In this document: positions 1 to 41,040 of the stretch, piece by piece | How positions within the stretch are numbered: position 1 is the first letter of the stretch | Layout: every line of letters begins with the position of its first letter | Virus record (IMG/VR): IMGVR_UViG_3300033067_001218 | Span: 1 to 41,040 of that record | Direction: 5' to 3' (one strand) | Origin: a virus | Lineage: Duplodnaviria > Caudoviricetes | Length of the DNA stretch: 41,040 bases | Made by a program: the position numbers and the translations under genes | Notes under the pieces: model-generated | What the model was told of the DNA's origin: nothing | The model's input: only the letters and a program-made list of their open reading frames with translations | The model's database searches: none

Positions 1-195
1 TGCTTCTGCTAATTGCTTTGTAATATCTTCCTTTCGCAAGATAATTGCTGTATATTGGAAGATATGATCTTCTAATACAGGTTCAGTTGCCATTGCGTCA
101 CGCACATCTACCTGTTCAATTACTTTTTCGTTGATTTCGAGAACACCATTGTTCCCATTTTCTTTGATAAAATTGATAATGTCTAAGTGTGTCAT
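1..195 (-). CDS. Partial hypothetical protein, allele A of the 79 aa ORF at 40553-40792
   Basis: ATG at 195; reads MTHLDIINFIKENGNNGVLEINEK...; 16 nt differences and one amino-acid change (T/F) versus 40598-40792; runs off the window edge. Confidence 0.85.
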   Translation of the reverse strand, partial: MTHLDIINFIKENGNNGVLEINEKVIEQVDVRDAMATEPVLEDHIFQYTAIILRKEDITKQLAEA

Positions 196-222
196 TTTTT
201 TAATATAAAAAAAGATAAATAA
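1..222 (+). repeat. Imperfect direct repeat of 40598-40820
   Basis: Manual alignment: first 51 nt identical, ~92% identity over 195 nt. Confidence 0.95.
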
Positions 223-231
223 TAGTTATTA

Positions 232-1434
232 TTACGTGAGTGTTACCGTCTTTGTTACGCCATTTATTCGTATAAATAATCCTGCCGTAGTAGTCCATAC
301 ATCGCCATTTGTAGGAGTTGTAGGAGCTGTGCCATGAGGAATATTAAGAGAAGCAAGAGAGCTAGTAGAAGCAACTGTTACCACTTTCCCATTAAACGTA
401 GCAGTTCCCACATTATTAATAGACAGTCTTACTACTGGCCCCGGCACGCCTGCTTGAGTAGTAAGAAACTCTAAGCGCCCACCAACATCTCCCGTAGCTG
501 GTGTACCTTCTACAATAGCTTGTATGATCGCATTTGCTATAGGTATTGTACCATCTGCCCCAGAGAACAGGATAATACCAGTTCTATCCCCTGTCTGTAC
601 GACTGTATTCGATCCGACGGTAGCACCCCTAGTTCTTCCTAATAATATAGATGGTGCTGTGGTTGCGTTAGATGCATCGTTTACCATCAAACTCATACTT
701 GAAGTATCAAAATTTGTACCTTCCATTTGGAACTGAGAAATTACACCTGATTGAGATCGTCTTGTGAACGTTCCGCCTATATTCACAGGACCATAAAATC
801 GTGCTGTAGTAGTTCCAGTAGCAACACTCATAATGTTTGCCCCATTTGCAGCAGCAAGTGTGAAGTCATCAGTTGATCCGTTTCCGTACATTACCAGACC
901 TAATGCATCAGTATGGTAGACGTATGCATTATTAACTGCTGTCACAAACGCCTTATTACCTCCTAGTAGTAAACTTCCACACCCTACCTCTGCCAAGGGA
1001 CTGATAGAAACTGTATTAGTGATACCTGTAGCATATGCTGCAGAAGTACCAAGATATATATAAGTACCACCTCCCGTTGTTTTGGAAAAAATACCAGCTT
1101 TAGGAACCCCAGGATTATCAGTTGTACTTGACCATATAAGACCTGCTGTAAATCCATCATCTACATATGCGCTTGTTACAAGGTTTCCCGGGATTGTTAA
1201 TCCTGCCGTTATTGTTGCAAGTGTTGCTGTCGCCGTTGTTGCTACTGTAGCAAAGATAGAGCGAATTGACGTATCAAATGAATATCCGGATGCGGCTCCT
1301 GCAAATAATAAAGCATTAGCGGAATGTGTGATGGTCACGTCACCACTTCCCCAGTTAATTACTGTGCCACTAGCTAAGTTCATCGTTCCAGAGAACACCG
1401 GATTATTAACTATACTTCCTTTTTGAGGTCTCAT
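232..1434 (-). CDS. Tail fibre / receptor-binding-like virion protein (C-terminal allele A)
   Basis: 400 aa, G/T/A/S-rich beta-structure-type composition; structural-gene context; C-terminus is variable. Confidence 0.75.
   Translation of the reverse strand: MRPQKGSIVNNPVFSGTMNLASGTVINWGSGDVTITHSANALLFAGAASGYSFDTSIRSIFATVATTATATLATITAGLTIPGNLVTSAYVDDGFTAGLIWSSTTDNPGVPKAGIFSKTTGGGTYIYLGTSAAYATGITNTVSISPLAEVGCGSLLLGGNKAFVTAVNNAYVYHTDALGLVMYGNGSTDDFTLAAANGANIMSVATGTTTARFYGPVNIGGTFTRRSQSGVISQFQMEGTNFDTSSMSLMVNDASNATTAPSILLGRTRGATVGSNTVVQTGDRTGIILFSGADGTIPIANAIIQAIVEGTPATGDVGGRLEFLTTQAGVPGPVVRLSINNVGTATFNGKVVTVASTSSLASLNIPHGTAPTTPTNGDVWTTTAGLFIRINGVTKTVTLT
393..497 (+). repeat. Direct repeat of 40936-41040
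   Basis: 105 nt with one mismatch (420 t / 40963 g); last 77 nt identical. Confidence 0.95.
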
Positions 1435-1442
1435 GATATGTT

Positions 1443-1688
1443 TTAATTGGATGTAAAAATATGGGTATGAAAAGCGTTTTCTATGTTTTGTTGTATCCCT
1501 GTCATATCTATACTTTCTTCTATATATACTTCTATTTCGCCTGTAGACACAATATTTAAGAATCCGTTTACGGTATCTGACGGTATGTTTTTCATAAATT
1601 TCAAACCGCTAGACTCTTCAATTAGAGAAATAATTTCGGATGTATTTGTAGTATCTTCTTCCCGTATTTTAAATTGTAGTTTTTGCAT
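1443..1688 (-). CDS. Hypothetical protein
   Basis: 81 aa ORF tightly packed between fibre-like genes. Confidence 0.7.
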   Translation of the reverse strand: MQKLQFKIREEDTTNTSEIISLIEESSGLKFMKNIPSDTVNGFLNIVSTGEIEVYIEESIDMTGIQQNIENAFHTHIFTSN

Positions 1689-1698
1689 AGTTGTATAA

Positions 1699-2445
1699 TT
1701 AGATAGCAGCCGCTTTCATCTCATAACTGGACACAATCAAGCCGGTTCCAGAACATGCAGTAATATCAAACGCAAGACCGGATCCATATAGCTTATACAA
1801 AGGAGTTCTTGTGAGCACTGTTCCGTGATCAGCTTGTGTAAAAGTAGCACCAAGATTATTTGGCTCTATTGTCGTTGTTGCACCTCCCGAACCTTGTATT
1901 GGCTGTATAGTAAACGTAGTGGTTGTTGTACATTTTAGTACTGCAAATTTCCAAGAACTAATGTATCCGCCAACTTGACCAGCGGCAGAAATTGCAACGG
2001 TAGTTGGTGAAATAAGAGCGGCATCTCCTGCAATCATTCCTCCCATATCAATAGTGATTGTATTACCTGCTCCACTATTCTTTACACGAATTGTAATAGC
2101 ATCACCTTTATTCGTACTAAGCGTAGATGTAATTGCTGCTAAAAGTGTTTCACTTGTTGCTGTAGTTGTTACTGTACCAAGACTAGTACCATCCGTAAAA
2201 TTGTATAGTTCTATAGTTCCAGTTCCCGCATTCACATGTGCAGATACACGACAAGCAACTGCGTTTAATCGTGTGGAAGAAAGTGTTATTCGTGTTTGAC
2301 CGGATAATTCTGCATAGGTGTTACCAGTAACATCCGTATAGGTTTTCCCTACACATGACGTGTCGACTTGAGGGTCTTGCATGGCACAAACGGTGACATC
2401 TGGAGACCCTCCACTTCCTGATCCGCTACCGTTTTGAGGTCTCAT
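1699..2445 (-). CDS. Virion structural / fibre-like protein
   Basis: 248 aa, T/G/S/A-rich; N-terminus MRPQNGS resembles MRPQKGS of the 400 aa fibre and is followed by a GS linker. Confidence 0.65.
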   Translation of the reverse strand: MRPQNGSGSGSGGSPDVTVCAMQDPQVDTSCVGKTYTDVTGNTYAELSGQTRITLSSTRLNAVACRVSAHVNAGTGTIELYNFTDGTSLGTVTTTATSETLLAAITSTLSTNKGDAITIRVKNSGAGNTITIDMGGMIAGDAALISPTTVAISAAGQVGGYISSWKFAVLKCTTTTTFTIQPIQGSGGATTTIEPNNLGATFTQADHGTVLTRTPLYKLYGSGLAFDITACSGTGLIVSSYEMKAAAI

Positions 2446-2469
2446 ATAGTTCCCTATGTTAATATTTTT

Positions 2470-2874
2470 CTAAACAATCGCAGGATCAAGATTTGTTAAA
2501 ATAGCCGCATTTTCTGTTCGTGTACTAATTTTAACTGAGTTTGAAGCATCGGATGTAACTGATTTAATACGAAAATACTTTGTATTAATCCCATCAAAAT
2601 CGACGATATCAGTAGCGTCAATAAAACTAGACGCTCCTGTAGTATTAGTATTTTGACTGTATCCAGCTTTTGTAATATCTACAAAAGTAACCCCGTCTTG
2701 TGATGATTCAAATGTATTTGTTACTCCTCCACTACAAACCAAACTAACAGATACACTATCTACTCCATCCATATCTATTCCTAGATTTGATGCTTCTGTT
2801 GGATAATATAATGTTCCTGCCGCCACGTTAGTAGTATTAACGGCAGTATCCCTGTCACGACTTCTTGCTCCCAT
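2470..2874 (-). CDS. Putative virion protein (small beta-rich, decoration-like)
   Basis: 134 aa, T/S/D-rich, downstream of the capsid gene. Confidence 0.6.
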   Translation of the reverse strand: MGARSRDRDTAVNTTNVAAGTLYYPTEASNLGIDMDGVDSVSVSLVCSGGVTNTFESSQDGVTFVDITKAGYSQNTNTTGASSFIDATDIVDFDGINTKYFRIKSVTSDASNSVKISTRTENAAILTNLDPAIV

Positions 2875-2919
2875 AATAGTGAACTATTAGAAAATACATT
2901 GGTCGTTGTGAATGATAAT

Positions 2920-3111
2920 TTACTCTACTACAATCTCTTCTTTTACTGCGTTTTCAGTAGTTTCTTCCTCCTGTGTCTCTACTGCTACTTCTCCGTCAAC
3001 TTCCTCAACTTTTGTAGTTGTATTCTCTACTTCTGGAACTACATCTTCTTGTGTAACGGGAGTGTCTTCATTCATAAAAGAATTGTTATAATATGCTTGT
3101 ACTTTAAGCAT
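2920..3111 (-). CDS. Small highly acidic hypothetical protein
   Basis: E/V/T-rich ORF filling the gap in the operon; start may be the internal MNEDTP. Confidence 0.6.
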   Translation of the reverse strand: MLKVQAYYNNSFMNEDTPVTQEDVVPEVENTTTKVEEVDGEVAVETQEEETTENAVKEEIVVE

Positions 3112-3139
3112 ATGCTATTTTTATATGAGTGCAACATTT

Positions 3140-3544
3140 TTATATGAAGGCTGAAGGATGAAACCTTTTTATTCTTGCAATGTCCTCTGCTTTTTCTTCA
3201 ATTTTCTCATGAAGAGCTTTTCGTTTCCTAATTTTATGCGCATCCTGACTCGCTTGTATTCTATTATAAATAACGTCAGTACTATGCTTAGACGTATCGT
3301 TTCGATATAACTTCCATAGATCACGCATATCCGGTTCCCTCGCATGCCCTTCATCAATTCCTACCTTTGCTACTACTTCTGCGCACGCTGTGAGATAATC
3401 ATGTTTTCCAGTGCGTTCTTTATGATAGCTAATATAAAAATATCCGTCATTCTTCCACCAACAATACAGTCTTTTATCAAGTAGAAATAACTCTTGTTTG
3501 AACCATCTCGGACATTTAATCATTCCTTCGTAAGGAGGTTTCAT
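3140..3544 (-). CDS. Hypothetical protein
   Basis: ORF track gives 3140-3580; the likelier start is the ATG at 3544 (MKPPYEG), after the terminator and preceded by ACAACGACT. Confidence 0.7.
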   Translation of the reverse strand: MKPPYEGMIKCPRWFKQELFLLDKRLYCWWKNDGYFYISYHKERTGKHDYLTACAEVVAKVGIDEGHAREPDMRDLWKLYRNDTSKHSTDVIYNRIQASQDAHKIRKRKALHEKIEEKAEDIARIKRFHPSAFI

Positions 3545-3577
3545 AGTCGTTGTACTATACAATATATACATACTATA

Positions 3578-3610
3578 CAAAAGACCCCGCTTTTCGGCAA
3601 GGGTCTTTTG
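3578..3610 (-). terminator. Intrinsic terminator after the major capsid gene
   Basis: CAAAAGACCC...GGGTCTTTTG inverted repeat with T-tracts just past the capsid stop. Confidence 0.75.
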
Positions 3611-3629
3611 AGTACTACCTATTCTATTT

Positions 3630-4796
3630 CTAGTGTTGGTTAGTAAGCTTTGCTAAACCTCTTCGCTTTCCGCAAAGAAGATTTCCATAGTACTTCATAG
3701 TTGCCTGGTTCAATGTTGTTCCAGAGAGTGGAAGCAATACACCAGAGATACCACGATCCATAAATTGAAGTGGAGCAAGTTTCTCAAGAGAAATTGCATC
3801 CCAATCTATGAAATACATAGTGTCGATCTGACAGTCAATATCAGCTACTACCGGAATGTTATCAAACATTACAGCCTCTCCAAATCCTCCATCAAGCTTC
3901 ATAGTATTTACGAATCTCTGTGCTGCCACATTAACTCTCTTGTACTTGTTGAAAAGCTCAAAAGAAGTGATGATCTGTGAACATCTTCCGTACTTATCTA
4001 CTTCTGTTTTAGCAGTTCTCATCAAATCCTCCATGATAACAGCATCTGTGTGTGTTACCGCTGTGGAATTTACATAAGATTTCCACCACCAGTTAGTAGA
4101 AGCATTGATTCCTTCAAATGTTGTTGTGAAAGAAGTGTCGTCTGCTGCAAGGAATAGACCGTTCATATCTGCTGAACCATCAGTTTTCACTGCTGTTTCA
4201 TTTGTAGCTACCGTTACTGCCGCTGTTACTGTAAATGTAGTAGCAGAAATTACGTCTACAACTTGTACTGCATCACCGTTAATAGTGAGCTTCTGGTTAG
4301 GAACGATATACTTTACTGAATCTACAGTGATAAGAGTAGAAGTGGAAGAAGCTGCTACTGTAGCAAGTTTTCCAGTTCCATCTCCAAACAACTGTCTATT
4401 CATATCCTTTGCAATATCTTTCTTAAGATTGTCTGTTTCATCTGTAAGAGCAGCAATGATAGCAGCTCGTGTAGAAGAAGACTCTTCAATTGCACGGTCA
4501 TCAATATTGATGTTACCGTAGATATATGCAGCAGCTACTTGGGCTTGAGATCTGTGCTGTCTACCAGCTTGTGGAAGCGTTGTAGCACTCGCAGAAAGAG
4601 AGGCAATACCTTCATTTCTTCCAGTTCGTACTGTTTGGTAGATAACATTGTTTGCAAACCCGTTACGCTTATCCTTTGGAATTTTGTTCAAAAGGTATGT
4701 TTCGTTTTCTAGCTGATTGTCGACCATTGGAGCAATATCCTTTTTAAGGATTTCGCTCAATACTGATGTTAAGACATAGTCTTGTGTATACGCCAT
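3630..4796 (-). CDS. Major capsid protein
   Basis: 388 aa; portal-scaffold-capsid order; HK97-type motifs (KDMNRQLFGDGTG, FDNIPVVADIDC, MKYYGNL); followed by a terminator. Confidence 0.88.
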   Translation of the reverse strand: MAYTQDYVLTSVLSEILKKDIAPMVDNQLENETYLLNKIPKDKRNGFANNVIYQTVRTGRNEGIASLSASATTLPQAGRQHRSQAQVAAAYIYGNINIDDRAIEESSSTRAAIIAALTDETDNLKKDIAKDMNRQLFGDGTGKLATVAASSTSTLITVDSVKYIVPNQKLTINGDAVQVVDVISATTFTVTAAVTVATNETAVKTDGSADMNGLFLAADDTSFTTTFEGINASTNWWWKSYVNSTAVTHTDAVIMEDLMRTAKTEVDKYGRCSQIITSFELFNKYKRVNVAAQRFVNTMKLDGGFGEAVMFDNIPVVADIDCQIDTMYFIDWDAISLEKLAPLQFMDRGISGVLLPLSGTTLNQATMKYYGNLLCGKRRGLAKLTNQH

Positions 4797-4837
4797 GGTA
4801 TAAGATAATTGAGTGTATAAATTGTCTAGTCATTGTT

Positions 4838-5635
4838 TTAGTCCATCATTGCTGCCATTTTCGCTACCATATCAGCTCTAAACTTTGGGTCGTTTACGCC
4901 TGAGTAGACTGGTTTATTCGGAGTTGATGGCACTTTACCTCCGGATTCCGTATATATTTTCTTCTGACCGTGTTTTCTTTGTGCGATTTCGTAGTCAATC
5001 ATTGCTGTCTGATTAATTTCCTTAAATGCACTTACAACATTAGTAGATCCAGTCTCCTGCATATACTTAGTAAGCGCAGATACAGAGTTTTCATCAAACT
5101 TTACATTCCACTTACCAGCAAGATCTTGTACTTCTTTCACTTGATTTTGAAATTTACTTTCAAATTCTTTTTGTTGTGAAGTCTCAGCAAAACGTGCCTT
5201 AAATAATTCGTCCGCTTCAGCTCTAATAGCTTCTTTCATATACGGAGTCATATACTTTGCAGCCTCTTGAAACTGACGTTTTTGCTCTTCATCTAATCCA
5301 GCAAGTGGATCTGAAGTTGTTTCAGCTACTCCATACAGTTTTTTTGCCTCCTCATCACGACGTTTGAGTTCCGCAAGCTCTTGTCTACTTTGCGTATATC
5401 CTTTGTTAAGCTCTTCAAGACTTTTGAGTTTTTGCTCTAATTCTTGAGTTGTGTATTCACGTCCGCCAACATTGATTCCGCTTGGAGTAGTAGATGCCGC
5501 TCCCTCACTTCCTTGCTCGCTTGCTCCAACTTTTGGAGTGCTTGGCGTAGAAGGTGTGTTGTTTTCTCCACTGTCTGAAGTTGCTCCACCCGGAGTAGAC
5601 TGATCATCATAAAATGGATGAAATTTTCTGAACAT
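4838..5635 (-). CDS. Capsid scaffolding protein
   Basis: 265 aa; disordered N-terminus, coiled coil with KGYTQSRQELAE; lies between portal and capsid. Confidence 0.78.
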   Translation of the reverse strand: MFRKFHPFYDDQSTPGGATSDSGENNTPSTPSTPKVGASEQGSEGAASTTPSGINVGGREYTTQELEQKLKSLEELNKGYTQSRQELAELKRRDEEAKKLYGVAETTSDPLAGLDEEQKRQFQEAAKYMTPYMKEAIRAEADELFKARFAETSQQKEFESKFQNQVKEVQDLAGKWNVKFDENSVSALTKYMQETGSTNVVSAFKEINQTAMIDYEIAQRKHGQKKIYTESGGKVPSTPNKPVYSGVNDPKFRADMVAKMAAMMD

Positions 5636-5662
5636 AGTTTTGGTCGTTAAAAATCAAGTGCT

Positions 5663-5778
5663 TTCGTTCATTTACTCTTTCGAGGCGAACGTAGGCTTGC
5701 TTGCGGTGTAAATCACCGTGTCCTTTACAGTATTTTTTCGGTACAACGACCAGGAAGACCCGTACTGTAGAGGACACG
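5663..5778. promoter_or_regulatory. Structured intergenic element (multi-hairpin) between portal and scaffold
   Basis: 16 bp stem 5717-5732/5763-5778 plus CGGTG/CACCG and CGTTC/GAACG hairpins. Confidence 0.6.
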
Positions 5779-5783
5779 ACTAT

Positions 5784-7592
5784 TTACGCTGCACCTATAG
5801 CCGTGGCATGTTGTGTAAGATCAGCAAGTGTTTGTTGTTGTTGTTTAATTCCGTCTAACTGTCCTTGTTGTGCAAGAGCTTGGTCTTGCTGTACTCCTTC
5901 CGTAGCAATCTTAGCAGCAGCAGCTTCTTTTTGCTCAGTCTCCATTCTCTCAATTAGCTCTCTAATATTTCCTATCTTATACGCATCCAAGACAGTCTCT
6001 TTATCAATAAGTCCTGCTTTAAATAACTCCATTGCTTCCGCCTTTGTTTGTAACTCTGAGAATACACCTGCTGTTACTATATTTACCACCACTCCCGGAA
6101 CATCATCAATAATAGTTTCTCCAAACGCCTCATGCTGTGGAACATTTTCTCGTTTTTCATCGAGGTCTGCTCCTTGTACACCTCCAATTCCTCTCACTTT
6201 ATATGCCTTAGTTTCCGTGCTAGTATTCCCAGATATAACACGTGGCTCTGTATAGTTTGCTGCAATCATTTCTAGAACCATAGCGAATAATAGTCCTGCT
6301 GAATACTCTAAATTATCCGTTGGTTCTCCAACTGACTGTACTTGTTGCGCTTCAAGCTGTGAAATAGCTACTCCACTCACATTAGATTTTGCGATTTGTC
6401 CTAAATCAAATGACTGTATTCCTCCTATTTCTCCCATATATCTCTCTGTATTTGCTATTTGAGAGAATACTTCTTGTGGAAGTGGAGATGTATTCATTGG
6501 TTCCGGTCTCTCTCCTGTATATTCTAGTATTTGTCCATGCGCTCCAGTAGATGCAGTCACAATCTTTCCACCTTTCTTATTAAGGTATCTTCCTACTCCC
6601 ATCGTTCCTATATATTCCTCTACAAAAGAATAGAGAGCATCAAGTGCTTTATTAAGACTAATAATATCAGCAAACCAAGGGCGAGTATACGTCTCTCCAA
6701 GACCTTCCTGTGGGTAGAGTAATACAAAAGGGTATTTATCGTAGTCATATTCTTCCTCTCTCACGATAATTTCACCGATATAACTTGTACACTTCATACT
6801 CTCTTCTTTCGTATCTGTTTCATTTACCTTTTCCCATAACTCATGAAGAATAAGTGAATCTTCATCTGCTGTCTTTGCAAATTTAGAAGCAAGAAATCTT
6901 TCTCGGAAGTCAGAGTCAGCCATCTTATTCTCTGATACGCACTCTGAAAGATTTTTATATTTCCCAGTAGATTCTAAATATTTTCTGCTTGTTAAAATAG
7001 ACTTCAATACAAACCTGCTGTCTTGTACCTCTCCTTTACAATCAGGATCAAGCAATATTTCATATGGAGAAAATATCTCTACCTTTACATCATCTTCTTT
7101 TTCACACCAAGAAACTTGCGCAATACCAACACCATAACGGAGTCCATATCGAACCCATCTCTTAAACTTCTGCTTTAGGTTTTGCTTTCTATACACATGT
7201 AAGCATAAATGCTGTTGTACAGATGCTTGTTGACGTGCTGCTGCTATTTCTTCCGGAGCTGCGTTAGGAATAACATCCGGACGTATATTGAACGCAGGCT
7301 CGTTCTTATTAATCATATTTACTACTCCTCTCTCCTTTGAACGTATTAAGTTCACAGTACGTTGTATCTTTCCAGATTTTTGTATTGGAACCGTAAGAAC
7401 TTCTCTTGTAGCCTTATTAAAGACTACGAAATGGTTTCCATCCATCATATAATCTAGCTCCATCCAAAGAGCTTCTTGTTTTACACGAAAGTCTTTTGCA
7501 GCACTTACCATTTTCAACTTCGTCTGACTAACTCGTGCGGGTAACTCACTAGTTGGGTCTTGAACCTTTTCTTCTGTTTTCGTGTAATCCAT
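5784..7592 (-). CDS. Portal protein
   Basis: 602 aa just downstream of TerL; podovirus portal-like motifs (RTVNLIRS, YGVGIAQVSW, FSPYEILLDP, KYPFV, SGVAISQL). Confidence 0.87.
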   Translation of the reverse strand: MDYTKTEEKVQDPTSELPARVSQTKLKMVSAAKDFRVKQEALWMELDYMMDGNHFVVFNKATREVLTVPIQKSGKIQRTVNLIRSKERGVVNMINKNEPAFNIRPDVIPNAAPEEIAAARQQASVQQHLCLHVYRKQNLKQKFKRWVRYGLRYGVGIAQVSWCEKEDDVKVEIFSPYEILLDPDCKGEVQDSRFVLKSILTSRKYLESTGKYKNLSECVSENKMADSDFRERFLASKFAKTADEDSLILHELWEKVNETDTKEESMKCTSYIGEIIVREEEYDYDKYPFVLLYPQEGLGETYTRPWFADIISLNKALDALYSFVEEYIGTMGVGRYLNKKGGKIVTASTGAHGQILEYTGERPEPMNTSPLPQEVFSQIANTERYMGEIGGIQSFDLGQIAKSNVSGVAISQLEAQQVQSVGEPTDNLEYSAGLLFAMVLEMIAANYTEPRVISGNTSTETKAYKVRGIGGVQGADLDEKRENVPQHEAFGETIIDDVPGVVVNIVTAGVFSELQTKAEAMELFKAGLIDKETVLDAYKIGNIRELIERMETEQKEAAAAKIATEGVQQDQALAQQGQLDGIKQQQQTLADLTQHATAIGAA

Positions 7593-7638
7593 TATGGAGC
7601 TTTGTAAAAAAACAATTCTGGTCGTTGTCTTTTACGTA

Positions 7639-7899
7639 CTACTCATCTGTTTGTGGGAGTTCTTGTGCATATCGTATAGTCGCACCTTTTAAGTCTTCTG
7701 GGCTGACATCCTGCATAGACTGGAAGTGTATTTCTTTTTTCTCTTCCTCTTCGGGTGTACCTTCTGTTACTTCTTTGTAAGAAAAAACATCAGGACTCTT
7801 ATTCAAAAGAGCTAGTTGTTTTAGAGTCTCAAGCTGTTTATAATTACGAAACTCTGAACAAATTAGTATGAATATTCCTAAGATTAGTATTTCTACCAT
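7639..7899 (-). CDS. Small protein with N-terminal membrane anchor
   Basis: 86 aa, hydrophobic N-terminus MVEILILGIFILIC. Confidence 0.7.
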   Translation of the reverse strand: MVEILILGIFILICSEFRNYKQLETLKQLALLNKSPDVFSYKEVTEGTPEEEEKKEIHFQSMQDVSPEDLKGATIRYAQELPQTDE

Positions 7900-7943
7900 A
7901 GAGTTGTTGTTATGTACCTAACATAATGTATTTGTAGACATAG

Positions 7944-10166
7944 TCAAGATCTGCCCCACTGATCTAGTAATCGACGTGCCTCTTCGTCTGAATTAGCACC
8001 ACCATTCTTAGCAAATTCCTCACGGTCTTGTTTTGCGTATTCATCGTTCGTTATATGTACATTTACGGTTAAGTCTGGAGCTAATGTACGAGACATAAGG
8101 AAATATCGGACGCTGTCACAGTTGCGTACTAAGATTCCGTTTGCATAATAACAATGTTCATTCTCTACTGTTAGATTGTATACGTCTTCGTTTCCGGAGT
8201 TCAGACGCTTTACAATTTTGATGGCAAAATCTGCTTCTTTGATTAAGTATTGTCTGATATACCTTACCGCACCACTCACATATTTTATCAATTCGTTGTC
8301 TATTTTTCTGTATTTCTCGCATATGTTTACTGTGCCATTCTTTTCCTTCTTTTGATGCGTGCCATTCTTTTGTAAGATCTCGGATCGAATTAAGATTTTT
8401 ACGTATTTTTTCACGAAATTCCACACGCTTCCAATTTTTTCTAAAATGGTCAATACTATGTTGAGAAGCTGATATACACTCAAGATTAGAAATATTATTA
8501 TTTTTCCTATCGTGGTCTTTATGGTGGATGTGATGTTTTGCAGGAATTTCCCCATTATAAAAAATCCATACTGCTTGATGAAGTCTTTTCCTCCCATTTT
8601 TACAGCCTCCAATAGGCGAGAAGTAGTGACCGTCCCAGTTGTATTTATGACCGTCGAATACTTGTTGTTCCATACACAAATACTATCGGAATATCTAAGC
8701 TCGTCAATAGATACAATACCTCTTGTAGTAAATACTTTATGATCCTTTGTTCCTCGTAAAATAGTTCCATCTGAGAAGAGACAAGAAACTATAGGTGCAT
8801 TTATGCGTGATAGTACATGTGATTCCACTCTTTGTTTTCCTAATGGTGTAGCTACATATTCTCCCTTGAGTGTTATATCTCGAATTTGCTTCGTTGTACC
8901 ATCAGCCATACGTATTTCAGTGTCTCCAGTGAGACAAGCGTGGTCGTTTAGCTTCACAGGCTGATCCGCATCATTTAAATCTGTCTTCTTTTCTTTCCAT
9001 CGATAATTTCGTAATTCTTTCTCAAGTTGAGGACAACACCCCTCAAATATAAATAATTTAGGAGATCCTTTTTGACCCGTAATTGGGTGTATTCTATTTG
9101 GATCTACACGTATGTACTCAGCCATTCTATTAATACCTGCTAAAACATCATTATTTGCCCGTGTGAAGTTTCCAATCCCATGTTCTTCATATTCATCCAC
9201 TACAGAGTATGCTACCGATCTCATAGCAGACTGAAGGTTTTTATTAAATATACTTGGATCAGCAATGATAGAGACAGTTGGTTGTTGTCTCATATTTTTT
9301 ATCCACGGAGCATGATTCGCAATAATGTCTTTTCCTTTATAGTATTCATTTACGATATATACATTCCCTTCTGTATCAATACGGTACACATAAAAAGCTG
9401 TTGGATTATTAGCTCCATGATCTAACGAATATCCAAAACCCCAATCAAATGGAATATCAAACGGTTTGATAATATTATTTTTTCCGAAATCTTTGAATAT
9501 TAATCCTGCATAGTGCATTGGAATACATTCCAACTCTTGCATCATCACGCTTTCATCTCCTTCGCATTCTTCTCGAATTTCTTGGATGTCTTTTTCAGAA
9601 AGTAGCTTAGTCTTCGATGCGGGGAAGAGGAAAGAAGCACGATCTTCTCCTTGTAAGAGATATTGCTGCCAGAGATGATTTTCCCCCTTAAGAGTTCCTG
9701 TGAATGTAACACCACCTCCTGTAAAAGATCCATCAGCCTGTCCAATGATTGTGTAGCGGAATACTGTTTGCCACCCGGTAGGGTCATGATCCGAAAATTC
9801 GTCCATACCAAGCCAATCAAACTGCGCACCACGATGAGGTTCGTAGTTATCCGATCCAATAAATTGGAGAATAGATCCATTTTTATAATAAATTATTAAA
9901 TCAGATTCATTTTTTTTCTTACAAATAGCATTTACTGCATACTTCCCAACAATACCACCAAGCCAATAAATAGATCGAGCCTGTTTATATTCTGGACAAA
10001 CGATCGCATAACGTCCCGGCTTTAATAACGCACGTCGCTGAATGTCGTTAAACATAAAGATCGATTTTCCAAATCGTCTATGTGCGACTAAGGTAATATA
10101 TCTCGCTTTAGAGTTATGTACTTCTTTTTGAAAGCTCCGTGGTTTGTACGGTACAATAACGTCCAT
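7944..10166 (-). CDS. terL: Terminase large subunit, intein-containing (468 aa after splicing)
   Basis: Walker A AHRRFGKS, Walker B WLGMDE, nuclease SLDHG; splicing restores NDHA-CDSVRY. Confidence 0.95.
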   Translation of the reverse strand: MDVIVPYKPRSFQKEVHNSKARYITLVAHRRFGKSIFMFNDIQRRALLKPGRYAIVCPEYKQARSIYWLGGIVGKYAVNAICKKKNESDLIIYYKNGSILQFIGSDNYEPHRGAQFDWLGMDEFSDHDPTGWQTVFRYTIIGQADGSFTGGGVTFTGTLKGENHLWQQYLLQGEDRASFLFPASKTKLLSEKDIQEIREECEGDESVMMQELECIPMHYAGLIFKDFGKNNIIKPFDIPFDWGFGYSLDHGANNPTAFYVYRIDTEGNVYIVNEYYKGKDIIANHAPWIKNMRQQPTVSIIADPSIFNKNLQSAMRSVAYSVVDEYEEHGIGNFTRANNDVLAGINRMAEYIRVDPNRIHPITGQKGSPKLFIFEGCCPQLEKELRNYRWKEKKTDLNDADQPVKLNDHACLTGDTEIRMADGTTKQIRDITLKGEYVATPLGKQRVESHVLSRINAPIVSCLFSDGTILRGTKDHKVFTTRGIVSIDELRYSDSICVWNNKYSTVINTTGTVTTSRLLEAVKMGGKDFIKQYGFFIMGKFLQNITSTIKTTIGKIIIFLILSVYQLLNIVLTILEKIGSVWNFVKKYVKILIRSEILQKNGTHQKKEKNGTVNICEKYRKIDNELIKYVSGAVRYIRQYLIKEADFAIKIVKRLNSGNEDVYNLTVENEHCYYANGILVRNCDSVRYFLMSRTLAPDLTVNVHITNDEYAKQDREEFAKNGGANSDEEARRLLDQWGRS
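8121..8936 (-). mobile_element. Intein (272 aa, TerL residues 411-682)
   Basis: Block A CLTGDTEIRMADG, block B GTKDHKVFT, block F/G DVYNLTVENEHCYYANGILVRN, +1 Cys. Confidence 0.95.
8158..8673 (-). CDS. HNH homing endonuclease encoded out of frame inside the intein
   Basis: RLHQAVWIFYNGEIP..HIHHKDHDRKNNNISNLECIS..H (HNH_3 type) plus C-terminal CEWC...FCHQNC zinc motif; ATG at 8673, different frame from TerL. Confidence 0.9.
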   Translation of the reverse strand: MEQQVFDGHKYNWDGHYFSPIGGCKNGRKRLHQAVWIFYNGEIPAKHHIHHKDHDRKNNNISNLECISASQHSIDHFRKNWKRVEFREKIRKNLNSIRDLTKEWHASKEGKEWHSKHMREIQKNRQRIDKICEWCGKVYQTILNQRSRFCHQNCKASELRKRRRIQSNSRE

Positions 10167-10236
10167 ATATGGTAGTGATTTATAACATACTTATACTATA
10201 TATATTTCTATTTAAATTACAATTTAAGAAAAACTC

Positions 10237-10264
10237 TTGATTTTATGTAGTATATGTATATTAT
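10237..10264 (+). promoter_or_regulatory. Sigma70-like promoter of the first plus-strand cassette
   Basis: TTGATT-N16-TATTAT; overlaps TATGTAGTATATGTAT, which is also at 17029. Confidence 0.6.
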
Positions 10265-10378
10265 GTATCTGATTCTGCATTTAACAAACTAACAAATGAT
10301 AACAATCCTCCTTCTTCTCTTTTGCTCAGAAGAGAAACACACAAAACCCAACTATCTTACTTTCTATTTTTACTAACG

Positions 10379-10933
10379 ATGAAAAACATACTTGTCACCG
10401 GAAGCTACAGCGTAGGCAAATCTTCCGTTGTGGATGATCTAGAGCAAAAAATCCCCTATGAAAAACGAATCATCACGCAAGACACAGCACGTTTCTACCT
10501 TAGAAAAAAAGGTCTCAATTCCAATGATCTCACCGAACAACAGAAAATAGAACTGCAGACATTTGTGATTGCTTCCTACGTTGGCGCAGTGATGCAAAGC
10601 GAACACTCTCGCATCATGGGAGTGATGGACGGGTCATTGATAGAAGCATGTGCATATAGTGAAGGATTGCCCCTAGGAGAAGCCTTGAGAGATAAAATGT
10701 ATGAATACCTGTCTGACTATAGAAATCACTCTGTGGCCTATGTAATACCTCCCACGATACCACTTGAGAATGACGGACTACGACATAACGACAAAGAGTT
10801 TCGCATAGTCATTCATCAGAAGATCATGGAAATAATAGAAGCATTTAATATCCCGCATCATCTTGTGAGCTTTCAGAGTATTGGGTATCGAGCTGATGAG
10901 ATACTACATACGCACAAAACTAAATTCGCATAA
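10379..10933 (+). CDS. P-loop NTPase / nucleotide kinase-like protein (AAA_28/NadR-type)
   Basis: MKNILVTGSYSVGKSS Walker A, DGSLIE, PLENDGLRH; ATG at 10379. Confidence 0.8.
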   Translation: MKNILVTGSYSVGKSSVVDDLEQKIPYEKRIITQDTARFYLRKKGLNSNDLTEQQKIELQTFVIASYVGAVMQSEHSRIMGVMDGSLIEACAYSEGLPLGEALRDKMYEYLSDYRNHSVAYVIPPTIPLENDGLRHNDKEFRIVIHQKIMEIIEAFNIPHHLVSFQSIGYRADEILHTHKTKFA

Positions 10934-11084
10934 TGGAACAATTAAAACCCGTACAAGACCGACAAGATTTTCTCGTGATGGAACTGAACGCACGAACAGA
11001 TCAAACGAAAGAGCATTCTCCCTACAATGAAGAGATCTTGAAGGAATTGAAAGCACTGAATATTTTACTTAATTATTTTCTTAT

Positions 11085-11363
11085 ATGAGCAACGAAAAAC
11101 AGAACTTCGAGGGCGGTATTATCTACCCACAAAAAGACTGGGAAGCATTCCTGAAAACAAAAGGAGTTACACAGGAATGTATTACTCACGTCCTACAAAA
11201 CAAGTGCGCCGAAGATTTCAAAGTTGAGAAAGAAGAAGGAGTCTTGCGAGTTTGTAAGCATAACCAAAACAAAGACTCTGTGAAACAAGGACTACGCATG
11301 ATTGCAGAACTACGAAACAGCACAACGCTTGTTGTAGAAGATGTGTGTGCTAGCCATATTTAA
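11085..11363 (+). CDS. Hypothetical protein
   Basis: 92 aa ORF with a pyrimidine/AT-rich leader like its neighbours. Confidence 0.7.
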   Translation: MSNEKQNFEGGIIYPQKDWEAFLKTKGVTQECITHVLQNKCAEDFKVEKEEGVLRVCKHNQNKDSVKQGLRMIAELRNSTTLVVEDVCASHI

Positions 11364-11391
11364 AGAGTAGTTTCGATCTTTTACATACAGG

Positions 11392-11506
11392 GCTGGGGTG
11401 GCGGAAGATAGACGCTACAGGACGTAGTAACAACGAGCGTAATGGAAAAATCGTCTCAATGTACGCATCAGAAGTTACATGCAGGTATCGAATCCTGCCC
11501 CCAGCA
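11392..11506 (+). ncRNA. tRNA-like RNA 1 (115 nt; Leu-type D-arm, no canonical anticodon arm, long extra arm)
   Basis: Acceptor GCTGGGG/CCCCAGC+A; D-arm TGGCGGAAGATAGACGC; T-arm GCAGG-TATCGAAT-CCTGC. Confidence 0.8.
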
Positions 11507-11514
11507 ATTTATAC

Positions 11515-11676
11515 GGTGAGATGGCGGAATAGGTAGACGCATCACAACTAGAAGGGAGTATAAAGAAAGAGCGCTTTGTGGGTATCACCTAACGAACTAG
11601 TGGCGTCCTGTAGCCCGTGTTATCCGGGAGAACAAGTTATACTCATGTAGTGTGCAAATCACTACTCTCACCACCA
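11515..11676 (+). ncRNA. tRNA-like RNA 2 (162 nt, encoded CCA, long inserted domain)
   Basis: Acceptor GGTGAGA/TCTCACC+ACCA; D-arm TGGCGGAATAGGTAGACGC; T-arm GTAGTG-TGCAAAT-CACTAC; insert closed by GAGTATAA/TTATACTC. Confidence 0.82.
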
Positions 11677-11680
11677 ATAC

Positions 11681-11751
11681 CGGGGCGTAGCTATAAGTTG
11701 TAGTTAGAGGTCGCGCCTCTAGAGATAATTAACGCCTATCCGCCCCGACCA
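11681..11751 (+). tRNA. Degenerate tRNA-like gene (71 nt, possible CGC anticodon, non-canonical T and D loops)
   Basis: Acceptor CGGGGCG/CGCCCCG+ACCA; stems GCTAT/GTAGT, TAGAG/CTCTA, GATA/TATC. Confidence 0.6.
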
Positions 11752-11782
11752 CTTACTTTTACTTAACTTATCCTTTATAACA

Positions 11783-12010
11783 ATGGATACATTCAGAGTA
11801 ACACCGACAGAATTGACCGAGTATCAAACCACTACAGTAGCCAGTATTAAAGAAGCAGCTATCTTACTAGCATCTGTGATTCAGTATGGAAGCGACCAAA
11901 AACCTAGCGATTTAATTAATACTGACACTAGAGAGAAAGCACTTGCCATGACAAAACTAGAAGAGGCTGTTATGTGGGCAGTGAAGGGATGGACTAATCC
12001 AGAACTCTAG
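11783..12010 (+). CDS. Acb2/Tad1-like immune-signal sponge protein
   Basis: 75 aa helical hairpin with REKALAMTKLEEAVMWAVKG signature. Confidence 0.72.
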   Translation: MDTFRVTPTELTEYQTTTVASIKEAAILLASVIQYGSDQKPSDLINTDTREKALAMTKLEEAVMWAVKGWTNPEL

Positions 12011-12125
12011 ACACATAAAAGACCCGAGTTTGTAGAAAACTTGAGTCCTTATGAATAGATACAACAACAATTTACACTTCCTATTTCGGATTACAACTAC
12101 TTTTACTTAACTTATTAAAGACAAT

Positions 12126-12332
12126 ATGAAAAAGCCAATAATGCAAGAACGCCCGTTTGATCTCGATCTCAAGAAAGTACTACAGCATTACTTCAAAGAA
12201 GTAGACGAAACCGGATATAATACAGCAGATGACGACTTTGAACACTGTGTATTTGAGGAAGTGATGATGGCTTACTATGGAAGAGACGTGTTTGATTATC
12301 TAAACAAGAAAGATAGCGAAGAGACAGAGTAG
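12126..12332 (+). CDS. Small acidic hypothetical protein
   Basis: 68 aa ORF, D/E-rich. Confidence 0.7.
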   Translation: MKKPIMQERPFDLDLKKVLQHYFKEVDETGYNTADDDFEHCVFEEVMMAYYGRDVFDYLNKKDSEETE

Positions 12333-12360
12333 CCTTTTATTTTTTATTACCAAGAGAACT

Positions 12361-12525
12361 ATGACAGACAAGATATTTTATACCTACTGTGACTTCTGTG
12401 AAATAAAGATAGAGGATGATAGGGACGCTCGGTACTTAGAATTCCACCATAAAAACGCTACTGCGTGCCAATCTTGCGAAGATAAAATAATCGCTTTCAC
12501 AGAGACTTTAAAACCTACTCTTTAA
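12361..12525 (+). CDS. Small zinc-finger-like protein (not in ORF track)
   Basis: 54 aa, MTDKIFYTYCDFC...CQSC. Confidence 0.6.
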   Translation: MTDKIFYTYCDFCEIKIEDDRDARYLEFHHKNATACQSCEDKIIAFTETLKPTL

Positions 12526-12547
12526 CCTATCTCCCCCCCCCCTTACT

Positions 12548-13213
12548 ATGAAGAAATATTCGCTACTTATAGACAGTCCAGAGTACCCAAAAGGTACAAA
12601 AGCTATCTTCAATGAAGAAGATGGTACCTACGACCTACATACCATAGACAGTACAGACCCGTTAGAGAACGAGAAAGGATTCATTGCGTGTCTAGCACCT
12701 TGGCAAGTAGAGAATCGTCCCACAGTTTGGGAAAGACTTCTACACACAGAATGTCAAGAGGGAAGAAATTGTACTGACTGTGCTGAAGAGCGGGAGGAGA
12801 TCACAGAAGAACAGGATAAAGAAGAGTGGCCGAAGGAAGATCAAGAGTGTTTTATTTTGAGTGATTCTGGAAGTATAGACCAGTATTTCTACCATAAAGC
12901 ATACCACGGCCAAATGTTGTTGGAAGCAGCAAGTTTGTTTCCTACTCGTGAAGCAGCCGCGACAGAACTCCTTCTACGGAAGCTGATGGTGAAGCGTTAT
13001 AGGCCACAAAGAAATGACAGATATTATAGATGGGATTTTTATTTAGAATCGGCAGAATTGGATTATTGGCTTCAAGATCGTCAGAACTTCGAGAACTTTC
13101 TACTGGGCAACACATTTCCTTATACCGATGAAGGCAAAAAACTATGCGAAGAATACGGCAAGCAACTTCAAAAATGTATAGACTTTTATCTCTCTCAAAC
13201 AAATAAAGAATGA
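12548..13213 (+). CDS. Hypothetical protein
   Basis: 221 aa ORF, acidic and aromatic. Confidence 0.75.
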   Translation: MKKYSLLIDSPEYPKGTKAIFNEEDGTYDLHTIDSTDPLENEKGFIACLAPWQVENRPTVWERLLHTECQEGRNCTDCAEEREEITEEQDKEEWPKEDQECFILSDSGSIDQYFYHKAYHGQMLLEAASLFPTREAAATELLLRKLMVKRYRPQRNDRYYRWDFYLESAELDYWLQDRQNFENFLLGNTFPYTDEGKKLCEEYGKQLQKCIDFYLSQTNKE

Positions 13214-13254
13214 AAACACTTTTTCAGTTTCTCTATTCCATAAATCAACCATAA

Positions 13255-13506
13255 ATGAAAAGTACACAATGCTATTGTTGTGAAAAGCCACTCTCTCAAT
13301 CTGACTATGGTGGCATGTATTGCATTACAAGTGATTGTCCATTAGAAGGATCTATCGACCCATGTATTATGGCTGAAATGAGTAGAAAAATTTATGAGTA
13401 TCAAAGTAACCCATCTAAGGGCATGCATACAGTGGCGGAAAAACAACTCAAAAGTCCCGCAAAAGAGTTGTTCTCCTTCTTAGATACTTTATTTCCTATT
13501 AAATAA
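13255..13506 (+). CDS. Hypothetical Cys-rich protein
   Basis: 83 aa, CYCC...C....C. Confidence 0.65.
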   Translation: MKSTQCYCCEKPLSQSDYGGMYCITSDCPLEGSIDPCIMAEMSRKIYEYQSNPSKGMHTVAEKQLKSPAKELFSFLDTLFPIK

Positions 13507-13509
13507 CAC

Positions 13510-13671
13510 ATGAAAGACGAAAAAGCTCGCAAAATCCTGATGTCACTTATGATTATTTTAAAGAACTATCCACAGTGCCAGTGCTTTGCGGAAGTGGATG
13601 CGTGTGTCACGAGATCATTTCACGGAGCGATCAAAGACTTGCTAGAAGAATTAACTGATGCGTCTTCATAA
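13510..13671 (+). CDS. Small hypothetical protein (not in ORF track)
   Basis: 53 aa MKDEKARK..., packed between neighbours. Confidence 0.55.
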   Translation: MKDEKARKILMSLMIILKNYPQCQCFAEVDACVTRSFHGAIKDLLEELTDASS

Positions 13672-13679
13672 CTTTACTT

Positions 13680-13924
13680 CCCTTACTACCTACGAAGAAT
13701 GACAGATAGAGAACTAAATAACTACCAGATAGGTGATGATATCGCTTATAATGTAGGGTCTATGCAGAGGGGAGTGTTTCTAGGGCTACTAGAAAATAAA
13801 GTGCTTATACGAGAAGAGAACGGAAATTACGTGTGGGAGTTAAATAAAAATGAAGTGTTTGATGTTTCTCTGTACTGCGACGGAAAATAAATTTTATCCC
13901 CCTTACTACCTACGAAGAATGACA
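13680..13924 (+). repeat. 25 bp start-associated direct repeat CCCTTACTACCTACGAAGAATGACA (13680-13704 and 13900-13924)
   Basis: Exact repeat covering the leaders and ATGs of two consecutive genes. Confidence 0.9.
13699..13890 (+). CDS. Hypothetical protein (small beta-barrel-like)
   Basis: 63 aa, YQIGDDIAY...RGVFLG. Confidence 0.65.
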   Translation: MTDRELNNYQIGDDIAYNVGSMQRGVFLGLLENKVLIREENGNYVWELNKNEVFDVSLYCDGK

Positions 13925-14179
13925 AAACAGATGCAGGAAATTCAGAATGATTTTCTTGAGAAATTCCCAGAACTGAAAGAATTTCCTGCGCTTGCTATGG
14001 AGATGCAAACATTCCTGCATCAAGCTTGTACACGCTACGCTCAAGGGATAGTGCCAGAGAAACTTCAAATCGACCCAAAACGTAAAAAAACCTATGAACT
14101 TGGTGGAGACGTGGGATGGAATCAATGTATTGAGAAAACTTTGCATAGAATCCATATAGACTCCAAGCATTTAGAGTAA
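13919..14179 (+). CDS. Hypothetical protein
   Basis: Start lies within the repeat (MTKQMQ); GWNQCIE motif is common in small phage proteins. Confidence 0.68.
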   Translation: MTKQMQEIQNDFLEKFPELKEFPALAMEMQTFLHQACTRYAQGIVPEKLQIDPKRKKTYELGGDVGWNQCIEKTLHRIHIDSKHLE

Positions 14180-14217
14180 ACTATCAACCATACCTACATC
14201 CTAAACTAACAAAGAGA

Positions 14218-14457
14218 ATGAGCTCAAGATATGGAGTACTACGGTACGAAGATAGAGAGTATGGGAATATGTGCGACATGAAGTTAGAATATAGTTGCAC
14301 CTCTGATATTCTGGTTATACAAACAAACGAAAAGAAGTTTCCAAATAATAAAATATATTTGAATCAGAGTGAAATAGTGCTTCTATTTCACTGTATGAAA
14401 AATATGGAAATTCTTGACTGGTTTTTACCTAAGTCTAACCCTACTCCTCATGAATAA
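14218..14457 (+). CDS. Hypothetical protein
   Basis: 79 aa ORF in the cassette. Confidence 0.62.
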   Translation: MSSRYGVLRYEDREYGNMCDMKLEYSCTSDILVIQTNEKKFPNNKIYLNQSEIVLLFHCMKNMEILDWFLPKSNPTPHE

Positions 14458-14659
14458 GAAAGAAGAACTACCGTACGGCGTTTTTCCGTCAGTAACAATA
14501 AGTAAGAAAGACATAGAAGCACAACTATATAGTCAGTGCTGTGATGCTCTTGTATTTGTAGCAAACGGAGATGGTAGAGGAGATCATATTGTACATTGGT
14601 ATGAGTGTACAAAATGTAGACGTCCGTCAAGTCCTAAAGAATGTGACGAGTCTAATTAG
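14450..14659 (+). CDS. Hypothetical zinc-ribbon-like protein
   Basis: MNKKEELP...SQCCDA...WYECTKC. Confidence 0.62.
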   Translation: MNKKEELPYGVFPSVTISKKDIEAQLYSQCCDALVFVANGDGRGDHIVHWYECTKCRRPSSPKECDESN

Positions 14660-14685
14660 ACCTATTTTATACTTATTTTAGACCT

Positions 14686-14904
14686 ATGAATAAGAAAGAA
14701 GCAATTCCTACAAAATCCTTCTTCCAAAGACTCCTTAATAAATGGCTGTGTGTGATTGGGAAACACAAGTTACAAGGAAGAATATACAACGGAGTAATAA
14801 CTGCTAAATATGCTAACGGCGAATATGAAAAAATTCCTAGGACAGAAAAGTATTATATCTGCACAAGAGAAAAATGTCAGTACAAACGTATTAAATATTC
14901 TTAA
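14686..14904 (+). CDS. Hypothetical protein
   Basis: 72 aa, LCVIGKHK...CTREKC. Confidence 0.62.
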   Translation: MNKKEAIPTKSFFQRLLNKWLCVIGKHKLQGRIYNGVITAKYANGEYEKIPRTEKYYICTREKCQYKRIKYS

Positions 14905-14912
14905 CTATACCT

Positions 14913-15125
14913 ATGACCTTCCTCTCTACACTCCGTACATGGTGGACAAGTCAAAAACCCGTAGAAGAACTGATACCTAAGCACCTTCATGAGTATAAAC
15001 TTGAATCTGCACTACTCGCTGAGAAATTAAACCATATAAAAGAGAAGAAAGAAATATTACAAGAGCAACTACGGACAATACGAGAAATACAGGCAAGTTA
15101 TCTCAAAGAACAATCTCTTATTTAA
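14913..15125 (+). CDS. Hypothetical coiled-coil protein
   Basis: 70 aa ORF. Confidence 0.6.
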   Translation: MTFLSTLRTWWTSQKPVEELIPKHLHEYKLESALLAEKLNHIKEKKEILQEQLRTIREIQASYLKEQSLI

Positions 15126-15244
15126 CCTCTCTCCCTACTATATACTATGAAAGAATGGTAGAAAAGGGATATAAATTTTGCAAGATAGCAATGCAAAAAA
15201 GTATCCGAGAAGACGAAGACTCTATCTAACTAACTCTCACAACA

Positions 15245-15490
15245 ATGACCAGAAAAGAATACCGAGAACTCCTCCTCAATACCACCACGCTCGAACAACA
15301 CCATAAAAAACACAGAGACTATAAAAACTGCACCCAATGCAAAACATACCAAGATGCATACCTACAACTCTTTAAAGTACGCTCAAAACCCATCAATAAA
15401 ATAATCCTCGATGGAAAAACAACCCTCGCCATCCCTTCCCTCGTAGAACTCCTAAAAGACGCAAGAACGTACACAACAACTCACTCCTAA
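15245..15490 (+). CDS. Hypothetical protein
   Basis: 81 aa, H...CTQC; last gene of the cassette. Confidence 0.6.
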   Translation: MTRKEYRELLLNTTTLEQHHKKHRDYKNCTQCKTYQDAYLQLFKVRSKPINKIILDGKTTLAIPSLVELLKDARTYTTTHS

Positions 15491-16182
15491 CAACAACTCC
15501 CGCTCTCCCATCCATTCCAAAGATGGTCTTTTCTGCTGTCTGTACCCTATGGTGTATGCTTACTCTGTATGCTCATAGAATATATGAAGTAGTATAGATG
15601 TGTGCCATGCCGTACAGTTACTTTGGTGTGCTGTAGAATGTGTGGGGGCTACTCTATATATTCCTACTACGTCTGTTCTACTTAGACCCTGTTTCTCTAA
15701 CCCAGTGGGTGTATATTCATAGGATAGTGAACATGAGGAAATGTACTGTAACAATCATAGACAGTTGATTCTACTACGTCTACTAAGTACATTCATTGTT
15801 AGTATTCGTTATTCTACAAATTAAGCAGTCTGTAATGGTACTAAGAACTATTATATATATGTATGTATATCTCTATACTGTTATTCATGTATGTATAGTA
15901 TAAGGACTATATAACTATTATAGCCCCGCTCCTGTCTCGTGTGTCGCACGTAACAATGCACGTAGTATCTATCTAACTGTATCGTAACACTCACGCTTAC
16001 TTCTCTTCCTAGGTAATATACATAAATAGGTGAGATTGTTGTTTCCCGTCTATCTCTATACTTTGCACAATGTAGTTTTCTCTCTTTTCCAACCAATAAC
16101 ACAAAAGAAGTACTTCCGTACTCCCTCTATGCTACAACATATATAATGTCTGTAAGTCCTTCCGAGTTGCTTCTCTTCTACT

Positions 16183-16590
16183 CTACTCTGCCCACTTAAT
16201 ACTTATCTCGCCACTTTGTTCCGTCTCTACCTTGTCTCTAAACGCTAGAGGAAAGTTGTTTTTCATGCTAAATATCACACCGCTAGGATTCTTTGCATTC
16301 CATAGTGTTTCCTCTGCGTATCTCATTACTTTTTGCTTTGCGCGTGTAACCGTGTCTCCATACAATTCCTTCTTTTGATAATCTAGCAATGTTTCTCTAC
16401 TAATTTCGAGTTCGTAAGCTAGGCCTGATATTGTGTACGGTCGTTTTTCTTCGTCACACTTTTTGAAATACTCATTTATTTTTTCTTGTAGTATTTCTGG
16501 TGTTTTAAATTTCAGTGGTTGCCCGTTAGGGTTCGGGAAGACGCCTTTTTTCTTTTGTGGTTCTTGCGTGTTGTTATTATCGTCTGTCAT
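16183..16590 (-). CDS. terS: Terminase small subunit (gp3 DNA-packaging family)
   Basis: GQPLKFKTPEILQEKINEYF...PYTISGLAYELEISRETLLDY...GVIFSMKNNF..RDKVE; ATG at 16590. Confidence 0.9.
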   Translation of the reverse strand: MTDDNNNTQEPQKKKGVFPNPNGQPLKFKTPEILQEKINEYFKKCDEEKRPYTISGLAYELEISRETLLDYQKKELYGDTVTRAKQKVMRYAEETLWNAKNPSGVIFSMKNNFPLAFRDKVETEQSGEISIKWAE

Positions 16591-17023
16591 AAGGTAGATG
16601 TTAGTTGATACGTTTATATTGTAGAGTTTTCTGTATGGAAAGGAAGAGGAGACTGTACGAGAAACAATCAAAGTGTTTAGTTTTGTGAGTAGTTGTAGTT
16701 GTTTCTGTGTTGCTCCCCTTATCAGGGGAAGGCCTAAACCCGGCAGGAAGGAAGTAAATAGAGTGTAGTTATGTGATTTTCTTGTGCAAGTAGGATATGT
16801 ATGGTATGAGGCTGTATACTGGCTCTGGGAGTGTAGAAGATTTTTAAAAAAAGTGTGCTTTGGGTATTGCTTTTTTAGAACTGTCACGCACTACTCTGCA
16901 TATACTGTCAAGAAACATGCATATACGGGCATACCTTACCTAGTATTCAATGCTGAACTGTAGAGCGTTTCCTATACGACAAGACTATGTACGGAAGAAA
17001 AATAAGTTTTTATACATTTTCTC

Positions 17024-17052
17024 TTGTGTATGTAGTATATGTATGCTATTAT
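17024..17052 (+). promoter_or_regulatory. Sigma70-like promoter of the second plus-strand cassette
   Basis: TTGTGT-N17-TATTAT with TGn extension; shares the 16-mer found at 10244. Confidence 0.62.
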
Positions 17053-17090
17053 AATGACGTCAAAAGGATTACATTTTAACAACCAAACCT

Positions 17091-17492
17091 ATGACAAACA
17101 CTATGCAAAATTCAAAAGAGCTCAATTTCTCTTATGATTTTATTTCTCAGAATCCCGACAGCAAAGAGGCTAGAATACAAGAAAGAGTAAAGAATAATCT
17201 TATTGTGCAAAACTCATTAGTAGATCTTCTTTTCTCAAAAGAGATTTTACAATGGGATGAACTACAAAACGCATACGAAACAGAAGAAGGGCAAGAGGAA
17301 GAGTTAAAGGAAATATTTACATGGTATGCTTTCGCTGCTGATAGCTTAGACATTGCTCATTTGCAAGCGTCAGACATTCCATTTATATCTAATGAGTACG
17401 GAACGTGGATAGGAAGAGAAGATTGTGGAAGTGCTTGGGATCTCTATTTTTTGCCTTTTCTTTGTGATGCACTTTATAACACCGCTATTTAA
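17091..17492 (+). CDS. Acidic hypothetical early protein
   Basis: 133 aa, first gene after the promoter. Confidence 0.75.
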   Translation: MTNTMQNSKELNFSYDFISQNPDSKEARIQERVKNNLIVQNSLVDLLFSKEILQWDELQNAYETEEGQEEELKEIFTWYAFAADSLDIAHLQASDIPFISNEYGTWIGREDCGSAWDLYFLPFLCDALYNTAI

Positions 17493-17624
17493 TTATGCTC
17501 ACACTACTCATTTCTACATTTTTCTTCCTTCAAACGAACTGCATACAGTTTGAGGACAACTCTTTCCTTTGTGGGAAAGACGTAATCACTACTTATTACA
17601 AATAATTACTTACTACAAAACAAC

Positions 17625-17909
17625 ATGAAAACAATTGAAAAGACTGAATATATAACGTCTTCACGTAGTTACGACATTTACAGTGATGGTATGATTTTAT
17701 TCAACTACGACGGGCTTTACTTCAGCGTCTACGAAAACATAACTAACTTTGTAAACGACGTACACGGCGAAAGCAGACTAAAATGTTATGCAAATGAATA
17801 TGCAGCCGAAAACTTCATACAAAACTATACGATCAATGAGCCTTACTATACCCCGTTTGATTCTCAAGTGAACGAGGAAGGAGAGACAGAGGAATATTTA
17901 TCTGTTTAA
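17625..17909 (+). CDS. Acidic/aromatic hypothetical protein
   Basis: 94 aa ORF. Confidence 0.7.
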   Translation: MKTIEKTEYITSSRSYDIYSDGMILFNYDGLYFSVYENITNFVNDVHGESRLKCYANEYAAENFIQNYTINEPYYTPFDSQVNEEGETEEYLSV

Positions 17910-17927
17910 TTTATTACTTACAAAACT

Positions 17928-18122
17928 ATGAAAACCGCAACAATCCCTGTTTCTGTACAGTATGAATACGCTTACTATACTTTAGAAGATACCGAAACTG
18001 AAGATACACTAGGGGTGTACACCAGTTTAGATAAAGCAACAATGGCGCAACACTACCTAGAACAAGACGACCTCTATTGTGAACGCTTTAAAGATGGGAA
18101 ATATATAATCATCAAACATTAA
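17928..18122 (+). CDS. Hypothetical protein
   Basis: 64 aa, LGVYTSLDKA motif. Confidence 0.68.
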   Translation: MKTATIPVSVQYEYAYYTLEDTETEDTLGVYTSLDKATMAQHYLEQDDLYCERFKDGKYIIIKH

Positions 18123-18366
18123 AACATGAAAGACCACCCATATATCGCAGGAATACTACTTGCTACAATAGCATACTACTTATTTATTTCACTTTACACA
18201 CTATGAACAACGACGACAAAAAAACAAGCACACTACAACTACTTATTACCGAATGCAGAGACCACGCAATAACTAAAGAAAAGTTAGAAGAGACAGAACA
18301 AGAACGTGACATGTACAAAGAACAAGTGACTGCTTTATATACCGAATTACAAAACTATAAATAACT

Positions 18367-18753
18367 ATGAAAAACAATAAAGACCACTGGAGTAGATGGA
18401 AGCGAAAACAATTTCTAACTTTGCCATCTCGTGAATACTGGAATAGTAAAGAATTGCCTTTTGATAGTTTAGTATTACTACCAACGAAAAGAAAACATAA
18501 TTCGGGGTATATGATGATGGATATTGTAGGGATAAGAGACAATCAACCCGTACTATTACTTTCGGGCTGTTCAGACGTGATACATTTAGACGGAACAGGA
18601 GGAAGAGAATCGCTTGAATTACGATCAAAGAATATATGCATAGATATGCTTTACCCTAGCGGGCTTTTGCGTATATTTTCCTATAATTATCAAATTACAG
18701 CGTCGGCGGCACTTTCAAGCTTTGAAATATTCTTTGTAAATAAATATAAATAA
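18367..18753 (+). CDS. Hypothetical protein
   Basis: 128 aa, FDSLVLLPTKRKHNSGY...GCSDVIHLDG. Confidence 0.75.
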   Translation: MKNNKDHWSRWKRKQFLTLPSREYWNSKELPFDSLVLLPTKRKHNSGYMMMDIVGIRDNQPVLLLSGCSDVIHLDGTGGRESLELRSKNICIDMLYPSGLLRIFSYNYQITASAALSSFEIFFVNKYK

Positions 18754-18755
18754 CT

Positions 18756-19094
18756 ATGCCTCAAGATTTTAAAAAATACGTCGACCCGTCGCAAGATGGG
18801 AGGCGTAAATTACTACCTGAACAATATGAAGACGTACGAGAACATTATAAACTCTCACAATCACAAAGAAAGACAGCCAAACACTTCGGAGTGTCACGCC
18901 GCCTTGTTCAGTTTATTACTTGCCCCGAAAAACTCAAAGCATTACAAGACAGACAAAGAGAGAATGAACACTGGAAAGAATACTACAACAAAGAAGAACA
19001 CACAAAAGCAATAAAGAAGTATAGAGACAAGAAAAAATCACTAGGCTTACAATTTAACCCGAACGCAAAACATGAATCAATACCAACCGCCTAA
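18756..19094 (+). CDS. Helix-turn-helix DNA-binding protein
   Basis: SQRKTAKHFGVSRRLVQFI HTH pattern; basic C-terminus. Confidence 0.72.
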   Translation: MPQDFKKYVDPSQDGRRKLLPEQYEDVREHYKLSQSQRKTAKHFGVSRRLVQFITCPEKLKALQDRQRENEHWKEYYNKEEHTKAIKKYRDKKKSLGLQFNPNAKHESIPTA

Positions 19095-19353
19095 AATAAA
19101 ACTTTGTAGATTGTGCGGAAAAGACTTTTTTTCGTTTAAAGCACCTACAGAAAGACTTTATTGCAGTAAAGAATGCTCAAGCGAGATGATACGACGTGCA
19201 AATCGTGAAAATATGGCACGTGTTCGCCTTGTGAACCACATTAGTATTCGTAACCTTGCAAAGTACCTTACTACACTTGCTGACGATTTAGAGCGAAAAC
19301 AGGAGCAAATTTCTAGACGTGCCATTCACAAACATATTTCCGAACAGTTTTAG
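19072..19353 (+). CDS. Zinc-finger protein
   Basis: CRLCGKDF...YCSKEC. Confidence 0.68.
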   Translation: MNQYQPPKIKLCRLCGKDFFSFKAPTERLYCSKECSSEMIRRANRENMARVRLVNHISIRNLAKYLTTLADDLERKQEQISRRAIHKHISEQF

Positions 19354-19415
19354 TGCAAAAACCTTCTACCACCGTTCATCTTGTGTCGGCTGAAGTAAAA
19401 TGGTTTTAGGATACA

Positions 19416-19451
19416 CAAAAACAGCACTCAAATAATGAAATGCTGTTTTTG
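19416..19451. terminator. Bidirectional intrinsic terminator
   Basis: CAAAAACAGCA...TGCTGTTTTTG between convergent genes. Confidence 0.75.
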
Positions 19452-19460
19452 TTTTGGATT

Positions 19461-20024
19461 TTAATCTTTCTTCACTGGAGTAATTTTACCGATTCTCTTT
19501 AATACGGTCAATCCATTATTATTCGGACGGTACGCAAAATGCTCCCATTGTCCTTCGCTATTTGCAGTAAACTCATGTATCGCTCTACAAATTCCTTCTG
19601 TTCCATCCTCTCCATGTTCTCCAAATGTATTGGTATCGTGAAACGCAATATAGTTCTTTGCTTTATTTCCATGTTTCGCTAGCTCTACTTTGAGTTGAGC
19701 GTAGGTATGAAGCGTATCAATAAACAATACGTCACACTCCGGAATATCTACCTCTCTAGAATCACCGTCAATAAATGTAAGTTTTGTGACATTTGGTAAC
19801 GCAGAAAGTCTTTTCTTTGTATCTGCATCGTGATTTGAATCAACACAAATAAGTTTCTTTGGTTCTGCATATAAGAATGCAATAGTGCTTACACCGTATC
19901 TCGTACCTAGTTCCACGATCGTTTTTGATCCTCGTGAGAGGTCTGCCAAATACTCCAAATGCTCATTGATATCAGTGGGATGCGCAATACTTGCCCGAAA
20001 AGATGTGCGTAATTGTTCGTTCAT
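19461..20024 (-). CDS. Class I SAM-dependent methyltransferase (Methyltransf_24-like)
   Basis: IVELGTRYGVST, DVLFIDTLHTY, IAFHDT, NNNGL. Confidence 0.85.
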   Translation of the reverse strand: MNEQLRTSFRASIAHPTDINEHLEYLADLSRGSKTIVELGTRYGVSTIAFLYAEPKKLICVDSNHDADTKKRLSALPNVTKLTFIDGDSREVDIPECDVLFIDTLHTYAQLKVELAKHGNKAKNYIAFHDTNTFGEHGEDGTEGICRAIHEFTANSEGQWEHFAYRPNNNGLTVLKRIGKITPVKKD

Positions 20025-20042
20025 AGTAAGAAGTGAGATGAA

Positions 20043-20747
20043 TTAGATAGTTTCAACATTATCATATGTATACCCTTCTGGTATATTTTGGAACAAAGTA
20101 GAATGTGTCTGCTCCGGCATTCCATCAGTATAATAATACAGCGCTATACTTTTTCGAGTAGTACCACTTGGGCAAGTAAGGGGGTGCGGATGTCCATGAT
20201 AGCTAATAGAATCAGTCTGAAATAAGACCATACGTCCTAGTATTGGATTTATCTTTGCAAAACAAGCACTCATATCTTTTTGCCACAACTCTAGCTGACC
20301 TCCCCATTCTTCTTTCCAGTTCTCATTAAGAAAGAGAAGTAAGTTAAGCCTACGTGTTTTTTGTAAGTTTGGATGAAAATTAAAATCTGCATGTATATCT
20401 AGCTTTCCTCCTTTTTCAATCATGTGTAGACCTCCCCCCATTAGTCCGTAGTCTGGATAAAGCTTCTCTCCTGTTATTTCTTCAAGTTGCTTGAGAAATA
20501 CTGGGCTATTTAACATATGAATTACGTCTAGGATACTTGGATGGATATTATCTATTTGTTCATATGCAAGTTTTTTTTCTCTTGAATTGCTGAATTGGTG
20601 CCATCCATAGTCGTTACTTGTAGGGAATAACCGTGCAAGTATTTGTGCTTTTTGCTTCGGAATAAAGTTATCTACTACAATATGCGGGAATACTTTTGCG
20701 TGTTGCCATTGATTTTTCCAGTAGGCAATCGGAAGTGTTGGTACCAT
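20043..20747 (-). CDS. 2OG-Fe(II) oxygenase (prolyl-hydroxylase-like)
   Basis: LDIHADFN (HxD), WGGQLELW, SYHGHP, RKSIALYYY. Confidence 0.9.
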   Translation of the reverse strand: MVPTLPIAYWKNQWQHAKVFPHIVVDNFIPKQKAQILARLFPTSNDYGWHQFSNSREKKLAYEQIDNIHPSILDVIHMLNSPVFLKQLEEITGEKLYPDYGLMGGGLHMIEKGGKLDIHADFNFHPNLQKTRRLNLLLFLNENWKEEWGGQLELWQKDMSACFAKINPILGRMVLFQTDSISYHGHPHPLTCPSGTTRKSIALYYYTDGMPEQTHSTLFQNIPEGYTYDNVETI

Positions 20748-20765
20748 AGAAAGAAAAAAATAATA

Positions 20766-22604
20766 CTATCCTCTGCGTAGTCCCGGAACAAGATGAGGGT
20801 AGTTTGTGGAGATAAATAATTCAAAATCTACTGGCATGGAAGTCATATGTCCAAGAGGGATGGTTGGATCTACAATAATATGATGACCTTTCTCTTTTGC
20901 ACGTGTTAAAAAGTACATATCCTCTCCCATATCTTTATTGTACTCAAACCACGGTGCTGTGACATCTTCAAATACTTTATTATTGATAAGTATACAACCT
21001 GTTCCTGTCATTCCAACTTCAAACGGTCGATCCATAGGCCACGGATAAAGAACGGCATGATGTTTCCCATCTCCTCCTCTCTCTGCATAAATACATGGAA
21101 CAAATGGAGGTTTCTTTGTGTATGCTATTGCTCCACAAATAGCTAATTTCCTAGCACGCAATCTGTTCAGTGTATCTGGTGCAAAGATATGATCTGAATC
21201 AATAAACCACACCCAATTACCTTCTCTATTTTCGACTATTTCGTTTCGTGCATCTGATATTTCTTTACAAATAGGCATCACAAGTTTCATTTCTTCTTGC
21301 TTGTTGATAAGCACACCTGCCAGTGATGCAACAAATTCATAATGTACATTTTCCATCATAGGAACGCCAATAGTACCGAATGGATTTTTTGGCTCGTCTA
21401 TCATTGGAAGAAACCCATCTTTATAACTCGTGAAGAATCCAATATCCTCTCCTATTACTTTATAGTTAACTTTTGCTTCTTGCAATTTCTCTTCTACGTG
21501 CTTCCACAAACCTTTTTTATCATACATTACTACCGGGAACTCTAGTTGATCTATTGCTTTTTTAGTTATGTACATTGCCGCTATGTCTTTCCCACCTTCT
21601 TGGAGAAAAACAACACACTCCTCATTCATTGCTTGAATTGATTCGAGTATATCACTACTGAATACATGCTTAGAATCGATTAAGAGTATCCATTCTCCCT
21701 TCATATTCTCCAACGCCTTGTTCCAAGCAGCAGGTATGAAATTATTCTTCATAGCGTATTGATACAACCACTGTTTCTGAGTGTTTAGCATATGGAAGTA
21801 GCAGTAGGCAAACTCAGAAGGAACCATTTCACCACCCGTAAATGCTACTGTACCGTTGTATATTTCAATATTGAATATCTTATCTATCACTTCATTACCC
21901 CATTTTGCTACAAGCAACTTATGTTTCGTATCTAAATCTTTTGCATAGGCTTCTGTATTATGTAGTAGCTCATAACTTGCAGACCCGACATGATACACGT
22001 AGACATCTCGTGCAATACCTAAATGCCATCCTGCTTGAACAATTCTAATAGAGTAATCAATATCTTCGCTAAACCCAAGACCAAAACGCACGTCTAACAT
22101 TCCAATTTCTTTCACTATAGATGCACGTACCATCATAAAGAACCCAATAAGGTATCTATCGGTGATCTGCAATCCATTTCCAAATCTATCGTTTAATTTT
22201 GCTTGTTGTAATCCGGCTACAGCGTCCGAAACTGGGCCAATGGCACCTAACTTCTCATTCTCATCGAAATGCTTCTCAAGTGATTCTAACCAGTTATTTT
22301 CAACTGCTATATCTGAATTTCCAAAAATAATATAATCGCTTTGTAATTCTTTATTTTCCAAGCGCATCAATCCTGTATTAATACCACCTAAGTATCCCAT
22401 ATTCTTAGGATTCGTGATGACTATGAGGTTTTTATAGAGCTTCTTTGCTGTCTCTAAATACTTTTTTGTTTTTCCGTCTGAGTCATTATCTACACAAATA
22501 ATGCGCAACTTGTCTTTGTCTGTATATTGAGCAAGTGATTCTAAACATGTTTTTAATACGTCGTGCCGGTTCCATACGGGAATTATCAGTGTAGTGAGAG
22601 CCAT
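20766..22604 (-). CDS. Multi-domain glycosyltransferase family 2 protein
   Basis: N-terminal GT2 (LIIPVWN, VDNDS, NSD, EDIDYS); C-terminal GT-A (ARNEIV, FIDSD, GTGCILI, GEDMYF); degenerate middle copy. Confidence 0.88.
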   Translation of the reverse strand: MALTTLIIPVWNRHDVLKTCLESLAQYTDKDKLRIICVDNDSDGKTKKYLETAKKLYKNLIVITNPKNMGYLGGINTGLMRLENKELQSDYIIFGNSDIAVENNWLESLEKHFDENEKLGAIGPVSDAVAGLQQAKLNDRFGNGLQITDRYLIGFFMMVRASIVKEIGMLDVRFGLGFSEDIDYSIRIVQAGWHLGIARDVYVYHVGSASYELLHNTEAYAKDLDTKHKLLVAKWGNEVIDKIFNIEIYNGTVAFTGGEMVPSEFAYCYFHMLNTQKQWLYQYAMKNNFIPAAWNKALENMKGEWILLIDSKHVFSSDILESIQAMNEECVVFLQEGGKDIAAMYITKKAIDQLEFPVVMYDKKGLWKHVEEKLQEAKVNYKVIGEDIGFFTSYKDGFLPMIDEPKNPFGTIGVPMMENVHYEFVASLAGVLINKQEEMKLVMPICKEISDARNEIVENREGNWVWFIDSDHIFAPDTLNRLRARKLAICGAIAYTKKPPFVPCIYAERGGDGKHHAVLYPWPMDRPFEVGMTGTGCILINNKVFEDVTAPWFEYNKDMGEDMYFLTRAKEKGHHIIVDPTIPLGHMTSMPVDFELFISTNYPHLVPGLRRG

Positions 22605-22966
22605 TATTCATTTGAATAGAGAAATACAGTAACTTTTGGTTCACTTGTGACAATGAACACATCTTCAAACCCAACCACTTGAGCCATCCCATCATTTTCG
22701 ATCATACCGCCTTCTTTCATACCATCCAAAATAAACTTCTTTGCAAAAGCTACATTATCGGGATCTTTTTTCTTATTTTTCACATACCAAACGACCTTGA
22801 GTTTAAAAGGAACGTCAACTTTCGTAAGTTGTTTTGTAATCCACGCTATACTTTCCGTCTGTTCCTTTTTTATTTTTGCAGCCTTGAATCGATTAGTACG
22901 TTCAGCATTGATATAAGTATTCAAATCACATAACTCAAAAGGAATTGTGAATTGAGTTATAATCAT
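22604..22966 (-). CDS. rusA: RusA-family Holliday junction resolvase
   Basis: DPDNVAFAKKFILDGMKEGGMIEND. Confidence 0.82.
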   Translation of the reverse strand: MIITQFTIPFELCDLNTYINAERTNRFKAAKIKKEQTESIAWITKQLTKVDVPFKLKVVWYVKNKKKDPDNVAFAKKFILDGMKEGGMIENDGMAQVVGFEDVFIVTSEPKVTVFLYSNE

Positions 22967-23139
22967 TGTACTTTTCGTTTATCAATCTCTTCCTGCATTT
23001 TTTCACTCACCCATTTTGATACACTGATTCTATCTTTGAAAAGTATATTTCTCATTTCTTGAAATATATCATTCTTTATATAGAGAGATTTCTTATCTTG
23101 TGGATGTAGTTTGTCTTCCTCGTCTTTTCTTTTTCCCAT
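22963..23139 (-). CDS. Putative ribbon-helix-helix regulator
   Basis: KKSLYIKNDIFQEMR...ISVSKWVSEKMQE pattern. Confidence 0.55.
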   Translation of the reverse strand: MGKRKDEEDKLHPQDKKSLYIKNDIFQEMRNILFKDRISVSKWVSEKMQEEIDKRKVQ

Positions 23140-23199
23140 AATTGTAGTTATAAAATACACACATATAATACACGTACTTCATATATAGTAAATACTTTT

Positions 23200-23379
23200 T
23201 TAGTCTTTCGAGTAATATCCGCTGCCTTTCAGTTGGAAAGATACTCTTGATATACGTTTCTGTACCTTAGTAGATTTACAGGTAGGACAACTAGTTGCTT
23301 CTTTCTTTTCGGAAGTTTGTAGATGCACCACCTCAAATCTATGATGACATTCTTCACATTCAAATTCGTATATTGGCAT
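23200..23379 (-). CDS. FmdB-family zinc-ribbon protein (not in ORF track)
   Basis: 59 aa MPIYEFECEECHHRFE...CPTCKS...FQLKGSGYYSKD. Confidence 0.85.
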   Translation of the reverse strand: MPIYEFECEECHHRFEVVHLQTSEKKEATSCPTCKSTKVQKRISRVSFQLKGSGYYSKD

Positions 23380-23518
23380 ACATACTAGTAATAAAAGGAA
23401 TTATCTCGAAATGTCTTACATAACTGTATACGAAACCATCGTATGCGTTTTCTCTGCTCTCCTTTGAAATTATAATAGAGCGTGAATAGCTCTAGTGCTG
23501 ACATATTTAATGTTGGGT

Positions 23519-24049
23519 TCATAGTATGTTAGGTTTCTTAGCAATTAAAACAGTATCCTTCCACTGATTCCCCTCATCCTCTTCTCCCGGCTCATCCCAA
23601 CAGGAATAGCATTCTAGTACTTCAAGACCTACATATTCCGCTAATGCTCTCATACCATCGGGAAGGAAGCGGTAGCAGTCTATAGGGTACCTATGAATAG
23701 CTCCAGATCCGGGAACAATAATACAAACAAGACCTTCAGTAGTAAGGTGAAACTTAATTTCCTCCATAACCTCCCAAGGTCTCGCAGTATGTTCAAGGCA
23801 TTGTCCAGAAACAATAACATCAAACTGTTTATCTCTAAAATTCCAGTGATATGGATCTTTTACTACATAGTCGACATTTTCACCATCTTCAATATCAAGT
23901 CCAGCATAACTACAATTTCTCTCAGCAAAGAGAGGCTTGTACGATCCATTCACATCCATAGATCCAACATCCAGCACAGAGAGTTTGTCTCTACTTGGAA
24001 GGTAGTTATCCACGAATCGCTTCATGTGTTTGTAGGAAAGTTTATGCAT
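23519..24049 (-). CDS. Class I SAM-dependent methyltransferase (Methyltransf_11-like)
   Basis: VLDVGSMDVNG, FDVIVSGQCLEH, HRYPIDCYRF. Confidence 0.88.
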   Translation of the reverse strand: MHKLSYKHMKRFVDNYLPSRDKLSVLDVGSMDVNGSYKPLFAERNCSYAGLDIEDGENVDYVVKDPYHWNFRDKQFDVIVSGQCLEHTARPWEVMEEIKFHLTTEGLVCIIVPGSGAIHRYPIDCYRFLPDGMRALAEYVGLEVLECYSCWDEPGEEDEGNQWKDTVLIAKKPNIL

Positions 24050-24075
24050 AGTTTTGTTAGTTAAGATACGTGCGT

Positions 24076-24104
24076 AGTATACATGGACTACACAAATAAA
24101 TCAA
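24076..24104 (-). promoter_or_regulatory. Sigma70-like promoter
   Basis: TTGATT-N17-TATACT upstream of the methyltransferase. Confidence 0.65.
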
Positions 24105-24108
24105 GAGA

Positions 24109-24330
24109 TTACTCAACTTCTTTAAGTGAAAGTACATACTTCTTTTTCTGATACTCAAGAATTATATCTTGTAGCATCATAGTTTTTAGTGCTTCATTCG
24201 TAATATAGAAACCCGGTCGTAATGTATCTCCACGAACAACAAAAGGATTTTGTGTACCTTGCCTCTTTCGTTGCCTCTCACGCTCTTTAATCTCATTTAG
24301 ATTATGTAAGATGTCGGATACTTGTTTCAT
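24109..24330 (-). CDS. Hypothetical protein
   Basis: 73 aa ORF in operon. Confidence 0.62.
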   Translation of the reverse strand: MKQVSDILHNLNEIKERERQRKRQGTQNPFVVRGDTLRPGFYITNEALKTMMLQDIILEYQKKKYVLSLKEVE

Positions 24331-24336
24331 GTTTTG

Positions 24337-24621
24337 TTAGTTAATATTTTGGCTAAAAGCTGACTGTTTTACTGATCTAATTGTATTCCAAAACTCTAAT
24401 GAATAAACTGGAAGGTCATTTTCCCAATATCTTTTTGAAAGGTCTAATAACTCTTTTGTTTTCTTAAACACTACCTGCACCCTTTTTGGCTCCGTTGTAT
24501 CGTAGGAAACGATATCTTGACCGTAGATAACAAGAGATGCTACTAATCCAAAATCTCTTGCGTAGTACATTGTAGGGTCTTGATTTTCATATTTCTCTCT
24601 TCTGTTGTGATAATCTGTCAT
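24337..24621 (-). CDS. DUF5659-like protein
   Basis: YYARDFGLVASL...VVFKKT..L....YW...L.V....F...IRSVK pattern, recalled from memory. Confidence 0.6.
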   Translation of the reverse strand: MTDYHNRREKYENQDPTMYYARDFGLVASLVIYGQDIVSYDTTEPKRVQVVFKKTKELLDLSKRYWENDLPVYSLEFWNTIRSVKQSAFSQNIN

Positions 24622-24645
24622 AGTAATAGTAAAAATATAAGTAAA

Positions 24646-24840
24646 TTAAAAGTATAATTCAGGCGTTGGAGATTGATCTATTCTCTTCTTTTGCTCTTCA
24701 ATTATATTACATATCTCTTTTTCATACCATGTATCAAAGTCTTCCTGTGAAAGACTATTTTCCCAAACTAAATATAGTACACTTCGGAGTTTTTGAGACG
24801 GTGATTTAGGTTTCTTTTCTTTCATAACAATATTAAACAA
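24646..24840 (-). CDS. Hypothetical protein
   Basis: KSPSQKLRSVLYLVWE. Confidence 0.62.
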   Translation of the reverse strand: MFNIVMKEKKPKSPSQKLRSVLYLVWENSLSQEDFDTWYEKEICNIIEEQKKRIDQSPTPELYF

Positions 24841-24863
24841 TTATATAGTAATTTTCATGTTTT

Positions 24864-25115
24864 TTATTCACAGTTTTCACATCTGTGTATGATTTTAAGA
24901 AACTTACGTTTACGAACCTGCAAAACTTTAGGGCTATGACTGAAAGTTATATCTTGCGTTATGGTAAGTATTTTTTCCCCATCAAATGTAATTCCTCTAC
25001 TTGCCATAAGTCTTTTAGCTTCCGAAACAGATTTAACCATATTTCTTTCTAACATAATTTTTACTAAAGATAATGCTTTTAATTCTACTATTTTGTGTAC
25101 TTCTTTTTCTTTCAT
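24864..25115 (-). CDS. Stand-alone S4 RNA-binding domain, TyrRS C-terminal type
   Basis: LVKIMLERNMVKSVSEAKRLMASRGITFDGEKI...VLQVRKRKFLKI. Confidence 0.8.
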   Translation of the reverse strand: MKEKEVHKIVELKALSLVKIMLERNMVKSVSEAKRLMASRGITFDGEKILTITQDITFSHSPKVLQVRKRKFLKIIHRCENCE

Positions 25116-25294
25116 CCTAGAAAGTGTAATACTAGGTAAAATAGAGACGTATATATAATTACAGATAACGAACCAACAAGCGTAGCTGCGTACTTGTTAC
25201 TATATTCTCCGAGAAATTTTGCTTTCTTCCAGTTTGAAATTAAAGACCACACCATGCCAGCCATTAAAATCATATAAATGATATTTCCTCTCAT
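25112..25294 (-). CDS. Small two-TM membrane protein
   Basis: 60 aa with two hydrophobic segments. Confidence 0.6.
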   Translation of the reverse strand: MRGNIIYMILMAGMVWSLISNWKKAKFLGEYSNKYAATLVGSLSVIIYTSLFYLVLHFLG

Positions 25295-25317
25295 GTGAAA
25301 TTTAGATTAAGTAAGTA

Positions 25318-26178
25318 TTAGTATTCGAGATATTCTGTCATACGCCCATATCCTTCATACCCGTAATAAGGAGACTTCCACTGCTGCTTCTGATCGGGCT
25401 TATTAAACATCCCGGTAATTTGCGCTGAGTTAAGCTTCTGAAGTAAAGAGAGTATTTCCCCCCTCGCTTCCATAAGAGAACCTTCTGAGTAGTGTACGCA
25501 TATAGATTTTGCCGGTGAACACTTATCTACCACATCCAAATATACGTCGCATCTTACATCTTCTGCCTCTTCCGCAAGCAAGTGGTAAAACGCCATCTGA
25601 AATACATAATTTGCAGGATCAAACCTCTCAATGTCCGCACAGGTTTTGAGGTCTCTGATTTGTCGTGCTTCTTTGTCAAAATGGTCAAGCTCTCCTCTGA
25701 GAGGAGGGAAGCCTTCGATTGTGGCTGTAAGAACTGCCTTCGTGTATCGCTTTGCAAAGAGGCTGTTTTCTTGGTGTTCCCCGATGATTTGGAGAATCGT
25801 CCTGTTCTCCGCCCTCGTGAGTTGTATTTTCCCATTGAGGTTTTTAAGTGATTTGAGTTTCTCTACAAGATTAAGGTACGTTTTTGTCTCCTTATTTTTT
25901 GTTTCCTCCATAGTAGCTTCTATCTCCACAATCTTTTCTTCTACGTCCGTCACTGTGGTAGTAACCTCAACGTAATGCTCATCCCACCATTCTTTTCCAT
26001 GAGTAAGATAATCGTCTACTGCTTGTCCTATAATAAAGTAATCAGCCTTTCTTTCTCCAAATGTAGGCTCCGGGATCTCTTGCACATATTTCAAAAAGTA
26101 GCTCCACTCGTCTTCTTTAAATAGTTTTAATTTGTGGGAAGAAATGAAGTCACGGTTCTTTGCGATGTAATCATCCAT
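25318..26178 (-). CDS. PD-(D/E)XK exonuclease (RecE/DUF3799-like)
   Basis: ISSHKLK, IGQAVD, RGELD...IRDLKT, YVFQMAFY; adjacent to Bet. Confidence 0.82.
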   Translation of the reverse strand: MDDYIAKNRDFISSHKLKLFKEDEWSYFLKYVQEIPEPTFGERKADYFIIGQAVDDYLTHGKEWWDEHYVEVTTTVTDVEEKIVEIEATMEETKNKETKTYLNLVEKLKSLKNLNGKIQLTRAENRTILQIIGEHQENSLFAKRYTKAVLTATIEGFPPLRGELDHFDKEARQIRDLKTCADIERFDPANYVFQMAFYHLLAEEAEDVRCDVYLDVVDKCSPAKSICVHYSEGSLMEARGEILSLLQKLNSAQITGMFNKPDQKQQWKSPYYGYEGYGRMTEYLEY

Positions 26179-26351
26179 GTTTTGTAAGGTAATAATTAGG
26201 AATAATAATTTAAATCAGACGCACAATTACTCATTATTTTTTTAAATCTTCTATCATCTCTCTTTGTTCTTCTATAGTTTCAAGAGCAGTTTCTAGCGTT
26301 TTATTATCTAGATCTATTTGATTAAGCTCATATTTTGTCATGTTAATAAAA

Positions 26352-27185
26352 TTAAGAATTAATAAACTCATCCACCTCTTCCGGGGACATTTTCTGTTTT
26401 ACTTCAGTCCGTACTACAGAACTTTCTTCCTCAGAAATCACTACGGCTGATAATTGTTTAATCTTTTCTGTAGCAATTGTTCGTAATGTATCTAATTCAC
26501 TTTCAAGAAACCCCATCTTATTTTCCTTTAACTTTGCTACCACTACGTCAAACTGTTCTTTCGTTGTACAAGCAATAAGCTCCAACTGCATATCCTCTAA
26601 GTTATTCTGTCTTTCTTCATATGATACGCCTCCTGCCTTCACTTCATCTTCATCATACGTGCCTGCAAACAACTCCTGAAACGCCATACGCAACCCTTGT
26701 GCTTCAGCTACCTTTTTTATCATTGTAGCTTTCTTTGTTAACCACAAACTCTTGCCAGTATTATATTCGCTCAGTTCTACATAACAAAAGATAGGCTTAG
26801 AAGAATTACGTCTTTTGACAGAGCAATATGCGCCAACAAGCGTTCCACGATCAGTAAGGGAATATGAATGCACAATCTCTCCTTTTTCTACTTTAAACTC
26901 ATCTTTCGTATACACAGCATCCACTTGATGATACTCATAGTCCGGATTTGCCTGCGCTCCTTTTCTATACCCATCTCGACCTACAAATATTTGAGCGGGA
27001 TTATTCCCATACTTCACCGCCCAAATTTCTTTTAAGTACGGAGAAAGCTTTGTCGCTCTTCCTACTTGAATAAATATTTGCCATTCTCCTTGCGTAAGGT
27101 CTTTTCCGTACAGTTTTTTAATCTCTTCAAGCATCACCTTCTGCTCCCACATATTCTCTATCGTTGCTAACTGAGTAGTTTCCAT
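26352..27185 (-). CDS. bet: Single-strand annealing recombinase, Bet/RecT family
   Basis: LSPYLKEIWAVKY, IFVGRDGYRK, VGAYC, W...ATMIKKVAEAQGLRMAF...GTYDEDE. Confidence 0.9.
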   Translation of the reverse strand: METTQLATIENMWEQKVMLEEIKKLYGKDLTQGEWQIFIQVGRATKLSPYLKEIWAVKYGNNPAQIFVGRDGYRKGAQANPDYEYHQVDAVYTKDEFKVEKGEIVHSYSLTDRGTLVGAYCSVKRRNSSKPIFCYVELSEYNTGKSLWLTKKATMIKKVAEAQGLRMAFQELFAGTYDEDEVKAGGVSYEERQNNLEDMQLELIACTTKEQFDVVVAKLKENKMGFLESELDTLRTIATEKIKQLSAVVISEEESSVVRTEVKQKMSPEEVDEFINS

Positions 27186-27419
27186 TGTTATAAAGTTACC
27201 ATTTAAATACTCCCAACACAAAGCATATACCCGGAATAGTAAAGAATCCTAAAAGGAATCCATACACAAATTGTCGTAAATCACTCATCGTAAGAAAGTA
27301 GGAAATAAATAAAAAACAATATTCATTAACGCATAAAACAAACCTATCCCAAGCGTAAATCCTAGCATGATTGCTGAATTGTCAGTGTCCATACGTGTTT
27401 TGTTAAGTAATACATACAT

Positions 27420-27448
27420 AATATATACCATACATGTAGCATATGCAA
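27420..27448 (-). promoter_or_regulatory. Sigma70-like promoter of the recombination operon
   Basis: TTGCAT-N17-TATATT. Confidence 0.6.
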
Positions 27449-27457
27449 GAGTTTTTT

Positions 27458-27811
27458 TTAAAAACCTATATCTTGCTGTACTACTGACTGTTTCGGACTA
27501 TTTCCAACCATTTCTGACTTTAGCTGATTTACCACTGATTTTGTCTTATTTTGGATTATTTCATCTGAAATTGGATTATTTGTGCTTTTTTCTCCTTCTT
27601 TATCTTTCCGCAACCTCTCTTTCGCATATGCCTGCATAGATGGGGTAATTTGAGATACGTAATGAACAGTAGGATTATCTTCTATAATATACGTATACAC
27701 TTTCAATTCAGTTGCTCCATAAAAATCTTGATAGCAAAAACAATTTACTGTAATTGGATGTCTTGTTCCGTATCCGCAGATAAATCCTTCCGATTGTTTT
27801 GTGTTATACAT
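27458..27811 (-). CDS. Hypothetical protein
   Basis: 117 aa overlapping the end of the RNase H gene. Confidence 0.68.
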   Translation of the reverse strand: MYNTKQSEGFICGYGTRHPITVNCFCYQDFYGATELKVYTYIIEDNPTVHYVSQITPSMQAYAKERLRKDKEGEKSTNNPISDEIIQNKTKSVVNQLKSEMVGNSPKQSVVQQDIGF

Positions 27812-28226
27812 AAAAACTTTGGTTTACAGTATATAGACTTCGCTTACTAAGCATATCAGCAATACTGTTTTCTTCTCTAGGAATCCATTGAAAATGTATA
27901 GAAGTGAAATTCGTAAGAAGTTCTGCAATCTGTGCTTTGAAGTTATTCATACGCTGATTATTCGTTGTTTTCCACGGTCTACTTGCTCCATTTACTACAA
28001 TCATAGAATCAAGAAAAAACTGTGCGTCTCTTATATCATGAGAAATAAGAATCTGCATTGCCTCAATAACAGCCATATACTCAGCCTCATTATTACTTAT
28101 TCCAAGTAGTCTCTTTGACACTTGTATGTGTAACTCTGGAATGTAAATACCAATGCCTATATAAGAAACTGTTCCCAACTTCCCATTCATACCTTCCGTA
28201 GCACCATCTGTGAAAACTGTAACCAT
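27804..28226 (-). CDS. rnhA: Ribonuclease HI family protein
   Basis: VFTDGA, SNNEAEYMA, DSMIVVN, WIPREENSIADMLS (D-E-D-D catalytic set). Confidence 0.9.
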   Translation of the reverse strand: MVTVFTDGATEGMNGKLGTVSYIGIGIYIPELHIQVSKRLLGISNNEAEYMAVIEAMQILISHDIRDAQFFLDSMIVVNGASRPWKTTNNQRMNNFKAQIAELLTNFTSIHFQWIPREENSIADMLSKRSLYTVNQSFYV

Positions 28227-28254
28227 GTTTTGTTATAAAAAAGTAACTAATAAA

Positions 28255-28722
28255 CATCTTCATGAAGGCTCGATTGATCTGGTGCGAGATTCCCCCTACC
28301 CCCACAGTAAAAATAACTGTAAGTGTAAGGTGATCAATTGAGACTTTCCTGTGTAAACAGAACTAATCTGTTCGCTATTCGCATCGTCGATAAGACCATA
28401 CGTTAGCCTACTTCACATACATTACTCCCCAAGTTAGGACATCATGAGAGCCGTATGCCGTAAGCGTCCCCGGAAGTACCACACTCCCTTACTTTGTACG
28501 TACCTAGCTTACGAACAGAATCGGTACTCAGTCCAAAGTATCTACCTGTTTTTATCAGGACTCGACCACACTCCCCCTCCAGATAGTGTAGCCGAGTTAT
28601 AACAAAAAAAGACTCTCACCGATAGCCGTTCTAAAACAGCTATACGTGACAATCTTTTTTTAAGAGTGTGTATATACCAATCTTAGAGCGAATATTCTAT
28701 CGGTGTTACGTGTTTGACGTAC
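28255..28722 (-). ncRNA. Candidate large structured RNA / leader upstream of RNase HI
   Basis: ~470 nt with no credible ORF and higher GC; several long stems with G-U pairs on the minus strand; upstream promoter. Confidence 0.6.
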
Positions 28723-28728
28723 AAAGAC

Positions 28729-28757
28729 AAGATACACCTCCACAAATACTTATGCAA
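28729..28757 (-). promoter_or_regulatory. Sigma70-like promoter for the structured region
   Basis: TTGCAT-N17-TATCTT. Confidence 0.55.
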
Positions 28758-28790
28758 GATCTTCTCTATTTACACACTTGTTTTTATGTT

Positions 28791-29150
28791 TTATTTTATG
28801 TTAATCATATTACGTATTTCTTTTGTAAACTCTTTAAACGTCTCTTTCATTTCGTGAGTAAATTCTTTAAATGTATCTTTTATTTCTTGAATATCTCTTT
28901 CGGTTTTGCTGACGATTGTGGTTACTTTAATCATATCTTTGTCTACTACTTGGTATCTGTCTGTCATTTTCTCTTCTATACGATCCATTCTCTCGTTATC
29001 TTTCAATCTATCATTTCCTAGTTGTGTTATTTGCGCTTGGATGGTTTGGTTACTTTGTGTGTATTTGCCAGTGAAATACGCTAATGTAAGTAAGTAGGTG
29101 ATAAGAGAAAAACCAAATGCAGCAAGAGAAATAAGTGTACCAGTCTCCAT
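28791..29150 (-). CDS. TM plus coiled-coil protein (lysis-associated)
   Basis: N-terminal TM helix, heptad-rich tail, follows the holin/CHAP genes. Confidence 0.6.
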   Translation of the reverse strand: METGTLISLAAFGFSLITYLLTLAYFTGKYTQSNQTIQAQITQLGNDRLKDNERMDRIEEKMTDRYQVVDKDMIKVTTIVSKTERDIQEIKDTFKEFTHEMKETFKEFTKEIRNMINIK

Positions 29151-29250
29151 AAAAACTATCGTAGGTGAAGAATATAGGAAATAAGGTCTGAACAGACGAG
29201 AAAGATCAGAAAGAGTAAAATTGCAATAGGAAGAGCTATAACATGCTTCA

Positions 29251-29505
29251 TTACTTTTTAGGTAAAGATGTGTTTACTTGCGTAGAAGAATCCACCGTAG
29301 GCGATCCTATGACTGAACTTGGTGTTGTAGGGAAATAATGCTTCACCACTTCTCGTACTAAAAGAGAAAGCAACCCTGCAACAAGCAAAATTCCTCCTCC
29401 TACATACTCTTTCGTAACGATTCCAAGCATCCCGGAATTAATAAGCATAATACCAATTCCCATAATACCACCATTTACATACGCTGACGTAATGTCTGGC
29501 TTCAT
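29251..29505 (-). CDS. Putative holin
   Basis: 84 aa with two TM helices, adjacent to the CHAP enzyme. Confidence 0.55.
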   Translation of the reverse strand: MKPDITSAYVNGGIMGIGIMLINSGMLGIVTKEYVGGGILLVAGLLSLLVREVVKHYFPTTPSSVIGSPTVDSSTQVNTSLPKK

Positions 29506-29506
29506 G

Positions 29507-30088
29507 TTATTTTTTATTAATCATATATAAATAAAGTTTGCGAACTAAAGAAAACCCTTCTGCTCTTGTCATTGTATCACGTGGACGATCTCCTTTTGAA
29601 ATATCAGTATCTTGTACAAATTTAACAGCTTCTTTCTCCCACTCTTCTAATTCCTGCATAGTATCAGTAGTTATTTGTAAACCTTCTGTAAATCCAACTA
29701 ATCCTCGTTTCTTTAAATCATCCACCGTCCCAGTCATTCTTCTAAAATTCTCCTTATCATCATAATTTGATTCACTCCATGTTATTTTTCCATCAGGGTA
29801 TACTTCTTCAACAACCAATACATGTCCATATGGAGCTGCAATATTAAAAAGAGCTACACTTCCCACACTAGGAAACCCCTGCGTAATACGTCTCTTTTTC
29901 TCTACGAAGAGATCTGAGAAATATCCTGGTATTCCTATCACGTCATTACAGTACATTGCACATTGTCGTCTTTTAGAAAACAACTTCCCATTTTTTGTAG
30001 GGCAATCAATATAAATACCGTTCTTTGTGGATAAGATGGGATAGACAGCACGCTCTAATGAAAATGATGGTGAGCTTTTGAATGTCAT
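29507..30088 (-). CDS. CHAP-domain amidase/peptidase (putative endolysin)
   Basis: QCAMYCND...YGHVLVVE...SESNY; SLH-like tail WEKEAVKF...PRDTMTRAE. Confidence 0.8.
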   Translation of the reverse strand: MTFKSSPSFSLERAVYPILSTKNGIYIDCPTKNGKLFSKRRQCAMYCNDVIGIPGYFSDLFVEKKRRITQGFPSVGSVALFNIAAPYGHVLVVEEVYPDGKITWSESNYDDKENFRRMTGTVDDLKKRGLVGFTEGLQITTDTMQELEEWEKEAVKFVQDTDISKGDRPRDTMTRAEGFSLVRKLYLYMINKK

Positions 30089-30099
30089 AAGGAAGAGTA

Positions 30100-33000
30100 T
30101 TATTTAAATATTGCTTCTGCTGTATCGAGTGCTTTTTGTTGTTCTTCAGCTGAATTATACCGCTGTCCTTTGATTAAGTAAATGAGTCCATTCTTGAAGT
30201 CATACGGACTAAGACCTTTTGCTTTCTCTACCGCAATTTTCTTATACTTCTTTGCTGATTCAATATCTCCACTCTTTGCAGCCTCTAATGCTTTTGTGTA
30301 GTTATCATATGCTTCACGTGAGTTCACTACAGCTTGTGTAGATGATGCTTGTGTCTGCTTATCTATGTTTTGTAACGCATCAATCTCAGGCCCAGCTAAC
30401 TCCATTTTTCCTTTCAATGCAAGAGCAGTATTATCAGCCTGTTCCGGTGTAAGACTATTAAGTAGATCGTCTAATTCTTTACTCTTCGCTTCGATCTTCG
30501 CAGCATTTCCGGGTATATCGCCTTGTTGCTGTAATGCTAAGACATCTGCTTTGATTTGTTTTACCTTTAACGCAGTATCTACACCCACTTTTGCATCTCC
30601 CGTTGTTTTAGAACGTGTGAATATTTTCAATGGTAACTCTAATGCTTTTAATCCACTCTTTATTGGATCTTCACCATTCATCATCTTAGACGCACCTAAA
30701 ATATATGGGTGGTTTACTTTCCCAAATACGTATTTAGCTATATCTCCTACCGCACCTTGTAGTGTAGCAGTCTCTCCTTTTCCCACATTATCAGCCGTTT
30801 GGTAAATTGGTTTTCCAGAAAAGTCTGTATTTGTTCCTAAATCTTGTGCAACTTGCCCTCCCACAGAAGAAAACGAAGATAATGCTTTTACAGCTCCAGC
30901 AGGGTCAATATGAGCAAGTGAGTTTCCAGCTTTTACTAATGCTGTAGGAATACTCTTCATGCCCGGCATCCACTCTAATTCCCAATCAGTACCATCACCA
31001 CGAGGAACAAGTAAAGACCCCCATTTATTACTTGGATTGTTTATCATTAAATTGCCTGTGAGCTTCAACTGTGCAGCATTCATAATTGCATATGTCATAA
31101 TTGCACCAGCAACTAATCTTCTATTCATTTTATACGCAGGATTTTTTATCTCTGTAGACACCGATTTAAGCGCATTTCCTAATGTGCTAATCATCGCTTC
31201 TTTAAATCGAGGAGCTAAGAATAGTGTATTAAGAAGGTTTTGCATATTAACGCTTCTTCCGGACGCATTAGGATCTTTCATATTAAACGTCTTACCTACC
31301 GTTTCCCCTGCTAATTTTTTAGCTTCTTCATATGGCATACCTTTCTTTACAGCAGCATCTCGTAAGTCTATATACATACCACGTATTATTGATGGCATTA
31401 CATCTCCAAATGTTGATTTGGCAGAATTTTGGAAAATATTATCCCACGTCCACTTACCTTTCTCTAATAATTGCTTTCCTGTATTTAACAGTTTTTCTTT
31501 TACAGTTCCATCAGCAGTTCCTTGATGTTTTGGCGTATTAAGGTATTGCTTCTCAAAATCAGCAGAAGATGAAATAACTTGCCCTAACTCTGCTAGTTCT
31601 TTATCTGCAATTCTATTTTGAGGCTCTTTATGTTTCGCAATATTTACTTCATCTCCTCGTAATGTAGCACGGGCAATATCTTTCAACACTTTAGGTCTAC
31701 CCATCATTAGAGCATTATTTGCCTGTAATGTCACATACGAGTTAATACCCTTATATCCTCCCGCAAGTATAATATCTGTTATGCTTTTATTTGCATCACC
31801 GGTAAATTGAAGAGCAGCGTCTCCTTCTTTATTAAAAGCTTTTTCAAGAAATTTAGCTATATTCGGAGGTGCCATCATGTCAGCAGGTATACCGGGAACA
31901 TTAGGGTGTTTCCAATTATTACCATATTCACTTCCTCGTACTCGTTCACCCGGTAATAGTAGTTTTTCTTCAATAAGTGAGTTATAAAATGCTTTATTTG
32001 CTTTCGCTTTTCCAGCCTCTGTAACTAATTCTCCAATATATGGAGCAGGATGAGAATACTTCTTTGTAAGCCCCATACTTTCTGCTGTTCTATAATCTGG
32101 AATTACTTTATTTTTTGCGAAGAATGGTACAGTTCCAACTCCCTTACTCTTCATTATTTTCATAACCTCTCTCGCACCATCTGCATAAATACCGGGGAAA
32201 TAGTTTGGTATATCTCCTACTTCTACTCCTGTAGCACGAACTTGGTCTCTCACAGGATCTATGTTGTTCTTACGTAACTCCTTCACGATATTTAAAGCAT
32301 TTGTAAAATCAAACCCATGTTTTGCGGCTGTTTCTTTATCTGGATGTTGAATAAAATCTATAAATGTATTACCTACTCTCGCACGTTCTGCACGTAGTTG
32401 TTTTGGAGATAATTTATCCACATTAGGTATAAGTGGATCTACTACCGTATCTAATTTATCTGCCGCTATATTTCCCTCACTTTTTGCGACAGCTAGATCT
32501 TTTGCTCTTTGCGCAAACGCTTTTTGTATAGGTTCCGGGAGTTGTTTTTCAGGGAATAATTTATCTACAACATACCCTTTTATGCCACTTCCAGCTATTT
32601 GTTGATCTCGTAGTGTGGCATCACGTACATCATTCTTACTCGCTTCTGTGGCAGTTGCACTTTCTCTCTGTCTCTGCATAAAGTTGTTGTATGCTTCCTC
32701 TCCTCCTTGACCTGCTCTTGTTGGTTCTGATTTAGACAAACTATCAAACTCTAAAACATCGTTTACAGTTGTATCTGCTTGTTGTTGTTCTTTCTTACTT
32801 TTTGATTTTTTCACCTCTGCATTAGCTTCTTTAACCGCTTTCACAATATCCCCTAATGGCTTAATAGGATCTGCACCACTCATCATAGTTGTTTTTGTAG
32901 GCAGATAACTTTTCTCTAAACTAGACAATAATGCAGCTCTTGCTTCCGGAGTTTTTGCAATATCATAAATGCCTTTCATTCCTTTTACTCCTGTTTTTGC

Positions 33001-33804
33001 AGATAATCCTACAGCGGCTCCTAATGCTGTCTGACCTCCTAAATCCACCACCTCACCAAGTTTATCAGCTTGTTCTTGTCCTATAATATTACGAATTGCT
33101 GTACCCGGTTCTGCAATAAACTCGCCCGGAGTAGCACGTCCAGAATAAAACCTTCTTGCATCCTGCCCAAGTTCTCCAATTTTATTGAAAATACCTTCTA
33201 CTCCTTTTGCTACAGGAGCAACATTAGATTTATCGCTAGACAATGCCTCTAATGCACGAGAAAGAACAGCACTAGGGTACTGCATACCAATATTTAACCC
33301 AGCAGCGGTGGTAGGTAATACTCCTTTCCCAACATCTTGAGGATTTGAAGGTCTTCCACTAAATAAATTTGTAACTGCTTTTCCTGCATTCTGTATATTA
33401 GGGTCGTTTGCTGCTTTGACTACTTCTTTTCCAACATTTGTCGCCCCCTCAATAGCTCCAGAATAAAGAGCGTCCGGTAGACTACCTCGTATTCTTTGTG
33501 TCTGTAGATTGAGTAATGTATCTCTTACTTTACTAAAAACATCTGCTTTTTCACCAGTTTGCGAATCAGCACTTTCTTCTTTCCCAGTTGGTTTAGAGAT
33601 TGTAGTATTTTTCACCTTCGCTTTTGCAAGACTAGCAGCAAACGCCTCATTCTGCTTCTGTTTTGCAATCTCATTTGCTCTTTTTTGTTGTTCAAGTGCT
33701 TGACTCACTTGTTTTAACTTCAAAAGAGACGATGGATTTGTCGCAGTAGAAAGCGTTTGTCCAACCTTACCCGGCAAGTTAGCCAGTGTATCAAAGAATC
33801 CCAT
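30100..33804 (-). CDS. Large internal virion / DNA ejection protein
   Basis: 1234 aa, A/K/G-rich and helical; last gene of the tail block, as in podoviruses. Confidence 0.65.
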   Translation of the reverse strand: MGFFDTLANLPGKVGQTLSTATNPSSLLKLKQVSQALEQQKRANEIAKQKQNEAFAASLAKAKVKNTTISKPTGKEESADSQTGEKADVFSKVRDTLLNLQTQRIRGSLPDALYSGAIEGATNVGKEVVKAANDPNIQNAGKAVTNLFSGRPSNPQDVGKGVLPTTAAGLNIGMQYPSAVLSRALEALSSDKSNVAPVAKGVEGIFNKIGELGQDARRFYSGRATPGEFIAEPGTAIRNIIGQEQADKLGEVVDLGGQTALGAAVGLSAKTGVKGMKGIYDIAKTPEARAALLSSLEKSYLPTKTTMMSGADPIKPLGDIVKAVKEANAEVKKSKSKKEQQQADTTVNDVLEFDSLSKSEPTRAGQGGEEAYNNFMQRQRESATATEASKNDVRDATLRDQQIAGSGIKGYVVDKLFPEKQLPEPIQKAFAQRAKDLAVAKSEGNIAADKLDTVVDPLIPNVDKLSPKQLRAERARVGNTFIDFIQHPDKETAAKHGFDFTNALNIVKELRKNNIDPVRDQVRATGVEVGDIPNYFPGIYADGAREVMKIMKSKGVGTVPFFAKNKVIPDYRTAESMGLTKKYSHPAPYIGELVTEAGKAKANKAFYNSLIEEKLLLPGERVRGSEYGNNWKHPNVPGIPADMMAPPNIAKFLEKAFNKEGDAALQFTGDANKSITDIILAGGYKGINSYVTLQANNALMMGRPKVLKDIARATLRGDEVNIAKHKEPQNRIADKELAELGQVISSSADFEKQYLNTPKHQGTADGTVKEKLLNTGKQLLEKGKWTWDNIFQNSAKSTFGDVMPSIIRGMYIDLRDAAVKKGMPYEEAKKLAGETVGKTFNMKDPNASGRSVNMQNLLNTLFLAPRFKEAMISTLGNALKSVSTEIKNPAYKMNRRLVAGAIMTYAIMNAAQLKLTGNLMINNPSNKWGSLLVPRGDGTDWELEWMPGMKSIPTALVKAGNSLAHIDPAGAVKALSSFSSVGGQVAQDLGTNTDFSGKPIYQTADNVGKGETATLQGAVGDIAKYVFGKVNHPYILGASKMMNGEDPIKSGLKALELPLKIFTRSKTTGDAKVGVDTALKVKQIKADVLALQQQGDIPGNAAKIEAKSKELDDLLNSLTPEQADNTALALKGKMELAGPEIDALQNIDKQTQASSTQAVVNSREAYDNYTKALEAAKSGDIESAKKYKKIAVEKAKGLSPYDFKNGLIYLIKGQRYNSAEEQQKALDTAEAIFK

Positions 33805-33806
33805 AG

Positions 33807-34430
33807 TTATAGGTTTAGTAATGTATCATAAGCATCTTTCTTTGAAGAAGATAATTTTCCAAATAAGTTTTGTATAGGAGTAGTGACCTGTGACGAGAAA
33901 GAAGTAGCTCCTTTTTTAAGTGTATTCAATGCGTCTATAGGGGTAGTAGTTTTTTTAACTGGAGCTGTGCTATATCCATAACTTGTCTCTGGTGCTTGCT
34001 TCCCAGTAGTTCGCTCTGTATTTTCTCCTACTAAAGGTGCTGTAAACCCAGCTAGTTTTCTTGCTTTTAATGTATTCATCGTTGTCCAGATTCTTCTGAA
34101 TCCACCTCTTCCATCATAGTTTGACTCTGAGATAAGTATTTTATCACCGTCTGTATCTTCTACCATTCCAACGTGACCATATCCACTATTACTTAACACA
34201 AAAGCAGCACCCGGTAAAGGAGGCTGACCTTCAATAACATGAGTTAGTTTTGATTGTAACGAGTCTGCAAACACTTTCTTTCCAATAGCATCATTTACAT
34301 ACTCTCCACATTGCCTTCTACTACTCGCAAGTTTTGTTGTCCCGTTTTGCGTAATTGTTGGTGTTTCAAAGGCTATTCCACCTGTATCAGTAATAGAAGC
34401 ATTATATTTACTTAGCCCACTAACCGGCAC
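33807..34430 (-). CDS. CHAP-domain protein (putative virion-associated hydrolase)
   Basis: QCGEYVND...YGHVGMVE...ISESNY; GTG start; lies between ejection-like genes. Confidence 0.78.
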   Translation of the reverse strand: MPVSGLSKYNASITDTGGIAFETPTITQNGTTKLASSRRQCGEYVNDAIGKKVFADSLQSKLTHVIEGQPPLPGAAFVLSNSGYGHVGMVEDTDGDKILISESNYDGRGGFRRIWTTMNTLKARKLAGFTAPLVGENTERTTGKQAPETSYGYSTAPVKKTTTPIDALNTLKKGATSFSSQVTTPIQNLFGKLSSSKKDAYDTLLNL

Positions 34431-34432
34431 TG

Positions 34433-35881
34433 TTAGGTTTTTTTTTTATCTAACATGGCTTGTAAACTCTCTAATGTTGCCTGTAATCCTGTATTATCTT
34501 TTGGCTCATTAAGTACTGAACGTCCAAATGAATCAGTGTGATACGTTGGAGCTGCATTGTCAGCTATAGTATTCTGTAAAGCACCGATAGCCTTATACAA
34601 CGCTATTTCTTCTTTATCTCCCGGAGTAGCTGTACCACTATCAATTCTTTTCTGTAGTAAAGAAACTCGTGCTTGATTATTTAAGTTCGTAGTAAGAATT
34701 TTGTTCTCATTGCTCGCAGCAGCAATCGCTTCTCTTGAAGAGTTAGCGTTATTTGCAATCAGCTCATTAGAACGTATTCTGTCTTGCAACTGTGCAACGT
34801 CTGAAGCATTATTTAGGTTTGTCGTAGTTATCTTTGTAGCGTTTGTATTCTGATTGTTTGTTGTAGAAGCAAGGAAATCAAGCTTGTCATTTAACATCTT
34901 TTGCTCGTTCGTGAGGTTAGCTTTTGTTCGATCAAGCGTTGGTTCTCCTCCAAAATAGCCAGTAATTTCAGCGAGTTTTTTTATAGCATCTTGAGTGAGT
35001 CCACCATTATACATACCAGTCAGACCAGCTTCATCCATTGCTTGTTTTAGTTTTGCGCTTTGCCCAGCAACCGTTTCCTTTCCATTATATAGCCCAGTAA
35101 GTCCCGCTTCGGCTATTGCGTTTTCAAACGCTGTCTGTCGTGCAGTATTTTGAGCTACCTTTTCATCGTTGAGTGCTTTTTCAAGGGCGTTTAATCCACT
35201 AATATCAGCATCAGCAAGGTCTTGACTTGCTTGTCTTCCTATTTGTCCTAATGATGTAGTAAGTCTATTATTTTCCGTAACAACTGGAGAAGCTTCTGAA
35301 GTATCTGAGTTCGCACCAAATACACGACCTAAATTACCACGTATAGTACTTTGATTCTGCGCACTTCCAGTACGTGCAGTCTGCTCAAGCTCTTGTTGTC
35401 TTGCTATAATTTTAGCCCTCATTGCATCAATACTTTTCTGTATACGTGCTTGAGTATCTTCTAAACCAGAACTAGACGTGCTTTTATAGGGATCAGATGT
35501 TTGTATCGGATTTCCTTGGTCGTCACGTTCTCCAGTATATGTTGTAGAATTACTAGAATTATTTGTTGTGTTACTAGTGTTGTTATTCGTTGTTGTCTTG
35601 TATAAATCGGACATACCAAGAATATTTTGATTACCCGGAGTGTTATTCATTGTAGGATTATTCCCAGTCATTGCTGCGAAATCAGTACCTTGAGCAGGTT
35701 TATCTATAAAAACTTCTCCGGGATATGACAATCCACCACCAGCTACAGGACGTGTTACTATACCAGTCTTTCCGGCTGCAACATCAGTAGGCAGTACTTG
35801 TTTAGAAGTGGCTGCGTTCTTCTTTACTGTATCAAGAAGTCCTGCTGCTCCCGACATTAATGAATTGAGAAAATTTGCCAT
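34433..35881 (-). CDS. Internal virion / ejection protein
   Basis: 482 aa, N/Q/T/A-rich, with repeated EAGLTGxYNG. Confidence 0.62.
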   Translation of the reverse strand: MANFLNSLMSGAAGLLDTVKKNAATSKQVLPTDVAAGKTGIVTRPVAGGGLSYPGEVFIDKPAQGTDFAAMTGNNPTMNNTPGNQNILGMSDLYKTTTNNNTSNTTNNSSNSTTYTGERDDQGNPIQTSDPYKSTSSSGLEDTQARIQKSIDAMRAKIIARQQELEQTARTGSAQNQSTIRGNLGRVFGANSDTSEASPVVTENNRLTTSLGQIGRQASQDLADADISGLNALEKALNDEKVAQNTARQTAFENAIAEAGLTGLYNGKETVAGQSAKLKQAMDEAGLTGMYNGGLTQDAIKKLAEITGYFGGEPTLDRTKANLTNEQKMLNDKLDFLASTTNNQNTNATKITTTNLNNASDVAQLQDRIRSNELIANNANSSREAIAAASNENKILTTNLNNQARVSLLQKRIDSGTATPGDKEEIALYKAIGALQNTIADNAAPTYHTDSFGRSVLNEPKDNTGLQATLESLQAMLDKKKT

Positions 35882-35892
35882 AAAGAAAGTTA

Positions 35893-37467
35893 TTATATTG
35901 CTTCAAATGCTTCGATAATCATATCTGCATTGATTGATGATCCAGATACAGTCCACGCAAGAGTGAAGTTATTACTACTCACACCACCTACCGCTACCAT
36001 AGAACCAGAGCCAGACGTTTGTCGTATATGCGCACATTGTGTTGTTGAAGGAGGATTCGTTAAGTTAGCGTTATTTGAAATCATTCCCTGTGTTCCTGAT
36101 AATACATCATAGAATCCCATACATACTCCACTCTGCTCTGTAGCATCTCCTTCTCTTCTATGGGTAGATACCTTTACGTATTTCATTGGAAATCCAACAG
36201 TGACTGTTTGTGTCCCGTTTCCTGATCCTGAAGCGTATGTAGCAGTTTGTGCGATAAGACGAGGTATACGTTGCTTCTTAATAAGAAGTACGTTTGTTTG
36301 TACTGCATATCCTGCAACAACCGGAACAATACTCGCACTGTTATTTACCGGTGCAGTAGCAGTTAATGATCCAGCAGTACCAGAAATATAGTACGTAGAA
36401 CCGGCAGTAAATGTACCAGAAATGATACCAGCTTGTTGTATAAAGATAGGCTGTCCAACTGTTGCACTTGTACTCGCAAATCCAAAAAACTCTGCTCGTG
36501 CAATAGTAGTATTATCTGATTTATATACGCTACCATCTGTATGCCAGAAGACAGACTGACCTGCTGTAATCGTCTCACCGGCAGTAGCTAAACGAGATAA
36601 GTCTTTATCACACTCAAATAATCCAGCTCCTGTACTAAGATAGAAGGTAGCAGCCTCAGCAAGTGATAATGTAAGCAGTCCTGTTCCTCTATGTGTAATT
36701 GTTGCTGTTGCGTTCACTCCAGTACTTGCTCTTGCAATAATAAAGTCACCACTTGTATTTGTATCGTTTCCATGAAGAGAAAGTGTAGCGGCTCTATTTC
36801 CAGATCCAAGTGAGCCTATTTTTACTTGTCCAGTTGCGTTTGTACTTGTTGAATCTAATAGTCTTGTATCATTATCTCCTACTGCAATTGGAGCTGTTGC
36901 AGAAACTGGAGCTACACTTAACTTAGTCGCTCCTTTTACAGACGTGCTTGCGTCAGATACAGATCCTAATGGGGCAACTGTCCACGTACTTCCGTCTGAA
37001 TAATAGAAAGCTAGCGCATCTGTCGCAAAGTATAGTTTCGTACTATTTGAAGCAGCGGATGGTATTGCAGATAATAATCCAGTTCCAGCACTTCCGTGTG
37101 CAGCTACAAGATCCTCATGTGTATTAAACGCATCGATGACCCGTTGTAGCCAATTATAATCATCCGAAATAATAACCGTATCTCCTACGTTATGTGCTTT
37201 TTGATTTCCAGAAACATTAGTATCAGAACCGTATTCTTGTAGTCCTCTAATTGATATTCCTAATGTATACTCCGTTGTTGTCCCTGTTTTTGTAGTGAAC
37301 TTCATAGACTCTGCCTTAGAGTTCGAAGGATTTACTACAATATACCCTTCAGTAATTGAAAGTGTTTTTGATGACTGTAAGTATAAACTTCCACTAGCGG
37401 TAGCATTAAACTCTCTCGTAAGAGTACCTGAGAAACGAGTTTGCTGTTTTGGAATAGTTGTGGACAT
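35893..37467 (-). CDS. Tail fibre/spike protein
   Basis: DASTSVKGATKLS fibre motif, AGETITAGQSV domain, T/S/G-rich; ATG at 37467. Confidence 0.75.
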   Translation of the reverse strand: MSTTIPKQQTRFSGTLTREFNATASGSLYLQSSKTLSITEGYIVVNPSNSKAESMKFTTKTGTTTEYTLGISIRGLQEYGSDTNVSGNQKAHNVGDTVIISDDYNWLQRVIDAFNTHEDLVAAHGSAGTGLLSAIPSAASNSTKLYFATDALAFYYSDGSTWTVAPLGSVSDASTSVKGATKLSVAPVSATAPIAVGDNDTRLLDSTSTNATGQVKIGSLGSGNRAATLSLHGNDTNTSGDFIIARASTGVNATATITHRGTGLLTLSLAEAATFYLSTGAGLFECDKDLSRLATAGETITAGQSVFWHTDGSVYKSDNTTIARAEFFGFASTSATVGQPIFIQQAGIISGTFTAGSTYYISGTAGSLTATAPVNNSASIVPVVAGYAVQTNVLLIKKQRIPRLIAQTATYASGSGNGTQTVTVGFPMKYVKVSTHRREGDATEQSGVCMGFYDVLSGTQGMISNNANLTNPPSTTQCAHIRQTSGSGSMVAVGGVSSNNFTLAWTVSGSSINADMIIEAFEAI

Positions 37468-37508
37468 CGATAGGCAATATAACAAGATAGGTTGGTCGTT
37501 GTCCTATG

Positions 37509-39110
37509 CTATATTTTTCTTATTGAAGGTGGTTCTTCAGTTACTACTCGTACATTTATTGGTTCCATACTTCGTATACTAAACCGTCCAATTCCGGTAT
37601 TTGTAGATATTTTAATTTGCATTCCTTGGAATTTTTGTGCCTTCACTCGTACCCATACAGAGAAGACCCTGTCAGACTCTTGAGAAATTCCTCCTAGTTG
37701 CTGTTCTCCAAGCGGGTCAGTTCCGAGCATACCCATTGATCCTGAACTTATTATATAGTCAGTATTAGAACCGTCTATAGTTTTTTCAATAGAGTTTTGA
37801 TTGTCGTTAAACTCTAGACGTACCGTAGCTCGTACTTGCTCATCAATAGTTCCTTGTATATGCAGATAATCCATATCTTTCTGCGCAGCAGGATCTCCGA
37901 AGTACTCTAGTTTAAAATTATGGAACGCAGAGATAATAGACCCATTATCTCCGTTAGAATCAAAAGCTTTGTACACCATTGGCGCTATTGCGCTTCCAAA
38001 GTAAAGAGAGCCATCATACTCCATCCAGCAGTTTACAAACCATCCTGTGATGAAATAAATAGACTTTGTTTCTAAGTCTTCTACGATAACAATATCATTA
38101 CATGGAGAACTAGAACTTTTCTTACATGCGATAAGTACAAGCCTACGAAAATAGACTCCTCTTGCTGTACTAAAATCAAATTCTTCTTGCATCTTATTCA
38201 TGATTTTGTCACTCACTCCACTCACAAATACTCCCGGATACGTAGATCGTTGCCCAAGCTGTGCTATCTGTTTATCTACAGGATCTACAAATACGATTGC
38301 ATTACCTATTTCTATCGTACTTTGATCGGTAGCAGCACCAACAGATCGTCCTACGTTATCTAACGCAAACAACACAGCTCCAGTGCCGGTACCATCGTCT
38401 ATATACTTGGTAGTGAATACTTGATTCTTACTATATACATATAAGTTATCTAATACAGCCAACGCCGTTAGCGGCTCTCCACCTTCTTTTACTCTTGTTG
38501 TACCGGAGTTCTCTAATACCGTACCTCCTGTATAGTTAAACGTATATATATCAGCAGCCGTTCCTCCATCTGTTTTACTACGATGAAGTAGTGTGGGTGT
38601 TCCGTAGTCAACTGCAAACATCTTTCTATCTTTAAATGAAAATACGTTCGTTCTAAACGTGCTAGCTGCTACGTTTGTGAGTACAATTGTTGTATTCGTG
38701 GTACCATCGTATTTCCACATATTATCAATACCATTACACATATACAACTTATCATCGTATATCTCTGCTCCATAAATACCAGTAGCACTTTGCCCACTTA
38801 CTGTAGTAGGGAGATTTGTAACAGCTCCAGTAGTCATATTAAGCTTCTTTATAACTCCATCATATGCAACTACTACTTCTTTTGTACCATCTGATTTTTT
38901 GAAGTTCTTTAACATGGTCACTGCTTTCGTAGGAGATGTGGCTGACTCATCCATGAGCTTCGTACATCCAAATCTACGCACTAAATTACCAGTTCCATTT
39001 ACTATAAAATTAGCAGAATCCTCTGCTTCATTAATTTTTAGCTTTGATTTATCTGAAGATGATCGCACTCCACCGGTGAAATCTTCAAATACTAGGTTTT
39101 TATTAGCCAT
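37509..39110 (-). CDS. Tail tubular B / nozzle (P22 gp10-like) protein
   Basis: ~533 aa, beta-propeller-like, FTGG near the N-terminus, follows the adaptor; ATG at 39110. Confidence 0.7.
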   Translation of the reverse strand: MANKNLVFEDFTGGVRSSSDKSKLKINEAEDSANFIVNGTGNLVRRFGCTKLMDESATSPTKAVTMLKNFKKSDGTKEVVVAYDGVIKKLNMTTGAVTNLPTTVSGQSATGIYGAEIYDDKLYMCNGIDNMWKYDGTTNTTIVLTNVAASTFRTNVFSFKDRKMFAVDYGTPTLLHRSKTDGGTAADIYTFNYTGGTVLENSGTTRVKEGGEPLTALAVLDNLYVYSKNQVFTTKYIDDGTGTGAVLFALDNVGRSVGAATDQSTIEIGNAIVFVDPVDKQIAQLGQRSTYPGVFVSGVSDKIMNKMQEEFDFSTARGVYFRRLVLIACKKSSSSPCNDIVIVEDLETKSIYFITGWFVNCWMEYDGSLYFGSAIAPMVYKAFDSNGDNGSIISAFHNFKLEYFGDPAAQKDMDYLHIQGTIDEQVRATVRLEFNDNQNSIEKTIDGSNTDYIISSGSMGMLGTDPLGEQQLGGISQESDRVFSVWVRVKAQKFQGMQIKISTNTGIGRFSIRSMEPINVRVVTEEPPSIRKI

Positions 39111-39732
39111 AACACATACTTCCATTAGTAAGTAATTGCGTCTCAGATTCATACATATTATTTGTACGAAGGTTCTGCATAGCTACGTTCGCTTTATTTG
39201 CAAAGTATAATGCTCTATTCTCGACGTGTTCAGACTCATATACAAACTGTAGTACTTTATTTATAAAATACCCATTACATGTATATGGTAGGTCAATTAT
39301 GTCCGTACTTAACGAAACCTTTGGTATATAAGCAAAATATATAATCTGTATTGTAGCTTGTACAACACGAATAAAACGTATTCCTTGTCCAGATCCATTT
39401 GGATTTGGCTCTACTTTATAATCACGATTCATTACAAGAGGACTATCTAAACAGTACCGATCATAAATACGTACTTCACTTATATGGTCTAAGTCAAGCG
39501 CAGGTATGAGTGTAGAGAACAAGTAGAACGTACCAGTTCCTTCTGTATCAACATCGTATGTTACTGATTTCTTTTTGAATACAAAATCATCATCCAAATT
39601 CAGCTCATCGATAGCATTGTTTAAATATGCCAATATCTTTGTAGCGTCTAAATAATCATCGTTATTTTCGTTACGAAGGTTATTTATATTTGTTTCTAAT
39701 CCTGCTACCGTGAGTGTATTTAAGTCTGGCAT
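39103..39732 (-). CDS. Head-tail adaptor / tail tubular A-like protein
   Basis: 209 aa, ILAYLNNAIDEL motif, upstream of the nozzle gene. Confidence 0.65.
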   Translation of the reverse strand: MPDLNTLTVAGLETNINNLRNENNDDYLDATKILAYLNNAIDELNLDDDFVFKKKSVTYDVDTEGTGTFYLFSTLIPALDLDHISEVRIYDRYCLDSPLVMNRDYKVEPNPNGSGQGIRFIRVVQATIQIIYFAYIPKVSLSTDIIDLPYTCNGYFINKVLQFVYESEHVENRALYFANKANVAMQNLRTNNMYESETQLLTNGSMCYG

Positions 39733-39756
39733 AGTATAAACGCTACAATATAAATA

Positions 39757-40044
39757 TTATTTTTTTAACTTGATTACCTCTACGCCTTGAACGTCTTCTT
39801 CTGAACATTGTTCATAGCAAAGCAATCCGTTATTGGGAGAAAGAGTTATCTTTACAGTGATAATAATTGGTACTTCTTTAAAAACAGGATTATTGTTTTT
39901 ATCAACTTTTGGGGTGCCATCTACTTCCATTTCTTGTATACGATTAACTGTATTAGAGTCTATCTCTTTATACATAACCGTTCCCCAATTAGTCGGATCT
40001 TCTGAGAATGAAACGTAGTCTTGTAATGTCATAGAAAATATCAC
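39757..40044 (-). CDS. Hypothetical protein
   Basis: 95 aa ORF. Confidence 0.65.
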   Translation of the reverse strand: MIFSMTLQDYVSFSEDPTNWGTVMYKEIDSNTVNRIQEMEVDGTPKVDKNNNPVFKEVPIIITVKITLSPNNGLLCYEQCSEEDVQGVEVIKLKK

Positions 40045-40058
40045 TTATAGTATAAATA

Positions 40059-40529
40059 TTATTTTTGTATCATAGGTAATAAACCTGATACGTGTGCGGG
40101 ACTGATTTCTTTTGGTAAATCATCCTTAGAAATTGTAAGTAATTCTATCGTTATTTCTTCCTCTAGTAATGCACGTGCTTTTTCCTCGAATGCATCATAT
40201 TCTTTCTTTTCCTCAGAGAAAGTAACATATACCTCATCTAGCGCATGTTTAAACTCCTTCATTTCATCTTCTAGTATTTTGAATGTTCCGTTTTTTTGTA
40301 TTGGTTTACCCTTCTCATCTTTTTCACAGTAGGAATGTATCACCGCCAATTCAGCATCATCATACTCTTTATGTATTACCTTCCCTTTATATACAGCCTC
40401 TAGTGCTTTTATTTCTTTCTCAAGTGTATGTAGGTTCATAGCTACTGCATAAGAGAAGGTAGGACTTCCTATAAGTGATTGCACAGACTTTAATGCTGCG
40501 AATAACTCTATGTATTGCTTTCTTGTCAT
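40059..40529 (-). CDS. Hypothetical helical protein
   Basis: 156 aa ORF, FSYAVAMNL...YCEKDEKG. Confidence 0.72.
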   Translation of the reverse strand: MTRKQYIELFAALKSVQSLIGSPTFSYAVAMNLHTLEKEIKALEAVYKGKVIHKEYDDAELAVIHSYCEKDEKGKPIQKNGTFKILEDEMKEFKHALDEVYVTFSEEKKEYDAFEEKARALLEEEITIELLTISKDDLPKEISPAHVSGLLPMIQK

Positions 40530-40552
40530 TGGATAAATGTAAATAGTAAAAT

Positions 40553-40792
40553 TTATACTGTTTTTTCTAGATCTTCATACGTGGCAACATACTCCTTTGC
40601 TTCTGCTAATTGCTTTGTAATATCTTCCTTTCGCAAGATAATTGCTGTGTATTGGAAGATATGATCTTCTAGTACTGGCTCAAACGCCATTGCATCACGT
40701 ACGTCTACCTGTTCAATTACTTTTTCGTTTATCTCGAGAACGCCGTTGTTCCCGTTTTCTTTGATAAAATTGATAATGTCTAAATGTGTCAT
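40553..40792 (-). CDS. Hypothetical protein downstream of the fibre (allele B)
   Basis: 79 aa; differences from copy 1-195 are almost all synonymous, which supports coding status. Confidence 0.85.
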   Translation of the reverse strand: MTHLDIINFIKENGNNGVLEINEKVIEQVDVRDAMAFEPVLEDHIFQYTAIILRKEDITKQLAEAKEYVATYEDLEKTV

Positions 40793-40819
40793 TTTTTTAG
40801 TATAAAAAGAAATAAATAA

Positions 40820-41040
40820 TTATACGTTACTTGCAAGCAGGTAGTACGTTGTACCACCAATCACCATAGTAACCTTATGTGTACTTGCCACTGCAGCTCC
40901 TGCCGCAACCGTGTTATTGATTGCGATTGCACCAGTAAACGTAGCAGTTCCCACATTATTAAGAGACAGTCTTACTACTGGCCCCGGCACGCCTGCTTGA
41001 GTAGTAAGAAACTCTAAGCGCCCACCAACATCTCCCGTAG
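40820..41040 (-). CDS. Partial tail fibre, alternative C-terminus (allele B)
   Basis: Reads ...RLSLNNVGTATF-TGAIAINNTVAAGAAVASTHKVTMVIGGTTYYLLASNV*; shares its upstream part with 393-497. Confidence 0.85.
   Translation of the reverse strand, partial: TGDVGGRLEFLTTQAGVPGPVVRLSLNNVGTATFTGAIAINNTVAAGAAVASTHKVTMVIGGTTYYLLASNV

What the first reader, a model, noticed from the sequence alone, without database searches (positions are those of the whole stretch)
11392..11676. Two tRNA-Leu-like RNAs with no proper anticodon arm and giant inserted arms
Seen: both have perfect 7 bp acceptor stems, discriminator A, a class II D-arm (TGGCGGAA..TAGACGC) and a T-arm. Between them is an 11-15 nt linker, then a long domain closed by a stem (GTAAC/GTTAC; GAGTATAA/TTATACTC) and the same AT dinucleotide before the T-arm. 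The inserts (~50 and ~90 nt) are unrelated in sequence but internally paired (GCGTA/TACGC; AAAG/CTTT; CCCG/CGGG). Known: this topology resembles the tRNA-like domain of tmRNA, and bacterial LeuRS largely ignores the anticodon. Inference: a family of tRNA-scaffolded cargo RNAs, for example decoys for anticodon nucleases, synthetase/EF-Tu/ribosome binders, or mini-tmRNAs. An intron-containing tRNA is the alternative.
Basis: partly seen in the sequence, partly recalled or inferred. Interest (0 to 1): 0.8.

Follow-up and report, generated by a model that had tools for sequence, protein, structure and literature searches.

The report
Phage tRNA-shell RNAs with swappable inserts
Two neighbouring phage genes encode RNAs that keep the upper body of a leucine tRNA but carry a folded insert where the anticodon arm should be; they belong to a very large, uncatalogued family of phage RNAs that cannot read codons, are likely trimmed like tRNAs, and have no known job.

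Summary
RNA1 (11392-11506) and RNA2 (11515-11676) each have a perfect 7-bp acceptor stem, discriminator A, a tRNA-Leu D-arm and a T-arm. Neither has an anticodon arm. An 11- or 15-nt linker and a stem-closed insert sit in its place, followed by AU and the T-stem. ARAGORN and Rfam 15 find nothing there.

They are not oddities. A 19-nt D-arm word pulled 120 loci from viral contigs (about 1700 estimated). ARAGORN of the 121 loci examined (with L006) canonical tRNA-Leu, and 74 of the other 101 show this architecture. Most have a 6-bp T-stem and a UGCAAAU T-loop. The acceptor and T stems covary strongly.

Members occur in 84 bacterial genome loci, mostly Bacillota, and unannotated in the phages SPP1, phi3T and Goe3. 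Inserts are hypervariable: 159 fall into 133 clusters. A close relative of this phage keeps RNA1's shell but carries a different insert.

Intron, tmRNA and pseudogene readings are poorly supported. Function is unknown. The best guess is that these are tRNA-processed, stable shells displaying exchangeable RNA domains. The closest known RNAs are the T5 RNA1/RNA2 and T4 species 1 stable RNAs. A third tRNA-like RNA (11681-11751) and an Acb2/Tad1-like gene lie next door.

The parts
11392..11506 (+). RNA1: tRNA-Leu-type shell RNA, 115 nt. It has a 7-bp acceptor stem, a D-arm with a shortened D-loop lacking GG, an 11-nt linker, a 52-nt stem-closed insert, AU, a 5-bp T-stem with an 8-nt loop, and discriminator A. 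No CCA is encoded.
   Evidence: Sequence; MFE fold with z -3.60; model R1 41.2 bits, E 2.5e-8. Homologue L006 shares the acceptor 5' strand, U8 G9, both D-stem strands and the following TACAGGACG; its D-loop is RNA2's, not RNA1's. In run X2 the shell is kept while the insert is replaced.
11418..11476 (+). Insert ('cargo') of RNA1. A close relative carries 79 unrelated letters here, while both flanks (11366-11417 and 11477-11506) are kept.
   Evidence: read laying, run X2 record 4: joint 11417/11477, 'skips 59, 79 letters between'. In run X7 the same insert (11409-11461) follows a different 5' part.
11515..11676 (+). RNA2: tRNA-Leu-type shell RNA, 162 nt with its encoded CCA. It has a 7-bp acceptor stem, the full Leu D-arm, a 15-nt linker, an 89-nt stem-closed insert, AU, a 6-bp T-stem, the T-loop UGCAAAU, and the 3' end ACCA.
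   Evidence: Sequence; unconstrained MFE gives the scaffold; model R1 50.0 bits, E 1.7e-10. It shares the family's AU junction, 6-bp T-stem and UGCAAAU loop.
11681..11751 (+). RNA3: a 71-nt aberrant tRNA-like RNA. It has a 7-bp acceptor stem (CGGGGCG/CGCCCCG), the 3' end ACCA, an anticodon-like hairpin with loop GUCGCGC, a 4-bp T-stem with an A.C mismatch, and no GG in the D-loop. It is not a member of the Leu-shell family.
   Evidence: Sequence; fold z -3.65. It is called only by ARAGORN's metazoan-mitochondrial mode, as mtRNA-Ala(cgc), and gets no R1 hit. It is conserved in run X2 with 5 differing letters and one gap over the aligned piece 11662-11769; the 4 changes listed by position all lie in or just after RNA3, and A11728G turns the A.C mismatch into a G-C pair.
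11414..11424 (+). End of RNA1's D-arm plus its linker. It is perfectly complementary over 11 nt to 11604-11614 inside RNA2's insert.
   Evidence: the repeat finder I3. An inverted repeat of 11 nt or more occurs in 34 of 2000 dinucleotide shuffles of the 419-nt intergenic region, P about 0.017. Its conservation could not be tested.
11604..11614 (+). The segment of RNA2's insert that pairs with 11414-11424.
   Evidence: The pairing forms in the MFE fold of the whole intergenic transcript.
11783..12010 (+). Context gene. A 75-aa ORF starting 32 nt after RNA3 carries an Acb2/Tad1 hairpin domain, found in phage sponges for immune signalling nucleotides.
   Evidence: Pfam PF24729, 48.3 bits against a cut-off of 27, E 1.2e-12. 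There is no hit by sequence in the PDB.
11085..11363 (+). Context gene. A 92-aa ORF lies directly upstream of the array and is about 90% conserved in relatives. Their similarity to the window ends at 11358, just before the RNA slot.
   Evidence: read laying on runs X6, X7 and X9. X2 and X5 contigs diverge at 11391.

Best explanation
RNA1 and RNA2 are members of a large, uncatalogued family of phage and prophage RNAs that keep the acceptor stem, D-arm and T-arm of tRNA-Leu but have no anticodon arm; they would be cut out and stabilised by the host's tRNA-processing enzymes, and the variable insert is likely displayed as an exchangeable effector domain.

Shown:
- the architecture
- its conservation with compensatory changes in many unrelated phages and prophages
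- the extreme diversity of the inserts
- insert replacement within a constant shell in a close relative
- residence in tRNA clusters or at the head of late or structural operons, on the coding strand

Inferred:
- Transcription with the neighbouring genes.
- 5' cleavage by RNase P, and 3' trimming and CCA addition where CCA is not encoded.
- Accumulation as stable small RNAs.
- Action in trans on a host or phage factor. The shell would give processing, stability and perhaps a docking surface (the tRNA elbow). The insert would give specificity.

They cannot decode codons. In this window the array sits between an AAA_28 P-loop protein gene and an Acb2/Tad1-like gene. This fits an accessory or counter-defence locus but does not prove one.
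For: Scaffold in the window.

Match to the family model: R1 was built without window sequences and hits only RNA2 (50.0 bits) and RNA1 (41.2 bits) in 41 kb.

Direct homologue: L006 has RNA1's acceptor 5' strand and the TACAGGACG that follows the D-arm, together with RNA2's D-loop, AU junction, 6-bp T-stem and UGCAAAU loop (R1 55.9 bits).

Viral contigs:
- The 19-mer TGGCGGAATAGGTAGACGC gave 120 loci, with about 1700 estimated in the collection.
- With L006, 121 loci were examined. ARAGORN canonical tRNA-Leu and does not.
- 74 of the 101 pass a strict test: at least 6 of 7 acceptor pairs next to a perfect T-stem.
- Of those 74, 67 have a 6-bp T-stem with a 7-nt loop, 55 have the loop TGCAAAT, and 64 have AT before the T-stem. 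Inserts are 8-199 nt, median 78.

Covariation: on 51 sequences, all 7 acceptor pairs and 4 of 6 T-stem pairs show changes on both sides. The covariation score is 0.688 against 0.156 in shuffles (0 of 500 reach it) and 0.05-0.12 for slid partners.

Distribution:
- 84 loci in bacterial genomes, mostly Bacillota.
- 17 of 151 genomes of one family hit at E<=1e-8.
- SPP1 6647-6756, 82 bits; phi3T, 57.2 bits; Goe3, 52.3 bits, inside its tRNA cluster. All are unannotated.

Inserts:
- 159 inserts form 133 clusters, of which 118 are singletons.
- Insert MFE is lower than that of shuffles (-16.0 vs -14.3 kcal/mol, P 6e-10).
- The 3' end is closed by a stem in 78 of 136 inserts, against 34-43 of 136 in shuffles. 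The modal 5' linker is 11-13 nt.
- One insert class keeps its helices through compensatory changes.

Modularity in relatives: same shell with a new insert (X2); same insert with a different 5' shell (X7).

Context:
- Recurrent neighbours lie on the same strand. They are a late activator upstream and HNH, terS and terL downstream, or the scaffold gene downstream.
- Sense-strand terminators occur within 200 nt downstream in 29 of 80 loci, against 8 of 70 and 1 of 70 in control windows.
- 39 of 121 viral loci have another tRNA within 400 nt.

Next to an Acb2/Tad1-like ORF in the window.
Against: - No expression, end-mapping or processing data exist for any member. No RNA run was available.
- The R1 score does not by itself separate the family from canonical tRNA-Leu, which scores 35-46 bits. 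RNA1's 41.2 and RNA2's 50.0 bits lie in or just above that range. Membership therefore rests on architecture and on homology to L006.
- RNA1 deviates from the family: no GG in the D-loop, an 8-nt T-loop and a 5-bp T-stem. It could be decaying.
- The fold z-score of RNA2 is not significant (-0.52).
- The family set was fished with an exact D-arm word, and the alignment was chosen for perfect stems. D-arm invariance and 99.9% pairing are therefore partly by construction.
- Members with 8-23-nt inserts suggest that the shell itself, not the insert, may carry the function.
- Inserts show no excess complementarity to their own 8-kb flanks (mean longest match 9.02 vs 8.85 nt).
- Immediate neighbours show no general link to anti-defence genes. 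Of 150 scanned, one has a ThsA Macro domain and none has Acb2/Tad1.
- The 13-bp acceptor plus T helix and G55 are unusual for substrates of the tRNA enzymes.
Confidence: 0.55

Rival explanations
1. Cis-acting punctuation. The tRNA-like shell would serve mainly as an RNase P / RNase Z cleavage signal, or as a structured end, that separates or stabilises segments of polycistronic phage transcripts. The released RNA would be a by-product, and the insert a tolerated expansion.
For: The RNAs lie on the coding strand at module borders. Examples are between the late activator and HNH/terS/terL, before the scaffold gene in SPP1, L143 and L162, and after yonO/yonN in phi3T. The window has no promoter-like site directly upstream of the array and no terminator-like site anywhere in 10100-12200. 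Hypervariable inserts and members with 8-23-nt inserts fit a region under weak constraint.
Against: A cleavage signal needs only an acceptor/T minihelix. It does not need a Leu-type D-arm and a specific UGCAAAU loop kept across many unrelated phages. 29 of 80 loci have their own terminator within 200 nt, and L006 has a consensus-like promoter 31 nt upstream by my reading, which suggests independent units. Inserts are more structured than shuffles and keep helices through compensatory change. Tandem arrays such as this window's would be redundant.
Confidence: 0.2
2. Chargeable tRNA-Leu mimic. The shell would be a minimal LeuRS substrate that is leucylated. It would act through that state, for example by titrating LeuRS or EF-Tu, donating leucine to a non-ribosomal acceptor, or reporting amino-acid supply.
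For: The shell keeps U8, A14, G18 G19, C56 and a regular acceptor helix. Both window RNAs have A73, and RNA2 encodes CCA. For bacterial LeuRS, A73 and the core contacts U8-A14, G18-U55 and G19-C56 are critical. The anticodon arm is dispensable for charging: deleting it lowered affinity only 2.5-fold (PMC2377443, passages seen). That paper's reference list cites minimalist tRNA-Leu substrates (Larkin et al. 2002). I saw only the title; their content is recalled.
Against: The discriminator is A in only 32 of 74 viral members and 48 of 84 genomic members, and A73 substitutions cost 45-143-fold in leucylation. Most members have G, not U, at position 55, so the G18-U55 contact named as critical is altered. 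RNA1 lacks G18 G19 altogether. Acceptor-stem sequences vary freely. The T-stem has 6 bp, giving a 13-bp acceptor/T helix.
Confidence: 0.12
3. Decaying or neutral relics. These would be pseudogenes of phage tRNA-Leu genes that acquired insertions and have no function.
For: RNA1 has a degenerate D-loop and T-loop. The fold energies of RNA2 and of the whole intergenic region are not exceptional. The slot differs between close relatives. Inserts are almost all unique.
Against: Both window RNAs have perfect 7-bp acceptor stems. Compensatory changes across the family keep the acceptor and T stems paired. The family signature (AU junction, 6-bp T-stem, UGCAAAU) is absent from the 20 canonical tRNA-Leu genes with the same D-arm. 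The same insert class is kept at 75-82% identity between the temperate phage phi3T and lytic Goe3-like phages.
Confidence: 0.06
4. Intron-containing tRNA-Leu genes. The inserts would be spliced out to give decoding tRNAs.
For: tRNA-Leu(UAA) genes host group I introns in some bacteria (recalled). The D-arm equals that of phage tRNA-Leu(UAA) genes. With lowered thresholds, ARAGORN's intron mode forces calls on RNA1 and RNA2, and at default stringency on 7 of the 101 non-canonical viral loci.
Against: No anticodon-stem halves or Leu anticodon loop flank the inserts. The forced ARAGORN calls mis-assign the D-arm and give Cys and Gln. Rfam finds no intron or ribozyme family in the window even at E<=10, nor at gathering score on 20 family loci. 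The inserts, median 78 nt, are far shorter than group I introns (size recalled). Members with 8-nt (L084) and 23-nt (L013) inserts leave no room for an anticodon arm plus a variable arm. The insert abuts the T-stem through a fixed AU.
Confidence: 0.03

Closest known systems
Phage T5 RNA1 and RNA2 (GenBank AY543070, misc_RNA 30501-30644 and 32959-33083, annotated 'tRNA-like stable RNA with unknown functions')
   Same: They are encoded among phage tRNA genes on the same strand. RNA1 has a Leu-like D-arm (GCCGGAAUUGGUAGACGG), an insert of about 70 nt in place of the anticodon region, and a T-arm next to the acceptor 3' strand. RNA2 has acceptor and T-arms plus an insert holding a second T-loop-like hairpin, as some family members do. 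Their function is unknown.
   Different: There is only marginal similarity to the family model: R1 gives 16.9 bits, E 0.014, for RNA1 and no hit for RNA2. They have an ordinary 5-bp T-stem and UUCAACU / UUCGAAU loops, and lack the UGCAAAU loop and the AU junction. The host is E. coli.
Phage T4 species 1 and 2 stable RNAs (rnaC, rnaD; AF158101 70908-71171)
   Same: These are small stable RNAs at the end of the T4 tRNA cluster, on the same strand. rnaC ends in a canonical T-arm (CCGGG-UUCGAAU-CCCGG). Their function is unknown.
   Different: R1 gives no hit at E<=1. I saw no Leu-type D-arm and could not find a clean 7-bp acceptor stem.
Skipping-rope RNA (Rfam RF02924; 'tLRNA-1')
   Same: It is a bacterial ncRNA whose crystal structure is an L-shaped tRNA mimic. 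[quoted passage not shown]
   Different: [quoted passage not shown] The RNAs here are plain tRNA-Leu in sequence and connectivity. Rfam reports no RF02924 match in the window or in 20 family loci.
tRNA-like domain of tmRNA
   Same: It has an acceptor stem plus T-arm with the ends of the molecule at the acceptor stem, a large domain replacing the anticodon region, and no decoding function.
   Different: tmRNA has no D-stem and carries a tag reading frame with pseudoknots (established knowledge). Here the D-arm is complete, some inserts are as short as 8 nt, and ARAGORN's tmRNA search is negative.
Canonical phage tRNA-Leu(UAA)
   Same: The 19-nt D-arm region is identical, with a 7-bp acceptor stem and U8 G9. 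This is probably the evolutionary source.
   Different: Canonical genes have an anticodon arm, a variable arm of the usual size, a 5-bp T-stem and UUCGAxU loops. The family has none of these.
Engineered tRNA scaffolds for expressing recombinant RNA (Ponchon and Dardel; recalled, not read here)
   Same: The design logic is the same. A foreign structured RNA replaces the anticodon arm, so that the cell processes and stabilises the chimera like a tRNA.
   Different: It is a laboratory construct. The natural family also replaces the variable region and has its own T-loop signature.

Membership tests
Phage tRNA-Leu-shell RNA family (defined here; model R1) | 7-bp acceptor stem whose 3' strand directly follows the T-stem | tested here: met
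   RNA1 and RNA2 both pair 7 of 7. In the family, 65 of 74 pair 7 of 7 and 9 of 74 pair 6 of 7.
Phage tRNA-Leu-shell RNA family (defined here; model R1) | U8 G9 followed by the tRNA-Leu D-arm GCGG-AAUAGGUAGA-CGC | tested here: met
   RNA2 is identical. RNA1 has the same stem but a shortened D-loop, AAGAUAGA, without GG. A variant of RNA1 in run X7 has AAUUGG.
Phage tRNA-Leu-shell RNA family (defined here; model R1) | No anticodon arm; a variable insert lies between the D-arm and an AU dinucleotide that abuts the T-stem | tested here: met
   Both RNAs have it. AT precedes the T-stem in 64 of 74 members.
Phage tRNA-Leu-shell RNA family (defined here; model R1) | 6-bp T-stem with the 7-nt loop UGCAAAU | tested here: inconclusive
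   RNA2 meets it (GTAGTG-TGCAAAT-CACTAC). RNA1 does not (5 bp, loop UAUCGAAU). In the family, 67 of 74 have the 6-bp stem with a 7-nt loop and 55 of 74 have TGCAAAT.
Phage tRNA-Leu-shell RNA family (defined here; model R1) | Significant match to covariance model R1, above the scores of canonical tRNA-Leu | tested here: inconclusive
   RNA2 scores 50.0 bits and RNA1 41.2 bits. Canonical tRNA-Leu with the same D-arm score 35-46 bits, and clear members score 50-92 bits.
Phage tRNA-Leu-shell RNA family (defined here; model R1) | Sequence homology to an undoubted member beyond the tRNA-Leu core | tested here: met
   L006 (R1 55.9 bits, UGCAAAU loop) shares GCTGGGG and the post-D-arm TACAGGACG with RNA1.
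Canonical tRNA (Rfam RF00005; ARAGORN) | Cloverleaf with a 5-bp anticodon stem and a 7-nt anticodon loop | tested here: not met
   ARAGORN finds 0 genes. Rfam finds 0 matches even at E<=10. No complementary stem halves are present.
Intron-containing tRNA | Removing one contiguous segment restores a canonical tRNA | tested here: not met
   ARAGORN -i is negative at default and at -ps. Only at -ps90 and -ps80 does it force Cys and Gln models that misplace the D-arm. No intron family is found in Rfam.
tmRNA | tRNA-like domain plus a tag-peptide reading frame with a resume codon | tested here: not met
   ARAGORN's tmRNA search finds none. Rfam finds none.
Skipping-rope / DUF2693-FD / salivarius-1 tRNA mimics (Rfam) | Match to the Rfam covariance models | tested here: not met
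   No match in the window. No match on family loci at gathering score (20 loci) or at E<=5 (6 loci).
T5 RNA1-type tRNA-like stable RNAs | A stable processed RNA is detected in infected cells | not testable with these tools
   No RNA run was listed for the window. The T5 annotation says 'stable RNA'.
T5 RNA1-type tRNA-like stable RNAs | Leu-like D-arm and T-arm around an insert, encoded with phage tRNA genes | tested here: met
   Architecture compared. Family members lie in tRNA clusters (Goe3), and 39 of 121 viral loci have another tRNA within 400 nt. The window itself has no canonical tRNA.
LeuRS substrate (tRNA-Leu identity) | A73, U8-A14, G18-U55, G19-C56 | tested here: inconclusive
   RNA2 has A73, U8, A14, G18 G19 and C56, but G55. 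RNA1 has A73 but no G18 G19. Criteria are taken from PMC2377443. Charging itself is not testable here.

The most novel reading that the evidence does not exclude
Phages run a modular RNA toolkit. A non-decoding tRNA-Leu shell serves as a universal chassis that the host's tRNA machinery processes and stabilises. Folded RNA cassettes are swapped in and out of it by recombination between the conserved shell halves. The cassettes act as aptamer-like effectors or decoys in phage-host conflict. They would be an RNA counterpart of protein anti-defence islands, which is why this array sits beside an Acb2/Tad1-like sponge gene.
Probability: 0.2. Interest if true: 0.9.

Novelty: new variant of a known kind. 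Interest (0 to 1): 0.68.

Why it matters
Phage-encoded tRNA-like stable RNAs have been annotated in the T4 and T5 genome records with 'unknown function', and no function has been assigned since.

This window belongs to a much larger and sharply defined family of the same kind. An estimated thousand or more copies exist in viral contigs. The family is patchy but frequent in Bacillota prophages, and is present and unannotated in genetically tractable model phages (SPP1, phi3T, SPO1-like phages).

It is missing from Rfam 15, and ARAGORN does not call its members. Its members are therefore currently left blank or overlaid with doubtful ORFs, such as SPP1 'gene 10' and phi3T_57.

A conserved shell combined with cassette-like, almost always unique inserts points to either a new class of trans-acting phage RNAs or a new use of tRNA mimicry. 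Because members exist in B. subtilis phages, the question can be tested directly by deletion, insert swapping, end mapping and charging assays.

Tried and rejected
Relatives of this phage:
- blastn of 11300-11800 against phage records gave no match.
- The large terminase, major head protein and 92-aa ORF found no close relatives in viral contigs. The large terminase found none in metagenome contigs either. Its best tblastn identity in phage records is about 24-25%.
- A 23-mer of RNA1 found nothing in viral contigs, and the RNA1 pattern found nothing in genome contigs.

Expression:
- No RNA holder was listed among 20 runs. All laid runs were contigs, so nothing can be said about ends or levels.

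Folding:
- One search used wrong coordinates for RNA2 and is void.
- Whole-intergenic folds on both strands are unremarkable (z 0.01 and -0.51).

Intron and tmRNA readings:
- See the rival explanations.

Inserts as antisense regulators of nearby genes:
- The longest complementary match of an insert to its own flanks is no longer than to other loci's flanks (54 loci).
- Window RNAs against the rest of the window give 10-11 nt, which is unremarkable.
- Weaker complementarities of RNA1 and RNA2 inserts to the start region of ORF 11783 (I1, I2 and I5; 71-82%) were not pursued.

A conserved 3-bp stub hairpin in the linker:
- 48 of 136 inserts show one, against 31-51 of 136 in shuffles, so there is no enrichment.

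General link to anti-defence genes:
- Not seen among 150 immediate neighbours of genome loci.
- PADLOC gave only weak matches, E 0.0008 or above, for the window's neighbours.

Identity with Listeria prophage ncRNAs:
- phi10403S has the ncRNAs lasRNA, rli140 and rliG (PMC7397523, passages).
- R1 found nothing in the first 6 kb or the last 6.8 kb of phage A118. The rest of A118 was not searched.

DNA-level reading (attP-like site):
- Rejected because both halves of the acceptor stem are present and covary.

Literature:
- Nine full-text searches turned up no description of this family.
- The SPP1 re-annotation paper has 0 occurrences of 'tRNA' and 'ncRNA' in its main text (PMC6316719).
- Subscription-journal papers and supplements were not seen, so an earlier description cannot be excluded.
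Full report
**The locus**

The window is an IMG/VR virus record of 41,040 bases, estimated 55% complete. It carries phage head, portal, terminase, RecT and tail genes. It has no close relative in the phage, viral-contig or metagenome collections I could scan.

The finding lies in a 419-nt gap between ORF 11085-11363 and ORF 11783-12010, all on the + strand.

**Checking the observation**

RNA1, 11392-11506:
- acceptor GCTGGGG/CCCCAGC, then U8 G9
- D-arm GCGG-AAGAUAGA-CGC
- linker of 11 nt
- closing stem GUAAC/GUUAC around about 40 nt
- AU, then T-arm GCAGG-UAUCGAAU-CCUGC
- discriminator A

RNA2, 11515-11676:
- acceptor GGUGAGA/UCUCACC
- D-arm GCGG-AAUAGGUAGA-CGC
- linker of 15 nt
- closing stem GAGUAUAA/UUAUACUC around 73 nt
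- AU, then T-arm GUAGUG-UGCAAAU-CACUAC
- A, and an encoded CCA

Unconstrained folding returns these scaffolds. The energy is exceptional for RNA1 only (z -3.60, against -0.52 for RNA2).

The combined motif is not expected by chance: it occurs 0.00 times on average in 100 shuffles.

ARAGORN finds no tRNA or tmRNA. Rfam 15 finds nothing at gathering score in the whole window and nothing at E<=10 in 11300-11800.

It has a perfect 7-bp stem CGGGGCG/CGCCCCG followed by ACCA, and a fold z-score of -3.65. Only ARAGORN's metazoan-mitochondrial mode accepts it, as Ala(cgc).

**It is a family**

A pattern combining the D-arm with RNA1's linker found one metagenome contig, L006. Its RNA has:
- RNA1's acceptor 5' strand and the TACAGGACG after the D-arm
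- RNA2's D-loop, the AU junction, a 6-bp T-stem (CUAGGG/CCCUAG) and the same UGCAAAU loop
- an unrelated 96-nt insert

With L006 this makes 121 loci.
- ARAGORN of them canonical tRNA-Leu. 17 have anticodon UAA, one CAA, one UAG, and one is an odd call. All have 5-bp T-stems and UUCGAxU-type loops.
- ARAGORN leaves the other 101 uncalled.

I applied a strict script test to the 101: at least 6 of 7 acceptor pairs directly after a perfect T-stem. 74 pass and 27 fail. Some failures have a second insertion inside the T-loop. Among the 74:
- 67 have a 6-bp T-stem with a 7-nt loop
- 55 have the loop TGCAAAT
- 64 have AT before the T-stem
- inserts run from 8 to 199 nt, median 78
- the discriminator is A in 32, U in 19, C in 15 and G in 8
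- CCA is encoded in 3

Rfam sees only neighbouring ordinary tRNAs in 20 such loci. At E<=5 on 6 loci, the 76-nt member L013 reaches 26 bits on the tRNA model, below its 29-bit cut-off.

**Covariation**

I aligned 51 members with distinct shells and inserts up to 66 nt (A1). These were chosen for fully paired stems, so percentage paired is by construction.

All 7 acceptor pairs and 4 of 6 T-stem pairs change on both sides, with up to six pair types per position. The covariation score is 0.688, against 0.156 in 500 shuffles (none reach it) and 0.05-0.12 when partners are slid by 1-3 columns.

The D-stem never varies because the search word fixed it.

**Membership of the window RNAs**

Model R1 was built from A1 without the window. 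In the 41-kb window it hits only RNA2 (50.0 bits, E 1.7e-10) and RNA1 (41.2 bits, E 2.5e-8).

As a control against my own reading, canonical tRNA-Leu genes with the same D-arm score 35-46 bits and clear members score 50-92 bits. The score alone therefore does not settle membership.
- RNA2 qualifies by architecture: no anticodon arm, AU junction, 6-bp T-stem and UGCAAAU.
- RNA1 qualifies by its specific homology to L006. Its D-loop (no GG) and T-loop (8 nt) are off-type.

**Where the family lives**

A stricter pattern (D-arm, a gap of 50-80 nt, then ATGNNNGGTGCAAATCC) found 84 loci in the one-genome-per-species collection. By their titles they are mostly Bacillota: Paenibacillus, Bacillus and relatives, Lactobacillaceae and Clostridia. 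A few are Saccharibacteria and other MAGs. I did not tabulate taxa.
- 66 of 84 have 7 of 7 acceptor pairs.
- The discriminator is A in 48, U in 27, G in 5 and C in 4.
- CCA is encoded in 1.

In 151 genomes of the family of the L193 genome, 17 have a hit at E<=1e-8. This count includes the seed genome.

In named phages:
- SPP1, 6647-6756: 82 bits, between gene 9 and the scaffold gene 11. It lies opposite a doubtful 'gene 10'.
- phi3T, 50191-50331: after the yonO- and yonN-like genes.
- Goe3 and other SPO1-like B. subtilis phages: inside the tRNA cluster.
- KLEB27-1.

None of these is annotated as RNA.

The phi3T element, insert included, is 75-82% identical to those of the unrelated lytic phages that infect the same host.

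**Context**

In the genome loci the recurrent neighbours all lie on the RNA's strand:
- a late transcriptional activator about 0.3-0.5 kb upstream (two clusters, 13 and 6 loci)
- an HNH endonuclease (16 loci)
- small and large terminase subunits and portal downstream

Pfam on 150 immediate neighbours gave mostly nothing. The hits included sigma-70 region 4, DUF1492, HNH, scaffold proteins (L143, L162), one ThsA Macro domain, and no Acb2/Tad1.

Sense-strand terminator-like sites lie within 200 nt downstream in 29 of 80 loci. Control windows gave 8 of 70 and 1 of 70. The upstream region gave 9 of 81 and the antisense strand 7 of 80.

39 of 121 viral loci have another tRNA within 400 nt. Tandem copies occur in L054 and L093.

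**The inserts**
- 159 inserts of 20 nt or more fall into 133 clusters, 118 of them singletons. Neither window insert matches any other.
- They are more stable than shuffles (-16.0 vs -14.3 kcal/mol, Wilcoxon P 6e-10).
- In 78 of 136 the 3' end is closed by a stem, against 34-43 of 136 in shuffles.
- One class of four keeps its internal helices through compensatory changes.
- They are not antisense to their own flanks.
- A stub hairpin in the linker is not enriched.

**Relatives of this very phage**

Runs from several studies hold parts of the region.
- In X6, X7 and X9 the upstream ORF is about 90% identical, but similarity stops at 11358.
- In X2, one 417-nt contig matches 11366-11417 and 11477-11506, which is the RNA1 shell. 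It has 79 other letters in place of the 59-nt insert.
- The same contig has 104 other letters in place of 11507-11661, then matches 11662-11769: the 3' end of RNA2, RNA3 and beyond.
- In X7, a small contig carries RNA1's insert (11409-11461, one indel) behind a different 5' part, GCAGAGAUGGCGGAAUUGG.
- Other X2 and X5 contigs diverge exactly at 11391.

So shells and inserts are reassorted among close relatives. X1 holds the whole stretch identically and may be the source of the window.

RNA3 is conserved in X2. Its A11728G change converts the A.C mismatch of the putative T-stem into G-C.

**Mechanism**

What is shown: these are tRNA-Leu-derived RNAs with a selected upper half, no decoding part, and a modular, structured, fast-changing insert. 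They are encoded like tRNA genes.

What is inferred: maturation by RNase P, RNase Z or exonucleases and the CCA-adding enzyme; stability; and action in trans.

I commit to the shell-plus-effector reading at about 0.55 for the whole statement. That breaks down to roughly 0.9 for family and architecture, and about 0.3 for the insert being the effector.

Rivals:
- A cis punctuation or stabiliser role. This is favoured by the operon positions, and disfavoured by the conserved Leu-type elbow, the independent terminators and the structured inserts.
- A chargeable minimal LeuRS substrate. The anticodon arm is dispensable for bacterial LeuRS, while A73 and the D/T-loop contacts are critical (PMC2377443). 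But about half of the members lack A73 and most have G55.
- Relics.
- Introns.

**Local extras**
- 11414-11424 (end of RNA1's D-arm plus linker) is perfectly complementary to 11604-11614 in RNA2's insert. The chance of such a repeat is P about 0.017 by shuffles. Its conservation is unknown, since both partners are replaced in the X2 relative.
- The ORF 32 nt after RNA3 has an Acb2/Tad1 hairpin domain.
- The 203-aa ORF upstream is an AAA_28 P-loop protein with weak PHROG matches to thymidylate kinase and NMN adenylyltransferase.

This suggests an accessory locus, but the association is not general.

**Comparison with what is known**

The closest are T5 RNA1 and RNA2, annotated 'tRNA-like stable RNA with unknown functions'. 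RNA1 has a Leu-like D-arm and an insert, and scores 16.9 bits on R1.

Next are T4 species 1 and 2 RNAs, which R1 does not hit.

The skipping-rope, DUF2693-FD and salivarius-1 tRNA mimics are analogous in concept but do not match.

Earlier agents of this scan reported the same family in other windows. I tested their leads on T5 and SPP1 and confirm them.

My nine literature searches found no description of the family. Subscription journals and supplements were not seen.

Noticed in passing
window 11681-11751 (+): A third tRNA-like RNA lies 4 nt after RNA2's CCA. It has a perfect 7-bp acceptor stem, the 3' end ACCA, an anticodon-like hairpin (loop GUCGCGC), a non-canonical D-loop and T-loop, and only 71 nt. 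Only ARAGORN's mitochondrial mode calls it, as Ala cgc. It is conserved in run X2, where A11728G improves the T-stem.
   Followed up: partly
window 11783-12010 (+): A 75-aa ORF has a Pfam Acb2/Tad1 hairpin domain (48.3 bits, cut-off 27). It is a candidate sponge for immune signalling nucleotides. It has no sequence match in the PDB.
   Followed up: partly
window 10322-10933 (+): A 203-aa AAA_28 P-loop protein has weak PHROG matches to thymidylate kinase and nicotinamide-nucleotide adenylyltransferase. It may be a nucleotide or NAD salvage gene, upstream of the RNA array.
   Followed up: no
window 11414-11424 and 11604-11614: There is perfect 11-nt complementarity between RNA1's D-arm end plus linker and RNA2's insert. 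Shuffles give P about 0.017. It could be an RNA1-RNA2 contact or chance.
   Followed up: partly
L034, L044, L085, L089, L102, L123, L125, L126 (viral contigs, around position 400 or 300): These family members have a second insertion inside the T-loop, between GGUG and CAAAUCC. It often starts ACUAUACGAG and ends CUCG(G/U). Its nature is unknown.
   Followed up: no
L009 141-198 (+): Rfam's tRNA model scores 44.8 bits on a 58-nt element in which 4 nt replace the whole anticodon arm. This is another kind of armless tRNA-like RNA, next to a family member.
   Followed up: no
L216 (SPP1, NC_004166) 6647-6756 (+): The SPP1 family member overlaps annotated 'gene 10' (6525-6734, minus strand), whose record note says its protein sequence conflicts with the conceptual translation. 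That ORF is probably not real.
   Followed up: partly
L006 398-426: By my own reading, a consensus-like promoter (TTGACA, 17 nt, TATAGT) lies 31 nt before the RNA's 5' end. This suggests an independent, strongly transcribed unit in that phage.
   Followed up: no
L193 4423-5280 (+): In the Levilactobacillus brevis locus, the ORF downstream of the RNA has a ThsA Macro domain (Pfam, 176.8 bits). A Thoeris-type defence gene therefore sits next to the RNA in a prophage.
   Followed up: no
L018, L028, L030, L033, L042, L045, L092, L099, L117, L006 (inserts): Many inserts contain a second canonical T-arm-like hairpin (for example GGUUCGAUUCC), as T5 RNA2 does.
   Followed up: no

Follow-up and report, generated by a model that had tools for sequence, protein, structure and literature searches.

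The DNA stretch analysed here (41,040 nt, hereafter the window) carries, directly upstream of a phage RNase HI gene, a region that is non-coding and, by fold predictions, structured as RNA on the RNase H strand. Comparison of the window with a second phage locus indicates that this RNA element and RNase HI move together as one cassette. Our leading reading, a tentative one, is that the transcript of the region is an R-loop-forming leader that would be cut by the phage's own RNase HI and would most likely prime replication. An RNA-primed origin is therefore regarded as plausible and not as a result.

Gene content and the gap before RNase HI

The ends of the window overlap each other at two places, positions 1-223 with 40598-40820 (91% match) and positions 389-497 with 40932-41040 (98% match), and the contigs of relatives span 40.9-44 kb. 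Therefore, the phage genome is probably complete at roughly 40.6 kb; the completeness of the record according to IMG/VR/CheckV is 55%. None of the 53 ORFs matched an initiator, helicase, primase or polymerase family in PHROGs (E ≤ 0.001). Replication families were likewise matched by 0 of the 19 unknown ORFs in PHROGs even at E ≤ 0.5 and by 0 of 45 ORFs in Pfam, in line with the preliminary description of this DNA, which had recognised no replication genes. Many small ORFs of the phage have no assigned function, and one of them could conceal an initiator. For the 117-aa ORF after RNase H, no family was found and the Atlas model is poor. The genes around the gap are ordered as lysis genes, element, RNase H and RecT, with the element separating the late (lysis) block from the early-type (recombination) block, and the phage also codes for an exonuclease and RusA. 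No tRNA or tmRNA was found in the window. A Shine-Dalgarno sequence is seen at no gene of the phage.

The RNase HI (27804..28226, minus strand; 140 aa) is a type 1 enzyme of the Sulfolobus tokodaii / LC11-like subfamily. Both of its Pfam matches, RVT_3 (7.4e-18) and RNase_H (5.3e-12), pass the cut-off, with scores of 65.1 and 46.5 bits vs cut-offs of 21.6 and 25.8. Of the four carboxylates, E47, D73 and D124 do not vary among 43 sequences and D7 hardly does; the closest solved structures are 3aly/2ehg, 3hst and 3u3g. Single-protein searches of IMG/VR gave no close relative for RNase H or for the upstream ORF. Profile scans with RNase H identified 107 viral (80 kept), 42 metagenome and 12 genome loci, the last being distant archaeal genes, and the best of the relatives is 56% identical. 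By tblastn, GenBank phages yielded two Enterococcus phages at 31% and nothing else. RNase HI genes are common in phages, and their role is rarely known.

The gap itself (28227-28790, minus strand, 564 nt) lies between an ORF at 28791-29150 and the RNase HI gene. It holds no ORF of at least 60 aa apart from out-of-frame overlaps, and TAA, TAG and TGA are all present in each of its six frames; a conserved ORF across the region, a case raised in the preliminary description, is absent. A hidden gene under another genetic code was considered and rejected: all three stops occur in every frame in the window and in two related loci (L002 and L097), so no single stop reassignment opens the gap. The minus-strand RNA folds to -178.5 kcal/mol vs -142.3 ± 6.5 for shuffled sequences (z -5.58; 0 of 100 shuffles as good), whereas the plus strand reaches a z of -2.54. 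The 374-nt core shows the same strand preference (z -4.0 on the RNase H strand vs -2.1 opposite). These values bear out two earlier proposals, that a large structured non-coding RNA adjoins RNase HI and that the G-U pairs on the minus strand reflect structure at the RNA level. The scan of Rfam 15 gave 0 matches at the gathering score (41,040 bases, both strands), among them no RNA I, placing the element outside every family described there. At E ≤ 10, two chance-level matches appeared in 27700-29000, neither of them a plasmid replication RNA.

Leader, structured core and G runs

The 5' part of the gap is a short leader with several putative signals. Promoter-like hexamers, TTGCAT (28752-28757) and TATCTT (28729-28734), are spaced by 17 nt on the minus strand (28729..28757), and a promoter-like site is found at the equivalent place in L002, L088 and L089. 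The preliminary description had named this site a promoter; a sigma-70 consensus scan lists no minus-strand site there, the scan covering a sigma-70-type consensus that may not be that of the host. The motif TGGTATATA (28671..28679, minus strand), seen in the sequence only, is putatively extended -10-like. Further upstream, CACCGAUAG (28697..28705, minus strand) is a candidate antiterminator and perfectly complements CUAUCGGUG (28617-28625), the 3' arm of a terminator-like hairpin (28597..28661, minus strand). This hairpin is flanked by A7 and U7 in the folds, has the same orientation as RNase H and bounds the conserved element on its 5' side; L002, L087, L089 and L097 each have a hairpin plus U-run at the same relative place. 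A strict terminator scan did not call it, though the folds show a long hairpin and then U7. In constrained folds of the window, the 9-bp alternative (28697-28705 with 28617-28625) reaches -33.0 vs -38.1 kcal/mol for the terminator conformer, and in prefix folds the antiterminator conformer is the MFE structure at a transcript length of 115. Between the U-run and the first core helix lies TGTTATAAC (28596..28604, minus strand), a putative extended -10-like motif whose counterparts, compared by eye, are TAGAAA in L002, GATAAC in L087 and TATATT in L089.

The long hairpin (28604-28661), the 12-bp stem, the CCTG/CAGG stem, the nested TACTTTG/GTACC stems and the terminal domain of the preliminary description were each located where it had put them, all on the minus strand. 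P1 is a 12-bp hairpin with a G-rich loop (28561..28596), which a covariance model (R1) built from the window alone aligns to L002; of its 12 pairs, 8 have both partners replaced there, with pairing retained throughout. P2 (28545..28559) is a CCUG-loop-CAGG hairpin with an identical stem in L002 (CCUGAUAACAGG) and L097 (CCUGUUCGCAGG), and it gives no covariation evidence because the stem is invariant. P3 (28490..28540, UACUUUG/CAAAGUA) encloses P3a (28499-28527, GUACC/GGUAC) in the window; its counterpart in L002 is ambiguous and mostly left unaligned by R1. P4 (28472..28488), a 6-bp hairpin followed by GGGGA, shows such double replacements in L002 at 3 of its 6 pairs, again without loss of pairing. 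The block CUAACUUGGGG (28427..28437) recurs as an identical 11-mer in L002, and L089 has CUACACUGGGG.

In the folds, the terminal domain (28269..28342) consists of an outer helix, 28331-28342 with 28269-28280, around a G-box hairpin (28290-28332). The G box GGGGGUAGGGGG (= GGGGGTAGGGGG; 28292-28303, minus strand) forms the 3' arm, opposite a pyrimidine-rich 5' arm. The hairpin has 14 bp including 3 G-U pairs and folds to -17.7 vs -7.2 for the antisense (z -4.5). Analogous G-box hairpins are predicted in L002 (19 bp, 4 G-U) and L089 (22 bp, 6 G-U), and the spacer within the G box covaries among the three loci. A perfect 10-bp palindrome, CTTCATGAAG (28258..28267, minus strand), follows, with the same 10-mer in L002; in both loci the RNase H ATG comes 37 nt after the one in the palindrome. 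In protein P0004, the N-terminal extension contains SLHEEF, a reading that fits this palindrome.

The G tracts are a conserved and, by sequence statistics, unusual feature of the element. Five runs of at least four G and 0 C runs are present in the 374-nt core, the densest place in the window (2 of 814 sliding windows reach five G runs, both being the element), and the L002 element likewise has five G runs and 0 C runs. The G5-UA-G5 of the G box stands 66-77 nt before the RNase H ATG and is accompanied by three further runs of at least four G. Its paired tracts correspond to G4-U-G6 in L002 and G5-ACUAUA-G5 in L089, and in all three loci they are predicted to pair with the pyrimidine-rich arm. 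Across the RNase H clade (24 lineages), sense runs of at least five G amount to 1.47/kb in the 500 nt upstream vs 0.31/kb elsewhere and occur upstream in 10 lineages, with no enrichment of C runs upstream of RNase H in the same lineages. The G box reads through as 'GVGG' in the N-terminal extensions of P0002 and P0004.

Relatives and the cassette

Model R1 matches L002 at 2123-2246 with an E value of 2e-07 (98 kb searched, filters off). The match, the sole significant relative, has the same orientation as the RNase H gene there and immediately precedes it. Eleven of 34 pairs are changed on both sides, and 100% of the cells pair, vs 31-48% when the partners are slid; these counts compare two DNA sequences in an alignment fitted to the model. 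Thus, the homologue search and covariation analysis proposed at the outset return a relative with compensatory changes in P1 and P4, at a depth of two sequences. Alignments of 2-3 sequences by MAFFT/RNAalifold misaligned the helices, and no pair counts were taken from them. The L002 element also folds better on the RNase H strand (z -3.8 vs -2.5 opposite), and it shares 10- and 11-mers with the window in the same order and spacing.

The genes around the element differ between the two phages. In L002 the order is TerL, element, RNase H and portal, so that RNase H follows the homologue there as well while the outer neighbours are terminase and portal genes, not lysis genes and RecT as in the window, and none of five proteins flanking the element in the window has a relative in any fetched locus. 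The same element and gene between unrelated neighbours argue for one mobile cassette. Furthermore, in a near relative 6 of 319 core positions differ vs 15 of 423 coding positions of RNase H, and this lower divergence of the core suggests purifying selection. The six core variants comprise one change from G-U to A-U and others that are unpaired or at the end of P1, too few for a pairing test. None of the 19 sequencing runs listed is of RNA.

Other searches were less productive. Model R2, built on the 3' domain of the window only, gave no significant relative, its results being dominated by AU-rich tails. Sequence searches with the 564-nt element found no match in GenBank phages and nothing below E 0.18 in the 121 fetched loci (blastn and nhmmer). 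In two IMG/VR motif scans (23 and 41 loci), R1 accepts just two, both being L002's own contig. Sense-strand upstream folds beat shuffles in only 5 of 13 relatives. Some relatives carry a small ORF before RNase H, ribbon-helix-helix-like by eye and possibly DNA-binding; Pfam gave a single sub-threshold VapB-antitoxin match for eight of these ORFs, and an alignment of eight such relatives shares only a G run and an AAGACC block.

Origin-type signals lie mainly in the relatives. Within 800 nt upstream, the 24 relatives and the window together have 6 perfect TTATCCACA (DnaA) boxes vs 0.22 expected (P about 1e-7), some of those in relatives adjoining a consensus promoter, and DnaA boxes elsewhere in the same phages are also enriched (9 vs 1.35 expected). 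The relatives further show AT-rich direct repeats between the G run and the small ORF. In the window's element, the AT-rich stretch is only about 31 nt long, no DnaA box is found at one mismatch or fewer and no iterons are present; the two perfect DnaA boxes of the window lie about 1.8 and 4.2 kb away, and the cumulative GC skew has no turn at 28.3 kb.

R-loop priming and its alternatives

In the proposed R-loop reading, the cassette would consist of a short leader with the terminator-like hairpin, about 370 nt of G-run-rich structured RNA and RNase HI. Transcription would start upstream of, or just behind, the terminator-like hairpin, and read-through of this hairpin would be regulated via the 9-nt antiterminator alternative. 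P1-P4 and the G-box hairpin would then set whether the G tracts are free, and the G5-UA-G5 box with the three other G runs would pair with the C-rich template, in a manner analogous to the G run of ColE1 RNA II and to CSB II of mitochondrial DNA. The hybrid would be trimmed by the phage RNase HI, and the primer would be extended by a host polymerase, with RecT, the exonuclease and RusA leading on to recombination-dependent replication. Two features may work against this scheme. The G box is predicted to pair within a stable hairpin, its partner arm being made before it, so that hairpin and hybrid would be in competition; RNase H's own message would moreover be cut off by an R-loop that stops 75 nt short of the ORF. 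A lesser share of the weight given to this reading, under half, goes to a branch in which R-loop cutting feeds back on RNase H expression and no priming takes place.

Plasmids of the ColE1/pMB1 type are a close model, in which the R-loop of RNA II is cut by RNase HI and extended by Pol I, and a G run in the transcript near the RNA-DNA switch point defines the family. Like RNA II, the element would be a folded sense transcript of several hundred nt with a G run just ahead of the proposed switch point, with RNase HI as the proposed processing enzyme and no own initiator protein needed. The ColE1 origin is described as using R-loops (PMC12599619). In contrast to ColE1, which uses the host's RNase HI, the RNase HI gene here belongs to the element; the element has no sequence or Rfam relation to RNA I/RNA II, its G box lies in a hairpin, and a consensus scan, which covers sigma-70-type promoters, finds no plus-strand promoter-like site of the antisense RNA I type within 28227-28600. 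The earlier preprimer idea therefore stands in so far as a conserved, structured non-coding RNA with G tracts is tied to RNase HI in a phage with no recognised replication protein; its promoter and a ColE1-like antisense promoter or RNA I were not recovered.

At the mitochondrial light-strand promoter, the RNA is both primer and read-through message, and an RNase H1-type enzyme belongs to the pathway. The phage RNA would take the same two roles, also with an RNase H-type enzyme involved. Similar to CSB II, which is described as a two-tract G element (PMC3488243), two G tracts lie on the non-template strand downstream of a (here putative) promoter. Unlike the mitochondrial system, the present one is from a bacteriophage, and its G tracts are predicted to pair with the pyrimidine-rich arm where CSB II would form a hybrid G-quadruplex and terminate transcription; the resemblance to CSB II is one of design, not descent. 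The origins of phage T4 are short promoter-plus-unwinding elements without a long folded RNA or an adjacent RNase HI gene, both of which are present here, and the enzyme called 'RNase H' in T4, a flap nuclease, belongs to a different family. Like oriF/oriG of T4, the element is a proposed phage origin with a promoter transcript kept as a hybrid; at the T4 R-loop origins, this transcript is described as staying hybridised and priming leading-strand synthesis (PMC12599619).

An ordinary cis-regulatory 5' leader, which sets the output of the RNase H / recombination operon through RNA structure, protein binding or RNase III-type processing and has no R-loop or replication role, is a possibility that we rate as nearly as likely as the R-loop reading. 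The element is directly upstream of, and on the same strand as, the gene it accompanies, and no terminator lies between the structured core and the RNase H ORF. The terminator/antiterminator alternative is typical of attenuators, the palindrome is operator-like in its constant 37-nt distance to the start codon, the 19-22 bp stems of L002 and L089 would make suitable substrates for a double-strand RNase, and the small ORF inserted in relatives may encode a DNA-binding protein. The layout, in which a promoter-like site is followed at about 70-125 nt by a strong hairpin and U-run and then by a gene block, also recalls attenuated phage leaders such as lambda PR'-6S RNA-tR', and an alternative pairing could prevent the terminator here. 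In contrast to lambda, none of the 53 ORFs matches a Q-type or N-type antiterminator in PHROGs, and, unlike in attenuated leaders, the conserved covarying part comes after the terminator-like hairpin. A leader of this kind leaves unexplained the sense-only G runs, which recur even where no structure is measurable (L004 upstream: five runs, fold z -0.3). Moreover, the start-codon region is in no pairing conserved between the window and L002, and 370-700 nt is very long for the control of one small enzyme. In the small-ORF relatives, the G run is followed downstream by an AT-rich, promoter-like stretch, so the element is perhaps outside the RNase H message there.

One or two independent trans-acting ncRNAs, linked to RNase H by shared function only and acting on host or phage targets or by binding RNase H, are improbable. 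One candidate would be a roughly 125-nt RNA (28597-28725) that begins at the promoter-like site and stops at the terminator-like hairpin; the other, or an alternative to it, would be a processed species of some 330 nt that closes with the G-box hairpin. Small RNA genes are usually laid out with a hairpin and U-run behind a promoter-like site, an arrangement also seen in L002, L088 and L089, and the core contains covarying hairpins. However, the core has no terminator after it, Rfam gives no match, and a near relative (run X3) has 155 unlike letters at the leader/terminator stretch of the short RNA with the core kept. A functionless spacer between late and early-type operons, with hairpins and G runs arising incidentally from a terminator, a promoter and neutrally evolving sequence, would suit the position of the gap but is already disfavoured and very improbable, given the significant structural match in a phage with different flanking genes, the compensatory pair changes, the 10- and 11-mers kept in order and spacing and a divergence below that of the adjacent coding sequence.

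The literature searched on RNA elements tied to phage RNase HI yielded nothing beyond two short computational candidates. These are DNAVirus_1112 and DNAVirus_5578, described as predicted RNA motifs at most 25 bp upstream of RNase HI genes in IMG/VR (Fremin et al. 2023; PMC10690425). As described there, they measure 36 nt in gut Clostridia phages and 57 nt in Algavirales, vs about 370 nt here, have 2 and 1 covarying bases, and differ from the present phage in habitats and hosts. The element is set apart from them by these descriptions and not by sequence, and an overlap is formally possible.

The fullest form of the R-loop reading, a self-contained and horizontally mobile phage origin with promoter, attenuator, folded G-tract preprimer RNA and maturing RNase HI in one cassette, is considered rather unlikely. 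If true, a 40-kb phage without initiator, primase, helicase or polymerase would start replication by R-loop priming, and in its relatives a small repressor-like protein and DnaA boxes would provide additional control. If the element is merely a leader, it would still be a new class of structured RNA of about 370 nt with conserved G tracts and a marker for a mobile RNase H cassette. Should it prove to be an R-loop origin, it would be the first case of a phage replicon whose primer-forming RNA and processing enzyme travel as a unit, would explain how DNA synthesis starts in phages without recognisable replication genes, and would provide a bacterial counterpart, accessible to bench experiments, of primer formation in mitochondria.

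Coding status and fold of the gap upstream of RNase HI

In this phage RNase HI is physically coupled to a conserved non-coding RNA element that is strand-specific and rich in G tracts. The element occupies a 564-base gap (28227-28790, minus strand) between small membrane-type ORFs and the RNase HI gene (27804-28226, minus strand), which follows directly. The gap had been called non-coding in the preliminary description, and this was borne out: no credible ORF was found across it, and TAA, TAG, and TGA are present in all six frames, so that reassigning any one stop codon would not make it coding. The minus-strand RNA of the gap folds at -178.5 kcal/mol versus -142.3 ± 6.5 kcal/mol for shuffled sequences (z -5.58, equaled by 0 of 100 shuffles), whereas the plus strand reaches a z of only -2.54. 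The same holds for the 374-nt core that follows the U-run (z -4.0 on the minus strand versus -2.1 on the plus strand) and for the hairpin holding the G box (G5-UA-G5, 28292-28303), which alone gives -17.7 kcal/mol, with 3 G-U pairs, versus -7.2 kcal/mol for its complement. The fold is thus specific to the RNase H strand, in agreement with the RNA-level structure proposed earlier, and all the stems named then were found in place. The Rfam scan suggested at that time gave no match at gathering score and two chance-level matches only at E ≤ 10.

The core contains 5 runs of at least four G and 0 runs of four C, and 5 G runs are reached by only 2 of 814 sliding windows, both over the core. Across 24 lineages, the density of sense runs of at least five G is 1.47/kb over the 500 nt that precede RNase H versus 0.31/kb elsewhere; sense G runs are found there in 10 of the 24, and C runs are not enriched.

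In several sequences a promoter-like site is followed by a short leader, a hairpin with a U-run, and the conserved core. The promoter-like sites read TTTACT-16-GATAAT (9/12) in L002, another phage contig, and TTGACT-17-TATAAT (11/12, with TG) in L088, one of the loci holding RNase H relatives, while that of L089 was judged by eye and is absent from the scan. The promoter previously placed at 28729-28757 in the window was not listed by the consensus scan and stands as a sequence-level candidate. The long hairpin at 28604-28661 was recovered in the folds with U7 behind it; the scan did not call it a terminator.

Conservation and mobility of the RNA-RNase H cassette

The RNase HI is a type 1 RNase H of the Sulfolobus tokodaii/LC11 kind with 67 database relatives, and among 43 sequences E47, D73, and D124 never vary and D7 almost never does. 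Sequence searches with the gap DNA found no relatives, and the upstream DNA comparison covered relatives of at most 56% RNase H identity. Compared by eye, the region ahead of RNase H in L002 (56% identity for the enzyme) is collinear with that of the window: a hairpin and U-run, a P1 whose sequence differs, an unchanged CCUGAUAA..CAGG hairpin, the CUAACUUGGGG block, and the G box (GGGGUGGGGGG versus GGGGGUAGGGGG in the L002/window comparison) followed by AU. The L002 element likewise carries 5 G runs and 0 C runs, and in both sequences exactly 37 nt separate the 10-bp palindrome CTTCATGAAG from the RNase H ATG downstream of it.

A covariance model (R1) built from the window sequence alone (28466-28600, helices P1-P4) gave a single significant match, at L002 2123-2246 and in the orientation of RNase H (E 2e-07 in 98 kb from 29 related loci, filters off), with the second-best match at E 0.44. 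In this alignment of two sequences, which was fitted to R1 and leaves P3 mostly unaligned, 11 of 34 pairs are changed on both sides (P1 8/12, P4 3/6), and all cells pair versus 31-48% with the 3' partners slid by 1-3 columns. The homologue and covariation check proposed earlier thus yielded one covarying relative. Two motif scans of IMG/VR, with R1 applied to their results, recovered L002's own contig and no other, and a model of the 3' domain gave no significant match.

The G box forms the 3' arm of a hairpin with a pyrimidine-rich 5' arm in the window, L002, and L089; L002 and L089 have 4 and 6 G-U pairs in it, and the spacer (UA, U, and ACUAUA, respectively) is matched by its pairing partner. 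L097 falls outside this pattern (z -1.8, antisense better). The N-terminal extensions of two RNase H relatives known as protein (P0002 and P0004, 63-67% identity, gene-caller products) read 'GVGG', which is how the G box of the window is translated in ORF 28093-28305, and that of P0004 also reads 'SLHEEF', compatible with the palindrome. Because of these matches, the 3' part of the element is probably present in four RNase H lineages, P0002 and P0004 being judged from their protein extensions. In a near-identical relative (sequencing run X3), 6 of 319 core positions differ versus 15 of 423 in the coding sequence of RNase H; its few variants either affect bases outside the helices or replace a G-U pair by A-U, and its terminator stretch (28592-28732) is exchanged for 155 other letters.

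Among 13 upstream stretches, the sense strand folds better than shuffles in the window and in L002 (z -3.8), L092 (-4.7), L087 (-2.5), and L089 (-2.5), the antisense folds better in L005, and the sense fold is not significant in the remaining 7. The L092 stretch (1435-1933; also in L094, L095, and L098) is ORF-poor, lies upstream of an RNase H relative, folds strongly on the sense strand (z -4.7 versus -2.8), and does not evidently resemble the element of the window. A CAAGACC block with a hairpin behind it, whose sequence varies, occurs in L085 (~518), L087 (~1218), L096 (~244), and L002 (~2173), which hints at a single wider RNA family that takes in elements with and without a small ORF.

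At least 450 nt without an ORF (ORFs of at least 60 aa, our own reading) precede RNase H in 12 of 22 lineages of the clade. The neighbors of the homologues differ: in L002 the large terminase and portal genes flank the element with RNase H, in L097/L103 a small terminase and an endolysin flank RNase H with a 700-nt stretch free of ORFs, and RNase H is followed by NinB in L004 and an RNA-ligase-like gene in L087. No relatives of five window flanking proteins were found in any fetched locus. Because only RNase H and, in L002, the upstream RNA are common to these loci and the window, the element and RNase H move together as a cassette.

Genome context and origin-type features

The minus-strand genes run from the virion genes through a 1234-aa protein, two CHAP-domain proteins, the membrane-type ORFs, the gap, and RNase HI to a 117-aa ORF, RecT, a PD-(D/E)XK exonuclease, RusA, and a glycosyltransferase, 2OG-Fe(II) oxygenase, and methyltransferase block. 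The last (19461-24049) holds the oxygenase, a 612-aa double glycosyltransferase with a weak TET-associated glycosyltransferase match, and two to three methyltransferases, and looks like a DNA hypermodification module. The large terminase (7944-10166, minus strand, 740 aa) carries an intein at residues 442-682 (Intein_splicing 3.6e-10), and a 75-aa ORF (11783-12010, plus strand), in which Pfam recognises an Acb2/Tad1 hairpin domain (1.2e-12), may encode a sponge that captures the cyclic nucleotides of defence signalling. Ten consecutive C (~12525-12545, plus strand) stand immediately 5' of the start of a 221-aa ORF (12548-13213), a tract that may be slippage-prone. In the 119-aa ORF adjoining the element upstream, a 33-nt unit occurs twice (28825-28890, 84% match) and encodes the peptide KE(F)T(H/K)EMKETFKEF in duplicate. 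No Shine-Dalgarno sequence precedes any of 35 start codons examined, the upstream 25 nt being A/T/C-rich and G-poor, which points to a host without SD-led initiation.

CheckV estimates 55% completeness for the 41,040-base IMG/VR record, labelled '55% complete, linear'. The contig ends are imperfect direct repeats (1-223 versus 40598-40820, 91% identity; 389-497 versus 40932-41040, 98% identity; with a 54-base indel). Because the first 497 bases recur at the end and the contigs that encode the RNase H proteins nearest to this one measure 40.9-44 kb, the genome is probably complete at ~40.6 kb, circularly assembled or terminally redundant, despite its label. The claim that it has no recognisable replication genes held: polymerase, primase, helicase, and initiator families had no match among 53 ORFs (PHROGs, E ≤ 0.001), among 19 ORFs of unassigned function (PHROGs, E ≤ 0.5), or among 45 ORFs (Pfam). 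The genome does contain small ORFs to which no function could be assigned. An iteron origin with its own initiator, named earlier as a contrary outcome, was likewise not found, with no iterons in the window, and GC skew shows no turn at the element.

Perfect copies of TTATCCACA, which we take to be the DnaA box consensus, number 15 versus ~1.6 expected and reach their highest density ahead of the RNase H cassettes (6 versus 0.22 expected within 800 nt in relatives; 9 versus 1.35 elsewhere in these phages). They lie upstream of RNase H in L004, L085, L086, L087, L088, and L102, adjoining a promoter-like site in L085 and L088, and at ~30030 and ~32420 in the window; none was found in the window's element. 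In seven lineages the space separating the G run from RNase H holds a basic ORF of 49-70 aa, with AT-rich direct repeats ahead of it (L004 2322-2486, L005 2341-2499, L083 3699-3905, L087 1367-1522, L088 375-527, L096 482-694, and L105 514-663). These ORFs form two sequence groups, 'SMAKIV' and 'F.FRL...SWN.L', and look ribbon-helix-helix-like by eye, with no Pfam confirmation.

Possible roles of the element

We tentatively favor an R-loop, in which the G tracts of the transcript would hybridise with the C-rich template and the resulting RNA-DNA hybrid would be the substrate of the adjoining RNase HI. This explanation would account for most features: G runs confined to the sense strand, an element coupled to an enzyme whose sole substrate is such a hybrid, the joint movement of the two, a genome in which replication genes were not recognised, and the DnaA boxes and AT-rich repeats of relatives. 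The likeliest use of the hybrid would be as a replication primer, a role that is rather unlikely when taken by itself; otherwise it may serve feedback on RNase H expression. Against an R-loop, the G box lies within a stable hairpin, and the origin-pointing features stem from relatives and are absent from the window's element. R-loop priming of the proposed kind is described for the ColE1 and T4 origins (PMC12599619), and the two-tract G box resembles mitochondrial CSB II (PMC3488243).

A conventional regulatory leader, though doubtful, is nearly as likely as the R-loop, and is favored by the element's position, an attenuator-like alternative fold, the fixed spacing of the palindrome, and stems whose length would suit a double-strand RNase. 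In the window, CACCGAUAG (28697-28705) could pair without mismatch with the 3' arm of the terminator-like hairpin, and the alternative fold (-33.0 versus -38.1 kcal/mol) is the minimum-energy one at 115 nt transcribed; by this pairing the leader looks like an attenuator, judged from the window sequence alone. Independent small RNAs fit more poorly than an R-loop or a leader and are improbable, and a functionless spacer, also a poorer fit, is highly improbable.

The full-text literature search returned no description of such an RNA and RNase HI cassette. Fremin et al. 2023 (PMC10690425) report two candidate RNAs lying at most 25 bp ahead of rnhA in viral genomes, of 36 nt in gut Clostridia phages and 57 nt in Algavirales, compared here by description only. 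Structured leader and preprimer RNAs are of a known kind; here a candidate RNA of this kind is fused to the gene of its enzyme.
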